Source: Gammaproteobacteria bacterium
GTDB taxonomy: Bacteria; Pseudomonadota; Gammaproteobacteria; UBA4575
NCBI GenBank assembly: GCA_026706595.1
Contig: JAPOYL010000013.1
Location: forward strand, 75,705-139,704
Length of the DNA stretch: 64,000 nt
Direction of reading: 5' to 3'
Shown here: piece after piece, positions 1 to 64,000 of the stretch
Position numbering within the stretch: the first letter of the stretch is position 1
Layout: every line of letters begins with the position of its first letter
Made by a program: the position numbers and the translations under genes
Notes under the pieces: model-generated
What the model saw: only the letters and a program-made list of their open reading frames with translations
The model's database searches: none
What the model was told of the DNA's origin: nothing

Positions 1-230
1 CAACGCAAGAAGAGGAATTCAGCTTGGAATTGCGGACACGCGACCGTGAAGGAAAGCTGGTTCGGAAAATTAACCAGACACTGGCTGCGATTGATGCCGA
101 CGAATATGGCTACTGCGAATCCTGTGGTGTGGAAATAGGGATCGAAAGGCTAGAGGCTCGCCCCACAGCCACCCTGTGTATCGACTGCAAGACGCTTCAG
201 GAAATCAAGGAAAAACAGAGCTTTACATGA
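1..230 (+). CDS. dksA: RNA polymerase-binding factor DksA, C-terminal part (5' end lies upstream of the window)
   Basis: Frame 3 is open from position 3 and reads [55 protein letters not shown]. This is the DksA/TraR C4 zinc finger (CxxC-N17-CxxC). Confidence 0.9.
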
Positions 231-320
231 CCTGCTTTTGGTTTTGATAAAGCCTCGTGAAGGTGCAGCCCACGCACCTGCGGTGAAAAGCCGCAACTAC
301 TTGCAGCAAACCATACAAGA

Positions 321-1418
321 TTAGTCCGCGCCGCGCCCTCCTGGCATCGTGCTTGCGTCCAGGAACTTGTCAAAGAATATGTTCTCCTCTTTCATTCCCT
401 GTGCGACCATCACTTCAATGGCTGCATCGATCATAGGCGGCGGTCCGCACAAATAGCCTTGGGACTCACTCAAGGACAGTTTCCCGGTATCTACATAAGC
501 GGACTGGAGATAGTCTGTCACCAGCCCTCGTGCACCTTGCCAATCACTGTCCTCGGGTTCCATATTCAGGACAGGGACAAATTCGAATGAGTGACTCGGA
601 TTCCATTTCGAACCAATCGCTTCCATCTCCGCAAGACAATACAGGTCTTTCTGGGTTCTGGCACCAAACAGGAACAGGCAGTCCCGCGTGAGTTGCTCAT
701 TCACCGCAGATTCCAAAATTGCCTTTATCGAACTGATACCGCTGCCCCCCGCGATACAAACGATCGGAGCCGGTTCCGGTCGCAACCAGAAATGGCCGTA
801 AGGTCCGGCTACAGTAACCTTTGCACCAGCGCGGTCTTCCTTGAACAGCCATTCTGTAAACTCACCCCCAGGGACCAAGCGAACAAAAAACGTCATTTCA
901 TTTTCTGCCTCATTTTCCGGTGCCTTGGCAAAAGAATAGGACCGTGGACTGCTGAGGCCGGGTACGCTGATCTCTGCATACTGGCCTGCAATACCGCTGC
1001 GCTGTGGCAACGGGTATAGGGACTGTACGACGATCTCCTTGATGTCATGCGTCAAGTCCGTAATGCGGGCAAGCTGCCCCTCAAAGCTGACGACCTGATG
1101 GGCATGCGATGCGTCTTCCAGTTCAACCTCAATCTCGATATCAGTTTTCAGCCGGGTCTGGCATGCCAGAATCCAGCCTTCCTTCAGCTGATCAGGATCA
1201 AGGACATAGGTAAAATCAGTCAGTGACTTGGTTTTACCTTTTTTCAGAATGCATTTACAGGAGGTGCAACTTCCTACGCGGCAATCATGCGGCCAGGGTA
1301 TTCCAAGTTCCAAGGCGGCATTGAGCAAGTTGTCTCCGGCCTTGACTGTAAACTGATGCTCTCCGGAATTGATGTCCGCTTGCCAGTCTTTGTTGGTACT
1401 GCCAAAAAATTTAAACAT
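321..1418 (-). CDS. 2Fe-2S ferredoxin / FAD / NAD(P)-binding oxidoreductase (ferredoxin-NAD(P) reductase family)
   Basis: 365-aa ORF. N-terminal plant-type 2Fe-2S motif CRVGSCTSCKC..ACQ, RSYS FAD-binding motif, GGSGISS dinucleotide-binding motif. Confidence 0.8.
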   Translation of the reverse strand: MFKFFGSTNKDWQADINSGEHQFTVKAGDNLLNAALELGIPWPHDCRVGSCTSCKCILKKGKTKSLTDFTYVLDPDQLKEGWILACQTRLKTDIEIEVELEDASHAHQVVSFEGQLARITDLTHDIKEIVVQSLYPLPQRSGIAGQYAEISVPGLSSPRSYSFAKAPENEAENEMTFFVRLVPGGEFTEWLFKEDRAGAKVTVAGPYGHFWLRPEPAPIVCIAGGSGISSIKAILESAVNEQLTRDCLFLFGARTQKDLYCLAEMEAIGSKWNPSHSFEFVPVLNMEPEDSDWQGARGLVTDYLQSAYVDTGKLSLSESQGYLCGPPPMIDAAIEVMVAQGMKEENIFFDKFLDASTMPGGRGAD

Positions 1419-1888
1419 GATCCCTGAACCAAGGCTGGTATTTGATTTGGTGCTGCAAGTACCGGTTATGTGAACTCAAAGGATGTGCTTTAAAAAATGT
1501 GAATCGAAATGTTTGTCCCCATTTCTGATTTAACATCATCTGTCTGTCGCAGACAAGGCAAAGGGATTTCCCTTCAGCACCTGATCAATCACAACAGTCA
1601 CCCGTCCACGAACACCATGGTATGACAAGGCTGTTTTCGTGTTTGGTAGGAGGAGCGTACCGGTATACACCCGATTGGTCTGTCAGGCGATTACTGCGCA
1701 CCTGCCAAAACGGCCCGTTTACACATTGCAGGAAACACTTCCCCGCGCCTGACGATTAGGACCCCACTAAAAGACATTGCCAAGCACCCGACAAGCCACG
1801 GGTATGGGCTGGTTGCAACTTGCGCCAGCCCTCCCAGGCTCAGAGGATCAATTGGATGCTTTTAGTGCCGAGTCTGCAACTAAGGCTG

Positions 1889-2068
1889 CTATTCCTCGAT
1901 CTGCAACGCTCCGGATGGACACTTGGAGACGGTTTCACGAATCTCCGCCTCAGGCGCAGCACTCGTATCAATTACAAATTGTCCGTCTTCCACCTTGAAC
2001 ACCGTAGGGGAACCTTTCACACATTCTCCGGCGTGAATACAGGTATTTCCGTCATATGTTACTTTCAT
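1889..2068 (-). CDS. Small Cys-containing protein, probable divergent 4Fe-4S mono-cluster ferredoxin-like protein (59 aa)
   Basis: Absent from the supplied track (below 60 aa). Sequence: MKVTYDGNTCIHAGECVKGSPTVFKVEDGQFVIDTSAAPEAEIRETVSKCPSGALQIEE. ATG at 2068-2066, TAG at 1891-1889, GGAGGA 8 nt upstream of the ATG. Confidence 0.6.
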   Translation of the reverse strand: MKVTYDGNTCIHAGECVKGSPTVFKVEDGQFVIDTSAAPEAEIRETVSKCPSGALQIEE

Positions 2069-2362
2069 CGTAAGTTTCCTCCATCTTACTTTTTTTGGAC
2101 CAACTTGACTGTTTGCGACCGTAATTTTTGAGTAGTTATAGCTCCCTAAAAAGACACACTCTTATTTCCTGCTGAAAAACACGAAATAAAGTCAGTGGAC
2201 TTCATATGCAATCGCCCGAAAGTATATCACCCTTGCAGATTCAAAGGTAATGTCACTCAGATGGCCATGTCTCCACCCCATCCCGACGCCAGGGTCAAGT
2301 GATGCACTTCTTCACATCAATCGAGTATGCCTTTCGGCATGTCCAGGATAAGAACAGGTCAG

Positions 2363-2761
2363 CTAATCCTGTTTGGAATCAAACTCCAAAGAGACAGAAT
2401 TTATACAGTATCTGAGATGTGTGGGGGGAGGCCCATCATTGAACACATGACCCAGGTGGGATCCGCAGCTGCTGCATATCACTTCTGTAGCCCTGCTAAA
2501 GAGCCCAAGATCTGGGCGCGTGGCTACACTCTGCTGGTCCAATGGCTGCCAGAAACTCGGCCAGCCAGTGCCTGAATCATATTTGGCTTGAGAATCGAAC
2601 AAGGGTGCCTTGCAGCACACACATCGATAGATGCCGGCATCCTTGTGATTCCAGTATTCGCCGCTGAAAGGAGGCTCTGTACCTTTTTGCCTGCACACCC
2701 AGAATTGTTCCGGTGTCAGTTGCTGCCGCCATTCTTTTTTTGACTTTTTAACCTTTGTCAA
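2363..2761 (-). CDS. msrB: Peptide-methionine (R)-S-oxide reductase
   Basis: 132 aa. Two CxxC zinc motifs (CVCCKAP, CSSCGSHLGHVF), GTGWPSF, catalytic RYCINS. Confidence 0.93.
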   Translation of the reverse strand: MTKVKKSKKEWRQQLTPEQFWVCRQKGTEPPFSGEYWNHKDAGIYRCVCCKAPLFDSQAKYDSGTGWPSFWQPLDQQSVATRPDLGLFSRATEVICSSCGSHLGHVFNDGPPPTHLRYCINSVSLEFDSKQD

Positions 2762-2813
2762 TGTCCCGAAAACCGAGGCCGCCCATGGAACACAGGCTTA
2801 CGAATGTTCATTC

Positions 2814-4895
2814 TCAATGCTCAATGGCTTTCATGCTTAACCTGACGCGGCCCTGCTTGTCAATTTCAAGCACTTTCACCTTAATGATATCTCCCTCCGA
2901 GAGTTCATCCGCCACGCTGTCGACTCGCTCATGTGAGATTTGTGAGATATGAACAAGTCCATCCTTGCCTGGCAGCACGCTTACGAAGGCTCCGAAATCC
3001 ATGATCTTCACGACTTTCCCTTCATAGATCTTACCGACTTCCACATCAGCCGTGATCTCTTCGATTCGGCGCTTGGCATCGTCTCCTGCAGCCTTATCCA
3101 CGGACGCGATGCGAACGACCCCGTCGTCGTCGATGTCTATGGTGGTCCCCGTCTCTTCTGTCAGTGCACGTATGGTTGCACCGCCCTTGCCGATTACGTC
3201 GCGTATCTTGTCGGGGTTGATTTTGAGAACTGTAAACCTCGGCGCATGCTCGGACATCTCCTCGCGTGGGGCCGGGATGACAGCATTCATTTCCCCGAGA
3301 ATATGTGACAACCCTTCACAGGCCTGCTTGATCGCAATCTCCATAATCTCCCGCGTAATGCCTTCAATTTTGATGTCCATTTGCAGTGCAGTGATGCCCT
3401 GCTCGGTTCCTGCCACCTTGAAATCCATGTCGCCCAGGTGATCCTCATCACCCAGGATATCCGTGAGAACTGCAAAGCTTTCGCCCTCCTTGATCAACCC
3501 CATGGCGATTCCTGCAACCGGTGCCTTGATGGGGACGCCCGAATCCATCAGGGAGAGGCTGGTACCACAAACGCTGGCCATGGAGCTGGAACCATTCGAT
3601 TCCGTAATTTCAGACACCACCCGGATCACATAAGGAAAGTCATCTTCACCTGGAACCACAGCCCGTATGCCACGCTTGGCCAGTTTCCCATGCCCGATCT
3701 CGCGGCGTTTTGGCGATCCGACCATGCCCGTTTCCCCAACACAGTAAGGTGGGAAATTATAGTGCAGCATGAAGTTGTCCTTGAACTCGCCCTCTATGGC
3801 ATCAATTATCTGTGCATCCCGACCTGTGCCCAGGGTCGTCGCGACCAGGGCCTGGGTTTCTCCACGCGTGAAAAGGGCGCTGCCGTGAACCCGGGGCAAA
3901 ATCCCTACCCGGACACCAATAGGACGAACCGTGCTTCGGTCCCGTCCATCAATGCGTGGCTCACCTGCCAAAATCCGGGTGCGCACGATCTCTTTCTCAA
4001 GCTTGCTGAAGGCCCCAAGAATCTCCGCTTCGCTCGATCCCTCCGCTTCGCCCGACAGGGAGTCCAGCAGTTGACTGCGAATTTCGCCAACCTTGTTCTG
4101 GCGTTCGACCTTTTCAGCAATTTGGTACGCCTCACCGAGACTCTCGCGACACTGGTTATTGACCTGGTCAGCCAGGGATTCATCGGCGTGCGGAGCTTGC
4201 CAGTCCCATGCCGACTTGCCGGCTTCCTGGGCAAACTCTTTGATTGCCTGAATGGCTTTCTGAAGCTGTTCATGGCCAAACATCACCGCGCCCAGCATCG
4301 TTTCCTGCGGGAGGATGTCAGCTTCGGACTCCACCATCAAAACTGCACTCTCCGTACCGGCCACAACCAGGTCCAGGCTGGAATTTTTCAACTGATAGTT
4401 GTCCGGGTTGAGTACATAGTTGCCATCCACGTAACCCACCCTGGCTGCACCTATGGTCCCGTTGAAGGGGATCCCGGATATTGCCAGTGCAGCAGAGGCG
4501 CCGAGCAGGGCCGGCACGTCCGGGTCGATGGCCGTGTTCATGGACACCACCGTAGCGATGATTTGCACTTCGTTGAGAAACCCTTTGGGGAACATCGGTC
4601 GAAGTGGACGGTCAATGAGCCGCGAGGTCAGCGTCTCCTTTTCAGACGGACGGCCTTCCCGCTTGAAGAAACCGCCGGGTATCTTTCCTGCCGCGTACGT
4701 CTTTTCCTGATAATTGATGGTCAGCGGGAAAAAATCCCGGTTAGGGTCAGGCTCTCTCCTGGCTACAGCTGTAACAAGAACCGATGTCTCGCCCATGTCA
4801 ACAAGCACGGCACCATCTGCCTGGCGCGCAATTTCACCAGTCTCCAGTGTGACTTGGTGATCCCCATATGAAAACGACTTTGTAACTTTACTCAC
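2814..4895 (-). CDS. pnp: Polynucleotide phosphorylase
   Basis: 693 aa. Two RNase PH-like halves, a KH region and a C-terminal S1 domain ([13 protein letters not shown]). Lies downstream of rpsO as in E. coli. Confidence 0.97.
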
Positions 4896-4997
4896 TGTTT
4901 AATTCCATTTATTGAATAGCTGATTTAAAACTCATGCCCATGAAGGCAGCAGCCCGCACCGGGCTGTGAAATAGATGCATGCTGTAATTCTTGCACA

Positions 4998-5041
4998 CCC
5001 CTCATTACTTACCTGCCAACTTCCCCTGCCAACATGAGGGG
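4998..5041 (-). promoter_or_regulatory. Stem-loop in the rpsO-pnp intergenic region (possible rpsO attenuator or pnp leader processing hairpin)
   Basis: 8-bp arms CCCCTCAT (4998-5005) and ATGAGGGG (5034-5041). The loop contains a tandem CCTGCCAAC repeat. The position matches the E. coli rpsO-pnp leader. Function is inferred only. Confidence 0.3.
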
Positions 5042-5049
5042 GCTGTCCG

Positions 5050-5319
5050 TTAGCGCCTTAGCCCAAGAGAACCGATCAGTTCCTGGTACTTTTTCTGATT
5101 TTTTTTGCGCAAGTAATCAAGAAGTTTGCGACGTCGATTAACCATCTTCAGTAAGCCATGGCGAGAGTGATGGTCTTTCTTGTGTGTCTCGAGATGCCCG
5201 CTTAAGTGTGAGATGCGCGCTGACAAAAGTGCAACCTGCACTTCAGGAGAACCGGTGTCGGTTTGGTCGCGCTGATACTCCTTAACAATCTTTGATTTTT
5301 CTGCTGCAACAAATGCCAT
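5050..5319 (-). CDS. rpsO: 30S ribosomal protein S15
   Basis: 89 aa: ..[47 protein letters not shown].. Confidence 0.97.
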
Positions 5320-5472
5320 ATTTCTGTATTGCCTGTTTCACCACTTGCTTGTTGGTACGTATAACCTGTGTATGGGCGGCGATTCTACCATGTAAGCCCT
5401 TACAAACAAGGATAAATATGTAAGGCCTGATCTTGCGGCACGATCCCCGAACCCGGGTCATGCCCTGCTGTT

Positions 5473-6381
5473 TCAGCTCAGGCATTTGGAAACGATTCGC
5501 CCATCCTCCAGAACGGTTCCCACTCCATAAAAGCGGTTGTTCACATCATAAATCCTGACAATTTCTCCGGGCGGAGACTCATGCATTTGGACTGGACGGC
5601 CATAGCGGGCCTCTTCCATCATGTACTCATCAAATGCCAGTGCAGGCCAGGACTGCAGGGCAGCATCGACGGGCAGCAACAGCCTGTCCAGTGAAGAAAA
5701 ATCCGTATCGGCGGATTTCTCCAGCTTTTCCAGCGTGTGCATCACGGGGTCCACAAATGGGCCAAGGCCCGTGCGCCTCAATTCGACCACGTAAGCACCA
5801 CAACCCAGAGCTTTGCCCAAGTCCTCGACCAGCGTCCGGACATAGGTTCCCTTTGAACAGTGCACGTCAGCATACAAGAGGGCATCTTCCCTTCGAGTGA
5901 CTTCCAGCCTGTATACCTTGACTGCTCTCGGAGGGCGTGTGACCTCGACGCCCTGCCTGGCCAGCCGGTATAACCGGGTCCCCTGATGCTTCAGGGCAGA
6001 ATACATGGGCGGGACCTGCTCAATATCACCGGTCAGGCACTGGGTGGCCTGCCGGACCTGCTCATCGGTCACCGTGGAGGCATCCTGTTCACGGGTGATA
6101 CGACCGTCCGCATCGCCCGTATCAGTCGTTGCACCCAGCCTCAGCAGCACCTTGTAGTGCTTGTCCGAAGTCAACAGAAAGTCAGAAATTTTTGTGGCTC
6201 GCCCAAAGCAGACCGTCAACAGGCCCGTGGCAAGTGGGTCCAGGCTTCCGGTATGGCCGGCCTTGTCCGCATTGAAGAGCCTTTTCGCCTTTTGCAATGC
6301 CCGGTTGGAAGTCATGCCGGATGGCTTGTCCAGGAGCAGCAAGCCGTTGAGTGTGCGCCCCTTGCGCCTGTGCCTGGGCAT
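5473..6381 (-). CDS. truB: tRNA pseudouridine(55) synthase
   Basis: 302 aa. Catalytic Asp motif GHTGSLDPLATGLL. Position between rbfA and rpsO. Confidence 0.95.
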   Translation of the reverse strand: MPRHRRKGRTLNGLLLLDKPSGMTSNRALQKAKRLFNADKAGHTGSLDPLATGLLTVCFGRATKISDFLLTSDKHYKVLLRLGATTDTGDADGRITREQDASTVTDEQVRQATQCLTGDIEQVPPMYSALKHQGTRLYRLARQGVEVTRPPRAVKVYRLEVTRREDALLYADVHCSKGTYVRTLVEDLGKALGCGAYVVELRRTGLGPFVDPVMHTLEKLEKSADTDFSSLDRLLLPVDAALQSWPALAFDEYMMEEARYGRPVQMHESPPGEIVRIYDVNNRFYGVGTVLEDGRIVSKCLS

Positions 6382-6384
6382 GGA

Positions 6385-6738
6385 TTATCGGTTGACGCTG
6401 CTTTCTATCAGCTTTTCGATGCGCGCGCTCTTTGTCTCGGTATCGTCAACGATAAAGCGCAGCCGCGGGATTTTGCGCAAATGCAGCCGGTTACTCAGTC
6501 TTGTACGCAAGAAGCCACTGGCACTTTGCAGACCTTTCAGGCTTTCGGTTGCATCCTGCCGGATATCCAGATGGCTGAAATAGACCTTTGCCAAGCTGAG
6601 ATCCTTGCTGACCACAATGTCATAAATGACAATTTCAGGAATTCGGGGATCCTTTACCTCTGCACGCAGCAATGCAGCCAGTTCGCGGCTCAACTGTTCC
6701 CCGATCCGCAGCGTCCTGAAAGATTCTTGTTGCATTCG
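6385..6738 (-). CDS. rbfA: Ribosome-binding factor A
   Basis: RbfA-like sequence (RIGEQLSRELAALLRAEVKDPRI..). The track ORF extends to 6777, but that would overlap the infB stop (6761). The internal ATG at 6738 (MQQESF..) is preferred. Confidence 0.88.
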   Translation of the reverse strand, partial: RMQQESFRTLRIGEQLSRELAALLRAEVKDPRIPEIVIYDIVVSKDLSLAKVYFSHLDIRQDATESLKGLQSASGFLRTRLSNRLHLRKIPRLRFIVDDTETKSARIEKLIESSVNR

Positions 6739-6760
6739 ACAAAAGGACCCTCCGGAGTTC

Positions 6761-9271
6761 TCAAACGGAACGGGCAACTTCTGTACGTTCGTAGACCTCG
6801 ATCTGGTCTCCTACCTGAACGTCATTATAGTTCTTTACTGCGATTCCACACTCCGTGCCTGCACGCACTTCGTTCACATCATCCTTGTGGCGGCGCAATG
6901 ACTCGAGCTCGCCTTCAAATATCACGATGTTGTCACGCAAAACGCGGATGGGGTTTCCGCGCTTGATGGATCCTTCCATCACCTGGGTGCCTGCAACAGC
7001 GCCCATCTTGGAAGATTTGAAGACTTCCTTGATATGGGCAAGCCCAATAATCTCTTCACGCAATTCCGGCGTAAGCAGCCCGCTGATGGCCAATTTCACA
7101 TCATCGATCGTCTCGTAAATGATGCTGTAGTAACGGATGTCGATACCGAGCTCTGCGGCCACACGTTTTGCGGCATTGTCCGCACGCACATTGAATCCGA
7201 TGACAATGGCATCCGAAGCGCCCGCCAGATTGATGTCCGATTCATTGATGCCCCCGACACTGGCCATCACAATTTTCACTTCGACTTCATCGGTGGACAG
7301 TTTTTCCAGCGAATCACGCAACGCCTCCGCGCTGCCCTGTACATCGGCTTTGATCAGGACATTGATTGAGGCCGCAGCATCCTCGCCAACCCGGTTGAAG
7401 ATGTTTTCAAGTTTGGATGCCTGTTGTACGGCAAACCGGCTGTCCCTTGACTTGCTCTTGCGCAAGCCGACGATTTCGCGCACCTTGCGCTCGTCCATGA
7501 CTACGATTGCCTCATCCCCTGCATTGGCCACGCCGGACAAACCCAGCACGGCAACGGGGGTCGAGGGGCCTGCGGTATCCACCTCCTTGCCATGTTCGTC
7601 AAATATGGCCCGAACGCGTCCAAATTCTTCCCCTGTCAGCAACATGTTCCCCTTGGACAGACAGCCCTGCTGTATCAGTATGGTGGTTACCGGACCGCGT
7701 CCCTTGTCCAGTGCGGACTCGACCACCACGCCGGTTGCCGGTCCATGATCCACGGCCTTGAGCTCAAGCAGTTCTGCCTGCAGGGAAATGGCTTCAAGCA
7801 GGTCATCGACACCTTGCCCGGTCGAAGCCGAGACATCGACAAAAATCGTGTCGCCTCCCCACTGCTCCGGAATGACCCCCTGGGCCCCAAGATCGTTGCG
7901 AGTCCGTTCCGGGTCTGCATCTTCCTTGTCAATCTTGTTCACGGCAATGATGACCGGCACATCGGCCGCCTTGGAATGCTCAATGGCCTCTATGGTTTGC
8001 GGCATGACACCGTCATCCGCCGCAACCACGATGACCACGATATCCGTCACTTTTGCACCGCGGGCACGCATCGCGGTAAATGCGGCGTGACCCGGCGTAT
8101 CCAGGAATGTGATCGTACCCTTGTCGGTAGACACGCTGTAGGCCCCGATATGCTGGGTGATTCCACCCGCCTCACCTTCGGCGATCTTGGTGCGCCGGAT
8201 ATAGTCAAGCAGGGATGTCTTGCCATGATCGACATGCCCCATCACCGTCACGACCGGATTTCGTGGAAGTGCCTCCATCTCGCTGTAATCCACCTTCAGG
8301 ATATCCGCTTCGATATCCACAGGCTGGGTCGGCTTTGCGTCGTGACCCAGTTCTTCTGCCACAAGGATCGCGGTGTCCTGGTCGATCACTTGGTTGATCG
8401 TGGCCATCACGCCCATCTTCATCATTACGGCGATCACTTCGGCGGCCTTGATGCTCATTTTCTGGGCAAGATCCAGAACTGAGATATTGTCCGGCACCAG
8501 AATTTCCCTGCGGATCGGGCCGGTGGGTTTTTCAAATTTGTGCTTGCTGCTGGGCTCGATCTTGCCGGGCCGGCGCGGCTTGACTCGGGTTTTGCGTTTG
8601 CCGCCCTTGCCGGTGGCAACATGCAGTTCCCGCCGCTTTACCTTGGTATCGGGCTTGGCCTTTTCAGGTTCCGGCGACGGCTCCTGTACCGATTCAGGAC
8701 TTGCTGCGGGATCGCTTTTCGGAGCGGGCTCTTCTGCCACCTGTGGGGGCGGTGCCGGTGTGGCCTCTTTTTGAGGTGCCGGTGCGGCTTCCTCGGCCGA
8801 TTTCTGTTTCTCCTGCTCCGCTAGCTTGGCCTTGGCGGCGGCCTCCTCCGCGGCAGCTTTTTCCCGTTGCTCGGCGGCCTCCTTTTCCCTTGCGGCTTCC
8901 TGCTCTGCACGCTCCTGCCGGGCCTTGGCCTCCTCTTCAAGTACAGTACTGCGCTTGACATACGTGCGCTTGCGACGCACCTCCACATTTACAGTCGTGC
9001 TGCTGGTGCTGCCGCGACCCTGCGCTGTGTTGACCTTGAGTTGCGAAGTACTCTTCCGGCGCAGCACGATTTTCCTGCCGTCATCCGCAGGCAGGGCAGC
9101 AACCTTGCTGCGGTTGTTGCGCAAATGGTTCAGCAGCTGCATCTTCTGCTTGTCACTGACCGTCTGATCCGGCGTGCTGAAATCAAGGCCCGCCTCCGTA
9201 AGCTGGACCAGCAGCTTGTTAACAGGAATCTTGACGACTTCCGCAAGTTGTTTGACAGTAACTTCAGACAT
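6761..9271 (-). CDS. infB: Translation initiation factor IF-2
   Basis: 836 aa. G-domain motifs [21 protein letters not shown]. Ala/Glu/Lys/Pro-rich N-terminal region. Confidence 0.97.
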
Positions 9272-9305
9272 AGTGATCGTTTATCGCGTCAGTTCAAACC
9301 TTCCT

Positions 9306-10826
9306 TTACCGGGTAGCACCTTCACTGGCAAACCAGGGGGCACGTGCAAGCATGATCAGAGCACCCGCGCGCTCTGAATCGAGCCCCTCAATGTCCAGCA
9401 GATCATCGATGGACTGCTCGGCCAGTTCCTCCATCGTCGAAATCCCCCTGCAGGCAAGCTCAAATGCCAAATCCTTGTCCATACCTTCCATGTTCAGCAG
9501 GTCCGCCGACGGTTCGACATCCGCAAATTTCTCCTCCGTGGCGATGGCCGTGGTCAGCAAGATATCTCTTGCACGCTTGCGCAGTTCTTCCACAATCTCC
9601 TCATCAAACTCCTCGACTTCAACCAGTTCTTTCGGCGGCACGTAGGCAATTTCCTCGACGCTGGAGAACCCTTCCTGCACGAGGATTACGGCCACTTCCT
9701 CGTCGACGTCCAGCTGCGACATGAACATGTCCACCAACTGGCGCGTTTCGGCCTCGCTTTTCTCTTCGGCCTGGCCTTCGGTCATCACGTTCAGCTCCCA
9801 GCCGGTCAGCTGACTGGCAAGCTTTACATTCTGCCCACCCCGCCCGATCGCCTGGGAAAGTTTCTCATCATCTACAGCAATATCCATACTGCGTTTGTCT
9901 TCATCCACAACGATCGAAGTCACCACCGCGGGAGACATGGCATTGATGACAAACTGAGCCGGATTTTCGTCCCAAAGAATGATGTCGATCCGCTCGCCCG
10001 CCAGTTCATTGGAAATGGACTGCACGCGCGAACCCCGCATGCCGACACAGGCGCCGACCGGGTCAAGATGCATATCGTTCGACTTTACCGAGATCTTCGC
10101 ACGCAGCCCGGGATCACGTGCCGCCGACAGCACATCGATCAGCCCCTGCCCAACCTCGGGTACTTCCAGCTTGACCAGTTCGATCAGGAACTCAGGCGCG
10201 GTGCGTGTCAGAAACAGCTGCGGGCCCCGGATCTCCTCACAAACTTCACGCAAATATGCACGGACTCGATCACCCGGGCGCACAGCCTCTCTCGGCACCA
10301 TCTGCTCGCGCGGGATAAAACCCTCCGCATTTCCGCCGAGGTCCACGTAGGTCCCGGAATGGTCAACGCGCTTGACCACTCCCATAATCAGCTCGCCGAC
10401 CCGATCCTTGAACGCATCAACCACCTGGGATCTTTCGGCTTCGCGCACTTTCTGCACAATCACCTGTTTGGCCGTATGCGCAGAGATTCGCCCGAAGGCT
10501 ACCGACTCGATAGGCACCTCGATGTACTGGCCGATTTCGATTTCCGGATGTTCGCTGATTGCATAGCTGTACAGTGTCTGTCTTTCGGGCGACTCAAATT
10601 CCGGATCCTCATCGTCCACGACCAGCCAGCGCCGGAAGGCTTCGTAATCTCCCGACTCCCGGTCGATTGCAACACGCACATCCATTTCAAGGCCATGCTT
10701 TTTCCGTGTTGCAGTGGCAAGCGCAGCTTCGATCGCCTCAAAGATAATCTCCTTGTCAACGCCCTTCTCGTTCGAAACTGTATCGACCACCAGTAAAATC
10801 TCTTTGTTCATAGACAGTTCACTCAT
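9306..10826 (-). CDS. nusA: Transcription termination/antitermination factor NusA
   Basis: 506 aa with S1, two KH regions and acidic C-terminal repeats. The ATG at 10826 overlaps the rimP stop (ATGA). An alternative start at 10811 (MNKEIL..) matches the E. coli N-terminus. Confidence 0.95.
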
Positions 10827-11305
10827 GATTGATCACTCAATTCTATTTCCACGTCCAGCTTCACATTGCTTACGGCATTCAGCGGTACCGTGAATGATGC
10901 ATCGCCCTGTATTCTGATCCTGACATGCTCTTCTTCGACGCTCTCCAGCAAACCCTTGAAATTCCTTCGCCCTTCAACCGGCCAGGAAGTCTTGATCCTC
11001 ACCTTGCTGCCCACCGCATCCTGCATCTGTTCAACACTGAACAGCAACCGGTTGATGCCTGGAGACGATATCTCCAGGGTGTAGGGCATATGAATCGGGT
11101 CCTCTACATCCAGCACGGCACTTAACTGTTCGCTCACCTGCGAGCAATCGTCCAGCGTTACCCCCTTCTCGCGATCGATGTACACCCGTACCTGGGCTGT
11201 TCTGTGACCGGTCTGGCAATCCAGTCCCCAGAATTGGTAGCCCATGCCGGAAACCACCGGCTCGACGATGGGCACTATGCCGAACGGATCTCTGTACAAA
11301 TTCAT
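10823..11305 (-). CDS. rimP: Ribosome maturation factor RimP
   Basis: 160 aa, immediately upstream of nusA. RimP-like [12 protein letters not shown] motif. Confidence 0.9.
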
Positions 11306-11531
11306 TCGTCCAATAAAAAGGGCCCATCCAGGGCCCCTCCAAATTCTTGACCAAACAATGACTTATATGTCATCCAGATGAATCAGTATAGGTAAGAATG
11401 TCCAAAACATCAAGAGGATTACCGAGTTTTCGGCAAGTCAGGTAGCCAGAACAATTTCCGGTGATCTGTGCTGGGATTCAGTGCGAAAATCCCTGCCTGC
11501 CGTGCAGGTGCTGGAGGCAGTCCAGCCAGTT

Positions 11532-11840
11532 TCAGTCGTCATACAGGTTGGTGTAGGTGTCCAGGCCGATCCCCCCGTGATACTTGGGAAATGCTGCAAC
11601 GACGCTGGTGACATGCTTGGACGGCATACTGTCGTAGATCCTTTCCGCTACATCCGCCTCCAGCACCTCAATGCTTTCATCGCCGTCACTTTGCATGAAG
11701 TAGTTGGAGTTCAATGCACGAAACAGGAATTTTCCAGCCGCCTCGTCATATGCCAACAGCGTAGACGTATCCGTCCGATAGGTCTCTGAATCAACCACTT
11801 GCTGTAATTTTTTATACTTGGGCTCAGCTCTTGCGGGCAT
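11532..11840 (-). CDS. Hypothetical acidic protein (102 aa)
   Basis: ORF 30 nt downstream of the LLM monooxygenase gene on the same strand. No recognisable motif and no clear Shine-Dalgarno. The overlapping plus-strand ORF looks like an antisense artefact. Confidence 0.4.
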   Translation of the reverse strand: MPARAEPKYKKLQQVVDSETYRTDTSTLLAYDEAAGKFLFRALNSNYFMQSDGDESIEVLEADVAERIYDSMPSKHVTSVVAAFPKYHGGIGLDTYTNLYDD

Positions 11841-11870
11841 ATCTGAAACCTATTGCACAGAGAAGGTTCG

Positions 11871-13043
11871 CTAGGCGGACTTCTTCTTGCCGAGCGTTTT
11901 GCCCTTGCGAAGGTCTTCCTCTTTTTCGCGGACCAGCGGAATGACCTTCTCACCGAACTGCCGGAGCTCCCAGTCGTAATGCAGGTACCCGGTCAGGATG
12001 ACCTTGATGCCAAGCTGCTTGAGCTCGATGATCCGGTCGGCCACAGATTCCGGTGTGCCAATCAGCCCAGTCTTGAAGCCGTCGTTGTACTGGATCAGGT
12101 CCTCAAAGGTGGAGTTCGTCCACATCCCCTCACCTTCCTTGGAGGAGCGCCCTGCCTGCTTGACGGCTTCCCCGTAATTTTTCACCGCCTTGACATCCGC
12201 ATTCATAATGATGTCCCGAAGTGTCTCGGCCGCCTCTTCCATGGTGTCACGAACGATGCAGAACCCGTTGCATCCGAACTTGACTTCATCCGGGTCCCGG
12301 CCGGATTCAACCGCCGCAGCTTTCGAATCCTCGATGATCTCCCCGAAGCCCTTGTTGGTGTTGCCGTTCATGAACAGCACGTCAGCTACATGTCCCGCCA
12401 TCCTTCTCGCATCCTTGGAGTTGCCTCCCTGGAACACCACGATACGGTGCAGCGGCTTGGGCAGCATGGTCACCCCGTTAATCTGGTAGAAGTCGCCGTA
12501 AAAGGTGAACTTGTCCTGTGTCCACATGCCCTTCAGGATACGGATGAACTCCTCGGACCTGCGGTAACGTTCGGTATGCTCCAGCCAGGGCAAGCCATAC
12601 CCGGTGTACTCTTCCTTGAACCAGCCACTGGCAATGTTGATAGACGTCCTTCCCTGTACACAGCAGTCCAGCGAGGCCTGCATTTTTGCCACGATGGCGG
12701 GATGCCACAGGCCGGGATGACAGGCCGTGATCACTTCCAGGGTCTCAGTGTGCTGCAAGACGGTATTGGCGATCGTGAATGCCTCCAGCTGATGGTCGGC
12801 ACCATAGCCCGACAACCACCGGGTTTGCGCAAGCCCCATTGCGAATCCGGAAGCTTCGGCATCCTGCGCATAGCGGATATTCGCCTCCGACGACCAGTCC
12901 GTCTCCATCGGCAGATTGGTAATGACCTGACCCCCTGAGACATTCGGCAGCCAGTAGGCAAACTCGACCTGGTCCGACTCCACCCACGCCGGGGGCTTCA
13001 GCGGATTTTCAGCGTTTGACAACAGCTTGGGATACTTCGCCAT
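11871..13043 (-). CDS. LLM-class (luciferase-like) flavin-dependent monooxygenase, SfnG-like
   Basis: 390 aa. N-terminal FAYWLPNVSGGQV motif, and overall resemblance to the FMNH2-dependent sulfone/alkanesulfonate monooxygenase group. Substrate not inferable. Confidence 0.7.
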   Translation of the reverse strand: MAKYPKLLSNAENPLKPPAWVESDQVEFAYWLPNVSGGQVITNLPMETDWSSEANIRYAQDAEASGFAMGLAQTRWLSGYGADHQLEAFTIANTVLQHTETLEVITACHPGLWHPAIVAKMQASLDCCVQGRTSINIASGWFKEEYTGYGLPWLEHTERYRRSEEFIRILKGMWTQDKFTFYGDFYQINGVTMLPKPLHRIVVFQGGNSKDARRMAGHVADVLFMNGNTNKGFGEIIEDSKAAAVESGRDPDEVKFGCNGFCIVRDTMEEAAETLRDIIMNADVKAVKNYGEAVKQAGRSSKEGEGMWTNSTFEDLIQYNDGFKTGLIGTPESVADRIIELKQLGIKVILTGYLHYDWELRQFGEKVIPLVREKEEDLRKGKTLGKKKSA

Positions 13044-13207
13044 CTCTCAACTCATAACCGGATGAGTGCACCTGTACAATTGAACGTGTCGGGTGGACTG
13101 ATGTGTGTGCTGTCCTGGAAATCAGAACCGGGTGGCCGGCATCTTCGGCCCGCGACTACTGCAACCCGATTCCGGATGCCGAAGGAAAATCCTGTTTCGC
13201 AATCAAA

Positions 13208-14446
13208 CTATTCCTTCGTGTCCATGGTGATGATGTGGCCCAGTTTCTCCTGCTTGCTCTTCAGGTACTTCTTGCGAAACTGGTTATTGGTATACGACAG
13301 TATGGGAATGCGCCGGACCAGCTTGATGCCGAAATTCTCAATCCAGCTGCACTTGTTCGGGTTGTTGGTCAGCAATTGCACGCGCTCTATGTGCAGTGCA
13401 TGCAATATGTGGGCAGCCACTGAGTGGTCTCTTTCATCGGCATCAAACCCCAGGGCGCGGTTCGCCTGCACCGTATCAAAGCCGCACTCCTGCAGTGAAT
13501 ACGCCTTCAGCTTGTTGACCAGACCGATGCCCCGGCCTTCTTCCCTCATGTAGAGCACCACTCCGCAGTCATGCTCCTGGATTACTTTCATGGCAGTCTG
13601 GATCTGGTCTCCGCAATCACACCGTGCGGAACCGAACACATCGCCGGTCAGACACTCTGAGTGGATCCTCACCAGCACATCGTCATCCTTGTCCCATGAA
13701 CCCTTGACCAGTGCCAAGTGCTCCTTGCCGGTCAGGTTGTCGCGAAAGGCGATCAGTTCGAACTCGCCCCAGCGTGTCGGAAGCTGAACGGTGACCACCC
13801 GCTCTACCCGGGACTCAAAACGAAGCTTGTAGCGGATCAAATCCTTGATCGCGATGATTTTCAAGGAAAACCGCTCGGCGATCTCCATCAGGTCAGGCAG
13901 CCTAGCCATCGAACCATCTTCCTTCAAAACCTCGCACAGCACGCCGGCCTTGCGCATGCCAGCCAGGCTCATCAGGTCAACCGCTGCTTCGGTATGCCCT
14001 TCTCTCTGGAACACTCCACCGCTGACTGCTCTCAGCGGGAAAATATGACCCGGGCGGGTAAAGTCTTCCTGGGTGATGTTCGAGTCTGCAAGGGCCTTCA
14101 CGGTCTTGGCACGATCGGCTGTCGAGATTCCCGTGGTGGTCCCGTGTTTGAAATCCACAGACACGGTAAAGGAGGTCGTGTGCAGTGAATCATTTTCGCC
14201 CTGGGGCACCATCAGCTTCAGGCCGATTTCTTCGGCACGCTCCTCCGTGATCGCAGTACAGATCAGCCCGCGTCCCTCGGTAGCCATGAAGTTGATCATG
14301 TCCGGGGTACATTTGTCGGCAGCCCCAACAAAATCACCCTCGTTCTCACGGTTGTCATCATCCACCACGATGATGACATTCCCGCGCCTCAACTCGACCA
14401 GTGCTTCCGGTATGGTGCTGAAATTGATTGGCTCGCTAGTCGACAT
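13208..14446 (-). CDS. ribBA: Bifunctional 3,4-dihydroxy-2-butanone-4-phosphate synthase / GTP cyclohydrolase II
   Basis: 412 aa. DHBP synthase half (DDDNRENEGDFV) plus cyclohydrolase II zinc motif (HSECLTGDVFGSARCDCG). Confidence 0.95.
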   Translation of the reverse strand: MSTSEPINFSTIPEALVELRRGNVIIVVDDDNRENEGDFVGAADKCTPDMINFMATEGRGLICTAITEERAEEIGLKLMVPQGENDSLHTTSFTVSVDFKHGTTTGISTADRAKTVKALADSNITQEDFTRPGHIFPLRAVSGGVFQREGHTEAAVDLMSLAGMRKAGVLCEVLKEDGSMARLPDLMEIAERFSLKIIAIKDLIRYKLRFESRVERVVTVQLPTRWGEFELIAFRDNLTGKEHLALVKGSWDKDDDVLVRIHSECLTGDVFGSARCDCGDQIQTAMKVIQEHDCGVVLYMREEGRGIGLVNKLKAYSLQECGFDTVQANRALGFDADERDHSVAAHILHALHIERVQLLTNNPNKCSWIENFGIKLVRRIPILSYTNNQFRKKYLKSKQEKLGHIITMDTKE

Positions 14447-15215
14447 GGTCGGTGTCCCTCATGATTTTCCCCCAGACTGTGCATCCAGCATCCGCATCTT
14501 AATCAAATTCCTCTTTACCCGGCCATATCCACTATTCTCCACGGCCAAGCCCCGTGTACGCGCAAACTCACCTGTACATCCGCGGGCGATTATAGCCGTA
14601 TACTTTGTAATATTGTATCAAAAAGGCCGCAGCCCTACGTGCAGACCTGCATCCTGGTGATGCGAGTAGCAGGCTCGAAACTCTCCGGGATTTTCATTGT
14701 AATGATCCTCAATATCTAGTCTGTACCAGACAGGGCCTGTCGACCTGTGCCAGCCCAGCCCCCGGGCTACTTGTGTTTCATCCCACTGCCTGTAATGAAG
14801 TGCTTGGGGTTGGACACCCTGTCAAGATCTACAAACCAGGAAACCCCTTGACCCGGCCCGTCAGGGAAACAGCACAGTGTGTTTCAGGGCCGTACTCGCT
14901 GCCTGACTTCTCGCTATGGCCAAGCCGGTAAAGAGACTTTGTATGTCTGCTGTAAATGATCCCCAGTGACACTGATCACGACTCTCTTTCGTATAAATTC
15001 ATAAAATTTTCACGATATTTTCTGAATACATCACACCAAGATCATAAAGGCCTTGCTACGATGCGCACGGTCACATCAGCATCAACTTTCGCTATGACTT
15101 CAAGGCAGAACTCTAACGCGATCTTCCCATTTTCCCAATCGCGGATCAGCCTAAGCGGCCCTCTCTGGCCACTTACATCTAGTGTGACGGGGTGATTCGT
15201 AATCAGGTGCCGGTT

Positions 15216-16236
15216 ATGGAGAAGAAAAGAGTCATCGTCATTGGTGGAGGAGCAGCAGGACTGAGCGCCACGTGGACACTCAAGAAGCGTGGCCTCGACC
15301 CCATCCTGTTCGAGGCCAGCGACCGCGTGGGTGGACGCCTGGGCGGTGACCGGGTGGACGGTTTCTGTGTGGACGAAGGCGCGGACTTCTTCTGCTCCTC
15401 GTACGACGCGGCCTTTCGCATGTGCGAGGAACTGGGATTGCGTCTGGTTCGCTCGAAGATGAAGCTGGGCTGGTACAGAAACGGCCGGTGGGCTCTGTCG
15501 ACGCCATTCGAGTCTGTGAGTGCCCTCGTCCGAGACCTGCCAGCGCTCAAGACGCTAGGGTTTCTCTCGCCCCGGGACGTCGGGCCGATGCTGAAACTGG
15601 TCAGCGGGATCAGCCGGCAGTCGAAATACCTGAATTTCTCCAGCGAGTGCAGGATCGCCGAGATCGACAAAGGGGAGACATTCGGCGATTATCTGAAGCG
15701 GATCGGCGTGTCCGACTACCTGAAGACCACTCTGGCCGGATTTCTTGAGATGACCATGGGCAATATCGACGACGCCAGCGAAGCGTACATGCGAACCTAT
15801 CTGTTGGAAATGATCTTGAAGGCGGACCAGATCTATGTGCCGGAAAAGGGTGCAGGTGCCCTGTCCCACGCGCTGGCCGGTGCATGCGGAGATGCCATTC
15901 GTGTTTCACACCCTGTCCACCGCGTGGATATCCAGGACGGTGCTGTGGTGAGAGTAGTCACAAACGATGGTCTGATAGAGGCAGACGCTGTTATCTGTGC
16001 CCTTCCCGCCACAAGGGTGGCGGACATCATCCCCGGCCTGCCACCCGGGGTCCGCCGCACACTCGGCAGGATCATCTACTCGCACGGGTGCCGGGTGGTA
16101 ATTGGCCTGGATCATGCGCCCCTTCCCCCTGGTTGGAATGGCGCGTTGTACCCCGAAGACGAGACACCGGTGCTGCTGGACCGGTCCATCAATCTTCCAG
16201 CCATCGCACCACAAGGCAAGAGCACACTCGACCTGC
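15216..16236 (+). pseudogene. FAD-dependent oxidoreductase (amine oxidase / protoporphyrinogen oxidase-like), N-terminal fragment cut by the IS
   Basis: Dinucleotide-binding fold VIVIGGGAAGLSATWTL..FEASDRVGGRL. The frame runs into the IS inverted repeat and stops at 16239-16241. It continues in frame at 18822 once the IS and one TSD copy are removed. Confidence 0.85.
16229..16236. repeat. Target-site duplication, left copy (CGACCTGC)
   Basis: The identical 8-mer lies directly outside both inverted repeats (second copy at 18814-18821). Confidence 0.9.
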
Positions 16237-16257
16237 GGTAGTGTCTCAGTTTGAAAT
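16237..16257. repeat. Terminal inverted repeat (transposase-proximal end)
   Basis: GGTAGTGTCTCAGTTTGAAAT. The exact reverse complement lies at 18793-18813. The transposase stop codon (16246-16248) lies inside it. Confidence 0.92.
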
Positions 16258-17124
16258 GCGTTTCTTGTAAGGCCCGCGCTTTTTGGGCGGCGGGTTCTTC
16301 GCATCGATCAGGTCTATGATGAAGTCTACATCGTGTAGCGTGTCTGTCAAACCGGCTTGCATGGCCGGGGTGACTTTCAGGCTCTTGTGGATGCGGCAGA
16401 AGTTGTAGTGTACGAAGTACAGGGACAACTGGTGGATGTGGTTCTCGATTCTCTTGCTGAACGCATTGGTCAGGCGGGTGAACCGTCTCATGCTCATACG
16501 CATGGTCAGGTTGTGGCGCTCTACATGGCTGGTGGATACGTGCTCCCTGTCGGGATTGCCCGTGATCTTGCGCTTGCGTGCGCCGTTGCACTTCGGCGGG
16601 CTGTAACGATGCTCCTGTTCAGGTGAAGGGCCGTACAGCTTGACCAGTTGCGCGTAGTCCACGTCCGCGCCAAAGGCATCTTCCATCGCTTCCAGATAGG
16701 CCCTGTGGCCGTCCGTGGTGAGCTGCACCCGGTTAGCTAGCCTGGACTTCACATCGTCCAGGAACTCAAGGGCATAGCCACTGTCACGCCCGCCAACCAG
16801 GTAAGAGACCATCAGCTTGGATTCGGGGTCCAGTGCCGTCCAGGTCCATACGTCCCCGGCATCTTTAGGGGCCGCTACAGCCAGGGGCACGTTCTTCTGC
16901 TTGGCGTAGCAGAACGACCATATTTCATCGCACTGGATGCGGCGGGCGTTCACGTCCCGAACCGCCTTGTCGTGGAACTCTGCACAGGCTTCGCCTGCAT
17001 CCACAAGCAGCTTGGTTACGGTGTTGATGGATACGCCGACCGTGCGGCTGATAGAGCGCATGGATGAACCCTCGACCAGAAGGTTCAGAACCATTTTTCG
17101 CTTGTCTCTGGAAAGTCTGTTCAT
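16246..17124 (-). CDS. IS1-family transposase (single ORF, no insA/insB frameshift)
   Basis: HTH ([16 protein letters not shown]). DDE-region motifs [43 protein letters not shown] at 17124 ([10 protein letters not shown]). The track ORF starts at a TTG at 17160. Confidence 0.9.
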
Positions 17125-17174
17125 GGTTCTAATACTAACCTGAACTAGACTAAATAGCAAGCATTTAGTTCAGT

Positions 17175-18480
17175 TTATGCTACCATCTTACGCTTGATCC
17201 AGCCCTTATCTGTCAGACATGCAAGCAAGTATTCCTGCGACCGCGCACCTTTCACTGAGTTGCAGTGGCCGCATAGCAACTGGAGATTACTGATATGATC
17301 CGTGCCGCCCTTCGCCTTTGGAATGATGTGGTCCACGTGGAAGTGCCGCAGCTCGAAGTGTGTTTCACACCCGTTGCAGTACCCGCCCTGTTCGCCATAC
17401 AGATAGCGCTTATTGCGGGCATCGTTATAACGAATCACTTTGCCCAAGTCCGTGCGCTCCGGCACGTCCGTGCGGTGTACGCCTTCATAAAATGCGCCTA
17501 TCTCGTTCTCCATGCGGTCCTGCACCAGATCGGCTGCCTTGGGTGAGATGTCGATCCCTACCCACTCCCTGTGCTCGATTTCGGCTGCTATGCAGGCTGT
17601 AGCGCAGCCGCAGAACGGATCTAAAACCACGTCTCCCTCATGACTGGATGCCTTGATGATGCGCTGTAGCAACGCCAAAGGCTTCTGGGTGGGATAGCCC
17701 GTGATCTCCGAGCGGTTGCCCGGAAACCAGCCCTGGGACGTGTACAGGTGACTGATATCCATCCAGGTATCGTGCAGTGGCACTCCCGGACTTTCGTCCA
17801 GGTACTGGCGTTTGATCTTGCCGTTCTTCTTTCGGGTTTGATATTTGCGCCCATGCTCGTCCTCGTGACGGAACCATTTGAGATACTTTTCCGAGTAGGG
17901 CAGGTATTGGATGTTGTAGGTGTGCTTCTTGTAGCTGGCTGCATAGGCCAGCAGGGTTTCATGCGCCTTGCCCGGCTTGTACTTGGCGATTGCGCCGGAT
18001 CGGGAACCGATGAACCAGGCCACCTCAGCTACGAAGTTCTTATACCCGAAAATACAGTCCAGCAAGGCTTTCAGATAGTGGCCTGCGGTCGGATCGCAGT
18101 GCAGCCAGATTGTGCCCGTAGGCTTGAGAATCCGGCGCATTTCCATGAGCCTGACCGCCATGGAGATCAGGTAACTCATCATCCCATCGCTATGGACTTC
18201 GCGGGTGCCTTGCAGCAGGGCATACAGGCCGGGGTGCTCGTGCTTGATCTCCCCGTGCCAGGCCAGGTTCACATCATCCAGCGTCCACGTATCCTTGAAC
18301 CACGCGCCCGCAGCCTTGCTGCCGATGGGTGCCGAATATGTCTTGTTCTTACTGTAAGGGGGGTCCAGGTAGATCAGGTCCACTGAGGCACTGTTCATGC
18401 CCCGCATGATGTCTAGGTTATCGCCCGTCCAGATGGTCTGATTGGCCCAATTTGTCGGGGGGGGGGGGGGTAGAGGTCAT
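17175..18480 (-). CDS. DNA N4/N6-methyltransferase (beta-class) fused to a C-terminal HNH endonuclease; the 5' end is out of frame at a C14 tract
   Basis: DPPY motif (LIYLDPPYSK), then the AdoMet motif VLDPFCGCATACIAAE, then HNH (HVDHIIPKAKGGTDHISNLQLLCGHCNSVKG). The uninterrupted ORF is 17175-18407. The same frame upstream reads TNWANQTIWTGDNLDI. The ATG at 18480 is 1 nt out of frame. Confidence 0.85.
18457..18470. repeat. Homopolymeric tract G14 (C14 on the coding strand)
   Basis: Counted directly: 14 consecutive G. It lies between the ATG at 18480 and the conserved methyltransferase N-terminus. Confidence 0.95.
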
Positions 18481-18490
18481 ATCTGGTAGC

Positions 18491-18712
18491 TTACTGCGAC
18501 CAGCGGGCCTCTGCTGCCTTTTTGGCAATCTGTTTGCGCCGGGCCTTGCTCAGGGACTTGGCGCGGGCCTTGCCGCCCGCTACGCCACTGGCATGTCTGC
18601 CAGGGCACTTTAGTTTGTTTTCAGAAAACTCACCTGTCGCAATTTTGGCAACCGTTGTCGCGCATCCGACTACATCTGCTGGCCGCTTTTCACCGTTAGG
18701 GCCTTTAGGCAT
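18491..18712 (-). CDS. Small basic protein (73 aa), first gene of the IS cargo
   Basis: MPKGPNGEKRPADVVGCATTVAKIATGE.., with a Lys/Arg-rich C-terminus ending KARRKQIAKKAAEARWSQ. AGGAG lies 9 nt upstream of the ATG. The stop is 10 nt before the ATG at 18480. Confidence 0.55.
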   Translation of the reverse strand: MPKGPNGEKRPADVVGCATTVAKIATGEFSENKLKCPGRHASGVAGGKARAKSLSKARRKQIAKKAAEARWSQ

Positions 18713-18792
18713 GGGGGTTTCGCTCCTGTGTGTGTCAACCCTTATACTACACTAAACTGTACAACTGGTTTGGAAATTCGATACAAGGTGAG

Positions 18793-18813
18793 ATTTCAAA
18801 CTGAGACACTACC
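18793..18813. repeat. Terminal inverted repeat (cargo-proximal end)
   Basis: ATTTCAAACTGAGACACTACC, the exact reverse complement of 16237-16257. Confidence 0.92.
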
Positions 18814-18821
18814 CGACCTGC
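18814..18821. repeat. Target-site duplication, right copy (CGACCTGC)
   Basis: Identical to 16229-16236. Confidence 0.9.
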
Positions 18822-19171
18822 TGGTCGGTCGCGATCGTGCGAAGGAACTGTTTCCGTTGGACGATGAGGAGATCAAGTGCCGGATGCTTGCCGATGCACG
18901 ACGCAACCCCCCTCCCGGCTCCGCACTCCCCGGCGACGACGAGGGGCTGTTCACGCGTGTTTACCGCTGGCGGGATGCCGTATGCATGATGCCGCCCGGT
19001 ATGTTCAAGGAGGTCGCACAGATGCGCCATCAACTCAGCGGGACAATCAAAAACCTCTTTCTGGCAGGCGATTACATGCGCGTGCCCAGCGTGAATGGCG
19101 CCTTGGCCAGCGGAGTGATTGCGGCCGACGAGGCGGCGAACATGCTGACAGTCCCTGAGTTCACAGACTAG
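18814..19171 (+). pseudogene. FAD-dependent oxidoreductase, C-terminal fragment
   Basis: Reads ..DLLVGRDRAKELFPL..NLFLAGDYMRVPSVNGALASGVIAADEAA, the C-terminal FAD-binding signature of the amine oxidase/PPOX fold. In frame with 15216-16236 after IS removal. Confidence 0.85.
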
Positions 19172-19286
19172 GATCTGTTGAACTGCTCCGTCAGTTTCAT
19201 CCTTCACTGGCGGTGACGATCACAGGGACTGCTGACACTATTAGTGTGGTGCGAGTCGTGGACCACCTGCAGATCGTCGATATCTG

Positions 19287-19316
19287 AAAAAATAAAAGCC
19301 GTCTTTGGACGGCTTT
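19287..19316. terminator. Bidirectional rho-independent terminator
   Basis: Stem AAAGCCGTC / GACGGCTTT (19295-19303, 19308-19316) with loop TTTG. A T-run follows on the minus strand (downstream of tRNA-fMet) and a T-rich run follows on the plus strand. Confidence 0.65.
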
Positions 19317-19327
19317 AAACTTTGATC

Positions 19328-19404
19328 TGGTAGCGGGGGCAGGATTTGAACCTGCGACCTTCGGGTTATGAGCCCGACGAGCTGCCAGACTGCTCCACCC
19401 CGCA
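19328..19404 (-). tRNA. Initiator tRNA-fMet (anticodon CAT)
   Basis: 77 nt ending CCA. Near-identical to E. coli tRNA-fMet by eye. Three G-C pairs close the anticodon stem (GGG-CUCAUAA-CCC). Positions 1:72 are unpaired (U-U). Confidence 0.9.
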
Positions 19405-19480
19405 CCAGGAGGGAGAGTGTACTGATTCAGTAACGGCTTCTCAAGCCAGCGCAACCCAGAAGGAGCTCACACGACCCTGC
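19328..19480. repeat. Direct repeat copy 1 (tRNA plus about 75 bp of its upstream region)
   Basis: Aligns by eye with 22838-22990 with scattered substitutions and one 1-nt indel. The outer end is approximate. Confidence 0.75.
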
Positions 19481-19542
19481 CTCTGATTCAAAAAGGACCT
19501 GCAGGAACACCCTGGGCCTGGCAAGCCTGTTGCCGGACTTCG

Positions 19543-19572
19543 TCTGTAGCGGGGGGCAGGATTTGGACCCGC
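19543..19572. repeat. Partial third copy of the tRNA-fMet 3' end (att-like fragment)
   Basis: TCTGTAGCGGGGGGCAGGATTTGGACCCGC versus TCTGGTAGCGGGGGCAGGATTTGAACCTGC at 19325-19354. It lies exactly where the GC-rich block begins. Confidence 0.7.
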
Positions 19573-19603
19573 CCCCGTGCGCCGGCAGGCGTCGCAGCTC
19601 GGA

Positions 19604-22340
19604 TCAGAACCGCAGGCGGAGGTCGAGCCTCAGTTCGTGCTCGGGCGCGGCCGCGTCACTCTCGACGCGCGCGCCGGCGAACTCGACGCCTAGCGGCATG
19701 GGCCACGCCTCAAACCGGGTGCCGAGACGGAGCCGTCGGCTCCCCTCACCGGCCAGCCTGATTTCTGCGAACGGTGTCAGAAGCCCGTGCGGCGCCATGC
19801 CCAGGCCGTAGCCGAGGTGCGCATCCAGCGAGGCGGTCTCGCCGTGCGAGGTCCCGCCGGGCTGAGGCAACTCGTCCCGCCACAGCGCCTTCGCGCCGCC
19901 CGTGCCCACGCCCCAGCGCGGGCTCAGCGCCAGCGACAGACCCCTCCCGTGCGCCCCGGGGTCCAGCCGCATCGTGAGGCTGAGGCCGCGCTCCTCCGCG
20001 CCGTCCTCCGAGTGCGCCACGAGCCATCGCCCGCGTGCCTCCACCTGAAGACGGCGCGTCGTGTAGCGCAACCCGCCCGCCACCTCGAGGCCAGTCCCCA
20101 CAAGTCCATCACCCCCGTCGCGCCGCGCCGCCGTCTCGACGAACGGCGTGAGCGCCGCGTCCTCGTCCAGTTCAATGCGCCTGGAAGCCTCCAGTCCCAG
20201 GCGCGTCCGCCAGCTGTCGGCGGTCAGCCCGTCCAGGTAGTCCGGGCCGCCATCGGTCTCCAGCCGCGCGAGGCTCGCCTCCGCGCGCAGCGACAGGTCG
20301 CGACCTGCGCGCGCGTGAAGCGCGTGGCGCAGCCCCACCGATCCCATCCGCATCGACAGGTCGCTCGTCTCGCGCGCGCCGCCGATCAGCCGGTGCTCTG
20401 CCTTGCCGCGCCCGGCACCGAGCATGCCGTGCAGCTCCAGGCCGTCGGACACCGTCCAGCGCCCGTAGGGGTAGAGCGCGGTCAGCGTCGTCTCCAGCCG
20501 GCCCTGTCCCGAGCCCCCGGAGTCGCCGCCGTCAAAGCTGTAATCCGCCTCGCCGGTACCGTGGCTCAGCGCGAGGCCCGCCACCCACGCACCGGCCCGC
20601 GCATCCACCCCCAGCCAGCCCGTGCGCAGATCGCCCTCGTAGCGCATGCCCGGCTCCGGACGGCCCGAGAAGCTCCCCAGGTCGCCCCGGCCCCACACCG
20701 ACCAGCGCGTCGCCGAAGGCACCTCCGCACCTTCAGCCACGCCCAGCGTCAGCGAGAAGGCGCTCGCGGCCAGCCACTCTGCCGCGCCGGCGCCCCGGTT
20801 CTGCGCGACGGGCGCGCAGCCCTCGCGACCGTTGTCGAAGAAGCCGGTCTGTCCGAAGGCGCCGCCCACGCTGCGATGGCCCTGCTCACACGGCCCTTCG
20901 TGCGCAAGGCCGGGGGGGCCGCCCCCCCCCCGCACCGAGCGCCAGCGTCTTGCCGGCCAGCGTCAGCTGGCCCGACGGAACCGAGGCCAAAAACCGCATC
21001 CCGATGTTGTCGAGCGCGCTCGATAGTGCCCCGCGGCCCACCGCCGCAAGCGTGCGCTTCACCGTCTGCCTCAACAGCGCCGCGCTCTCCACCGTCACCA
21101 TCACTGCGTCCGAGGCGCTCAGCCCCCCGGGGTCGGTCACCGTGAGCCGGAACGCCAGCTCGCCCAGCGACTCCGGCGCCGCGAAGGAGGGCGTCGCCGT
21201 GTCCGCCCCCGCGAGCGTCACCGACCCACCCGAGACCTGTGTCCAGGCATAGGCCAGCTCGTCGCCGTCGGGGTCCGAACTCCCCGAGCCGTCCAGCGTC
21301 ACGACCGAGTCCGCAAACACCGTGAGGTCGGCTCCTGCGTCGGCCACCGGCCTCCCCCCTAGGCTGTCGTTGGCCACCGTCTGTGTGAAGCTCGCCACCG
21401 CGTTGCCGGCGAAGTCGCGCAGGCGCACGCCGAGCGCGGCCGGGCGCGTGTAGTGCACCTCGACCGTCTCGCCGCGGGCGACCGGCGCCGCGAGCGTCAG
21501 CGTGACCCTGCGCTGGGTGCGGGAAGTGTCGAGGTCGACCGCTGACGGGTGCACTCCAGCCCCGTCGCCCACCACCACCTCGAACGCCTCGGGCGGGGGC
21601 ACCGAGCCGGGATGGAGCCTCTTGCTGAAGGGGATGGTCAGCGTCGCACCGCTTACCGTCGGCGTGCCCGACACCCGCGGCGGCGGCGACGACTTCGCGT
21701 AGCCTTTGATGGTGAACATTAAAGATACATCATCATTTGTAGGATCATAATCCCACGAACTACCAGCAATATTATAAACCCGAGCTTCAATACCTTGAGA
21801 GATGGACCAACCCGACAAACCTGTTTCGTTAGTTGATCGTGTCAATTCGAAGTTTGAACCACTTTCAGAGCCGCTGGGTGTGTGGTCAATAACTAACCAA
21901 TAGGATGTTTCGGGCTTCAGATCGATACCTGACCCTGAAGCTTTGTAATTGTTATCAGCATTCGCGGTCAGTGAAGCTGGGTTCGTCAACGTGCCCACGA
22001 GAGTGCCAGGATAGTGACGTTGGCTACCATGTCGTAACCTACCAGGAGTGGAATCTTCTACGCTACTGCGGATTTCCACGGTGTGCGGTGCCGGGAGTAC
22101 CTCACGGATCTTAAGGTCTACACTGGTCAGCTTATAGCCCTGAGCATGGCTTCCTGTAACGAACTGCGTTGCAGTGTCTTGAAAGACGCTTGTTCTAGAT
22201 CCGATAGCCTGATTAATGTTGCTCACCAGGCTGACATTCGTTTGCGCCAAAGCCTGGGAAACGCCTGACAGCAAGGCCGGACCGAACAGGCAGGCGGTTG
22301 CGCAGCAGAGGCGCACAGCCCGAAAAGAGAAGGGCCTCAT
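19604..22340 (-). pseudogene. Autotransporter (signal peptide, N-terminal domain, SwmB-like Ig domain, PKD-like domain, C-terminal beta-barrel), split by a frameshift at a G10 tract
   Basis: ORFs 20886-22517 and 19604-20935 overlap at the homopolymer. Signal peptide MRPFSFRAVRLCCATACLFGPALLSGVSQALA from the ATG at 22340. The barrel ends ..LRLDLRLRF. One G fewer gives a single ORF of about 911 aa. Confidence 0.8.
20912..20931. repeat. Adjacent homopolymers G7 (20912-20918) and C10 (20922-20931)
   Basis: Counted directly. On the coding strand this reads G10-C-GG-C7, inside a Gly/Pro stretch (GAGGG / GGGGPPG). Confidence 0.95.
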
Positions 22341-22837
22341 AAGCCTGGCCGCCAGCCGGCGAAGCGGGAAATGAGGAGGAGAGAAGGCCGGGGCTTCCCG
22401 GCTGGACGATGCCCAAATCTGTCGGGCTGGCGCTCTAATTATGAGATTAGGCAGATTCCGTACTGTCAATGGGCACATCAATGAATGTTTCTCCTTGAAA
22501 TCTTGCAGCCCACTCATGACCCAGGCCGTCGACGATCAAAAGCTTTCAGATAGAACGCTGTCAGTTTAACGGCTTATTTATGAATATTGCATGATAGTAT
22601 GAAAAAGTTCATGATTTTCATGTGAATTTCGCAGGGGTTGTACACGATAATGCATCCGTTCGGTGCAGGGGTGGATCTTTCAGCCCGGACATGGCCTCAT
22701 CCGGAACCGGTGTGTTCAATCGCTGGCAAGTCTCAAAAGTCTCTGAACCAGTACAGGAGATTGCCGGGCTTTCGGCACAATCCTCGAATGGGCCGGAAGG
22801 GGGCGACCGATACTCACAAATCGGGAATATCGGTCTC

Positions 22838-22914
22838 GGTGGCAGGGGGCAGGATTTGAACCTGCGACCTTCGGATCATGAACCCGACGAGCTGCCAGAC
22901 TGCTGCACCCCGCA
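22838..22914 (-). pseudogene. tRNA-Met-like copy, probably non-functional
   Basis: Colinear with tRNA-fMet and keeps the CAT anticodon. Only 4 acceptor-stem pairs remain, there is no CCA, position 10:25 is C-C, and the initiator G-C pairs are lost (UCGGG-UUCAUGA-UCCGA). Confidence 0.6.
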
Positions 22915-22990
22915 CCAGGAGGGAACGTGTACTGATTCAGGAACGGTTTTCAAGCCGACGCAACCCAGACGAGGCTTACACACCCCTTGT
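22838..22990. repeat. Direct repeat copy 2 (tRNA-like sequence plus upstream region)
   Basis: Aligns with 19328-19480. The outer end is approximate. Confidence 0.75.
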
Positions 22991-23034
22991 CCTTGCGCAG
23001 GCCTTGCAGGCCGGACCAGGTCTGCCCTGAGTGC

Positions 23035-24471
23035 CTAGCCCAGTACCTGGATGCAGTAGTTGAGCAGTGCGTTCGGAAAAACGAACAGTGCAACCACCAG
23101 CAAGCCGTTGACTGACAGCACAGCCTGGGCGAGCCCCGAGGGCTGCACCTGGAATACTTCATCCGCCTCATCGAAGTACATGTATTTCACCACGCGCAAG
23201 TAATAAAAGGCTCCGACCACGGACATCACCACAGCCAGAACCGCCACCCACAGCCAGCCGCCGTACACCAGGCTTTGCAGGACATACAGCTTGGCGTAAA
23301 AGCCCACCGTCAGCGGCACGCCTGCCATGGAAAACATCAGCACCAGCATGATCAGGGCAAACCACGGGCTGATTTTCCCCAGGCCCTTCAGGTCCACAAG
23401 CTGATCCATTTCCCGCTCACGGTTGCCGAGCAATATCAGCACACCGAACGTTCCGGCAGCCATCAGCACGTAGATCACGGTGTAGAACAGGGCTGCGGCA
23501 TACCCGAAGTCAGTGCCCGGCAGGATCCCCAGCAAGATAAAGCCGATATGGGAGATGGCCGAATAGGCCAGCATGCGCTTGATATTGCTTTGCGCAATGG
23601 CGATCACGTTGCCGAATACCACGGACAACACCGTCAGGACCATCAGCATCTGCTGCCAGTCCGCGAGCAACTCCTGCAAGCCATAGTTCAACAGGCGGAT
23701 GGCCATGACGAACGCCGCCAGCTTCGGCATTGTCGCGATGAAAAGGGTAATTGCCGTGGGCGCTCCCTGGTAGACGTCCGGGACCCACATGTGGAAAGGC
23801 ACCGCACCAAACTTGAAAGCCAGACCCACCACGATAAAGGCCAGCGCAAATACCAGAGCGATGCGGTTGGCATCTGCCTGTGCGAGATAGGCATTGATCT
23901 CGGCCAGGTCCAGGCTGCCCGTCAATCCATACATGATCGACATGCCGTACAGCAGCATGCCCGAGGCGATCGCACCCAGGACGAAATACTTGATGGCGGC
24001 CTCGCTCGCATCCCTAGAGTCCCTCACGAACGCAACCAGGGCATACAGGCACAGGGATAACAGTTCAAGCCCCAGGTAGATCAATACAAAATTGTGTGCC
24101 GAAGCCATCACCAGGGTCCCCATGGTGGCAAACAGCCCGAGTGCGTAAAACTCTGCACTGAGGTTGGCACGCTGGCGCAGGTAGGGACGTGCGTACATCA
24201 TCACGGCGGCCACCGTCACACAGGCAAACAGCTTGATGGCCTGGGCCAGCGGGTCATTCAGGTACATCCCCCCGAAGGCAAACGACTCCCTGGATGCGGG
24301 TGTGGAATACACCAGCACTGCAGTGGTGATGAGAGCCGCAAGGCTCAGTACATAAGCCAGTGTCTCGCTGGCCCTGCCGGTGTAGAGGCCGATCAGCAAC
24401 ACCACTGAGGCAGCCGCCAGCATGAAGATCTCAGGCAAGGCTAAAAGCACATCGGCATTCAGGCTTTCCAT
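23035..24471 (-). CDS. nuoN: NADH-quinone oxidoreductase subunit N
   Basis: 478-aa polytopic membrane ORF, last in the nuoA-N order. ND2-type antiporter-like subunit. Confidence 0.93.
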   Translation of the reverse strand: MESLNADVLLALPEIFMLAAASVVLLIGLYTGRASETLAYVLSLAALITTAVLVYSTPASRESFAFGGMYLNDPLAQAIKLFACVTVAAVMMYARPYLRQRANLSAEFYALGLFATMGTLVMASAHNFVLIYLGLELLSLCLYALVAFVRDSRDASEAAIKYFVLGAIASGMLLYGMSIMYGLTGSLDLAEINAYLAQADANRIALVFALAFIVVGLAFKFGAVPFHMWVPDVYQGAPTAITLFIATMPKLAAFVMAIRLLNYGLQELLADWQQMLMVLTVLSVVFGNVIAIAQSNIKRMLAYSAISHIGFILLGILPGTDFGYAAALFYTVIYVLMAAGTFGVLILLGNREREMDQLVDLKGLGKISPWFALIMLVLMFSMAGVPLTVGFYAKLYVLQSLVYGGWLWVAVLAVVMSVVGAFYYLRVVKYMYFDEADEVFQVQPSGLAQAVLSVNGLLVVALFVFPNALLNYCIQVLG

Positions 24472-24473
24472 GA

Positions 24474-25988
24474 TCAGTACCTGAGATTGGGGAGTTGTGC
24501 CTGGTGCAGCAAATGTGCCACCGAGGCATCCATGACTTCAATCAGCGGTGCCGGCCACAGGCCGATCCAGAGTACCAGCAGCGTCAGGGTCAGCAGGCAG
24601 AAAAACTCCCTGCGGTTCAGGTCGCTCAAGGCGGCTACCTGGTCGTTTCCGGGCGCACCGAAGACCACGCGCTTCAGCATCCACAGGGTGTAGGCGGCCC
24701 CGAGGACCAGTGTCGATGCTGCCAGCAGCGCATACCACACGTTGGCATTGAAACTTGCCAGGATCACCATGAACTCGCCGACAAACCCCGAGGTTCCGGG
24801 CAGTCCCACATTGGCCAGTGCAAAGATGACGAAAAACGACGCGAACTTCGGCATGCTGTTCACGACACCCCCGTAATCGGCGATCTGCCTGCTGTGTATG
24901 CGGTCATACAGCACCCCGACACACAGGAACAGGGCACCGGAGATGAAGCCGTGGGAGATCATCTGCACCATGCCGCCGTGCATGGCAAGCTCCGCCGAAG
25001 AGCCGGTTTTGGCGAGCAGTGCGAATACCACGAAAAATCCCAGTGTGACAAAACCCATGTGGGCAATGGAGGAGTAGGCGATCAGTTTTTTCATGTCCTG
25101 CTGCACCAGCGCGACCAGCCCGATGTAGACGATGGCCACCAGCGAAACGGCGATGATGACCACGGCCAGCTGGTCACTGGCATACGATGTGATGGGGATG
25201 GTAAAGCGCAAAAACCCGTATCCGCCCATCTTCAGCATGATGGCCGCCAGCACCACAGAACCCCCCGTGGGTGCCTCCACGTGGGCATCCGGCAACCAGG
25301 TGTGCACCGGCCACATGGGAATCTTGACCGCAAACGCGACCAGGAACGCCAGGAAAATCAGGTACTGTTCGCGGGCACTCAGAGGCGTCTGCTGCAGTTG
25401 CGCGATCTCGAAGGTGCCGGCCTGCAGGTACAGAAACACCAGTGCGACCAGCAGGAATACCGAGCCCAGGAAGGTGTACAGGAAGAACTTGATCGTTGCA
25501 TACACCCTGCGAGGGCCGCCCCATATTCCGATGATCAGAAACATCGGGATCAGCATGCCCTCGAAGAATATGTAGAAAAGGATGGCGTCCAGGGCGCAGA
25601 ACACCCCGATCATCAGGCCTTCCAGGACCAGGAACGAGGCAAAGTATTCCGCGATGCGCCCCGACTCGATTTCCCATCCGGCAATGACCACCAGCAGCGT
25701 GATGACGGTCGTAAGCAGGATCAGCGGCACCGAAATCCCATCCACTCCCAGCGAGTAGTACACGTTGAACGCCTCGATCCAGGGCAGGTGCTCCCTGAAC
25801 TGCATGGCGTACTGCTGGGCATCGAACGCATTCAGCAGCACGATGCTTGCCACAAACGTGACCAGAGCGACCAGCAGGGCCAACCAGCGCACCGCATGCA
25901 CGGAGACCTTCTTGGCAACGATCACCAAAAGACCGCCGATGATGGGAAGCCAGATCAGCAGACTCAGTATGGGGAACGTGGTGGGCAT
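24474..25988 (-). CDS. nuoM: NADH-quinone oxidoreductase subunit M
   Basis: ND4-type membrane subunit. The start at ATG 25988 (MPTTFPILSLL..) avoids overlap with the nuoL stop at 25996. The track ORF extends to 26033. Confidence 0.93.
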   Translation of the reverse strand: MPTTFPILSLLIWLPIIGGLLVIVAKKVSVHAVRWLALLVALVTFVASIVLLNAFDAQQYAMQFREHLPWIEAFNVYYSLGVDGISVPLILLTTVITLLVVIAGWEIESGRIAEYFASFLVLEGLMIGVFCALDAILFYIFFEGMLIPMFLIIGIWGGPRRVYATIKFFLYTFLGSVFLLVALVFLYLQAGTFEIAQLQQTPLSAREQYLIFLAFLVAFAVKIPMWPVHTWLPDAHVEAPTGGSVVLAAIMLKMGGYGFLRFTIPITSYASDQLAVVIIAVSLVAIVYIGLVALVQQDMKKLIAYSSIAHMGFVTLGFFVVFALLAKTGSSAELAMHGGMVQMISHGFISGALFLCVGVLYDRIHSRQIADYGGVVNSMPKFASFFVIFALANVGLPGTSGFVGEFMVILASFNANVWYALLAASTLVLGAAYTLWMLKRVVFGAPGNDQVAALSDLNRREFFCLLTLTLLVLWIGLWPAPLIEVMDASVAHLLHQAQLPNLRY

Positions 25989-25995
25989 GGCAGGA

Positions 25996-27942
25996 TTACA
26001 GGTAGCGGATACCGAGCAGGACCAGAAGGCCAAGGATCATCGTGAAGGCATAGTGATACAGGTAGCCGGACTGTACGTTTCGAACCCGCAGCGAACACCA
26101 GTTGACCGCTTGGGCGAACCCGTTCACCACCAGCCCGTCGATCAGCATCCGGTCCCCGAACGAACTGCACACGGTACCGACTTTGCGCGTGCCCGTGGCA
26201 AACAGTCCCTGATAAAGCTCATCAAAGCCGTACTTGCGAGACAGCACGTTGTACAGGAGGCTCAATCGTTGCTTGCCCATATCTGCAACCCCGGGTCTGC
26301 GCCGGTAGACCCACCAGGCGCTTAGGATCCCTGCAAACATCAGCCAGACCACAGGACCCTGGAAACCATGCACGATGAAGGACCACAGGCCGTGGTAATG
26401 GGTCTGGAGCTGGGCGACTGCGTCGTGGCGATCCAGCACTACCAGGCTTTCTGCAAAATATTCCCCGAACACGAGCGGGCCGATGAACATGCCGGCAAAC
26501 ACCGAGGGCACCGCCAGCAGGATCAGGGGCACGGTAATGACCGCGGGGGACTCCGTAATGCGGCCCACCACCTTGCCTCGGTCCGGGCTTTCCCCGTGAA
26601 ACGTCAGAAACAGCAGCCTGAACGAGTAGAAGGCCGTCACGAACACGCCTGCGGTGACCAGTACATAGGCAAATCCTGCCCCCGGCAGGCTGGAGTAATG
26701 CACGGCCTCGATGATGGCATCCTTGGAAAAGAACCCGGAGAAGCCCGGAAATCCGACCAGCGCCAGGGTGCCGATCAACGCGGTCCAGTAGGTGATCGGC
26801 ATGCGCTCTTTAAGACCGCCCATCTTGCGCATGTCCTGTTCATGGTGCAGCGCCACGATCACGGAGCCCGCTGCCAGAAACAGCAGGGCCTTGAAGAAGG
26901 CGTGCGTGAACAGGTGGAAGATGGCAATCGAGTAGGCCGAAGCGCCCAGTGCCACAGTCATGTAGCCAAGCTGCGACAGGGTTGAATAGGCCACCACCCG
27001 TTTGATGTCGTTTTGCACGATCCCGACCAGGCCCATGAAAAACGCGGTCAGCGCACCGATGACCAGGATCACCGACAGGGCCACGTCACTGAACTCGAAC
27101 AGCGGTGACATGCGCGCCACCATGAAGATCCCGGCCGTGACCATGGTCGCGGCATGGATGAGTGCCGAGATCGGTGTCGGACCCTCCATGGAGTCCGGCA
27201 ACCACACATGCAGGGGAACCTGTGCGGATTTGGCCATGGCGCCCACAAACAGCAGCAAGCAGATGACGGTCATGGCCGGCCATTCGACACCTGCGGCAAT
27301 TGCGATCGTCTGCCCGGAAGCGCCGGGGGCCTGGCTGAACACCGCCAGGTAATCCAGGCTGCCAAACACGGCCAGTATCGCTGCGATGCCCAGCAAAAAG
27401 CCGAAATCCCCTACCCGGTTGACCAGGAAGGCCTTCAGGTTGGCATGGATCGCAGACTCCCGGGTGTACCAGAAACCGATCAGCAGGTAGGACACCAGGC
27501 CCACGGCTTCCCAGCCGAAAAACAGCTGCAGGAAGTTGTTCGCCATGACCAGCATCAGCATCGAGAACGTAAACAGGGAGATATAGGCGAAAAAGCGCTG
27601 GTAGCCGGGATCGTCATGCATGTAACCGATCGTGTAGATGTGCACCATCAGGGACACGAAGGTCACCACGAGCATCATGATCGCGGTCAGCGGATCGATC
27701 AGGAAACCGACCTTGAGGTTCAGTCCTCCCAGCACGGCCCACCGGTACACATCGATCGACATCGGACCCACCTGGTCGAAAACGACCTGCTTGAATACGA
27801 CCAGACTCAGGATAAACGACAGCGCCACCCCGGCAATCGTTACCCAGTGCGCCCCGGCACGCCCGATACTGCGACCGGACAAGCCCGCGATCAGGGCGCC
27901 TGCCAGGGGAGCTAACACAATTATCAAGCAGAGTATCTTCAC
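25996..27942 (-). CDS. nuoL: NADH-quinone oxidoreductase subunit L
   Basis: 648 aa. ND5-type antiporter-like subunit with a long C-terminal extension. Confidence 0.95.
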   Translation of the reverse strand: MKILCLIIVLAPLAGALIAGLSGRSIGRAGAHWVTIAGVALSFILSLVVFKQVVFDQVGPMSIDVYRWAVLGGLNLKVGFLIDPLTAIMMLVVTFVSLMVHIYTIGYMHDDPGYQRFFAYISLFTFSMLMLVMANNFLQLFFGWEAVGLVSYLLIGFWYTRESAIHANLKAFLVNRVGDFGFLLGIAAILAVFGSLDYLAVFSQAPGASGQTIAIAAGVEWPAMTVICLLLFVGAMAKSAQVPLHVWLPDSMEGPTPISALIHAATMVTAGIFMVARMSPLFEFSDVALSVILVIGALTAFFMGLVGIVQNDIKRVVAYSTLSQLGYMTVALGASAYSIAIFHLFTHAFFKALLFLAAGSVIVALHHEQDMRKMGGLKERMPITYWTALIGTLALVGFPGFSGFFSKDAIIEAVHYSSLPGAGFAYVLVTAGVFVTAFYSFRLLFLTFHGESPDRGKVVGRITESPAVITVPLILLAVPSVFAGMFIGPLVFGEYFAESLVVLDRHDAVAQLQTHYHGLWSFIVHGFQGPVVWLMFAGILSAWWVYRRRPGVADMGKQRLSLLYNVLSRKYGFDELYQGLFATGTRKVGTVCSSFGDRMLIDGLVVNGFAQAVNWCSLRVRNVQSGYLYHYAFTMILGLLVLLGIRYL

Positions 27943-27957
27943 GGCCTTCTCGCGAAT

Positions 27958-28263
27958 CTAGCCCCTCAGGCTTTCGAGGTCCTGTACGTTGATGGTCCGG
28001 CGGTTGCGGTACAGCACCACCAGGATGGCCAGGCCGATCGCTGCTTCAGCCGCGGACACTGTAAGAATGAAAAACACGAAGACCTGGCCTGCCAGATCAT
28101 CCAGGTAATGGGAAAAAGCCACGAAGTTCATGTTGACCGCCAGCAGCATCAACTCGATGGCCATCAGCAAAAGAATCACGTTTTTACGGTTCAGGAAAAT
28201 TCCGGCCACGCCGATGGAAAAAAGAATGGCGCCAAGTACCAGGAAATGGGTCAGGGTGATCAT
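27958..28263 (-). CDS. nuoK: NADH-quinone oxidoreductase subunit K
   Basis: 101 aa, three TM segments, ND4L-like. Confidence 0.93.
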
Positions 28264-28293
28264 CGTGGTCTCTCGTGTGTTGGCCTTGGCAAG

Positions 28294-28881
28294 TCAGTCC
28301 TTGTCCATGGAAACCAGGCGCACGCGCTCTGCCCGGTCCGCGCTGACCTGCATTGCGGGACTCTGCCGCTTGGCACGGGTGCGCTTGTGCATGGTCAGGG
28401 TGATCGCTGCAACGATCGCCACCAGCAGGATGACACCTGCAATCTCGAACGGGTAGATGTACTCGGAGAACAGCAACTCGCCCAGCTCCTGCGTATTACT
28501 GTAGTCAGCAGGCTTGGCCTGGGGCTTTTGCAGGTCAAAGGCCGGGCGGCTCAGGATCACGGCCATCTCGACGGCCATGATGATCCCCACCAGCAGCCCT
28601 ACCGGCAGGTAGCGGGCAAACCCGGCGCGCATCTTGGCGAGATTGATGTCCAGCATCATCACCACGAACAAGAACAGCACCATGACAGCACCCACGTACA
28701 CGAGCACCAGAGTGATGCCCAGGAATTCCGCCTCAAGCAGCAGCCAGATGGCCGCACTGGTGAAGAACACCAGTACCAGGAACAGCACGGCATGCACGGG
28801 ATTGCGAACCGAAATCATGGCCAGTGCCGAAGCCACCAGAATCGTTGAGAAAAAATAAAAGACCGCACTCTCTATCAGCAT
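28294..28881 (-). CDS. nuoJ: NADH-quinone oxidoreductase subunit J
   Basis: 195 aa. ND6-like membrane protein in the conserved position. Confidence 0.9.
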   Translation of the reverse strand: MLIESAVFYFFSTILVASALAMISVRNPVHAVLFLVLVFFTSAAIWLLLEAEFLGITLVLVYVGAVMVLFLFVVMMLDINLAKMRAGFARYLPVGLLVGIIMAVEMAVILSRPAFDLQKPQAKPADYSNTQELGELLFSEYIYPFEIAGVILLVAIVAAITLTMHKRTRAKRQSPAMQVSADRAERVRLVSMDKD

Positions 28882-28896
28882 GGGTTTACAAACTCG

Positions 28897-29385
28897 TCAG
28901 TCAAATATCGAGGCTTCCCGGTCGGAAGCAATCTGGTCTTCATGCTTTGCACCCACCTCGAGCAGCATGTCCTTGGTCATCACCTGCTGGCCTCGCTCGA
29001 AGAACGAGTACTCGAACACGCGGGTCTCCACGATGGCATCCACCGGGCAGGCCTCCTCGCAGAATCCGCAATAAACACACTTGAACAGGTCGATGTCGTA
29101 GCGTGTGGTGCGCCGGCTTCCATCCTCACGCTCTTCCGTATCGATGGTAATGGCCAGTGCAGGACACACCGCTTCACACAACTTGCATCCGATACAGCGT
29201 TCCTCTCCGCTTGGGTACCTGCGCAACGCGTGCAGCCCCCGGAACCTGGGAGACTGCGGAGTTTTTTCCTCCGGGTAGCGGACCGTGAGCTTTTTGGAGC
29301 CAAAACGCCGCCCGGTCAGGCTCATTCCCCTCAAAAGCTCCGACAAGGTAAAGCTGCGGACAAGGTTTCTGATTCTCTTCAGCAT
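28897..29385 (-). CDS. nuoI: NADH-quinone oxidoreductase subunit I
   Basis: 162 aa. Two 4Fe-4S motifs, [12 protein letters not shown] and [12 protein letters not shown]. Confidence 0.96.
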
Positions 29386-29390
29386 CGCAT

Positions 29391-30455
29391 TCAGTCAAAC
29401 CAGGGCGGGATTTGCAGGTACAGCAAAACACCCTCCACCACGATCCAGATCAAGGTTATGGGCAGCAACACTTTCCAGCCCAGGCGCATGATCTGGTCAT
29501 ACCGGTAGCGGGGGAACGTGGCGCGAAACCACAGGAAGCAAAAAATGAAAAAGCTGGTTTTGGCGATAAACCAGTGTGCCCCGGATCCCAGCAGCACACC
29601 GATGACCGGCAGGTGAAAAGTGTGTGCCGGAAGGATGCCTTCCAGGGGGCTGAGCCAGCCACCCAGAAACAGCAGCGCCGTGAGTGCGGAGATCAGGATG
29701 ATGTTGGCGTACTCGGCCAGGAAGAACATTGCAAACCCCATCCCCGAGTACTCGACGTGAAATCCCGCAACGATCTCGGACTCGCCCTCGACCACGTCAA
29801 AGGGCGCGCGATTGGTCTCCGCGATGCCGGCAATCAGGTAGGTCAGGAAAAGCGGCAACAGGGGCAACCAGTACCAGTTGAGGATGCTGCCCTGCTGGGC
29901 CATGACGATGTCGCCGAGGTTCAGGCTGCCGCTTGCCATGAGCACGCCGACCAGTGCAAATCCCATGGCGATCTCGTAGGACACGATCTGGGCGGCGGAC
30001 CGCAAGGAGCCCAGCAATGCGTATTTGGAGTTCGAGGCCCAGCCGGCAACGATCACGCCGTAGACACCCAGTGAGGTCATGGCCAGTATGTACAGCAACC
30101 CCGCATTGATATCGGCAAAGTTCAGGTGCTCTGAGAACGGGATCACGGCCCAGGCGGCAAGGGCCGGGGCCATGGACAGCAGCGGTGCGGTGCGAAACAG
30201 AAAGCGGTCGGCATCATTGGGCAGGATCATTTCCTTGAACATCAGCTTGAGGGCATCGGCAATCGGCTGACCCAGACCTTGGGGACCTACCCGGTTCGGA
30301 CCCAGTCGCACCTGCATGAAACCGAGGACCCTGCGCTCGGCCAGGGTGGCGTACGCCACGCAGGCAAAAAGCACCAGGATAAACACCAGCATGTAGGCCA
30401 CGGTCAGCAGCAGTGGCGGAAACGGTGCGACCAGATTTTGCCACCAGTCAATCAT
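29391..30455 (-). CDS. nuoH: NADH-quinone oxidoreductase subunit H
   Basis: 354 aa, ND1-like. Motifs [12 protein letters not shown] and [23 protein letters not shown]. Confidence 0.96.
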
Positions 30456-32835
30456 GATCGAGCCTTAGCCTTTGTACCTCTACCGGTGCGATGGCATCTC
30501 CCAGCACATCAACGTGCCGCGCACTCCTTTGCACCCACACGCAGCCCATGGGCAAGTCCGGATCGAGTTCCAGCCTCAATACCTTCGGGCGACCGTCCTG
30601 CACGATGCGGACCTCATCTTCATCCAGCACCCCCAGCTCGCGGGCCTGGCGTTCGCACATGGCAACACCAGGTGAGCGCTCAAACGGGGTTTGCTGCAGG
30701 GAGTCTGCACGGCGCACAACATTGTCGACCGCATACATGGGGGTCGCGGATACGCGATACATCCCGTCCGCGGTTGCCTGCACATTGACAGCCTTCGATT
30801 CATGCAGGCGGCCTTCAAATCCGGTGGCCTCCCCTGTCTGGGCCTTGATTTCATCCAGAACCTGTTGACAGGACTCATGTGCGAAGCCCTCAAGGCCAAA
30901 ATGCTCTCCCAGAACGCGCAGGATGCGCCAGGCTGGTCTTGCCTGACCGGGAGGATTGATGGCCGGGTCTGCGGTCTGCCAGCGTCCCTCGGCATTCACG
31001 TACGTACCGCGCGTTTCCGCAAACGTGGCAATCGGAAGGATCACGTCCGCATAGCCGCGCATGGATTCGCTCAAGTAGGGGGTAAAGATGACTACAAACT
31101 CAGCATCCTGCATTGCCTTGAGTGCACCCGGCGCACTGGCAAAATCAAATTCCGGCTCGAGATTGAAAAGCACAAAGGCCTTGCAGGGCCCTGCAAGCAT
31201 CTCGGTAACGTTCAGGCCTGCATCGGGGTTGGGGGCACCGCCCGCAAGGCGATGCGGCAACATGCCGCACAGCCAGGCTCCGGCCGTGTTGCCGGCCTGT
31301 GGAAGAATCCCGAGATTGGCACCGGTATGGCGGGCAAGAAAAGCGCCCAGTGCCCGCAATGCCGAGGCCTGGGGGTGGGTTTCCAACATCGCGCCCAGAA
31401 AAACGGTGGAGGTGCCCGCCTGGCTCAGTAACTCATAAAAATGCTGGGCATACATGGATGGAGAGGCCTGCTCCACGATTTCTCTCAGTTCATGAGGAAG
31501 ATCTTTCAAGTCATTGTCAGGTATACACTTTACAATTTCGGCCAAGGCATGAAGCCAGGCCTGTGGAGCCTGGTTCCAGGTCACCTGCCCTGCAAAAAGA
31601 AAATCAAGATCCCGGGAATTCAGCGCGATCACCTGGCAACCCCTGGCCGAGGCCTTGCGGATCCGGTGAGCCAGCATGGGCTGCTCCAGACGGATGTCGC
31701 AGCCGATGAGAAATACTGCATCATTCTGTTCCACGGATTCGATGGACTGTCCCAGGTTCGGAAACAGGGGCATGTACTCCTGGTCGGTGAAATCGGCCTG
31801 CCGGACCCGGTGGTCGATATTCTGGATGCCAAGGCCACGAAACAGCTTTTGCAACAGGTACAACTCTTCCAGGGTAGAGTGCGGCGCTGCCATTACCCCG
31901 ACCTCCTCCGGCCTGAATTGCCGGATCTTCTGGGCCACCTGTTTCAGGCTTGCAGGCCAGCTGCTGGCTTCCCATTTGTGCGCACCCCTGACCAGCGGTT
32001 CAGTGGCCCGGTCAGGGGTATGCAGGCCCTCGTAGCTGAACCGGTCTCGGTCCGGGATCCAGGTTTCGTTCAACTCGTCATTTTCCCTGGGCACCACCCG
32101 CACAACCGTGTTGCGCAGTACATGCATGTAGATATTCGAACCCACCCCGTCATGCGGGGCCAGTCCTGCATGTTGCAGCATTTCCCAGGAGCGTGCGCGC
32201 ATGCGTGAAGGCTTGGCATTCAGCGCTCCCACCGGACACACATCGATGACATTTCCGGACAGCTCGGAAGTCAGCGCGCGCTCGACATAAGTGCCGATTT
32301 CCATGAATTCTCCACGCCCGGTAGCACCCAGTTCACGGATCCCCGCCACCTCGCTGCCAAACCGCACACAGCGTGTGCAGTGTATACAGCGCGTCATGTC
32401 GGTTGAGACCAGTGGACCCAGGTCCTTGTCTGCGACCACACGCTTTCGTTCCGTGTAGCGTGAGACATCCTCCCCGTACCCCATCGCCGTATCCTGCAAC
32501 TCGCATTCCCCACCCTGATCGCATACCGGGCAATCCAGCGGATGGTTGATCAACAGGAATTCCATGGTGCTCTTTTGGGCATCGAGGGCGGCCGGGGAAT
32601 GGGTGTAGACCCGCATGCCTTCTGCCACCGGAGTCGCGCAGGCCGGCAAGGGCTTGGGTGCCTTTTCGACCTCCACCATGCACATGCGGCAATTGGCGGC
32701 TACGGACAGGTTCTTGTGGTAGCAAAAGCGCGGGATCCGGATGTCGTGCCGGTCCGCAACCTCGATCAGCATGGCACCTTTCGAGGCATGGACCTCCCGG
32801 TCATTGATAAAAAGCTGGACCTGCTCTTCAGACAT
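30448..32835 (-). CDS. nuoG: NADH-quinone oxidoreductase subunit G
   Basis: 795 aa. N-terminal Fe-S Cys clusters ([39 protein letters not shown]) followed by a molybdopterin-oxidoreductase-like domain. Confidence 0.95.
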
Positions 32836-32850
32836 CGCGCTCGACTCCCC

Positions 32851-34155
32851 TCATCCCGCAATCCGCTGCGGAATCTGCCCGTCCAGCAGGCTACATCCCC
32901 GTTCGATATAGTGCACAAACTCCTCGCGGTAATGCCGGATAAAGCTGTGCACCGGCATGGCGGCTGCATCACCCAGCGCGCAGATAGTCCTGCCTTCAAT
33001 CTTGCGGGCCACATCATCCAGTTTCTCGATGTCTTCCATCTGGCCCTTGCCGTCGACGATTCGGCAGAGCATGCGGTACAACCAGCCGGTGCCTTCACGG
33101 CAAGGTGTGCACTGGCCACAGGATTCCGAAAAATAAAACCGCGAGATCCGCTGCAGGACCTTGACCATGTCCGTGCTGTCATCCATGACTACCACGGCCC
33201 CGGACCCCAGCAGGGAACCGGCCTGGGCAATCGATTCGTAGTCCATGCATACGTTCAGCATGACCTCGCCCGGGACGACCGGCACCGAAGAACCTCCCGG
33301 GATCACTGCTTTCAGCGTGTGTCCTGTGCGGATTCCTCCTGCAAGTTCAAGGAGTTCAGCAAAGGGCATACCAAGCGGGACTTCAAAGTTGCCCGGGCGG
33401 TTCACATGCCCGGACACCGAAAAGCACTTCGTGCCACCGCTTTTCTCCACTCCCAGGGCCGAGAACCATTCAGCTCCCTTGCGCATGATGGCCGGCACCG
33501 AGGCAAAGGTCTCCGTGTTGTTGATGGTAGTGGGCTGTCCGTACAGGCCGTAGCTGGCCGGGAACGGTGGCTTGAACCGCGGCAGGCCCTTCTTGCCCTC
33601 GAGCGATTCCAGCAGCGCAGTTTCCTCGCCACAAATGTATGCACCCGCCCCCAGTGTGTCGTACAGGTAGAAGGTAAAGTCCGAACCCAGAACATTGTCC
33701 CCCAGGTAGCCCGCCGAGTACGCCTCGTTCAGGGCTTCCACAAAACGCAGGTACGGCTCACCGGAAAACTCTCCGCGGATATAGTTGTAGCCCACCGATG
33801 CCTGCATGGCATAGCCGGCAATGGCCATCCCCTCGATCACGGCGTGCGGGTTGTAGCGCAGGATGTCGCGATCCTTGCAGGTGCCGGGCTCGGATTCATC
33901 CGAGTTGCACACGACGTAACGCTGGATTCCTGTACCCTGCGGCATGAAGCTCCACTTCAGCCCGGTGGGAAACCCCGCGCCCCCGCGACCACGCAGACCG
34001 GAGGCCTTGACCTGCTCGATGACCTCGCCAGGCGAGATGTTTTCCTGCAGGATTTTTTCCCAGGCCGAGTACCCTCCAACGCTGATGTAGTTCTCCAGCG
34101 TCCACGGCTGGTCGAATTTCAGGGTCTCGTAGCAAACGTTGTTCAGTTGAGGCAT
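32851..34155 (-). CDS. nuoF: NADH-quinone oxidoreductase subunit F
   Basis: 434 aa. NADH/FMN site [19 protein letters not shown] and 4Fe-4S motif [12 protein letters not shown]. Confidence 0.97.
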
Positions 34156-34159
34156 CGAT

Positions 34160-34657
34160 TCAGTCCAGCGCTTCGAGGATTCTGTCCACTTTTTCGATCG
34201 TCAGGTTCTCCTCATAGTCGTGATTGACCTGCATCATGGGTGCACCGCAGCACCCCGCGAGACACTCCTCCTCCCTTTTCAGGAAAAACTTGCCGTCTGG
34301 CGTACTTTCACCCAGCCCGATGCCGAGCTTGTGCTCGAGGTGTTCGACGATCTTGTCCGCACCGCACAGCATGCAGGAAAGATTCGTACAGACTGCCAGG
34401 GTGTGCCTGCCCACCGGTTTGAGTACGAACATGGAGTAAAACGATGCAACTTCGTACACGGCGATGGGGGGCATGTCCAGGTAGGCCGCCACCGCATCCA
34501 TCTTCTCGGTCTTCAGGTAGCCGTCCTCATGCTGCAGGGCACGCAGGGCACCCAGCACGGCAGACTGCTTCTGGTCGACCGGGTAGCGGGCCAGCCAGTC
34601 CTCCACCTCGCCACGCACATAGTCAGACAACGCCACCGGTGAGTCAGCTTGCGTCAT
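34160..34657 (-). CDS. nuoE: NADH-quinone oxidoreductase subunit E
   Basis: 165 aa. Thioredoxin-like 2Fe-2S Cys pattern ([10 protein letters not shown] .. CLAGCCGAP). Confidence 0.95.
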
Positions 34658-35907
34658 CGGTCGATCTCTCCGAATACGATGTCCTGGGTGCCGATGATTG
34701 CGACGACATCGGCCAGCATGTGGCCCCGCGACATCTCATCTAGTGCAGCCAGGTGGGCAAACCCGGGAGCACGGATTTTCAGGCGGTACGGCTTGTTGGC
34801 ACCGTCCGACACCAGGTAGATCCCCATCTCGCCCTTCGGGTGCTCAATGGCACTGTAGACCTCGCCCTTCGGCAGACAGTAGCCCTCGGTGAACAGCTTG
34901 AAATGGTGGATAAGCTCCTCCATCCCCATCTTCATCTGGGTTCGCGCAGGAGGGGAAATCTTGTGGTTGTCCACCATCACCGGCCCCGGATGGGCACGCA
35001 GCCAGTTGACACACTGGCGGATAATTTCATTGGCCTGGCGCATCTCCTCGATGCGTACCAGGTAGCGGTCGTAACAATCCCCGTTGACCCCGACCGGGAC
35101 CTGGAAGTCCAGGTGTTCATACACCTCGTACGGCTGCTTGCGCCGCAAATCCCACTCGATTCCGGAACCGCGCAGCATGGGGCCGGTAAAGCCCAGTTGC
35201 AGGGCACGCTCCGGGCTCACGATGCCGATATCAACCGTGCGCTGTTTCCAGATCCTGTTCTCGGTCAGCAGGGTTTCATACTCATCCACGCACGCGGGAA
35301 AACGCCACGTGAAGTCCTCGATGAAGTCGAGCAGCGAGCCCGTGCGTGCCTGATTGAGTCTCGCGACATCCTTCTTGTCGTGCCAGCGGGATTCCACATA
35401 CTTGGGCATCTGCGCAGGCAGGTCGCGGTGTACCCCACCCGGTCGGTAGTAGGTGGCGTGCATGCGTGCTCCGGATACCGCCTCGTAGCAGTCCATCAGG
35501 TCCTCACGCTCACGAAAGGCATACAGGAACACCGTCATGGCCCCGATATCCAGTGCATGGGCACCCAGCCACAGCAGATGGTTGAGGATCCGCGTGATCT
35601 CATCAAACATGACCCGGATGTACTGGGCGCGAACCGGCACCTCAAGACCCACCAGTTTTTCGATGGCTAGCACATAGACGTGCTCATTGCACATCATGGA
35701 AACGTAATCGAGGCGGTCCATGTACCCGATGCTGTGGTTGTAGGGCTTGCTTTCTGCAAGCTTCTCCGTCGCACGGTGCAGCAGACCGATATGCGGGTCC
35801 GCCCGCTGTACGACCTCGCCCTCCATTTCCAAGACCAGCCGCAGGACCCCGTGGGCGGCTGGGTGCTGGGGCCCGAAATTCATGGTGTAGTTGCGAAGCT
35901 CAGGCAT
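34654..35907 (-). CDS. nuoD: NADH-quinone oxidoreductase subunit D
   Basis: 49-kDa subunit signature [15 protein letters not shown]. The ATG at 35907 overlaps the nuoC stop (ATGCCTGA). The track ORF extends to 35946. Confidence 0.95.
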
Positions 35908-36619
35908 CGTTCTCTTGGGATTCGCCTGATTCAAAACGGTAGTCATCGCGGATCACCTTGGGTACGGTGATGCGGGGCTCAATGGATACCGGCTGGTAAA
36001 TGACGCGTTTTTGTTCGGGGTCGTAACGCACTTCGACATGACCCACCAGCGGGAAATCCTTGCGAAACGGATGCCCGGTAAAACCGTAGTCGGTGAGGAT
36101 TCGGCGAAGGTCGGGATGACCTTCGAAGATGATTCCGTACAGGTCAAAGGCCTCGCGTTCGTACCAGTCCGCCGAGGCCCAGATGTGATGCACGGAAGGC
36201 ACCATGGGCAGTTCATCGTCATCGCAGAAAACCCGCACACGCAGCCGCTGATTGCAGGCGACGGAAAGCAGGTGATAAACCACGGCAAAACGTGGATTCT
36301 CTAGTGTCCGAGCCTGCGCCGGATCGTCAAAGGTAAAGCGCCCGAAAGAGGCTTTTTCCGCACCCCGGCTGAAACCGGCCGAGGTCGCACCATGCGTGCT
36401 CCACTCGCCAACTCCGTATTCCAGATAGTCCACCCCGGACAGGTCCACCAGCTGTTCGAAGCCGAACTCTGGTGTATCCCGCAGTGCCAGCATCGCCTCG
36501 TTGAGATCCCCGGGTTTTGCGGTCAGTGTGATCTCATCGTGTTCGATATCGAGGCTCTGCACCATGGAGGCCAGCACGCGCTGCAAGTCAGAACCGAGTT
36601 GATGGATACGCTCCCCCAT
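35900..36619 (-). CDS. nuoC: NADH-quinone oxidoreductase subunit C
   Basis: 239 aa. 30-kDa subunit motif [19 protein letters not shown] separate gene from nuoD. Confidence 0.95.
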
Positions 36620-36631
36620 GATAACCAGGCC

Positions 36632-37108
36632 CTAGCGGGCAATGGTGCTCGTTCGGCGAATCTTGTTTTGCAGCTGGAGAATTCCGTACAGCAGAGCCTC
36701 GGCAGTTGGTGGACAACCGGGCACATAGACATCGACCGGCACGATGCGGTCACAGCCTCTCACCACGGCATAGGAGTAATGGTAGTACCCCCCGCCGTTC
36801 GCACACGAACCCATGGAGATCACCCACTTGGGTTCGGCCATCTGATCGTAGACCTTGCGCAGTGCCGGGGCCATCTTGTTGACCAGCGTACCGGCCACGA
36901 TCATGACATCGGACTGGCGCGGACTGGGCCGGAACATGACCCCGAAGCGGTCCATGTCATAGCGTGATGCTCCTGCATGCATCATCTCCACGGCACAACA
37001 GGCGAGCCCGAAGGTCATCGGCCACATGGAGCCGGTTCGCGCCCAGTTGATCAACTCATCCAGGCGGGTCGTGACAAACCCCTCTTTCAGGTAGCCTTCG
37101 ATGCCCAT
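36632..37108 (-). CDS. nuoB: NADH-quinone oxidoreductase subunit B
   Basis: 158 aa. N2-cluster cysteines [27 protein letters not shown]. Confidence 0.97.
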
Positions 37109-37174
37109 GTCAGTCCTGCATCAAGCTCTGGCTGTTGTATCGTTTCATGTCTCAATTCCCCTAGATCCCGCTGC

Positions 37175-37537
37175 CTAATCCCAGTCCAGTGCGCCTTTGC
37201 CCCACTCGTATATAAAGCCGACCGTGAGAATCACCAAAAACAGCGCCATGGACAAGAAACCCGCCAGGCCGAGCTCGCGAATGGCCACCGCCCAGGGAAA
37301 CAGAAAGGCAATCTCCAGATCAAATATGATGAACAGGATCGCAACCAGGTAGTACCGCACATCGAACTGCATGCGTGAATCCTCGAAGGCCTCGAAGCCA
37401 CATTCATAGGGAGAGTCCTTGGCTTCGTCACGGCGGCGGGGCCCCAACGCCAGGCCGAGCGCCATCGGGATCAGGCTCATAATCACGGCAAGGCCAATAA
37501 AGACAAGTACTGGAAGATAGTTTTCGAGCATTGCCAT
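37175..37537 (-). CDS. nuoA: NADH-quinone oxidoreductase subunit A
   Basis: 120 aa, ND3-like. [10 protein letters not shown] motif. Confidence 0.95.
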
Positions 37538-37760
37538 TCCTTACAGGCAGTGGTTTTCAGTATTTGGCCGATATGTCAGGTTCTGGCAGATCAGTCCATG
37601 CAAGGCACATTGTGCCCATTCTATTGTATCTGAATTTGGGTACGTGCAAATTTCAGATGTGGGTAGGATGCCTTCTTGCACATCATGTCATGTAGCCACA
37701 GAAATTTCAGTCTATATCATTGTTTTCACAACATTTATACGGCCTTCAAATTCGGGCATC

Positions 37761-38354
37761 TTATCCGGGTATCAGAAAATCGAATCCCGCAAGGAAGATG
37801 TCCTGCATGGGTTTTCGCACCCTGGGACGGCTATCGCGGCTTGCGAATTCCTCGTCCGCATCCTCGGCTTTTCCAGGATAACCGATGGCAAGGCCCGTAA
37901 ACGGTTCAATGGAATCCGGCAGATCAAACACCTCCCGGGCCTTATCAGGATCGATCCCTACCATCTGGTGGACGCACAGGCCCCTTGCGGTAGCCTCAAG
38001 CGTCAGCTGGGCAGATGCTGCCCCCAGATCATGGACCGCTGCCTTGTTCGGTTTGCCGTTGTGCTCAAAGTTGTGCTCGACAAGACCAAGCGCCAGCACA
38101 GGCGCCCGCCCTGCCCAAGCCTGGTTGCCTTCAAGCAGAACGCTGAAAACCTGATCCCTTAGCGCATCGCTGTAGCCGAGTATGCCTACGATGTAACGCC
38201 AGGGCTGTGCATTGTAGGAAGACATCGTCCAGCGTGCGGCTTCAAACAGGGAACGCAGATCGTCTCTGGGGACAGCCCGGTCTGCAAACACGTAGGGGCT
38301 CCATCGTTTCCCGATCAATTCATGGACCGGGTATTCGGATTCGGCATTCTTCAT
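37761..38354 (-). CDS. Nitroreductase-family protein
   Basis: 197 aa. N-terminal RWSPYVF, ARWTMSSYNAQPWRY, and the overall FMN-nitroreductase fold pattern. Confidence 0.8.
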   Translation of the reverse strand: MKNAESEYPVHELIGKRWSPYVFADRAVPRDDLRSLFEAARWTMSSYNAQPWRYIVGILGYSDALRDQVFSVLLEGNQAWAGRAPVLALGLVEHNFEHNGKPNKAAVHDLGAASAQLTLEATARGLCVHQMVGIDPDKAREVFDLPDSIEPFTGLAIGYPGKAEDADEEFASRDSRPRVRKPMQDIFLAGFDFLIPG

Positions 38355-38574
38355 GAGTTAGATTCCTTCAAATATTGAAAAACTGATCGGATCGGGAAAA
38401 TGACCTGTAGCACCTTTGTTGGCTTCAATACCACAAAGCTCATTTTTACCTGGTCGCCTGTGAATTTCAGTCCAGTGGATGCATACCTATAAAAGCAGCA
38501 AAAACCTGCAGACAGGACCCCTCATATGCTCAGGTCATGGGTTTCCTGGCAGTCGCACACAAATGTATCTGGAA

Positions 38575-39249
38575 CTACCAGTAACCCAGCACAGTATAAT
38601 CTCCATCGATAATCAATCGAATGGACACATACAGTCCCAGCAACCCGAACAACACCCAGACAGCGGTTGCTCCCCAGATATAGATATAAGTATCAGCCTT
38701 GCTGATCAGTTCCTGCCTTCGGGAAACAAAAAAACTCACCCAGTAGACAGAACTCACATACGTCCATTGCCAAAACAGTATGACACCCAGAATTCCTGCG
38801 AACAGGGCTGGCATGAAGGCGGTTGTGAACGCCGCGTACAGAATCAGCGATGGGAGTGGGGTAAAAAACCCATTGGCAATGTCGACACTGAAGCCATATG
38901 TACGCCGGTCAGCATACGAATCGTCGTACATGCAATACGTAGCCCAGGCATCCGCCCAAAGAGTCGGGGACAGGATTTTTCTCAATGGAACCCGGGTGAC
39001 CAGGAATTCAACGGCCGGTGTCCGGCCGGTTTGCATACGCCGCTCACGCCAGTAACCAACGCGTTCTTCGATGTAATCCCTGCGCCAGAAAAGACAGGCT
39101 TCCCAATAGCAAATCAGCAGGTTGATGGAGAAGAAGAGACTTAACAGGCAGTAGTAGACGTTCAGATTTCCATTCAACCAAAGCCTCGAACCAATGCCGG
39201 TTGCGGTGAACACCGCAATAAAGACTACTGCAAACAGGCCAACCTGCAT
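38575..39249 (-). CDS. Polytopic membrane protein of unknown function (possible EXPERA/EBP-like fold)
   Basis: 224 aa with at least 4 hydrophobic segments. WATYCMYDDSYADRRTYGFSVDIANGFFTPL loosely resembles the [17 protein letters not shown]..GPL region of emopamil-binding-protein-type isomerases. Similarity judged by eye only. Confidence 0.6.
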   Translation of the reverse strand: MQVGLFAVVFIAVFTATGIGSRLWLNGNLNVYYCLLSLFFSINLLICYWEACLFWRRDYIEERVGYWRERRMQTGRTPAVEFLVTRVPLRKILSPTLWADAWATYCMYDDSYADRRTYGFSVDIANGFFTPLPSLILYAAFTTAFMPALFAGILGVILFWQWTYVSSVYWVSFFVSRRQELISKADTYIYIWGATAVWVLFGLLGLYVSIRLIIDGDYTVLGYW

Positions 39250-39399
39250 TTCAGACCAACCCTGCGTGTCTATCTGATGCTGACTGCCTTATGAAGGTTG
39301 CATGCATTTATAGTGATTGCTTTGAGTGGTCACTGGAAAAATATCACATCCAAGAACTATCCTTGCTTGTGTCTTGTGGTTTTCCAAGTACAGTTCAAA

Positions 39400-39486
39400 T
39401 GGTGCCGACGGCCGGACTCGAACCGGCACGAGGTTTCCCCCACTAGCCCCTCAAGCTAGCGCGTCTACCAATTCCGCCACGTCGGC
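39400..39486 (-). tRNA. leuU: tRNA-Leu (anticodon GAG)
   Basis: 87 nt. Acceptor GCCGACG/CGUCGGC plus ACCA, long variable arm, anticodon loop UUGAGGG. Lies directly downstream of secG as leuU does in E. coli. Confidence 0.92.
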
Positions 39487-39581
39487 TTACGCCTGGCTAT
39501 TCTAACGCAAGAGACAGATACACGAATCCCGACCCGTCCTGGAGGCAGGTCCATCACATGATTGGCAATGAAACCAGGAGG

Positions 39582-39989
39582 TCAGTTGGTGTCCGGGTCA
39601 GATACAGGGGCACCCACTTGAGGCACATCTGGCAGGTCGGATACGGTGGATTCCGGAATGACTTGCGCTTCCTCTGGACTTTCCTCCACGGGCATCTCAA
39701 CCACTTCTTCAATGACCTGTACCGACTGGTCAATCACACTTTCAGTGACAGGACGATGAGTGGCTAGATAAGCAAGCAGCAGGCTGTTGGCAAAAAACAA
39801 AGTCGCAAGAATTGCAGTAGCCCGCGTCAGGAAAGTAGACGATCCCCTGGCTCCAAACACGGTACCCGAGGCACCACTGCCGAATGCGGCACCGACATCA
39901 GCCCCCTTGCCGTGCTGGACCAGCACCAGACCGATAATTCCGATGGCTAACAGCACATCGACCGCAACCAGAATGCTATATAACATCAT
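39582..39989 (-). CDS. secG: Preprotein translocase subunit SecG
   Basis: 135 aa. LVLVQHGKGADVGAAFGSGASGTVFGARGSSTFLTR, followed by an acidic/Pro-rich tail. Confidence 0.93.
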   Translation of the reverse strand: MMLYSILVAVDVLLAIGIIGLVLVQHGKGADVGAAFGSGASGTVFGARGSSTFLTRATAILATLFFANSLLLAYLATHRPVTESVIDQSVQVIEEVVEMPVEESPEEAQVIPESTVSDLPDVPQVGAPVSDPDTN

Positions 39990-40028
39990 ATGCCTGTCTA
40001 CCTGTTCCTGTCCCTGATGAGAAGTCCT

Positions 40029-40781
40029 TTATGTCCCTGAGGCCGCAATTGCGACAAAGTCCTCTGCATTGAGTGATGCGCCCCCGATCAGGCCTCCATC
40101 AATATCATTTTCCTGCAACAACGCACTGGCATTTTCAGGTTTCATGCTGCCTCCATACAGGATGCGGATACGGTCTGCAATCCCTTCATCCTGCTTCCCT
40201 AGCCTGTCGCGGACAAATGCATGCACCTGCTGGGCCTGCCCCGGAGTTGCGGTCTTGCCTGTGCCAATCGCCCAGACGGGCTCATAGGCGATAACTGCTT
40301 TACCAAAGCCTTCAATTCCCGAACTTGCCAGCACGGCATCCAGCTGGCGTGCAATGACAGACTCGGTCTGTCCGCTCTCACGCTCATCCAGAGTTTCGCC
40401 AACACAAAGAATCGGAACCAGTGCATTTTCCCGGGCCTGTGCAAACTTTGCAGCCACCATCTCATCACTCTCTCCGTAGATGTGGCGCCTTTCAGAGTGC
40501 CCAACGATCACATACGTGCAGCCCAACTCCCTGATCATGGCTGCCGAAACTTCCCCCGTGTAAGCACCCTGTGCCTGATCAGAGCAATCCTGCGCGCCGA
40601 GCGGAATGCCAGTGTCCTGCAACAACTGACCTGCATGCTGCAGGTAGACGAACGGCGGGCACACGGCAACTTCGGTAGTCCCGACCGTGGAAATTTGCCC
40701 GGTAATCCCGGCAAGAAGTGCCGAGACTGACTCCAGCGAGCCGTTCAGTTTCCAGTTTCCTGCAACCAGAGGCTGGCGCAT
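40029..40781 (-). CDS. tpiA: Triose-phosphate isomerase
   Basis: 250 aa. AGNWKLNG, VGHSERR, CVGETLDERE, YEPVWAIGTG. Confidence 0.97.
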   Translation of the reverse strand: MRQPLVAGNWKLNGSLESVSALLAGITGQISTVGTTEVAVCPPFVYLQHAGQLLQDTGIPLGAQDCSDQAQGAYTGEVSAAMIRELGCTYVIVGHSERRHIYGESDEMVAAKFAQARENALVPILCVGETLDERESGQTESVIARQLDAVLASSGIEGFGKAVIAYEPVWAIGTGKTATPGQAQQVHAFVRDRLGKQDEGIADRIRILYGGSMKPENASALLQENDIDGGLIGGASLNAEDFVAIAASGT

Positions 40782-40887
40782 CAGGCGATTCGTCCGTTAA
40801 AAATTAAAAGTGCGCAGCTTACCCACCACGGCATGATTAAGCAAACTACGGTGAATATGCCGGATTATCTACAACCGGAGGCTGCGC

Positions 40888-42222
40888 TCAGCAGGATGCA
40901 GAGACCTGTTCTGCGATGTGTTGTGCCAGTTTCTCCACCTTCATGGCATCCACGCCCTCGACCATGACCCGCACCAGCGGTTCAGTGCCAGAAGGCCGTA
41001 ACAGCACACGTCCAGACTCGCCCAGATCCGACTCGGCATCCTTCACGACCTGCTGGATTTCAGGCGTGCTGTCTATGTCGATCTTGGACTGCACCGGGAT
41101 ATTGATCAGGGTCTGGGGGTACTTGTACATGCCGGACTTGGCTTCGTGCAGGCTCTTCTGTGCCGTCACCAGGATCTGCAGCACCTGCAATGCGGAAATG
41201 ATGGCGTCACAGGTCGTCATGCGATCCAGGCTGATGATATGACCGGACGGCTCCCCGCCAAGGATCCAGGAGTGTGCCTGCAGCATCTCCACGACATGGC
41301 GGTCTCCCACCGAGGCCCGCTTGAACCGGATTCCGGCATCCCGCAGGGCATGCTCCAGCCCAAGGTTGCTCATCTGGGTTCCAACGACACCGCCCTGCAG
41401 AGTATTTTCCGATTTCCGCGCCTGTGCAATCAGGAACAGCAGCTCATCCCCGTCCACGGTTGCACCGGTATGGTCTGCCATGATCAGCCGGTCCCCGTCT
41501 CCGTCAATCGCAATTCCCAGGTCGGCCTGATGCTCCAGTACCGCCGCACCCAAGACCTGGGGGTCATTGGCCCCGCAGTCCTCGTTAATGTTAAAGCCGT
41601 TGGGCTGCGATGCCGTGCTGATCACTTCCGCACCCAGTTCCGTGAACACGCTGGGCGCGATGTGGTAGGTGGCGCCGTGGGCACAATCGACCACGATTTT
41701 CAGACCGTTCAGCCGGATGTGGGTCGGTACGGTACTCTTGCAGAACTCGATGTAACGACCGGCAGCATCGTTGACCCGCTCCGCCTTGCCCAGCTTGTCC
41801 GCACTGACAACTTCCAGGGCACGCTCCATGCGGTTTTCAATTTCGATCTCCGCCTCATCAGATAGCTTCTTGCCTTCCGAGGAAAAGAACTTCACGCCGT
41901 TGTCGGTGTAGCAGTTGTGGGATGCACTGATGACGATGCCTGCCGCCGCCCGAAGTGTGCGTGTCAGGTAGGCCACGGCCGGAGTCGGCATGGGCCCCAG
42001 CAACCGGCTGTTGGCGCCAGCCGCGGACAGCCCCGCTTCCAGCCCGGACTCGAACATGTAGCCTGAGATCCGCGTATCCTTGCCGATCAGCACCAGGCTC
42101 CTGTCATCGGTACACAGTGCAGAACCGGCCGCCCAGCCAAGCTTGAGGACGAAATCCGGCGTCATCACGCCGTCGCCGACCCGGCCGCGTATCCCGTCCG
42201 TACCAAAAAATTTCCGCCCCAT
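40888..42222 (-). CDS. glmM: Phosphoglucosamine mutase
   Basis: 444 aa. FGTDGIRG and the active-site serine loop [16 protein letters not shown]. Confidence 0.96.
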
Positions 42223-42365
42223 ACGCGTCTCCGATCAGTCCCCGAAACCGGATGTTCTAAAGAGCCTCGATCTGCAAGTGTATAAAGTGCGCGGTTTCTC
42301 CACCCGGCAGAGCCTGGAACCGGACACCCCGGTCATTGGAGGATCCTGACAATACGGTCAGCGGT

Positions 42366-44297
<1,932 letters not shown>

Positions 44298-44518
44298 GAA
44301 CTACCTCGTAGTCTGGATTCAAATCCCTTTAATGCTTAACTATACCGTGATTCTGCCACTCGATGCACCTGTTGTGTACATACCATCACAGAACCACCTG
44401 TATGCAAATCAATACCTTACAGAACCAGTGCCCTGCCCTGATACTACTATATTTGGGGCAGATTCACCTAAAACAAGGAAGATTTCGCTGACAGGCTTCG
44501 GGCCCTGTCCAAAATCTG

Positions 44519-45004
44519 CTATTCGGCGTCTCCGTAATGCACTTCAACCACTTCGTAGTCCCTGTGTCCTGCCGGGGCCTCCACCGTGATGACATCCCCC
44601 TCCTCCTTGCCGATCATGGCCCGGGCGATCGGTGAGGAAATGGACACCATGCGCTGCTTGATGTCGGCCTCGTCCTCACCCACGATGGTGTAGGTGGACT
44701 CTTCACCCGTGGACTCATCGGCGAGCACGACGGTGGCGCCGAACGTGACCCGCCCGCCCGACTGGAGCTTGCTGACATCAATGATCTCCGCACTGGAAAG
44801 CTTGCCCTCGATATCCTTGATCCGTCCCTCGACGAACGCCTGCTGTTCGCGGGCTGCATGGTATTCCGCATTCTCCCTGAGGTCGCCATGCGCGCGCGCA
44901 GTAGCAATCGCCTCAATGATTTGAGGCCGCTTCACTGATTTAAGTTCCTGCAATTCTTTGCGCAGCAGTTCTGCGCCACGCACTGTGAGTGGAACCCTGT
45001 CCAT
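44519..45004 (-). CDS. greA: Transcription elongation factor GreA
   Basis: 161 aa: ..[31 protein letters not shown].. Confidence 0.95.
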
Positions 45005-45036
45005 ACTGAAACCCCGAACTGTGAAATGTGGGCGTG

Positions 45037-48279
<3,243 letters not shown>

Positions 48280-48283
48280 GGGT

Positions 48284-49423
48284 TCACCGGGAGGCCTGGT
48301 AGTTTTTCATCATGGAGACAAACTGCTCGAACAGGGGGCGGACATCCTGGGGGCCGGGGCTTGCTTCCGGATGCCCCTGAAAACCGTAGGCGGGTTTTTG
48401 CACGTGCCGAAGGCCTTGCAGGGACCGGTCGAACAGCGAGCGGTGAGTAGCCTGCAAGCAGTCCGGCAAGGTGTCTTCATCGACCGCGAATCCATGGTTC
48501 TGGCTGCTGATCATCACCGAGCCGGTGTGCAGGTCCTGCACGGGATGGTTGGCACCGTGATGGCCGAACTTCATCTTGACCGTGCTAGCACCGCATGCCA
48601 GGCCGAGCAACTGGTGCCCAAGACAAATCCCGAAGATGGGCACGTCCTGGTGAAGAATTTCCTGAATGGCCTGGATTGCATAGTCACATGGCTCCGGATC
48701 ACCGGGACCATTGGACAGGAAAACACCATCAGGCTTTCGCCCAAGCACTTCCTCGGCGGTCATGGTCGCAGGCACCACCTCGATGGAGCAACCGTGTTCG
48801 TGCAGGATGCGCAGGATATTGCGCTTCACTCCGAAATCGTAGGCAATCACGAAATACTGCGGCTTCACAGAAGCCGCCGGCCCACTTCCAGGACCGGACC
48901 AGCAGCCTTCATTCCATCGGTAGGGCGCTTTTGTCGTGACCTCGCGTGCCAGGTCCATGCCTTTCAGGCCCGGGAAACCCCGCGCCGCTTCCAGGGTCTT
49001 GGCAGCGTCGATCTCGCCGGCCGCAATCGCGCCATTCTGTGCACCCTTCTCACGCAGCACCCGGGTCAGGCGGCGGGTGTCGATATCCGCAATCCCGACA
49101 ATGTTGTGGTGGATGAGGTACTCGGACAAGCCGGTGTCGGCGCGCCAGTTACTGGCCTGCTCAGGGAGGTCCCGGATCACCAGCCCGCTGGCATGGATTC
49201 CACCGGATTCCTCGTCTTCGAGATTAGTGCCGACGTTGCCGATGTGCGGGTAGGTCAGTGTGATGATCTGCCGCGCGTAGGAGGGGTCAGTGAGAATCTC
49301 CTGGTAGCCGGTGATGGAAGTGTTGAAAACCACCTCTCCGGTGGAGAGACCTGCAGCGCCAATTGATTTCCCCCAAAATAGAGTCCCGTCTTCCAGGGCA
49401 AGCAAGGCGGGCTGCAAATTCAA
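48284..49423 (-). CDS. carA: Carbamoyl-phosphate synthase small subunit
   Basis: Glutaminase Cys motif [11 protein letters not shown]. Preferred start is the TTG at 49423, which has GGAGGA upstream (6-nt spacer). The track ORF starts at 49462 with a non-homologous extension. Confidence 0.93.
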
Positions 49424-49607
49424 ACAGTTTCCTCCGGCTACACATAAAAACGGGACGCGCATCCAGGCCGTCCCGTCGGGAAATCATCAGTGCTTTGGGT
49501 TGACCGGCCCGATTGTACTGAACTCGGGCAGGTTTCGGAACCGGAAATTTAATCGCAAATCTCTCTCGGGGCCGCAGGAACTAAGCCGGTTGCCCTTAGT
49601 AATTGGC

Positions 49608-49835
49608 CTATCCGCCCCCAATGAGTGCGGCACCGATCGCGGCCAGCACCCACTCGTACCATTTCAGCACGGATTTGTTTCTATTGGCATACAACTCGTC
49701 CACGTAGCACACCTTGTCCAGCAGTTCCTGCGGCCCATTGATCAAGATCTCATCCGGGTTGACTTCAACGCTCAGGCCCTTGGGCACTCGCAGGACCCTG
49801 CCAGTGGATATTTCCTGGAAGTATCGGTATCTCAC
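49608..49835 (-). CDS. Hypothetical small protein (75 aa) with a C-terminal hydrophobic segment
   Basis: GTG-start ORF directly after the lipoprotein gene remnant. No recognisable motif. C-terminus WVLAAIGAALIGGG. Confidence 0.3.
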   Translation of the reverse strand: MRYRYFQEISTGRVLRVPKGLSVEVNPDEILINGPQELLDKVCYVDELYANRNKSVLKWYEWVLAAIGAALIGGG

Positions 49836-49842
49836 CCGGAAT

Positions 49843-50114
49843 CACTGTCCCTGCTTGATAAAGCTGCCCTCGAAGAACCCGATTGAACCATCCGTTTCCT
49901 AGAAGGCGGCGGAGATGTAGCCCATGAGCAAGCAAAGCTCGCCTGTGGGTGCAGGTCTGCTTGGTAGGTGCCCGCCGATATGGCTCTCGGTGTAGACGGG
50001 GAGGCGGCTCGTGTGTACGACGGTTGGTGCGTTTTCTGAGTAGAACGTGCCATTTTTGCGTCAACTCATGAGGCCGTAGTGCAGTTCGTAGCCTGAGAGG
50101 TCAGCAATCCCTGC
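49843..50114 (-). pseudogene. Remnant (C-terminal ~90 codons) of a third TbpB-like lipoprotein paralog
   Basis: Three reading segments separated by a TGA plus frame change and by an in-frame TAG: AGIADLSGYELHYGLMS*, RKNGTFYSENAPTVVHTSRL..MGYISAAF* and ETDGSIGFFEGSFIKQGQ*. They align with ADPSGYELHFGPVGWREDGTIYQETMTVMHRS.. and EEADGSLGRFNGSFEALLQ of the 51411-52370 protein. Confidence 0.7.
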
Positions 50115-51206
50115 CTACTCATACTGCTTAGTGGATCCATAGTGCGCCCCCACGAAAAGTGCAGTACTTCCGCTTTCACTGATCCCGAAACCGCGGTGTA
50201 CTCCAGCGACCGCCCTGGGGAAGCCGTCGGCATCGTCCACTTCCGAAAAGCGCCCTGCCCACGACCCGCCGGTGTCAACGAAGTTGATGGCTGGGTGACT
50301 GAGCGTGATGTCGTCGCCGAAGAACTGGCCCGCACTGTCGAACGATGTCGCTGGCATGTCGAGCATGTAGCCTGTGGGAGTCAAAGTCCGGTTTTCCCGG
50401 GCCTCGCCGCCAGGAAAGAGCACGGACTCATAGGTGAATTCCACGTCTCGAACCTGCCCTGAGACCATGCTGGTGTCGAAGTCCGCAAACATCGTGAACA
50501 CGCCCTGGAATTCGCCAGCGACTGTCGTGCCTACAGGATAAGGCAGTCCCGGGCCGTAGGTGGCTACGTAAAAACCGGCAGAACGGCCCGTGTACGTGGC
50601 TCTGCCGGAGGCCGGCACGGTGATCGCCTCGTTATATTCCGGGCCGTCCATGAATGCCCCGAACTCTATGCCAGAGGTCCCGGTATCTGCATGGATCCAG
50701 TAACCGGCTGCCAGATAGTTCGTGAAGTCATCGTCCTCCCACTCGATGAACGTGCCCATGATGGTCCATCCGGAATCCGTGGTGGACAGGGTATGGGCCT
50801 GCACCGCATCGCGGTTGGACAGCAGGTTCTGTTCCGGGGTGAGATTTACGCCCACTGCATACGTTGCAGTATCGGTATCCACGATGGACGAGGAGCCATC
50901 CTGGCGGTTGAGTTCAAGCACGAACTGCTCGCCATCGAATGACGTATCGAAGCTTTCGACATCCGCAAGGCTGTTGGTGTAGGAACTCATCACGCTGCCC
51001 TGGTCACCTCCCTCTCCGAACACCGGAGCACCGCCTACCTGCTGGGTGAGGCCGATGATTTGCTCGGAAACTTCGCCAAAACCGGAAATCTCCGTCTCCG
51101 TACCCTGTGAGAAGGCGGTCTGCCTGGGGTCCATGGGGCTGCCTCCGCAGGCGCAGAGAAACAATGAAAACAGGATGACAGCGTGCTTGTTCATGATTTT
51201 CCTCAC
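50115..51206 (-). CDS. Lipoprotein, TbpB/fHbp-like beta-barrel family (paralog 1)
   Basis: 363 aa. Lipobox LFLCAC followed by GGSP. WEDDDFTNYLAAGYW, then ASGRATYTGRSAGFY..MFADFDTSMVSGQV, matching the lP.gG.AtY.G...DF...G pattern of TbpB-like handle/barrel domains. Confidence 0.65.
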   Translation of the reverse strand: MRKIMNKHAVILFSLFLCACGGSPMDPRQTAFSQGTETEISGFGEVSEQIIGLTQQVGGAPVFGEGGDQGSVMSSYTNSLADVESFDTSFDGEQFVLELNRQDGSSSIVDTDTATYAVGVNLTPEQNLLSNRDAVQAHTLSTTDSGWTIMGTFIEWEDDDFTNYLAAGYWIHADTGTSGIEFGAFMDGPEYNEAITVPASGRATYTGRSAGFYVATYGPGLPYPVGTTVAGEFQGVFTMFADFDTSMVSGQVRDVEFTYESVLFPGGEARENRTLTPTGYMLDMPATSFDSAGQFFGDDITLSHPAINFVDTGGSWAGRFSEVDDADGFPRAVAGVHRGFGISESGSTALFVGAHYGSTKQYE

Positions 51207-51368
51207 ATCATCTGGTGTTGTTCGAATGGGTGCGTTGTGCCGGGAAAGGCTGGGAGAATGATATAACTGCCGTGACCGGCAAATGCAAGTGCCTCATTTT
51301 TCGCGTAGCGCCTAGATCAGTCGGCGAATATCAATGTCTGCTATCCCTGCTGCACCACCCTGAACGTA

Positions 51369-51408
51369 TAAAAAAGCGGTCCCCTGCAGCGGGGGCGCTA
51401 ACCCGCTT
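51369..51408 (-). terminator. Rho-independent terminator downstream of lipoprotein paralog 2
   Basis: On the minus strand: AAGCGGGTTAGCGCCCCCGCTGCAGGGGACCGCTT followed by a short T-run. Outer stem AAGCGG/CCGCTT, inner stem CCCC/GGGG. Confidence 0.6.
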
Positions 51409-51410
51409 CT

Positions 51411-52370
51411 TCATTCGGGCTTCTGCAGTAGGGCCTCAAAGGAACCGTTGAAGCGTCCTAATGAGCCGTCCGCTTCCTCAAAGTCCGCTTCGTAGAGTCC
51501 CGCTGTCAGCCGAGGCTCACCTGTCTGCACCGGGCGGTTCGAGAAATACGCCCCGAAGACACCCACGGACCCTGCGATCGTTCGGCTTCTGTGCATGACG
51601 GTCATGGTTTCCTGATAGATCGTGCCGTCCTCGCGCCAGCCGACAGGACCGAAGTGCAGCTCGTAACCTGACGGGTCTGCCCGCGGAGTAGCTGCAGCGG
51701 TTTGCGACTGCAGCAGGGAGGCGATATGCACCTCACCAGCGGTAATCTCCCCGGTACATCCAATACAGCCCTGCACGACTCCGGCATCAAAGTCTGCTGT
51801 CAGCTGTACGGGTGCCAGGAACTCGGCAAACATGTAGTGCCTTGCATATCCTACGGCTTCTATGTACTGGAACAGCCCGGACGAAATACCGGCATACGTG
51901 GCAGTACCTGTGACCGGCAGGACCGGAGGGTTGGTGGGATCAATCTCGGGGCCATCGATGAAATACACGAGACGATCTGCCGTGAACAGATCCACTTCCT
52001 CCTCATCTTGCGGGAATACCGACCACCATCCGCCTGCGAGGTAGTCCGTCGGGTCGTTGTTGTCCCAGCTGATTATCACGTAGGCCATCTGCGTGCCTTC
52101 AGCCTCGGGCCTGACCATCAGCCACGACTGCGCAACATGGCCGGGAATCCGTGCCGGGATAGGTGTACTCTGCACCGTGTGCTCTTCGCTGTTGATCTTG
52201 TAGGTTCTGCCTCCGCGTTCCTCAACGATCTCGACCTTCCCGCCACTGAAAAAGGTGGTATCGCGGTAGAAATTGATTTGCTCCGGAGGTGGTGGGGGTT
52301 CTCGGTGAGGACTGCCTCCACAGGCAGACAGAACGCACAGGAACAATACACAGGTGAATGCTGGTCTCAT
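51411..52370 (-). CDS. Lipoprotein, TbpB/fHbp-like beta-barrel family (paralog 2)
   Basis: 319 aa. Lipobox VLSAC followed by the same GGSP. WDNNDPTDYLAGGWW, VTGTATYAGISSGLF..LTADFDAGVVQG. Colinear with paralog 1. Confidence 0.65.
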   Translation of the reverse strand: MRPAFTCVLFLCVLSACGGSPHREPPPPPEQINFYRDTTFFSGGKVEIVEERGGRTYKINSEEHTVQSTPIPARIPGHVAQSWLMVRPEAEGTQMAYVIISWDNNDPTDYLAGGWWSVFPQDEEEVDLFTADRLVYFIDGPEIDPTNPPVLPVTGTATYAGISSGLFQYIEAVGYARHYMFAEFLAPVQLTADFDAGVVQGCIGCTGEITAGEVHIASLLQSQTAAATPRADPSGYELHFGPVGWREDGTIYQETMTVMHRSRTIAGSVGVFGAYFSNRPVQTGEPRLTAGLYEADFEEADGSLGRFNGSFEALLQKPE

Positions 52371-52717
52371 GGGGACTGCCTCTTGTTGTTATGGGGTCCG
52401 GCAAAGGTGCCGGGCCTTTGCTAACAACGGTCGAGAACAAGAAGTCCCTGCTCATTCACCCAGGCACCGGGAACGACCCAATGCCATGAAGGACTATGGT
52501 ATTTGGCAGGTAACCGACTTGGCGAGATTCCCAGCCGACGTTAGCAGGGGGCACTATACCACCTGCTTTACCAGTCGTTAATTATTTTGGCAGGACTATG
52601 GGGAAAGACAGGTTCAGAGGATGCGCGAGAACAGCAAAACGCGTTCGCCCTTAACCCAGGCGTCGAAGCTGCCTGAAAGCCTTCCTTGCACCTTACCCGA
52701 CTCCGTGAAGGCCGGGT

Positions 52718-53077
52718 TTATTTCTGAAATACCAGATAGGCTGCAAGGCCCACCAGGATGACCGCGAAGATTTTCTTGAAGTTTGCCGTGGCGACATGCT
52801 CAAGCAGGTACGGGCCGATCTGTGCACCCAGCAACCCGCCGAGGCCAAGGGCAATCGCCACCCGGTAATCCACATTGTCGAGCCGACCGTGCGCAAACAG
52901 CGCCGACAGCGAGATGATCAGGATTGCCAGAAACGAGGTGCCAACCGCCTTTTGCGCGGTATATCCGAGGGTGATGAGCAACGGCACCATCAAAAATCCG
53001 CCGCCCAGCCCCGTAAATGATGCACCTACCCCGACCAAGATGCCGGACAAGATGAATAACGTATAGTTCAGAGCCAT
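52718..53077 (-). CDS. TauE/SafE (TSUP) family membrane protein, half-size (119 aa)
   Basis: GVGASFTGLGGGFLMVPLL and LGGLLGAQIG motifs. Four hydrophobic segments instead of the usual roughly eight. Confidence 0.7.
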   Translation of the reverse strand: MALNYTLFILSGILVGVGASFTGLGGGFLMVPLLITLGYTAQKAVGTSFLAILIISLSALFAHGRLDNVDYRVAIALGLGGLLGAQIGPYLLEHVATANFKKIFAVILVGLAAYLVFQK

Positions 53078-53189
53078 TGATCGCCTCCCCGGTCAAAGTC
53101 TTTCGTTATGACGACAGGCCCTGACCTGCTAGAGGCCCGTCATGCTACCCGGGGCTGCAGCGCACCCCAGTAGTGGCTGGCAGGCAGCG

Positions 53190-53990
53190 CTAGATCTCCA
53201 GCACATCCCGCATGTCGAAAAGTCCCGGACCGCGGCCTGACACCCAAGCGGCAGCGCGCAAGGCTCCCCTGGCAAAGTTCATCCGGCTGGAAGCACGATG
53301 TGTGACTTCGATGCGTTCGCCCTCCCCGGAGAACATGACCGTGTGCTCACCCACAATGTCCCCGGCCCGGATGGTTTCAAAACCAATGGTTTTACGGTCG
53401 CGCTTGCCGGTATGGCCATGCCGGCCAAAGACCGCGCAGTCCGCCAGCTTTCGCCCGAGACGCTCAGCCACCACTTCACCCATGCGCAATGCGGTTCCTG
53501 AAGGCGCATCCACCTTGTGGCGGTGGTGTGCCTCGATAATCTCGATGTCGTAGTCATCGCGCAGGGTATCGGCAGCTACCTGCAACAGCTTCAGGCACAC
53601 GTTCACCCCGACGCTCATGTTCGGTGCGTAAACGATGGAGATGTCCTCGCTGGCCTGCTGCAGTTCCTGTACCTGGTGCTCGTCCAGGCCAGTCGTGCCG
53701 ATGACCATGGATTTGCCATGCCTGCGACAACTGTCCAGTGACCGCATCGTGCATTCGGGCACGGTGAAGTCGATCAGGATGTCGAAATCCCTGCATTGAC
53801 TTTCGAGGTCATGGCTGATGATCACGCCCGTAGCCCCTACCCCGGCCACCTCTCCGGCATCGCGCCCGATCGAGTCTGCCGCGGACGCCTCGAATGCGGC
53901 ACCCAGGCGAGTCCGTTCATCTTCCACACAGGCCTGCACCAGCGTCTTTCCCATTCGACCCGCAGCCCCATTGATCCCAAGCGTAAGCAT
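53190..53990 (-). CDS. dapB: 4-hydroxy-tetrahydrodipicolinate reductase
   Basis: Start at ATG 53990 ([14 protein letters not shown], the NAD-binding loop). [15 protein letters not shown] motif. The track ORF has an 18-codon N-terminal extension. Confidence 0.95.
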
Positions 53991-54113
53991 TCCACTGTCC
54001 CCACGAAATATCACTCGCACGATTATACATTCCGTGCCGCACAAGCGGTGCGGTCACTTTCCATGGGTACTGGGGATACGATGCAGGGATGTCCGGACCA
54101 GTCGCAGACGCGA

Positions 54114-55241
54114 TTAATGCGACCAGAACTTGAGCTCGTCAAAGAAACTTTTCACGTCATCGGTCCAGGAATGTGAGCGCGGGCTGTGGCGGTTCCCGCC
54201 CTTGTCGACGTCCCGGGAGAATTTCTCAAGCAATTCCTTCTGGTGCTTGCTGAGGTTGACGGGGGTCTCGACGACGATCGAGCAGATCAGATCGCCCGGT
54301 GTGCTGCCACGCACGGGCCGCACGCCCTTGCCGCGCAGGCGAAACAGCCGTCCGGTCTGGGTTTCGGCTGGAACCTTGAGCTTGACCTTGCCTTTCAGGG
54401 TGGGAACTTCCACCTCGCCACCCAGCGCAGCCATGCTGAAACTGATTGGAACTTCACAGTGCAAATCACTGTTTTCTCTTGTGAAAAGCTCATGGGGACG
54501 CACATAGATCTGTACGTAGAGATCCCCCGGAGGGCCGTTGTTCGTGCCCGCTTCACCCTCACCTGACAGGCGAATCCGGTCACCGCTGTCGACACCTGCC
54601 GGCACCTTCACGGAGAGCTTTTTCGTGACACGCCTTCGCCCGGTGCCGCGGCAATAGTCACACGGCACCCGGATGGTCTTGCCCTGGCCGCGGCATCGGG
54701 GACAGGTTTGCTGGATCGAAAAAAAGCCCTGCTGCATGCGGACCTGACCTGCACCGCCACAGGTGCTGCATTCTTCTACCGAGGTGCCCGGTGCCGCCCC
54801 GGAACCGTCGCATTCCGTACAGGTGGACTGGCGCGGGATCTCCAGGGTCGACTCGGTCCCGAACACCGCCTCCTCCAGGCTGATCTCAAGGTCGTGCTGG
54901 AGATCGGAACCCCGGTACACGCGCTGCGAGGAACCGCGGCCTGTGCCAAAGATGTCGCCAAAAATATCGCCGAAAATGTCACTGAAATCCGCGGTGCTGC
55001 CGGCGGTTCCGCCCTGCACCCCGGCATGGCCGAACTGGTCATAGGCCTGGCGCTTGCGGGCATCGCCCAGAATCTCGTAGGCCTCTTTCGCTTCCTTGAA
55101 CTTTCGTTCGGCCTCCCGGTCCCCGGGGTTGCGGTCCGGATGGTATTTCATGGCAAGCCGGCGGTACGCCTTTTTCAGCCCGTCCGCATCCGCGGAGCGG
55201 TCAACGCCAAGGACTTCGTAATAATCTCTCTTGCTCATCAC
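54114..55241 (-). CDS. dnaJ: Molecular chaperone DnaJ
   Basis: 375 aa. J-domain HPD ([10 protein letters not shown]), Gly/Phe region, four CxxCxGxG repeats ([32 protein letters not shown]). Confidence 0.97.
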
Positions 55242-55259
55242 CTATCCGAAAATACGAAA

Positions 55260-55287
55260 GTCCGGGTTCGACCCAACGAACCCGGAC
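55260..55287 (-). terminator. dnaK-dnaJ intergenic hairpin (possible attenuator or partial terminator)
   Basis: 11-bp arms GTCCGGGTTCG / CGAACCCGGAC with a 6-nt loop. On the minus strand it is followed by TTTCGTATTTTCGG. Confidence 0.4.
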
Positions 55288-55376
55288 CCCCGGAACTCCC
55301 TGATTCCGTATCAGGAAAAAAACGTGTTATGCAGCGCTACAGGTACCGGCGAACCGTACCCGGGCGCACACCAGTC

Positions 55377-57323
55377 TCAGGATTTCTTGCCGTCGTCCAC
55401 TTCCTCGAACTCGGCGTCAACCACATCCTCCTGACCGGCGCCACCTCCAGCATTGGTCGCACCACCCGGGTCTGCAGACGGTGCATCGGCACCGGCGGCA
55501 CTGGCCTCGGCATACATGCGCTCGGCCAGCTTGCCCGAGGCCTCGGCCAGGGCCTGGGTCTTGGTTTCGATGACCTCCTGGTTGTCCTTGTCCAGCACAT
55601 CCTTCAGGTCCTTGATGGCATTCTCGATCTGCAGGCGCTCTTCCTGCTCGACCTTGTCACCCATCTCCGCCAGGGATTTCTCCGTGGCATGGATCATCTG
55701 GTCTGCCTGGTTTCTCGCACCCACGAGCGCGCTGAACTTCTTGTCCTCTTCCGCATGCGCCTCGGCGTCCTTGACCATCTTTTCAATCTCGTCATCGGAC
55801 AGGCCGCTGGATGCCTTGATCACGATCGACTGTTCCTTTCCGGTGGCCTTGTCCTTGGCGGACACGTTCAGGATGCCGTTGGCATCAATATCGAAGGTCA
55901 CCTCGATCTGGGGCATGCCGCGCGGGGCCGGCGGAATGTCCGTCAGGTCAAAGCGCCCCAGCGACTTGTTCGCCGTCGCCTGCTCGCGCTCCCCCTGCAG
56001 TACATGCACGGTGACGGCCGTCTGGTTGTTCTCCGCCGTCGAGAATACCTGCTGGGCATTGGTCGGGATCGTGGTGTTTTTCTCGATCAGCCGGGTCATC
56101 ACCCCGCCCAGGGTCTCGATCCCCAGCGACAAAGGCGTGACATCAAGCAACAGCACGTCCTTGACGTCACCGCCCAGGACACCGGCCTGAATGGCAGCTC
56201 CCACGGCCACGGCCTCGTCCGGGTTGACGTCCTTGCGTGGCTCCTTGCCGAAGAAGTCCTGTACCACCTGCTGCACCTTCGGCATCCGGGTCTGTCCACC
56301 GACAAGGATGACGTCGTTGATATCGGAGGCCGACAGGTTGGCATCCTGCAGGGCCTGCTTGCAGGGCGCGATGGTGCGCTGCACCAGCTCTTCCACCAGT
56401 GCTTCGAGCTTGGCCCGCGTGACCTTGATGTTCAGGTGCTTGGGTCCGGACTGGTCTGCCGTGATATAGGGCAGGTTCACTTCCGTTTGCTGGCCGGATG
56501 ACAATTCGATCTTGGCCTTCTCGGCCGCTTCCTTCAGACGCTGCAGGGCCAGCGGGTCATTGTGCAGGTCAAACCCCTGGTCCTTCTTGAACTCGTCGGC
56601 CAGGTAGTCGATCAGGCGCATGTCGAAATCCTCACCGCCGAGGAAGGTATCGCCGTTGGTGGACAGGACCTCAAACTGGTGTTCGCCGTCGACTTCCGCA
56701 ATTTCAATGATCGAAATATCGAACGTGCCACCACCCAGGTCATACACTGCAATCTTGCTGTCCCCGCGCTTCTTGTCCATGCCGTAGGCCAGGGCTGCGG
56801 CCGTCGGCTCGTTGATGATCCGTTTCACATCGAGGCCTGCGATCTTGCCGGCATCCTTGGTGGCCTGGCGCTGCGAGTCATTGAAGTAGGCCGGCACGGT
56901 AATAACGGCCTCGGTGACGTCTTCGCCCAGGTACTCCTCAGCCGTCTTTTTCATTTTCATCAGGATGCGTGCGGAGATTTCAGGCGGTGCCATCTTGTCA
57001 CCCTTGGCCTCGACCCAGGCATCGCCGTTGTCCGCACGGATGATCTTGTAGGGCACCAGCTTGATGTCCTTTTGCACGGCATCTTCCTCGAAGCGCCGGC
57101 CGATCAGGCGTTTGATTGCGAACAGGGTGTTGGCAGGATTGGTGACGGACTGGCGCTTGGCCGACTGGCCGACCAGAGCCTCGTTATCTTCCGTGAAAGC
57201 GACGATGGAGGGCGTGGTTCGATCACCCTCGCTGTTCTCGATCACCTTGGGCGTTGTGCCTTCCATGACGGCCACGCATGAATTGGTGGTACCTAAATCA
57301 ATACCAATGATCTTACCCATCAT
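55377..57323 (-). CDS. dnaK: Molecular chaperone DnaK (Hsp70)
   Basis: 648 aa. [26 protein letters not shown] C-terminus. Confidence 0.98.
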
Positions 57324-57383
57324 ATATCTCCAAAAAAATCCGGTATCCGGTCAGATAGCTCGTTGAATCTCGTGTTTGTATGA

Positions 57384-57411
57384 ATATAGGGTCAATTTCC
57401 GGCATTTCAAG
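57384..57411 (-). promoter_or_regulatory. Sigma-32 (RpoH)-type heat-shock promoter upstream of dnaK
   Basis: The minus strand reads CTTGAAA-N13-CCCTATAT, versus the consensus CTTGAAA-N13/14-CCCCATNT. It lies about 60 nt upstream of the dnaK ATG. Confidence 0.6.
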
Positions 57412-57455
57412 GCCACCGATACCCCTTGTGTGAGTGTGGATGAGCGGGGAATCCG

Positions 57456-58022
57456 TCAGCCGCTGGATTCCTCCGGCGCCCTGGAGACGATCACCATGGC
57501 TGGGCGCAGCAGTCTCTCGTGCAGAGTATACCCCTTTTGCATGACCCGGATGACCGTATTCGGCTCGTGCTCATCGCTCTCCTCCGTGGTCATGGCCTGA
57601 TGCAGGTTCGGATCAAAGGCCTCCCCGATGGGATCCACTTCCTCGATGGCAAACTTCTGCAAGGCACTGGTCAGCACTTTCAGGGTCAGCGCAGAACCCT
57701 CCTGAAGCTTGGCCGCGTCCACCTCTCCCGCATCCAGGCCCAGTTCCAGGCTGTCCTTCACCTGCAGCAACTCGCCGGCAAACTTTTCGATCGCGTACTT
57801 GTGTGCATTCGAGACGTCGCGCTCGGCGCGCTTTCGCAGGTTCTCCATCTCGGCCTGCACGCGCATCCACTTGTCGTGGTTCTCGACCACCTGCTTGCGG
57901 GCCGCCTCCAGTTCGTCGTGCAGCGAAACCTCCTCAGTGCCGGCGCCATTTGGGTCAACCGGTTCCTGTGCCGCTTGCTCCTGCGCTTCGGCCGGGTCAG
58001 GTTTTTTTACAGTATCAGTCAT
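57456..58022 (-). CDS. grpE: Nucleotide exchange factor GrpE
   Basis: 188 aa. Coiled-coil N-terminus, then KFAIEEVDPIGEAFDPNLHQAM..GYTLHERLLRPAMV. Confidence 0.95.
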   Translation of the reverse strand: MTDTVKKPDPAEAQEQAAQEPVDPNGAGTEEVSLHDELEAARKQVVENHDKWMRVQAEMENLRKRAERDVSNAHKYAIEKFAGELLQVKDSLELGLDAGEVDAAKLQEGSALTLKVLTSALQKFAIEEVDPIGEAFDPNLHQAMTTEESDEHEPNTVIRVMQKGYTLHERLLRPAMVIVSRAPEESSG

Positions 58023-58072
58023 AATTCAGCATGCCATTGAAAACAGCTCGTCTGGAAACAGCATTATGTGGG

Positions 58073-59137
58073 CTAGTTTCGAGTATTCAAGGCTTCGCCG
58101 AGCAGACGGGCCGTCAGGTCGACGATTGGAATCACGCGGTTGTAGGACATCCGGGTCGGGCCCACGACGGCCAGCACACCCATCACTTCATCATCCACCG
58201 TGTACGGTGAGGTAATGACACTGCAGTCATCCAGCACCGCATAACCGGATTCCTGACCAATGAAAATCTGTACGCCATCGGCACAGATGCAGCGATCCAG
58301 CAGACGCAGGAATTCCCGCTTCTGGCTGAAGGCCTCAAACAGGCTCCTGAGCTTCTCGATGTCGGACAGGTCATCAAACTCCATGAGATTGGTCTGTCCC
58401 ACCACCACGTAATCGGATTTCCCGGAGCCGGAAAACACCTGCTCTCCCATCTCGACGGCAGAACGCATGAGATCGTTCATGTGCTCACGCAGGCGGTCCA
58501 ATTCCTGGAGGATTTTCTGTCTTGCCGCCACCAGGTCCTGGCCGGCGCACAGTTCGTTGATGTAGTTGGCTGCCTGCTGCAGTTCGGCCTCAGTGTAATC
58601 GCGATCGGCCTGCAAAATCCGGTTCTGTACCTCCCGCTGGTTCATGACCAGGATTGCCAGCACCCGATGTTCTGAAAGCGGCAGGAATTCGATGTGGCGA
58701 AACTCGGCGCGCTCGATCCTGGGCAGCGTAACCACTCCCGCCATGCCGGTCAGGCCGGACAGCAGTGTCGAGGCACTCTCCACCAGGCCATTTACATTCT
58801 GGGAAGGATCCAGGTTTTCCTTCATCTGCGAGACCACGTCGGTGGTGATCGGCTGGACCTTGAGCATGGTGTCCACGAACAGGCGATAGCCCTTGGTCGT
58901 GGGGATGCGCCCGGCCGAGGTATGCGGGGATTCCACGAAGCCAAAGTCTTCCAGATCTGCCATGACGTTGCGCACGGTGGCCGGACTGATCTCCAGGGCG
59001 GACTTGCGTGCCAGGGTACGTGAACCCTGCGGCTGTCCTTCCGAGATATAGCTCTCCACCAGGACTTTCAGCAGCAACTGGGTCCGCTCGTTCAATGAAT
59101 AGTTTTGCTCTTCGATTGCAGCCATGGTCCGGGGCAT
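58073..59137 (-). CDS. hrcA: Heat-inducible transcription repressor HrcA
   Basis: 354 aa. N-terminal winged helix (LNERTQLLLKVLVESYISEGQPQGSRTLA), TSAGRIPTTKGYRLFVD. First gene of hrcA-grpE-dnaK-dnaJ. Confidence 0.93.
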   Translation of the reverse strand: MPRTMAAIEEQNYSLNERTQLLLKVLVESYISEGQPQGSRTLARKSALEISPATVRNVMADLEDFGFVESPHTSAGRIPTTKGYRLFVDTMLKVQPITTDVVSQMKENLDPSQNVNGLVESASTLLSGLTGMAGVVTLPRIERAEFRHIEFLPLSEHRVLAILVMNQREVQNRILQADRDYTEAELQQAANYINELCAGQDLVAARQKILQELDRLREHMNDLMRSAVEMGEQVFSGSGKSDYVVVGQTNLMEFDDLSDIEKLRSLFEAFSQKREFLRLLDRCICADGVQIFIGQESGYAVLDDCSVITSPYTVDDEVMGVLAVVGPTRMSYNRVIPIVDLTARLLGEALNTRN

Positions 59138-59241
59138 TTCAGGCCGGGACTGGGAATTCCATGCCAGATAGTACCTAAAACATCATTGCAGCACTGTGCA
59201 GAAATTGTCAAGGAGACTTATCGCTCCTAACAGATGAGATG

Positions 59242-59250
59242 TTTGACTAG
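59242..59250. repeat. 9-mer TTTGACTAG, left flank of the tnpB element
   Basis: The identical 9-mer recurs at 60497-60505. Confidence 0.8.
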
Positions 59251-60496
59251 GAAGTTATATACTTATACTCCGCAATGAAAACGCACCGCACCATCCGCTA
59301 TCGCCTGCATCCACGCACGCAGGCAAAGGCCCGCAGGCTGCATGAGCTGGCGGGCGCGTGCCGGTATGTGTGGAACCACTTTGTCGGAGTGCTCAGGGAT
59401 GAATACGTGGCCTACGGGAAGTGCGATCCGCGCTGGTATACGCTCAACATGAGATTCACAAATCTTCGCAAGCAATTCCCGTGGTTGCAGGGCTATTCCT
59501 GCTCTATCGTCAGGCAGTCATTGAAACCCATCGAAACCGCCTACAAGAAATTCTATGCAGGAAAAGGCGGCTTACCGAAGTTCCATGGCAGGCACACGCA
59601 TGCACCGTCCATCCCGCTGGGTACGGGCATGTTCAAGCTGCAGGGAGACTTCCTGCACGTGCAGAAAATCGGTCAACTGAAACTTTGTGGCAACAATCCT
59701 TACCCAGACGGGATCGCCAAAAGCGGCACGATCAAGCATGAGTGTGGCAAGTGGTATGCCTACATCACGTATGAAGTACAGATCACGGCCTTGCCATCCT
59801 CGATCAAGCCCGTGGGCATCGATCGCAACGTCGGCCAGGTCGCCCGTTCCGATGGTGTGGTGCACTACACGCCTGACATGGCCCTGCTTGAGGCGCGCAA
59901 GCGCCGCTACCAGCGCATGATGGCCCGCAGGCAGTGTGGTAACAGGAAACAAGGTATCAAGCCCAGTCACCGCTATCTCAAGGCAAAGAACCTTTATGCC
60001 CGCACCCAGCAGAAGATCGTGCAGGCACGCACCGACTGGTGCCACCAGGTATCGAGAGAAATTGCAGACGACTATACCCTAATCTACATGGAAGACCTGA
60101 ATACGAAAGGCATGACAGCGAGTGCAAAAGGAACGCAGGAGGATCCGGGCAAGCACGTGAAGCAGAAAGCCGGCCTCAATCACTCCATCCTAAACTCGGG
60201 CTGGGGCAAACTTGAGCAGTGCCTCGGGTACAAGGCCAGCGTGATGAAGGTAGCACCACACTACACCAGCCAGGCCTGCCATGCGTGCGGACACACAGAC
60301 AAACATAACAGGAAGACCCGGGCCTACCATGAGTGTGTGGCCTGCGGGTATCGGGCTCATGCAGATGTAAACGCTGCATTGAACATACTGGCCTTCGGGA
60401 ATGGGGCTGCTGGACGTGGAGGCAGCGGGATTACCCGGCCTGTGAAACGTCAAACGGATACTGAAAGTCCATTGCGGACTTAAGTATATAATTCCC
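59251..60496 (+). mobile_element. tnpB-only IS200/IS605-family (IS1341-like) element
   Basis: A single TnpB ORF with no tnpA. Imperfect inverted ends: GGAAGTTATATACTTA (59250-59265) versus TAAGTATATAATTCCC (60481-60496). Bounded by identical 9-mers. Confidence 0.7.
59275..60483 (+). CDS. tnpB: TnpB (IS605 OrfB family) RuvC-like RNA-guided endonuclease
   Basis: 402 aa. RuvC triad candidates in VGIDRNVG, IYMEDLN, HADVNAALNI. Zinc finger CHACGH..CVACGY. Confidence 0.9.
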   Translation: MKTHRTIRYRLHPRTQAKARRLHELAGACRYVWNHFVGVLRDEYVAYGKCDPRWYTLNMRFTNLRKQFPWLQGYSCSIVRQSLKPIETAYKKFYAGKGGLPKFHGRHTHAPSIPLGTGMFKLQGDFLHVQKIGQLKLCGNNPYPDGIAKSGTIKHECGKWYAYITYEVQITALPSSIKPVGIDRNVGQVARSDGVVHYTPDMALLEARKRRYQRMMARRQCGNRKQGIKPSHRYLKAKNLYARTQQKIVQARTDWCHQVSREIADDYTLIYMEDLNTKGMTASAKGTQEDPGKHVKQKAGLNHSILNSGWGKLEQCLGYKASVMKVAPHYTSQACHACGHTDKHNRKTRAYHECVACGYRAHADVNAALNILAFGNGAAGRGGSGITRPVKRQTDTESPLRT

Positions 60497-60505
60497 TTTG
60501 ACTAG
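60497..60505. repeat. 9-mer TTTGACTAG, right flank of the tnpB element
   Basis: Identical to 59242-59250. Confidence 0.8.
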
Positions 60506-60559
60506 TGCGGTTGCACAATCCGTAATAGCTTTTGGCTCATCCAGAGGCAGGCCCAGACC

Positions 60560-61450
60560 GTGAGTACATTCACCAACATAGGGATCATTTCCAAGCCGGA
60601 CGATCCGCTGATTTCAGACACCGTGCGGGCCCTGTACCGCTACCTGTCCGAGCGCTCCCTGCATATTTCCGTTGACGACGTGACCGCCGACCTGATCGAC
60701 CAGTATTCGGTCGGTGCCAGCAGCTCGGAAGAGATCGCCCAAAGCAGCAACCTGGTGATCGTGGTGGGCGGCGACGGCACGCTGCTGTATGCGGCCCACA
60801 GCATGATCGAGAAAGGCATACCGCTTCTGGGCGTCAACCTGGGACGCCTGGGATTCCTGGCTGAGGTGGCCCCCAAGGACATGGAACGGGAACTGGATGC
60901 GATCCTTGCAGGCAAATTCATCGAAGAACGCCGCTTCGTGCTGCAGACCACCCTGGTCCGCGATGGCGTGACCCACCGCGTGGCGCACGCGGTCAATGAC
61001 GTCGTCGTGCATGCCATGCAGATGGTGCGCATGATCGAAATAGAAACCCGCGTGGACGGCCAGCTCCTCGACACCCTGCGTGCCGATGGCTATATCGTGT
61101 CCACCCCGACCGGCTCGACCGCCTATGCCTTGTCGGGCGGCGGGCCCATCCTGCACCCGAGCCTGGGGGCCATCGTGCTGGTGCCGATCTGCCCGCATAC
61201 CCTGAGCAACCGGCCCGTCGTGGTCGATGCCAACAGCCGGATCGAACTGGTCCTGCCAAGGCAGAACCCACGTCACTCGGCACTGGCTTCCGTGGACGGC
61301 CAGATCAACCTGGACTTTGAGCCGGGAGACCTGCTGACCATCCAGAAGGCCAGTCACGAACTGCGCCTGATCCAGCCGCGCAACTACGACTACTTCAAGG
61401 TGCTGCAGGAAAAACTGCGCTGGAACGCGGCACCGCGCGGCAAAAAGTAG
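60560..61450 (+). CDS. nadK: NAD kinase
   Basis: 296 aa, GTG start. VVGGDGTLL, NLGRLGFL, STPTGSTAYALSGGGPI. Confidence 0.95.
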   Translation: MSTFTNIGIISKPDDPLISDTVRALYRYLSERSLHISVDDVTADLIDQYSVGASSSEEIAQSSNLVIVVGGDGTLLYAAHSMIEKGIPLLGVNLGRLGFLAEVAPKDMERELDAILAGKFIEERRFVLQTTLVRDGVTHRVAHAVNDVVVHAMQMVRMIEIETRVDGQLLDTLRADGYIVSTPTGSTAYALSGGGPILHPSLGAIVLVPICPHTLSNRPVVVDANSRIELVLPRQNPRHSALASVDGQINLDFEPGDLLTIQKASHELRLIQPRNYDYFKVLQEKLRWNAAPRGKK

Positions 61451-61470
61451 CGCTGGCGCCGGCGCAGATC

Positions 61471-63156
61471 ATGCTCAAATCCATCTACATCCGAAATTTT
61501 GCAATCATCGACGAACTGGAACTGGATTTTCATTCCGGCATGAGCGTGCTCACCGGAGAAACCGGTACCGGGAAATCCATCATCATCGATGCGCTGAACC
61601 TGGCACTCGGCAGCCGGGCAGACAGTTCCATGGCACGCAACCCGGACCAGCCGGTCGAAATAGCGGTGACACTCGATGCCGGCCAGGTGGACGCAGCCCA
61701 GGGCTGGCTGGCTGAGCACGGCCTGGATGCGGCTGGCACACATTGTGTGCTGCGCAGGGTCATCTCGACGGACGGAAAGTCCCGGGCCTACATCAATGGC
61801 TCACCCGGTCCGGTCATGCAGCTCCGAAGCCTCGGCGAGCACTTCGTCGACATCTACGGACAGCACGAATGCCAGTCGCTGATGCGCAGGGACGAGCAGC
61901 GTGCCTTGCTGGACAGCTTCTCCTCGAATGAAGCTGCAGTGGAAAAACTGGCCGCACTCTTCAAAAGCTGGCAGGAACTCGGCAAACAGCTGAGAGACGT
62001 CGAGCAAAGCCATGAAAGCGCGCACGCGCAACTGGAGTTACTGCGCTACCAGTTCCAGGAACTGGAACAACTGGGCCTGCAAGACGGAGAATACGAAGCA
62101 CTGAATGCCCGCCACATCCAGCTGAGCCATGCGAAGGAGTTGCGTGAGGGCAGCATGCGAATCTCGGACCGGCTGGCAGGCGATGGGGACGACAGGATCT
62201 TTGACACACTCGGGCAACTGCTGGTCGAACTGGAAAAGCTCAGCGCGACCGACCCGGCACTCGGAGGGCTGCTGGAGGACCTGCAGGGCATCCAGATCCA
62301 GCTGGGTGAAACGGCTGGGGGCCTGCGCGACTACTCGGAGCAGACGTCCACCGATCCGCAGGAACTGGAGTCCGTCGAGGAACGGATCTCGATGGTCGAG
62401 GAGATCGCGCGCAAGCACCGGGTCAAGGCCGCCGAACTGGCGACCCTGTACCTGACCCTCGGCGAAAAACTGGAAACCCTGGAACGCAGTCACGTGGACC
62501 CCGAAGACCTTCGCAGCGCACTGCAAGAAACGGAACAGCGCTACCGCACACTGGCTGAACAGGTCAGTGCCTCGAGAAAGGCTGCAGCCGGCATCCTGAA
62601 TGAGAAGATCACCGACTCCATGCAGACACTCGGCATGCAGGGGGGACGTTTCCAGATCGATGTCTGCCCACGGACTTCAGCGGAGCCGACGTCCCACGGG
62701 CTGGACGAATTGCAGTTTCTGGTCAGCACCAACCCCGGCCAGGAACTGCGCCCCCTGAACAAGGTGGCCTCGGGAGGCGAGCTGTCCCGGCTGAGTCTTG
62801 CCATACAGATCACGACGGCCAACAATCTCGCCATTCCGACCCTGATCTTCGACGAGGTGGATTCGGGTGTCGGTGGCGCCACCGCCGAAATCGTTGGCAA
62901 ACACCTGCATGAACTGAGCTACAATGCGCAGGTGTTCTGCGTCACCCACCTGGCCCAGGTCGCGGCCCAGGCGGACCATCATTACAAGGTGGACAAACGC
63001 GAACACGACACCTCGATCCGGACCGAAATCTCGCAGCTGCAGGAACAGGCCCGCATCGATGAACTGGCGCGCATGCTCGGCGGCATCAAGATGACCCGTC
63101 ACACACAGGAGCATGCCAAGGAGATGCTGCAACAGGGAAAACGGCGATCGGCATGA
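61471..63156 (+). CDS. recN: DNA repair protein RecN
   Basis: 561 aa. Walker A LTGETGTGKSIIIDAL, long coiled coil, signature SGGELSRLSLAI, Walker B LIFDEVDSG. Confidence 0.96.
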   Translation: MLKSIYIRNFAIIDELELDFHSGMSVLTGETGTGKSIIIDALNLALGSRADSSMARNPDQPVEIAVTLDAGQVDAAQGWLAEHGLDAAGTHCVLRRVISTDGKSRAYINGSPGPVMQLRSLGEHFVDIYGQHECQSLMRRDEQRALLDSFSSNEAAVEKLAALFKSWQELGKQLRDVEQSHESAHAQLELLRYQFQELEQLGLQDGEYEALNARHIQLSHAKELREGSMRISDRLAGDGDDRIFDTLGQLLVELEKLSATDPALGGLLEDLQGIQIQLGETAGGLRDYSEQTSTDPQELESVEERISMVEEIARKHRVKAAELATLYLTLGEKLETLERSHVDPEDLRSALQETEQRYRTLAEQVSASRKAAAGILNEKITDSMQTLGMQGGRFQIDVCPRTSAEPTSHGLDELQFLVSTNPGQELRPLNKVASGGELSRLSLAIQITTANNLAIPTLIFDEVDSGVGGATAEIVGKHLHELSYNAQVFCVTHLAQVAAQADHHYKVDKREHDTSIRTEISQLQEQARIDELARMLGGIKMTRHTQEHAKEMLQQGKRRSA

Positions 63157-63521
63157 AGTGGTTTAGAACGATAGCGTGCATGCTTTGCTGCATGGCAGTC
63201 CTTTCAGGCTGCGAGAAAGGCCTGTTGACGATCTACAAGATCGATGTCCAGCAGGGCAACGCGCTCCAGGCTGAGGATGTTGAGAAAATCAAGCTCGGCA
63301 TGAACCGGGAGCAGGTGCTCTTTGTCCTTGGCAGTCCCCTGATCGTGGACAGCTTCCACCCGGACCGGTGGGACTATGTCTACATGCTGAAGCCCGGCTA
63401 CGCACCGACGCAGCGCAGTCAACTGACGCTGGTTTTTGACCGTGACAAGGTCATCGAGATGATCCGGCACGACTCGGACGCTGTCAGCGCTCCCACCGAC
63501 GACTCGCAGGCCGCGGACTGA
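63153..63521 (+). CDS. bamE: Outer membrane protein assembly factor BamE
   Basis: 122 aa. Lipobox LSGC. IDVQQGNAL..KIKLGMNREQVLFVLGSPL (SmpA/OmlA domain). Confidence 0.92.
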   Translation: MKWFRTIACMLCCMAVLSGCEKGLLTIYKIDVQQGNALQAEDVEKIKLGMNREQVLFVLGSPLIVDSFHPDRWDYVYMLKPGYAPTQRSQLTLVFDRDKVIEMIRHDSDAVSAPTDDSQAAD

Positions 63522-63551
63522 GACCGGGCCGCCTGTCCGGAACCAGACGCT

Positions 63552-63842
63552 TCATTTCCCCCGTTCGGCAAGCTTGCGGCGTGCCTCGGCAGGACTCCTG
63601 TGCAGGGGCCGGTAGATTTCGATCCGGTCATGATCCTCGAGGCGCCGGTCCAGACGGACCGGGGTACCATAAATTCCGACGTTGCCTTCACGCACCCGGG
63701 CTTGCGGGCATCTGGAGGCGATTCCGGACTGCTCGATGGCCTGCCCGACGGTGGTCTCGGATGCTACGGTCAGCGGGATCACTTCCTGGTGATCGGCCTG
63801 TGCGAAGCAGACCGTCACCGAAATACGGTCAGCCCTCGCCAT
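63552..63842 (-). CDS. rnfH: RnfH-family ubiquitin-like protein
   Basis: 96 aa: ..VGIYGTPVRLDRRLEDHDRIEIYRPL.. The start overlaps the ratA stop. Confidence 0.9.
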   Translation of the reverse strand: MARADRISVTVCFAQADHQEVIPLTVASETTVGQAIEQSGIASRCPQARVREGNVGIYGTPVRLDRRLEDHDRIEIYRPLHRSPAEARRKLAERGK

Positions 63843-64000
63843 AGACTGCCTTCGCCCGGCTCTTGAAAGTGGCGATCATGCCATTGGCCACCTGGCTGAA
63901 GATCGGCCCCAAGGTCAGCTCGAACAGGCGGTTGGAAAATTTGAATTCCATCAGCAACTTCACATCACAGGAGTGCGCATCGACTTCCTGGAACTCCCAG
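63829..64000 (-). CDS. ratA: SRPBCC-family RatA-like protein, C-terminal part (5' end beyond the window)
   Basis: The minus strand reads WEFQEVDAHSCDVKLLMEFKFSNRLFELTLGPIFSQVANGMIATFKSRAKAVYGEG*. ratA-rnfH adjacency is conserved. Confidence 0.85.
   Translation of the reverse strand, partial: WEFQEVDAHSCDVKLLMEFKFSNRLFELTLGPIFSQVANGMIATFKSRAKAVYGEG

Follow-up and report, generated by a model that had tools for sequence, protein, structure and literature searches.

The 64-kb window (the whole stretch of DNA that was analysed) contains a gene for a FAD-dependent oxidoreductase that is split by three co-oriented minus-strand ORFs lying between inverted repeats (IRs; Table 1), which raises the question of whether an IS1-type insertion sequence has here moved other genes as one unit and, if so, which of these genes are its cargo. 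The locus is best explained, with good confidence, as an autonomous IS1-family transporter IS that consists of core ends, a transposase, a 73-aa protein and a variable cargo slot, occupied in this case by a DNA methyltransferase fused to an HNH nuclease (MTase-HNH).

Table 1. Features of the element and its insertion site (positions in the window)
Feature	Position	Strand	Remarks
Interrupted host gene, FAD-dependent amine-oxidase/phytoene-desaturase-type oxidoreductase	15192..19171	+	Halves 15192-16236 and 18814-19171
Target-site duplication, copy 1	16229..16236		CGACCTGC, 8 bp; abuts IR; identical to 18814-18821
Terminal IR, transposase end (IRR, ISfinder convention)	16237..16257		GGTAGTGTCTCAGTTTGAAAT, 21 bp; holds last transposase codons (ISN) and stop
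Single-ORF IS1-family DDE transposase	16246..17124	-	292 aa, ATG at 17124; HTH at about residues 12-46; no zinc finger
Predicted transposase promoter	17132..17160	-	-35 TTGCTA (17160..17155), 17-nt spacer, -10 TAGTAT (17137..17132); read from sequence
AAACTGA motif upstream of -35	17170..17176	-	Copy of inner part of IR (ATTTCAAACTGA); from alignment of transposase-upstream regions
Cargo gene, beta-class N6/N4 DNA methyltransferase fused to C-terminal HNH nuclease	17175..18480	-	DPPY ... DPFCGCAT; conserved start ATG at 18480
Homopolymer, candidate slipped-strand ON/OFF switch	18457..18470	-	G14 on plus strand, C14 coding; 10 nt past MTase-HNH start codon
73-aa basic protein, family core gene	18491..18712	-	MPKGPNGEKRPADV...GGKARA..L....R..IAKKAAEARW
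Terminal IR, small-ORF end (IRL by convention)	18793..18813		21 bp; exact reverse complement of GGTAGTGTCTCAGTTTGAAAT
Target-site duplication, copy 2	18814..18821		CGACCTGC; abuts other IR

Boundaries of the element and its insertion site

The element measures 2,577 bp between and including its 21-bp IRs, whose end-to-end identity ceases at base 21. Only the two ends were found when the 64 kb were searched for the IR with up to 3 mismatches (0 expected, 100 shuffles), and between the cargo and the transposase gene there is no IR-like sequence with 5 or fewer mismatches, which holds both for the window and for the relatives described below. The perfect repeats, the 8-bp direct duplication just outside each end and the three co-oriented ORFs that a preliminary description had listed were all recovered, the transposase TGA (16246-16248) falling within the IR. 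Exact in-frame restoration of the host gene was also confirmed: removal in silico of the element and one copy of the duplication gave an uninterrupted 464-aa FAD/amine-oxidase-type ORF, and both halves of the oxidoreductase match Pfam NAD_binding_8/Amino_oxidase. The whole element is known from a single copy, and an empty insertion site was not found, related genomes not having the same gene neighbourhood, so the activity of the element stays inferred; the earlier view of a recent and probably active insertion is reasonable on these terms.

The transposase and its predicted promoter

The transposase has the motifs D66 (CDEIW), D138 (TTDGH) and E202 (VERHNL). It matches Pfam PF03400 at 25.1 bits (cutoff 24.1) and NCBIfam IS1 at 66 bits, under the cutoff of 100; among the family models, neither PF12762 nor a Zn-ribbon matched. 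By BLASTP it is colinear with InsAB' of E. coli at 22% identity (E 4e-6), with the HTH, DExW, TDG and ERHNL all aligning, and hhalign gave a probability of 94% (E 1e-7), identity to InsAB' being only 22-29%. At least 8000 homologues were found, several of which bear the name "IS1 family transposase" in their source records. Judged by sequence, this transposase is a remote relative of IS1, colinear with InsAB', encoded by a single ORF and without a zinc finger; its earlier description as an IS1-like single-ORF DDE transposase stands on this colinearity, on the GGTAGTG ends and on the 8-bp duplication.

A predicted promoter ends 7 nt upstream of the transposase ATG, which would give the mRNA little or no leader. 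A generic promoter scan with a stricter hexamer rule did not list this promoter; a TTGACx-17-TAtAnT pair ending 6-7 nt before the transposase start is present in 57 of 76 elements. The predicted promoter probably drives the transposase, with an mRNA that is probably leaderless. The AAACTGA motif, only semi-conserved in the alignment of transposase-upstream regions, hints by its likeness to the IR that it may be a candidate transposase-binding operator.

In the element, two near-invariant 21-bp ends enclose a core formed at one end by the single-ORF transposase (an InsAB'-like HTH and a catalytic core, with the stop codon in the IR) and at the other by the basic, three-helix 73-aa protein reading inward, and the slot between them, which here holds one gene, varies by element. 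The transposase would bind both IRs and cut at their GG termini, and the whole unit would then join a target whose two strands are cut 8 bp apart. The 8-bp duplication and the split oxidoreductase gene are traces of movement at the target.

A family with two core genes and a variable slot

The relatives of the element were taken as the 80 best loci of at least 574 found by transposase profile, and 75 complete elements were delimited, including loci on two plasmids and close-relative loci. These elements are 1.8-5.4 kb long and end in the 21-bp IR with 0-5 mismatches; an 8-bp duplication around the whole unit is perfect in 66 of the 75 and matches at 7 of 8 positions in 3. The IR is conserved over Alpha- and Gammaproteobacteria, Acidobacteriota, Chloroflexota, Nitrospirota, Binatia, Bacteroidota and Ignavibacteriota. 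No plain IS consisting only of a transposase was found among the 75 complete relatives from the best 80 of at least 574 loci; such ISs may exist further out in the family.

The middle slot is far from constant. Transposases 85-86% identical to the query are accompanied by different cargo: an MTase-HNH (L091), a P63C protein (L092) and an SDH-type protease (L093). By Pfam, the cargo genes include HTH_3 (19), Peptidase_M78 (13), P63C (6), Fic (3), Panacea (3), STAND NTPase (3), MazF (2) and dCTP-deaminase-like (1) proteins, and by PADLOC RmrA (9-10, E down to 3e-191), PD-Lambda-2_B (10), SoFic (3) and PDC-S24 (3), in a census that left many cargo ORFs unannotated and that counted some spurious ORFs because of naive calling. 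Sister elements thus carry RosmerTA/PD-lambda-2-like, SoFic, Panacea, MazF, STAND NTPase, P63C and other proteins. On this comparison, the family is one of widespread IS1-related transposons with a fixed 73-aa protein and transposase and a swappable middle slot.

The 73-aa protein had been counted as cargo, a view that its distribution contradicts. Its profile matches all 75 complete relatives whatever their cargo, on the transposase strand in 74 and mostly by the distal IR, so by conservation it is a core gene of the family and not cargo. At least 2303 homologues were found, every one unnamed, and the protein has no match in Pfam, NCBIfam or PADLOC. An AF2 model has three helices (pLDDT 76), for which no fold match was found in the PDB, and no homology to any DNA-binding family was detected. 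The most tentative of the present proposals is that it would be a DNA-binding accessory or transposition regulator standing in for the absent InsA-type module.

It is improbable that the 73-aa protein instead lies outside the transposition machinery, serving the cargo as a regulator or antitoxin-like partner or being an unrelated conserved passenger. The motif GGxARAxxLxxxxRxxIAxxAAxARW at its C-terminus is shared with P63C-domain cargo proteins and phrog_2384, where it is N-terminal, and its gene lies 10 nt upstream of the cargo gene here and is probably co-transcribed with it; a cargo-specific partner would, however, vary with the cargo, so the constancy of this protein, regardless of cargo or cargo strand, counts against such a role, as does the IR-adjoining position and orientation held in 74 of the 75. 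Still less can be said for the view that a plain IS1-like IS lies beside captured host or phage genes, its outer IR coming from another nested or composite element, so that the 2.6 kb would not be a transposition unit. Classical IS1 is indeed 0.77 kb long, and tandem elements only 8 bp apart exist in the family (L091, L026), so neighbouring ends can be confused. This reading, which the preliminary description had named as a danger, was rejected because no internal copy of the IR is present between cargo and transposase, and it is very improbable also in that the duplication bounds the whole unit here and in 66 of the 75 relatives, that the host ORF is restored only when all 2,577 bp are removed, and that the shortest relative is not under 1.8 kb. 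An assembly chimera, with the element mis-joined into the oxidoreductase gene, is extremely improbable, although the window comes from a metagenome scaffold: the duplication is perfect, the host ORF is rejoined exactly in frame, and the signature agrees with 66 independent relatives. The artefact allowed for earlier is further countered on the transposase side, where a Logan assembly made independently from run SRR10996932 (L002) has the same junction; no independent assembly copy was found of the small-ORF-side junction. The 2,577-bp element is a genuine transporter IS and is probably active. The claim that an IS1-family element moves cargo as one unit is upheld as regards the unit, with its IS1-type ends and 8-bp duplication, and fails as regards the 73-aa protein.

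The methyltransferase-HNH cargo and its poly-C tract

With the 73-aa protein assigned to the core, the cargo shrinks from the roughly 1.6 kb first claimed to the MTase-HNH gene alone (about 1.3 kb). The catalytic motifs of the product are intact, Pfam matches N6_N4_Mtase (2.7e-38) and HNH (3.3e-13), and the nearest solved structures are adenine MTases (CcrM, M.RsrI, M.MboIIA and DpnA). An MTase-HNH is carried by only 2 of about 80 related loci (L005 and L091), and close homologues (73-80% identity) are found in phage-like gene arrays, beside a tyrosine integrase and right after an IS1595-family transposase; thus, the gene is itself highly mobile, and the cargo is not linked to this transposase. 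Because sister elements hold toxin-antitoxin or anti-phage modules in the same slot, the MTase-HNH may by analogy be read as a compact, self-contained restriction-modification or addiction-type module, which would help to stabilise the element and to defend the host.

As assembled, the reading frame of MTase-HNH is broken, a feature missed in the preliminary description: the C14 tract shifts the frame and truncates the N-terminus, leaving a 410-aa ORF (18407..17175). A tract of C13 or C16 would give a 434/435-aa ORF from 18480 with the conserved N-terminus; the homologues all start M-x(2-8)-NWANQTIWTGDNLDIMRG. The tract is one of only two runs that passed a homopolymer scan of the 64 kb (C/G at least 8, A/T at least 9). 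All three IS-borne MTase-HNH genes have a tract at the same codon position: C14 here, C9 in frame in L091, and C9 out of frame in L005, the last read from a MAG chromosome and to be taken with caution as to length. The three MTases are only 49-56% identical. Outside such elements, 11 of 12 homologous loci have no tract of 8 or more, and the N-termini inspected were likewise without one. Since the N-terminal linker is otherwise variable, that it has kept a hypermutable tract speaks for selection on the tract, whatever its true length. Homopolymer slippage is an established switch of phase-variable restriction-modification methyltransferases (PMC12707154). The poly-C tract just past the start codon would switch MTase-HNH ON and OFF by slipped-strand mispairing, the assembled C14 corresponding to an OFF or truncated state; such phase variation is likely, if unproven. 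The second long homopolymer of the window (C10 at 20922-20931) also breaks an ORF, one encoding an autotransporter, which is a classic phase-variable class; its frame is likewise mended by -1.

Two alternatives bear on this cargo. It is distinctly possible, if doubtful, that the broken frame is a sequencing or assembly miscount in a constitutively intact (C13) gene with no switch. Most platforms are prone to errors in G/C homopolymers of 10 or more, and at the tract two assemblers differ or stop: a Logan contig breaks inside it, with an end (CCG + C16) that disagrees with what lies upstream and may stem from a poly-G artefact of the reads. The C10 case is compatible both with a systematic +1 miscount and with a second contingency gene. 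Against a miscount stand the shared codon position of tracts of differing lengths and frames in three divergent MTases, the lack of a tract in homologues outside such elements, its conservation in a variable linker and the autotransporter nature of the other affected gene. As for function, the MTase-HNH is somewhat unlikely to be something other than a defence or addiction module, whether an orphan epigenetic regulator of phasevarion type with an accessory HNH, or a selfish homing or nicking nuclease-methylase hitch-hiking on the element. The HNH domain could indeed be a homing or nicking nuclease, and the phage-like, integrase-linked and IS1595-linked contexts of close homologues favour such readings, as do the match of only generic MTase and HNH families in PHROGs and PADLOC and the absence of a separate REase or specificity gene. 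Recognised toxin-antitoxin and defence modules nevertheless dominate the same slot of sister elements, and an MTase fused to an intact HNH is logically the least that is needed to combine modification with cleavage.

Comparison with known systems

The element resembles IS1 (IS1A of E. coli K-12, with InsA, InsB and InsAB') in a DDE transposase colinear with InsAB' residues 52-225, in ends that start GGTnnTG (GGTGATG/GGTAATG in IS1, GGTAGTG here) and in a target duplication of 8 bp, that of IS1 being 8-9 bp. It differs in that its transposase lacks the N-terminal zinc finger and the insA/insB split or -1 frameshift and has an insertion of about 36 aa between the second D and the E and a C-terminal extension of about 60 aa; in that its promoter is internal, of leaderless type and not within the IR; and in having a second core gene and a cargo slot (2.6 kb versus 0.77 kb). 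The IS1595 family, a sister family of IS1, shares the 8-bp duplications and has passenger genes, which Siguier et al. reportedly described in 2009; at one locus (L089), an IS1595-type transposase (Zn_ribbon_IS1595 and DDE_Tnp_IS1595) is directly followed by an MTase-HNH 73% identical to the one described here. The present transposase, in contrast, has no PF12762 or Zn-ribbon match and has the IS1-type ERHNL motif, and the IR sequence differs.

Addiction and defence modules are passengers also of larger transposons. Benler et al. are said to have described defence systems as Tn7-like cargo in 2021, and Tn7-like elements are in this respect like the present family. Toxin-antitoxin pairs are found in Tn3-family elements (PMC9330008). 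In comparison with both, this family is much smaller (2-5 kb, usually with one module each) and has an IS1-type transposase and no resolvase or targeting proteins. With phase-variable DNA methyltransferases, the cargo shares a simple-sequence tract in the 5' coding region, the length of which sets the reading frame (PMC12707154). The phasevarions known so far belong to host-adapted pathogens and involve Type III mod or Type I hsd genes, whereas the candidate here is a Type II-like beta-class MTase-HNH that a transposon carries in a Gammaproteobacteria-like MAG of environmental origin.

The ISMhu11 group of ISfinder centres on archaea and has entries with two frameshifted ORFs, and on that account would not fit the single-ORF clade. 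The passenger-carrying or single-ORF IS1 entries of ISfinder, with which that group had been cited, embody the same concept as this family, that of non-transposition genes inside IS ends, for which the transporter IS (tIS) has been defined (PMC9330008). The 2,577-bp element joins this known kind, and what is noteworthy about it lies at the level of the family.

Structure and insertion site of the element

The IS1-related transposon consists of three genes between perfect 21-bp inverted repeats (IRs), the arms of which are identical up to base 21 and no further. The IR 21-mer matches just these two sites in the 64-kb window with up to three mismatches allowed (0 expected, from 100 shuffles). 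In-silico excision of the 2,577 bp together with one copy of the target duplication converts two ORF fragments into one stop-free ORF of 464 aa, of the FAD/amine-oxidase type; the reconstructed empty target site is ...CACACTCGACCTGCTGGTCGG... Every structural feature reported in the preliminary description (exact IRs, an 8-bp duplication abutting both ends, three co-oriented ORFs with the transposase stop codon inside the IR, and in-frame restoration of the host gene) was borne out.

Features of the element and of its surroundings, in window coordinates
Feature	Position	Strand	Remarks
Terminal IR GGTAGTGTCTCAGTTTGAAAT	16237-16257		transposase end; exact reverse complement at 18793-18813
Target duplication CGACCTGC, 8 bp	16229-16236 and 18814-18821		abutting both IRs
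DDE transposase (tnp)	17124..16246	minus	TGA stop inside IR
tnp promoter (predicted)	-35 TTGCTA 17160..17155; -10 TAGTAT 17137..17132		ATG at 17124
N6_N4_Mtase + HNH ORF as called	18407..17175	minus	
C14 tract	18457-18470		G14 on plus strand; 10 nt after ATG at 18480
Small basic protein, 73 aa	18712..18491	minus	
Autotransporter beta-domain ORF	19604-20869/20935	minus	
C10 homopolymer	20922-20931		sole other window run over scan thresholds
Passenger-like ORF	20886-22478		SWM/Big_9/PKD domains

The window sequence is part of metagenome scaffold ENA ERZ23496111 (ROBB21-1_SAMN13943208 scaffold_124, 151,680 bp), the housekeeping proteins of which in this stretch fall into clusters (90% identity or more) with proteins named from Gammaproteobacteria/Pseudomonadota MAGs, and the transposase-side junction with the host gene is also present in a separate Logan assembly of SRR10996932 (locus L002). 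The preliminary description had suggested seeking further copies and empty sites: exact-protein look-ups returned the element on the same scaffold and on one Logan contig only, and no empty site was found among genomes with RibBA at least 90% identical. These genomes keep the ribBA-nusA-infB side and lack the oxidoreductase/tRNA/autotransporter side. Four contigs of 1.7-2.1 Mb (L095-L098) have ribBA, a luciferase-like gene, rimP, nusA and infB in common with the window (approximately 13200-19200), and beyond ribBA they carry genes for a cupin and a P-type ATPase where the window has the oxidoreductase, tRNA-Met and autotransporter; the element has therefore inserted into a region that varies within the window's lineage. 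An Rfam search gave no match inside the element.

Related elements in many phyla

A scan with the transposase profile, with one genome per species, identified at least 574 relatives. The best 80 loci, which span Alpha- and Gammaproteobacteria, Acidobacteriota, Dehalococcoidia, Nitrospirales, Binatia, Bacteroidota, Ignavibacteriota and Rhodothermales, were analysed, and the set was extended by two plasmid loci (Hoeflea and Acidiphilium) and the three loci of the closest proteins. Seventy-five complete elements, bounded by the same IR with 0-5 mismatches, are 1,817 to 5,396 bp in size (median 2,819), and an 8-bp duplication around the whole unit is perfect in 66 of them and matches at 7 of 8 positions in another three. 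The sequence footprint of transposition thus comprises duplications at 69 independent sites of relatives in addition to that of the window. No IR-like copy is found between cargo and transposase, which rules out a nested IS and leads to rejection of the scenario, listed in the preliminary description as one that would refute it, that the outer IR belongs to another element. We conclude with high confidence that the IS1-related transposon moved as a single 2,577-bp unit.

No transposase-only IS (approximately 1 kb) is present among the 75 elements delimited, mostly from the best 80 of at least 574 relatives. About 20 elements contain an extra 0.3-1.3 kb between the transposase stop codon and the IR; a RES/Xre pair beside tnp on the Acidiphilium plasmid may exemplify such an insert, as a candidate for this position. 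At two loci (L091:1016-1065 and L026:2111-6888), two family elements are adjacent with exactly 8 bp, the length of the duplication, between their ends. The spacer in L091, CGGAAACT, doubles as the right-hand duplication of the second element, and the flanking 8-mers in L026 are GGAGAGCT, AGCTCTCC and GGAGAGCT in order, the middle one being the reverse complement. These pairs suggest insertion directly beside the end of a resident element.

The small basic protein

Homologues of the 73-aa basic protein were detected by tblastn in about 60 loci, and by a dedicated HMM in all 75 elements, 74 of them on the transposase strand and normally within a few hundred bases of the distal IR. The small protein is therefore a universal core gene, which leaves the methyltransferase-nuclease fusion (MTase-HNH) as the only cargo in the window's element. 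The preliminary description had assigned both genes to the cargo; this stands for MTase-HNH, which we regard with high confidence as exchangeable, and with equal confidence is withdrawn for the small protein. In the window's element the small-protein gene is preceded by a Shine-Dalgarno sequence (AGGAG) and is separated from the MTase ATG by 10 nt, which makes co-transcription of the two genes probable here.

No family was found for the small protein in Pfam, NCBIfam or PADLOC, and its matches to PDB sequence profiles were at chance level. An AlphaFold2 model from a 52-sequence alignment has three helices (residues 12-25, 37-53 and 56-71; mean pLDDT 76), and Foldseek comparison of this model with the PDB gave 0 matches. 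The C-terminal motif GGxARAxxLxxxxRxxIAxxAAxARW, which corresponds to the C-terminal helices, also opens P63C-domain cargo proteins and phrog_2384, and may be a nucleic-acid-binding module common to the small protein and the P63C proteins. In four elements (L046, L048, L057 and L092) the P63C cargo proteins, of about 360-425 aa and encoded on the strand opposite tnp, begin with GGxARAxxLxPExRxxIAxxAAxARW. Of possible roles for the small protein, we tentatively favour that of a DNA-binding accessory or regulator of transposition, though at somewhat below even odds.

The cargo slot

The preliminary description raised the question of whether this cargo is always linked to this transposase, and it is not: tblastn of the best 80 loci found MTase-HNH in only one, L005, and the cargo differs among three elements with transposases 85-86% identical to the window's (MTase-HNH in L091, P63C in L092, an SDH-type protease in L093). 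A census of cargo yielded 149 ORFs of at least 108 aa, some of these naive calls being spurious. Pfam domains among them include HTH_3 (19), Peptidase_M78 (13) and P63C (6); three each of MTase+HNH (the window's included), SDH_protease, SocA_Panacea, Fic and nSTAND1/AAA_16; two each of DUF4760, PemK/MazF and DUF433; and one each of RhuM and a dCTP-deaminase-like domain. A few nested ISs were also encountered. PADLOC identified RmrA, an HTH-M78 protein of the RosmerTA antitoxin type, in 9-10 elements (E down to 3e-191), along with PD-Lambda-2_B (10), SoFic (3) and PDC-S24 (3); the PD-Lambda-2_B matches probably overlap those to RmrA, because the families are related. HigB-like toxins are located beside some of the HTH-M78 cargo genes. 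Thus, judged from these profile matches, the slot is dominated by toxin-antitoxin and anti-phage modules, and by analogy MTase-HNH may be read as a module of the addiction or defence type.

The MTase-HNH enzyme

The methyltransferase is of the beta class, with DPPY preceding the AdoMet motif DPFCGCAT; the nearest solved structures are the adenine methyltransferases CcrM, M.RsrI, M.MboIIA and DpnA. The C-terminal HNH motif (CxxC...DH...N...CxxC) is intact, Pfam matches the two domains with E-values of 2.7e-38 (MTase) and 3.3e-13 (HNH), and PADLOC matches Type II MTase profiles. The predicted methyltransferase and nuclease motifs are both intact in one polypeptide, as single-polypeptide restriction-modification (RM) would require.

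The fusion has at least 8000 homologues, and among close ones (73-80% identity) are neighbours of a tyrosine integrase, members of phage-like gene arrays and a gene placed immediately behind an IS1595-family transposase; the MTase-HNH gene is itself very mobile. One homologue, 73% identical (L089:2691-4972), directly follows an IS1595-family transposase with stop and start codons overlapping, and another (L088:4675-6296) is behind a fragment of such a transposase within a phage-like gene array; therefore, the same cargo gene travels with a sister transposase family. A metagenome scan with MTase-HNH gave only 8 loci, none inside an IS1-like element.

The poly-C tract at the start of MTase-HNH

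All full-length MTase-HNH homologues begin with M-x(2-8)-NWANQTIWTGDNLDIMRG. In the window the coding sequence for this conserved N-terminal segment precedes the called ORF and is in a different frame, and the C14 tract lies close to the start codon. With C13 or C16 the protein would read MTSTPPPP(P)TNWANQTIWTGDNLDIMRG... (434/435 aa), and with C12, C14 or C15 the frame stops after about 20 codons. Among elements of the family, L091, whose transposase is 86% identical, reads ATGGTAGCCAG-C9, which is in frame and gives a 461-aa MTase-HNH; in L005, with 69% identity in the transposase and 49% in the MTase, the sequence is ATGACG-C9, which is out of frame, and C8 or C11 would restore the frame. 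Of the homologues sampled, the eleven whose N-terminus is intact (P0242-P0262) are without a comparable poly-proline start, and the tract is lacking from 11 of 12 homologous loci outside such elements. The exception, L102 from a JGI metagenome, has a C8 run (3978-3985), which precedes the conserved NWANQ segment by about 16 nt, and no IS1-like IR within 4 kb, and may be a fourth tract-bearing copy in a different context.

Methyltransferases of phase-variable RM systems switch by homopolymer slippage (PMC12707154), and MTase-HNH resembles phase-variable genes in having a simple-sequence tract within the ORF, the length of which shifts the frame. Retention of a hypermutable tract at a single codon position in diverged copies, in different frames, is what would be expected of a contingency switch. 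The window's C10 run splits the passenger-like ORF from the autotransporter beta-domain ORF, and 9 or 12 bases would give a 957-aa fusion. Both long homopolymers of the window thus break a gene and both are mended by -1, as expected if the assembler had systematically overcounted homopolymers by one base, and the two runs could be such artefacts; they could also mark two contingency genes that are both OFF. The Logan contig stops inside the C14 tract, and its end (CCG + C16) mismatches the upstream flank. Given the tracts of the relatives as well as the window's own, we lean cautiously towards phase variation of MTase-HNH, and a switchable RM or addiction-type module would be our reading of the cargo, held with moderate confidence. 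The autotransporter beta-domain and passenger-like ORFs are encoded by a block of approximately 1.9 kb (19600-21500) with 72-75% G+C, where the flanks are near 55%, adjoining tRNA-Met (19328-19404).

Expression of the transposase

A sigma-70-type promoter is predicted upstream of every tnp gene, with the consensus TGCTTGAC-17 nt-TAtAnT, and its distance from the start codon is 6-7 nt in 57 of 76 elements. From this spacing the tnp mRNA would be leaderless or nearly so, in keeping with the lack of a Shine-Dalgarno sequence and perhaps with the broad host range. The TTG at 17160 was ruled out as a transposase start because it is the -35 hexamer of this conserved promoter. Just upstream of the -35 hexamer is a semi-conserved (A/T)AAACTGA, which copies the inner IR part ATTTCAAACTGA and may conceivably be an operator for transposase binding. 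In many relatives (for example L020, L024, L027, L044, L050 and L064) the promoter, approximately 45-15 nt before the tnp start, is often ATGCTTGAC(G/A)CTAAGCAT, with an operator-like 6-bp inverted repeat (ATGCTT/AAGCAT) overlapping the -35 hexamer; the window's copy, ATGCTTGCTATTTAG, lacks the second half of this repeat.

Significance of the family

The element itself is unsurprising; it opens a tidy, largely unannotated family. Thousands of calls of 'IS1 family transposase' in metagenome-assembled genomes are not plain ISs but 2-5-kb units, each with a fixed partner gene labelled hypothetical everywhere, and the 21-bp IR together with the small ORF allows their limits to be set easily. With ends and core genes constant and the single cargo module differing, the elements make a natural series for studying the spread of small defence and toxin-antitoxin modules between phyla, and since many cargo ORFs are without annotation, the slot is a place to look for candidate defence systems that are new. 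The small protein common to all members can be tested as a potential new accessory factor of transposition, and the element likewise lends itself to tests for a phase-variable methylase-nuclease borne by a transposon. If the tract switches, phase-variable methylation would no longer be confined to Type I/III systems and host-adapted pathogens, but would reach a Type II-like methyltransferase-nuclease on a transposon in environmental bacteria, and would offer one route to low-cost carriage of a selfish RM-like module.

The most far-reaching reading, unlikely to hold in its entirety, would be of a cross-phylum, IS1-derived family with two core genes, a universal 73-aa protein of new fold or function and a zinc-finger-less, leaderless-expressed transposase, specialised in ferrying compact modules of defence or addiction one at a time (RosmerTA, PD-lambda-2-like, SoFic, Panacea, MazF, STAND NTPases); the module here would be a one-polypeptide MTase-HNH RM system under a conserved poly-C ON/OFF switch, a transposon-borne 'mobile phasevarion'. 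In the accessible literature on the IS1 family with passenger or cargo genes, or on RosmerTA with transposons, nothing like this family was found, nor was any description of its near-identical IR across phyla, the apparent lack, in the closest 75, of members without cargo, the small core gene present throughout, the defence/toxin-antitoxin bias of the slot, or a conserved poly-C tract in an IS-borne MTase-HNH. ISMhu11, which the preliminary description had named for comparison, was not mentioned in the accessible literature.

Comparison with IS1 and with transporter ISs

Members of the IS1 family, in the ISfinder sense, have a D..D..E(RHNL) catalytic core, IRs of about 20-25 bp beginning GGnnnTG, and a target duplication of 8-9 bp; InsA contributes a zinc finger and a helix-turn-helix (HTH), and the -1 frameshift between insA and insB is characteristic of the classical group only, single-ORF groups being accepted. 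The transposase scores narrowly over the cutoff for Pfam PF03400 (DDE_Tnp_IS1; 25.1 bits, cutoff 24.1) and under that for NCBIfam NF033558 (IS1; 66 bits, cutoff 100). It has at least 8000 homologues in the protein database, the top matches listed being 75-88% identical, and several carry the NCBI or JGI name 'IS1 family transposase'; clade members have therefore probably been registered already.

The reference InsAB' was taken from IS1A of E. coli K-12 and joined across the A6C frameshift site. By BLASTP, residues 12-229 of the transposase are colinear with InsAB' 56-218 (22% identity, E 4e-6), with alignment of the HTH (12-46 with InsA 56-90), the first D (DEIW/DEQW), the second D (TDGH/TDGW) and the E motif (ERHNL), and hhalign of a 30-member family profile with InsAB' gave 94% probability (E 1e-7, 164 columns). 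The catalytic core is thus homologous to that of InsB/InsAB', the 8-bp duplication is like that of IS1, and the element's end, GGTAGTGTCTCAGTTTGAAAT, which begins GGTAGTG, resembles the IS1A ends GGTGATGCTGCC... and GGTAATGACTCC... (GGTGATG and GGTAATG). Unlike IS1, the element has no N-terminal zinc finger in its transposase (no CxxC...CxxC region), because the protein begins at the HTH, and no zinc-finger pattern was found in the 73-aa protein. Further differences are the single uninterrupted ORF of 292 aa without the insA/insB -1 frameshift, about 36 inserted residues that separate the second D from the E, and about 60 more residues at the C-terminus. The assignment to IS1 in the preliminary description therefore agrees with the colinearity, end sequence and duplication length but not with the zinc finger and two-ORF layout, and on sequence comparison the transposase is a distant IS1 relative, within the IS1 family in the broad sense. 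The term 'transporter IS' denotes an IS whose ends enclose passenger genes (PMC9330008), and the element is of this kind, having a gene without a function in transposition inside its IRs and a single duplication around the whole unit.

Follow-up and report, generated by a model that had tools for sequence, protein, structure and literature searches.

A C14 homopolymer in the leader of an insertion-sequence-borne methyltransferase-HNH gene as a candidate phase-variable switch

Switching of DNA methyltransferases by homopolymers is well known, but to our knowledge nearly all cases are chromosomal genes in a small number of host-adapted pathogens. Homopolymers characterise the switches of Helicobacter and Campylobacter, whereas the classic mod switches of Haemophilus and Neisseria are tetra- or pentanucleotide repeats. 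The preliminary description of the present locus, which named homopolymer slippage as the phasevarion mechanism in Neisseria, Haemophilus and Helicobacter, is therefore correct for Helicobacter but not for the classic switches of the other two genera. Cj0031, a chromosomally encoded protein of the host-adapted pathogen Campylobacter jejuni, is MmeI-like: a PD-(D/E)XK nuclease at the N-terminus is joined to a gamma-class methyltransferase. It is a phase-variable Type IIG restriction-modification enzyme that is turned ON and OFF by slippage, which affects both methylation and the restriction of phages (Anjum et al. 2016, PMC4889913). The gene described here lies in a stretch of 64,000 nucleotides, referred to as the window, and resembles Cj0031 in combining a nuclease and a methyltransferase (predicted activities) in one polypeptide and in carrying an intragenic poly-G/C run. 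Unlike in Cj0031, the methyltransferase is of the beta class and the HNH nuclease is C-terminal, so that the architecture is not of the MmeI/Cj0031 type. Furthermore, the gene is borne by an insertion sequence (IS) and occurs in sponge symbionts from several phyla, and its tract is situated in the 5' leader and not in the body of the enzyme.

With the phasevarion genes of Haemophilus, Neisseria, Helicobacter and Moraxella (Type III mod, Type I hsd) the gene shares a Mod-like ORF of the beta class that contains a simple-sequence repeat, and Type III Mod proteins are among its PADLOC and PDB matches. It differs from them in the missing res partner and Type III architecture, the homopolymer in the leader, the fused HNH domain and its status as cargo of a mobile element. 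Solitary beta-class N6-adenine methyltransferases, i.e., CcrM, M.BceJIV and M.RsrI, are the best matches in sequence and structure over residues 1-330, with the order DPPY, then FxGxG (Foldseek E 3e-17 to 1e-15, target-normalised TM up to 0.82), but they possess neither an HNH domain nor a 5' homopolymer, and no IS carries them. Elements of the IS1/IS1595 superfamily with passenger genes are comparable with respect to 21-nt inverted repeats starting with GGTAGTG, an 8-bp duplication and an IS1-like DDE transposase. In classical IS1, a -1 frameshift joins insA and insB to give the transposase; the transposase in the window, by contrast, is one ORF. A literature search for a methyltransferase-HNH passenger or a hypermutable tract in IS1/IS1595 elements retrieved no description, and nothing specific was found on methyltransferase-HNH proteins in sponge symbionts.

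Both domains were detected by Pfam in a single ORF, N6_N4_Mtase at residues 25-312 (3e-38) and HNH at residues 360-405 (3.5e-13), predicting an N-terminal beta-class N6A/N4C DNA methyltransferase and a C-terminal Cys4 HNH nuclease. DPPY (residues 31-34) and DPFCGCAT (residues 279-286) are invariant in the alignment of relatives, and motif IV precedes motif I (FxGxG), as is characteristic of the beta class with its Pfam N6_N4_Mtase fold. Apart from its 5' end, the gene body is intact over 426 codons with every catalytic motif present, and judging from these domains the enzyme would methylate and cut DNA.

The gene is cargo of an IS1-type element of 2,577 bp (16237-18813; Table 1). The gene had been described as IS-borne before, and correctly so. 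The repeat ends GGTAGTG.. agree with the IS1-family ends GGnnnTG, and the duplication falls within the 8-9 bp of this family. The transposase begins 48 nt past the stop codon of the methyltransferase-HNH gene. It scores 25.1 bits against Pfam DDE_Tnp_IS1, just over the cut-off of 24.1, and 65.8 bits (5e-18) against NCBIfam transpos_IS1, under the cut-off of 100. As a single ORF of 292/304 aa in place of an insA-insB' fusion by programmed -1 frameshift, it fits only single-ORF IS1 relatives. The only other gene of the element encodes 73 aa; it gave no match in Pfam, NCBIfam or PADLOC and one weak PHROG match of unknown function. In the database look-up this ORF returned the same contig only; in related elements, homologues precede the tract. 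No res-like gene was found in the element, and hence it does not show the mod-res pairing of Type III systems. A scan of the element for sigma-70 promoters and terminators gave nothing beyond the expectation from shuffled sequences. In silico removal of 16237-18821 restores an oxidoreductase ORF of 464 aa with 81% identity to the protein P0243, whose gene is intact at its own locus (L095) in a neighbourhood that is not syntenic with the window. Because the inverted repeats and the target-site duplication are perfect, the insertion looks recent.

Table 1. Features of the insertion sequence, its cargo gene and the insertion site (positions in the window).
Feature	Position	Strand	Remark
FAD-dependent amine-oxidase-family gene, 5' part	15192..16236	+	interrupted by the element
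Target-site duplication CGACCTGC, left copy	16229..16236		
Left terminal inverted repeat GGTAGTGTCTCAGTTTGAAAT	16237..16257	n/a	
IS1-type DDE transposase	16246..17124	-	single ORF, 292 aa from ATG 17124
Methyltransferase-HNH gene body	17175..18455	-	426 codons + stop; Pfam, alignment, AF2, Foldseek
Internal ATG, Met17 of the body	18405..18407	-	sole canonical start in the methylase frame at 14 C
20-codon ORF MTSTPPPPDKLGQSDHLDGR	18418..18480	-	product of the 14 C (OFF) state; ends TAA 18420-18418
C14 homopolymer (G14 on the + strand)	18457..18470	-	proposed slippage site
Leader ATG start codon	18478..18480	-	10 nt past the stop of the upstream 73-aa ORF
Conserved 73-aa ORF, first gene of the element	18491..18712	-	Shine-Dalgarno AGGAG; ends ..AAEARWSQ
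Right terminal inverted repeat	18793..18813	n/a	21/21 complementary to the left repeat
Target-site duplication CGACCTGC, right copy	18814..18821		
Interrupted oxidoreductase gene, 3' part	18822..19171	+	

The C14 tract separates the start codon from the conserved N-terminus of the methylase and encodes a poly-proline leader. It is the longest homopolymer and the sole 14-nt run in the window, followed by C10 (20922-20931) and T8, and none of 100 dinucleotide-preserving shuffles of the window contains a run of 14 nt. With the exception of this tract, the counts of G runs drop approximately 4-5 fold per extra base and stop at 7. Simple-sequence repeats of phase-variable loci comprise roughly 8 or more nucleotides in case of G/C homopolymers, and C14 is such a long repeat within an ORF. 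Both G/C runs of at least 10 nt in the window coincide with a frameshift. A frameshifted autotransporter is located 2.5 kb from the tract, and elsewhere the window is covered by intact ORFs.

On the coding strand, ATG (18480-18478) is followed by ACC TCT A, C14 and GACAAATTGG. The frame of the methylase opens at ACA (18455), +1 relative to ATG 18480, and is closed by TGA (18479-18477) immediately 5' of the tract, in full agreement with the preliminary description. As also anticipated there, one ORF of about 434 aa results from 13 or 16 C: in silico, C13 gives MTSTPPPPTNWANQ.. with 434 aa and C16 a protein of 435 aa, while C12, C14, C15 and C17 give peptides of 20-22 aa. ATG 18480 is thus in frame with the methylase at C13 or C16 only, and according to this simulation the repeat number moves the start codon into and out of frame; the frame is set by the length of the tract alone and not by its sequence. 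No clear Shine-Dalgarno sequence precedes ATG 18480 in the window. The stop of the 20-codon ORF lies 10 nt ahead of the internal ATG. ATG 18407, from which a truncated product had been proposed, is indeed the only canonical start of the methylase frame at 14 C. The resulting protein of 410 aa would begin 16 residues late and so lose 4 invariant positions and another 4 that are at least 90% conserved, together with one strand and one helix that are confidently modelled (AF2, pLDDT 88-96). This truncated protein is probably without function. Homologues keep the N-terminus as M-x(2-30)-NWANQTIWTGDNLDIMRGM. This motif is situated 3' of the tract in the window, so that the conserved N-terminus does adjoin the tract as originally noted. 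Of the 120 closest database entries, 14 begin at the internal Met.

For relatives, 94 related loci (774 kb) were scanned for G/C runs of 8 or more. Out of 34 such runs, 14 are located on the coding strand within 60 nt 5' of the NWANQTIWTGDNLDIMRGM motif, and a 15th 5' run heads the divergent paralogue L094b. The tracts of these 15 relatives measure 8, 8, 8, 9, 9, 9, 10, 10, 11, 11, 12, 13, 13, 14 and 17 nt, compared to 14 in the window. Including the window, 12 of the 16 tract-bearing copies are OFF (the window, L003, L031, L037, L042, L050, L069, L071, L089, L093, L094a, and L094b) and four are ON (L047, L083, L091, and L092). Among the latter, L091 has C14, the product MTLPPPPPNF.. and AGGAG upstream, and L092 has C13. 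The split of 12:4 agrees with the ratio of 2:1 OFF:ON expected for a randomised frame. Restoration of the frame would require -1 in case of the window, L037, and L050, and +1 in case of L003, L031, L042, and L071. The 15 relatives, mostly from sponge-symbiont MAGs, belong to at least five phyla (Chloroflexota, Rhodothermota, Pseudomonadota, Acidobacteriota, and Actinomycetota), and in the protein tree the tract-bearers are dispersed among relatives that lack a tract.

L003 (C11, OFF) and L004 (C6, ON) share 96% identity over 1,631 nt; 33 synonymous and 6 non-synonymous changes separate them (dN/dS 0.05). For the window and L089, which are both OFF, dN/dS is about 0.08; these values show purifying selection on OFF copies. 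Where sequence is available, nine of the 12 OFF copies show no further damage, and L031 and L037 look full-length by tblastn. At a second poly-C site, at a DPPF motif, C7, C8, C9, C10, and C11 occur among 15 near-identical copies in one Acidobacteriota genome. The preliminary description called slippage on an IS-borne methyltransferase-nuclease fusion unusual; IS-borne methyltransferase-HNH genes as such are not rare. They form a large family, with roughly 8,000 homologues in the databases, on IS1-/IS1595-type elements of sponge symbionts, frequently in several copies per genome, and relatives of the cargo gene reside on multi-copy units of 2.6-3.7 kb with IS1595-type Zn-ribbon/DDE transposases. 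No other copy of the exact element was found in the databases, and the methyltransferase cluster contains, besides the window protein, just another assembly of the same locus. The scan of JGI metagenomes yielded only 8 loci with a single informative one (L083, C8). Three full-length relatives were found in IMG/VR, none of them with a tract, and the family is not obviously phage-borne.

We consider it probable that C14 represents a hypermutable simple-sequence tract, and as such a contingency locus, in the dispensable leader of the IS-borne gene. Slipped-strand mispairing at replication would add or remove C's, and with each change in length ATG 18480 would gain or lose the frame of the catalytic body. 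Accordingly, 13 or 16 C would correspond to the ON state and the present 14 C to the OFF state, which at best would permit the N-terminally truncated protein. As part of the mobile element, the switch would move along with it. Switching may be frequent and reversible in this population, and the OFF state may silence a costly or toxic restriction-modification-like activity. In addition, premature termination may reduce expression of the downstream transposase gene via polarity. Since the tract recurs among relatives with ON and OFF lengths, a portable switch is more likely than a one-off defect. The initial suggestion of a phase-variable gene is strongly backed by this recurrence, the range of 8-17 nt, the mixture of states, the difference of 5 C's within the 96% identical pair and the purifying selection on OFF copies; it is weakened by additional lesions in three OFF relatives, and decay is a real alternative. 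The predominance of the OFF state, the fixation of both assemblies at 14 C and the missing clear Shine-Dalgarno sequence ahead of ATG 18480 count against a switch. The leaders of the family are proline-rich in GC-rich genomes, and therefore tracts could expand neutrally, without selection for switching, which counts against it as well.

According to the alternative of plain decay, the leader expanded neutrally, a slip knocked out the gene and the cargo is heading for loss, the tract being a mutational hot spot but not a switch of consequence to the cell. Extra lesions, i.e., in-frame stop codons in L042 and L050, the truncation of L083 and a further frameshift in the C6-bearing L079, indicate that at least some OFF copies are decaying. 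Internal G/C runs break relatives too (L076, L070, and the DPPF tract), and both the surplus of OFF copies and the 14 C of the two assemblies would be expected from decay. However, this surplus equally matches the prediction for free switching, and tracts as long as that of the window are ON in other copies (C13, C14). Moreover, the window gene retains its 426 codons and all catalytic motifs, dN/dS amounts to 0.05-0.08 in comparisons that include OFF copies, and the perfect repeats and duplication speak for a recent insertion. A run of 14 nt slips back at an appreciable rate, selected or not, so that an irreversible loss is physically unlikely. On balance we regard decay as an unlikely explanation of the window gene.

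A miscalled length, with 13 or 16 C in reality and an intact gene behind a sequencing or consensus error, is less likely than decay and appears improbable. Long homopolymers are the most error-prone class of sequence, and the frameshifts at both long G/C runs of the window would be in line with such errors. The second assembly (ENA ERZ23496111, scaffold_124, BioSample SAMN13943208) matches the locus without a difference (100%) over 9,233 bp, 14 C included, but it was probably built from the same reads and hence is not independent sequencing. On the other hand, ORFs in the rest of the window are intact, the reads, in all probability Illumina 2x151 bp, span the tract, and further assemblies from short reads (L089, L093, and L094) show OFF states at C8-C10, where miscalls are rare. 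In addition, the direction of the required correction differs between loci (+1 or -1), which is no one-directional bias.

Recoding, by which RNA polymerase slippage or ribosomal frameshifting on CCC codons would yield some full-length protein from 14 C and the tract would set a low constitutive level of expression, is in accordance with the conserved position of the tract, the purifying selection on OFF copies and the known use of programmed frameshifting and transcriptional slippage by IS elements, but is very unlikely, since a shift of -1 or +1 depending on the locus fits no single programmed event, tract length varies from 8 to 17, and transcriptional slippage is best documented on A/T and not on C/G runs. 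A uniform programmed +1 or -1 frameshift was rejected because the needed shift differs between loci. Read-through of the stop of the upstream small ORF was rejected as well, as the frame of this ORF is not constant relative to the methylase: it is in frame in L042, L079, and L069, and out of frame in the window, L003, L004, and L053.

Starting from the preferred reading of a phase-variable tract, it is tempting to speculate that IS1/IS1595-superfamily elements of sponge symbionts carry a self-contained, self-switching restriction-modification or epigenetic module, a methyltransferase-HNH "mobile phasevarion", which might move horizontally with the element and maybe, by polarity on the transposase gene, toggle transposition. 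We put this forward only tentatively. On this view, the hypermutable poly-C leader would have been gained or retained repeatedly in at least five phyla. Taken together with the nearby frameshifted autotransporter, contingency loci would then be normal in uncultured animal symbionts and not confined to pathogens.

Here the putative device occurs on a transposable element, in an HNH-fused enzyme, in uncultured sponge symbionts of several phyla, and it recurs across a gene family. Gene callers give such genes as 5'-truncated, and consequently metagenome annotations systematically misdescribe methyltransferase-HNH genes. Restriction-modification genes are reported to be enriched and laterally transferred in sponge microbiomes (Robbins et al. 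2021, PMC8163846). If the proposed switch is real, any new host would receive with the mobile element a potentially toxic methylase-nuclease together with its stochastic ON/OFF control, which would help to explain the spread and persistence of restriction-modification genes in these microbiomes, and epigenetic heterogeneity would arise inside symbiont populations.

The longest homopolymer of the 64-kb window (57.7% G+C) is a G14 run on the + strand (18457-18470), corresponding to C14 on the coding (-) strand of the MTase-HNH gene, in which a DNA methyltransferase is joined to an HNH nuclease. G-run counts in the window drop about 4-5 fold per extra base and, except for G14, end at 7; a run of 14 was obtained in none of 100 dinucleotide-preserving shuffles of the window. 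On the coding strand, ATG ACC TCT A is followed by C14 and GACAAATTGGGCCAATCAGACC. The ATG at 18480 is +1 out of frame with respect to the methylase frame, which reads TNWANQTIWTGDNLDIMRGMNSASVDLIYLDPPY and contains a TGA (18479-18477) immediately 5' of the tract. Simulated tracts of C13 and C16 encode MTase-HNH proteins of 434 aa (MTSTPPPPTNWANQ..) and 435 aa, respectively, and with C12, C14, C15, and C17 the product is a peptide of 20-22 aa. The leader ORF of the C14 state stops at TAA 18420-18418, 10 nt 5' of an internal ATG (18407) heading a 410-aa ORF. The preliminary description is thus confirmed in its anatomy, namely the C14 tract, a start codon one nucleotide off frame with TGA closing the methylase frame, one ORF of about 434 aa with 13 or 16 C, and only a truncated product from the internal ATG with 14 C. 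ATG 18480 is situated 10 nt past the stop of a 73-aa ORF and no clear Shine-Dalgarno sequence was seen before it; translational coupling to this small upstream ORF is plausible.

The gene is indeed IS-borne, as had been claimed. Perfect inverted repeats with an 8-bp direct repeat, CGACCTGC, on either side delimit an element of 2,577 bp with three genes, all on the - strand, among them a transposase gene (see Table). In-silico removal of 16237-18821 restores a 464-aa FAD-dependent amine-oxidase-family ORF; an uninterrupted homologue is 81% identical to it across 454 residues. The insertion looks recent. The host, an uncultured gammaproteobacterium, has a CarB with 90-96% identity to unnamed and 'MAG: Gammaproteobacteria bacterium' entries and ~75% identity to those of Thioalkalivibrio and Ectothiorhodospira.

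Table. Features of the element and of the neighbouring autotransporter region
Feature	Position	Strand	Remark
Left inverted repeat	16237-16257		GGTAGTGTCTCAGTTTGAAAT, 21 nt, perfect match to right repeat
Right inverted repeat	18793-18813		21 nt, perfect match to left repeat
73-aa protein	18712-18491	-	function not assigned
MTase-HNH gene	between 73-aa ORF and transposase gene	-	
DDE transposase, single ORF	48 nt past MTase-HNH	-	IS1-family similarity weak but specific
Split autotransporter ORFs	20886-22517 and 19604-20935	-	
tRNA-Met genes	19328-19404 and 22838-22916		
Partial tRNA 3'-end copy	19552-19572		

The 426-aa body of the protein contains an N6_N4_Mtase domain (Pfam 3e-38, residues 25-312) and an HNH domain (Pfam 3.5e-13, residues 360-405). 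Across 56 aligned full-length homologues, the DPPY and DPFCGCAT motifs, the four HNH zinc cysteines, and the D-H...N...N residues are invariant. The AlphaFold model has a mean pLDDT of 78; its structural matches are beta-class N6-adenine methyltransferases, with CcrM (6pbd) at E 3e-17 as well as M.BceJIV, M.RsrI, and M.MboIIA. Homologues open with M-x(2-30)-NWANQTIWTGDNLDIMRGM, and therefore the true start is located at or 5' of the tract. A start at ATG 18407 costs 16 residues, including the invariant N2, T10, D12, and L14 as well as N5, T7, W9, and N13, which are conserved to at least 90%; the lost segment makes up a strand (7-10) and the greater part of a helix (13-19), with a model pLDDT of 88-96. 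Due to this conservation and confident modelling, 14 C very probably represents a functional OFF state of the methylase. Among the 120 closest database homologues, 14 gene calls open at an internal Met (MRGMNS.. or MNS..). Of six such calls checked, four (the window and the homologous proteins P0008, P0017, and P0020) are OFF at a poly-C tract, P0007 is tract-less with its ATG out of frame, and P0009 is really intact; automatic annotation thus conceals tract-bearing 5' ends.

For comparison, 94 related loci (774 kb) were collected from one-genome-per-species contigs (79), JGI metagenomes (8), and individual protein look-ups (7). Many of the contig loci appear to be sponge-symbiont MAGs, since several record titles name the sponge-associated Candidatus Poriferihabitaceae or Candidatus Poriferisodalis and RHO/COS bin labels correspond to sponge species studied by Robbins et al. 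2021. In these loci, 34 G/C runs reach 8 nt or more; 25 of them are inside MTase-HNH genes, and 14 precede the conserved N-terminal motif by at most 60 nt on the coding strand. One more run of this kind, the 15th, opens a second, divergent MTase-HNH paralogue (N-terminus TNIENRSLYIHDNL..) encoded on the L094 contig (6030-6070); its leader reads ATG ACA ATA G followed by C11 and is likewise out of frame. The tracts comprise C8 (L047, L083, L093), C9 (L037, L050, L089), C10 (L031, L094a), C11 (L003, L094b), C12 (L069), C13 (L042, L092), C14 (L091 and the window), and C17 (L071); L004, L053, and L079 carry a shorter C6 run. Judged relative to the start codon just 5' of the tract, all bearers of the longer tracts including the window are OFF (n=12), except for L047, L083, L091, and L092, which are ON. 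L091 reads ATG ACC TTG C14 (MTLPPPPPNF..) with AGGAG 8 nt upstream, and L092 with C13 reads ..GRESGPPPPNGKPNW. The split of 12:4 is compatible with the 2:1 expected under a randomised frame.

The hosts include members of Chloroflexota, Rhodothermota, Alpha- and Gammaproteobacteria, Acidobacteriota, and Actinomycetota, and in a neighbour-joining protein tree tract-bearers occur in at least eight separate places among tract-less relatives. L002, L003, L004, L042, L047, L050, L069, L079, L089, L092, and L093 have the same three-gene IS1-type layout as the window element, and in nearly all loci with this layout a run of at least C6 occupies the tract position. The contigs of L092 (2,598 bp) and L093 (2,891 bp) are similar in length to the element. 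Internal G9-G10 runs in the coding region were observed in L076 (~4400), L070 (~2290), and L010 (~4620), in the first two coinciding with a frame change between tblastn segments. In a Candidatus Poriferihabitaceae genome with four identical IS copies, one of them (L023) is followed ~270 nt past its end by a C25 run (6533-6557).

Leaders of the family are proline-rich even without tracts, e.g., MPPGAP.. and MPRRSPPPEGAGRP.., and therefore the tracts could have grown by neutral expansion in GC-rich genomes. L042 and L050 contain in-frame stop codons, L083 is truncated, and L079 has an additional frameshift, so that some OFF copies are truly decaying; 9 of the 12 OFF copies are otherwise intact over the available sequence. 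L003 (C11, OFF) and L004 (C6, ON), from two Dehalococcoidia MAGs, are 96% identical over 1,631 nt and differ near the tract by a 5-C indel, a 1-nt indel 5' of the ATG, and few substitutions. Their 422 shared codons show 33 synonymous and 6 non-synonymous differences (dN/dS 0.05), a ratio that should not be expected of an OFF copy dead for much of the divergence. For the window and L089, both OFF, dN/dS is ~0.08 with saturated dS. The Acidobacteriota MAG CBDEGM01/OZ250158 harbours 15 near-identical IS1595-type copies (L038, L040, L041, L043-L046, L048, L059-L063, L066, and L074), in which a run at ~4085-4100 encodes the catalytic DPPF motif (GAC CCC CCC TTC). It occurs as C7 (nine times), C8 (four times), and C9, C10, and C11 (once each); many of the copies thus carry a frameshift, and in one the motif becomes DPPPF. 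Length polymorphism between copies of one genome is seen here at another poly-C site of the gene family.

A miscalled tract length, a known hazard of long homopolymers, is an unlikely explanation. The 14 C recur in a second public assembly of the locus (ENA ERZ23496111, 'ROBB21-1_SAMN13943208' scaffold_124; 100% identity over 9,233 bp), for which the reads are probably the same; beyond it, no further copy of the window element was found in the databases searched. The label of this assembly suggests an origin in the sponge metagenomes of Robbins et al. 2021 (PMC8163846), for which Illumina 2x151 bp reads were generated. The only other long G/C run of the window, coding-strand G10 (20922-20931), CGG, and C7 (20912-20918), likewise breaks a gene: a frameshift there separates the passenger part of an autotransporter, with PKD and SWM repeats, from its beta-barrel part, and G11, G8, or C6 would rejoin the two ORFs; both runs are the same in the second assembly. 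That each of the two long runs of the window disrupts a gene could point to miscalls in long homopolymers. The region 20912-20931 is a candidate for either a second contingency locus or a second miscall. Against miscalling, long intact ORFs with operon-like junctions cover the rest of the window. Classic contingency loci include restriction-modification enzymes and surface proteins, the very classes of both broken genes. A systematic error is further disfavoured by OFF states at only C8-C10 in other short-read assemblies (L089, L093, L094) and by repairs needed in both directions, +1 for some OFF loci and -1 for others. The autotransporter gene is situated between two tRNA-Met genes, whose surrounding ~150 nt are 88% alike; together with the partial copy of the tRNA 3' end, they may be left over from the integration of an islet that carried this gene.

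In its way of working the gene resembles SSR-driven phase-variable methyltransferases, the nearest analogue being Cj0031 of C. jejuni, a poly-G-controlled single-chain Type IIG enzyme (PMC4889913). Membership in the Cj0031 family was ruled out by the beta-class MTase with C-terminal HNH, and a Type III mod gene by the lack of a res gene. The window carrier is IS1-type; close cargo relatives reside in multi-copy IS1595-type units of 2.6-3.7 kb (L020-L023, 3657-6264; L012-L014, 3241-6973; L051/L052; L094), with the transposase on the opposite strand showing the Zn-ribbon and DDE signature of IS1595-family enzymes. At least two related IS types have therefore taken up the cargo, which reaches 3 to 17 copies per genome in several sponge-symbiont MAGs. 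No description of this cargo family or its tract was found in the literature.

Taken together, sequence comparison makes it reasonably probable that the C14 tract is a hypermutable switch of the MTase-HNH gene. The proposed phase variation is supported in part: the comparative evidence for the hypermutable tract is good, and switching in the population sampled, its rate, and the enzymatic activities are deduced. Slipped-strand mispairing in the C run would change the tract length, the leader would accept any number of prolines, and the frame would decide whether ribosomes from ATG 18480 produce the full protein or stop after 20 codons. A costly or dangerous predicted methylase-nuclease might thereby be silenced yet recoverable, or defence or epigenetic state be subject to bet-hedging. 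Premature termination 1.2 kb upstream may also lower transposase expression by polarity, and therefore the whole element would be phase-variable.
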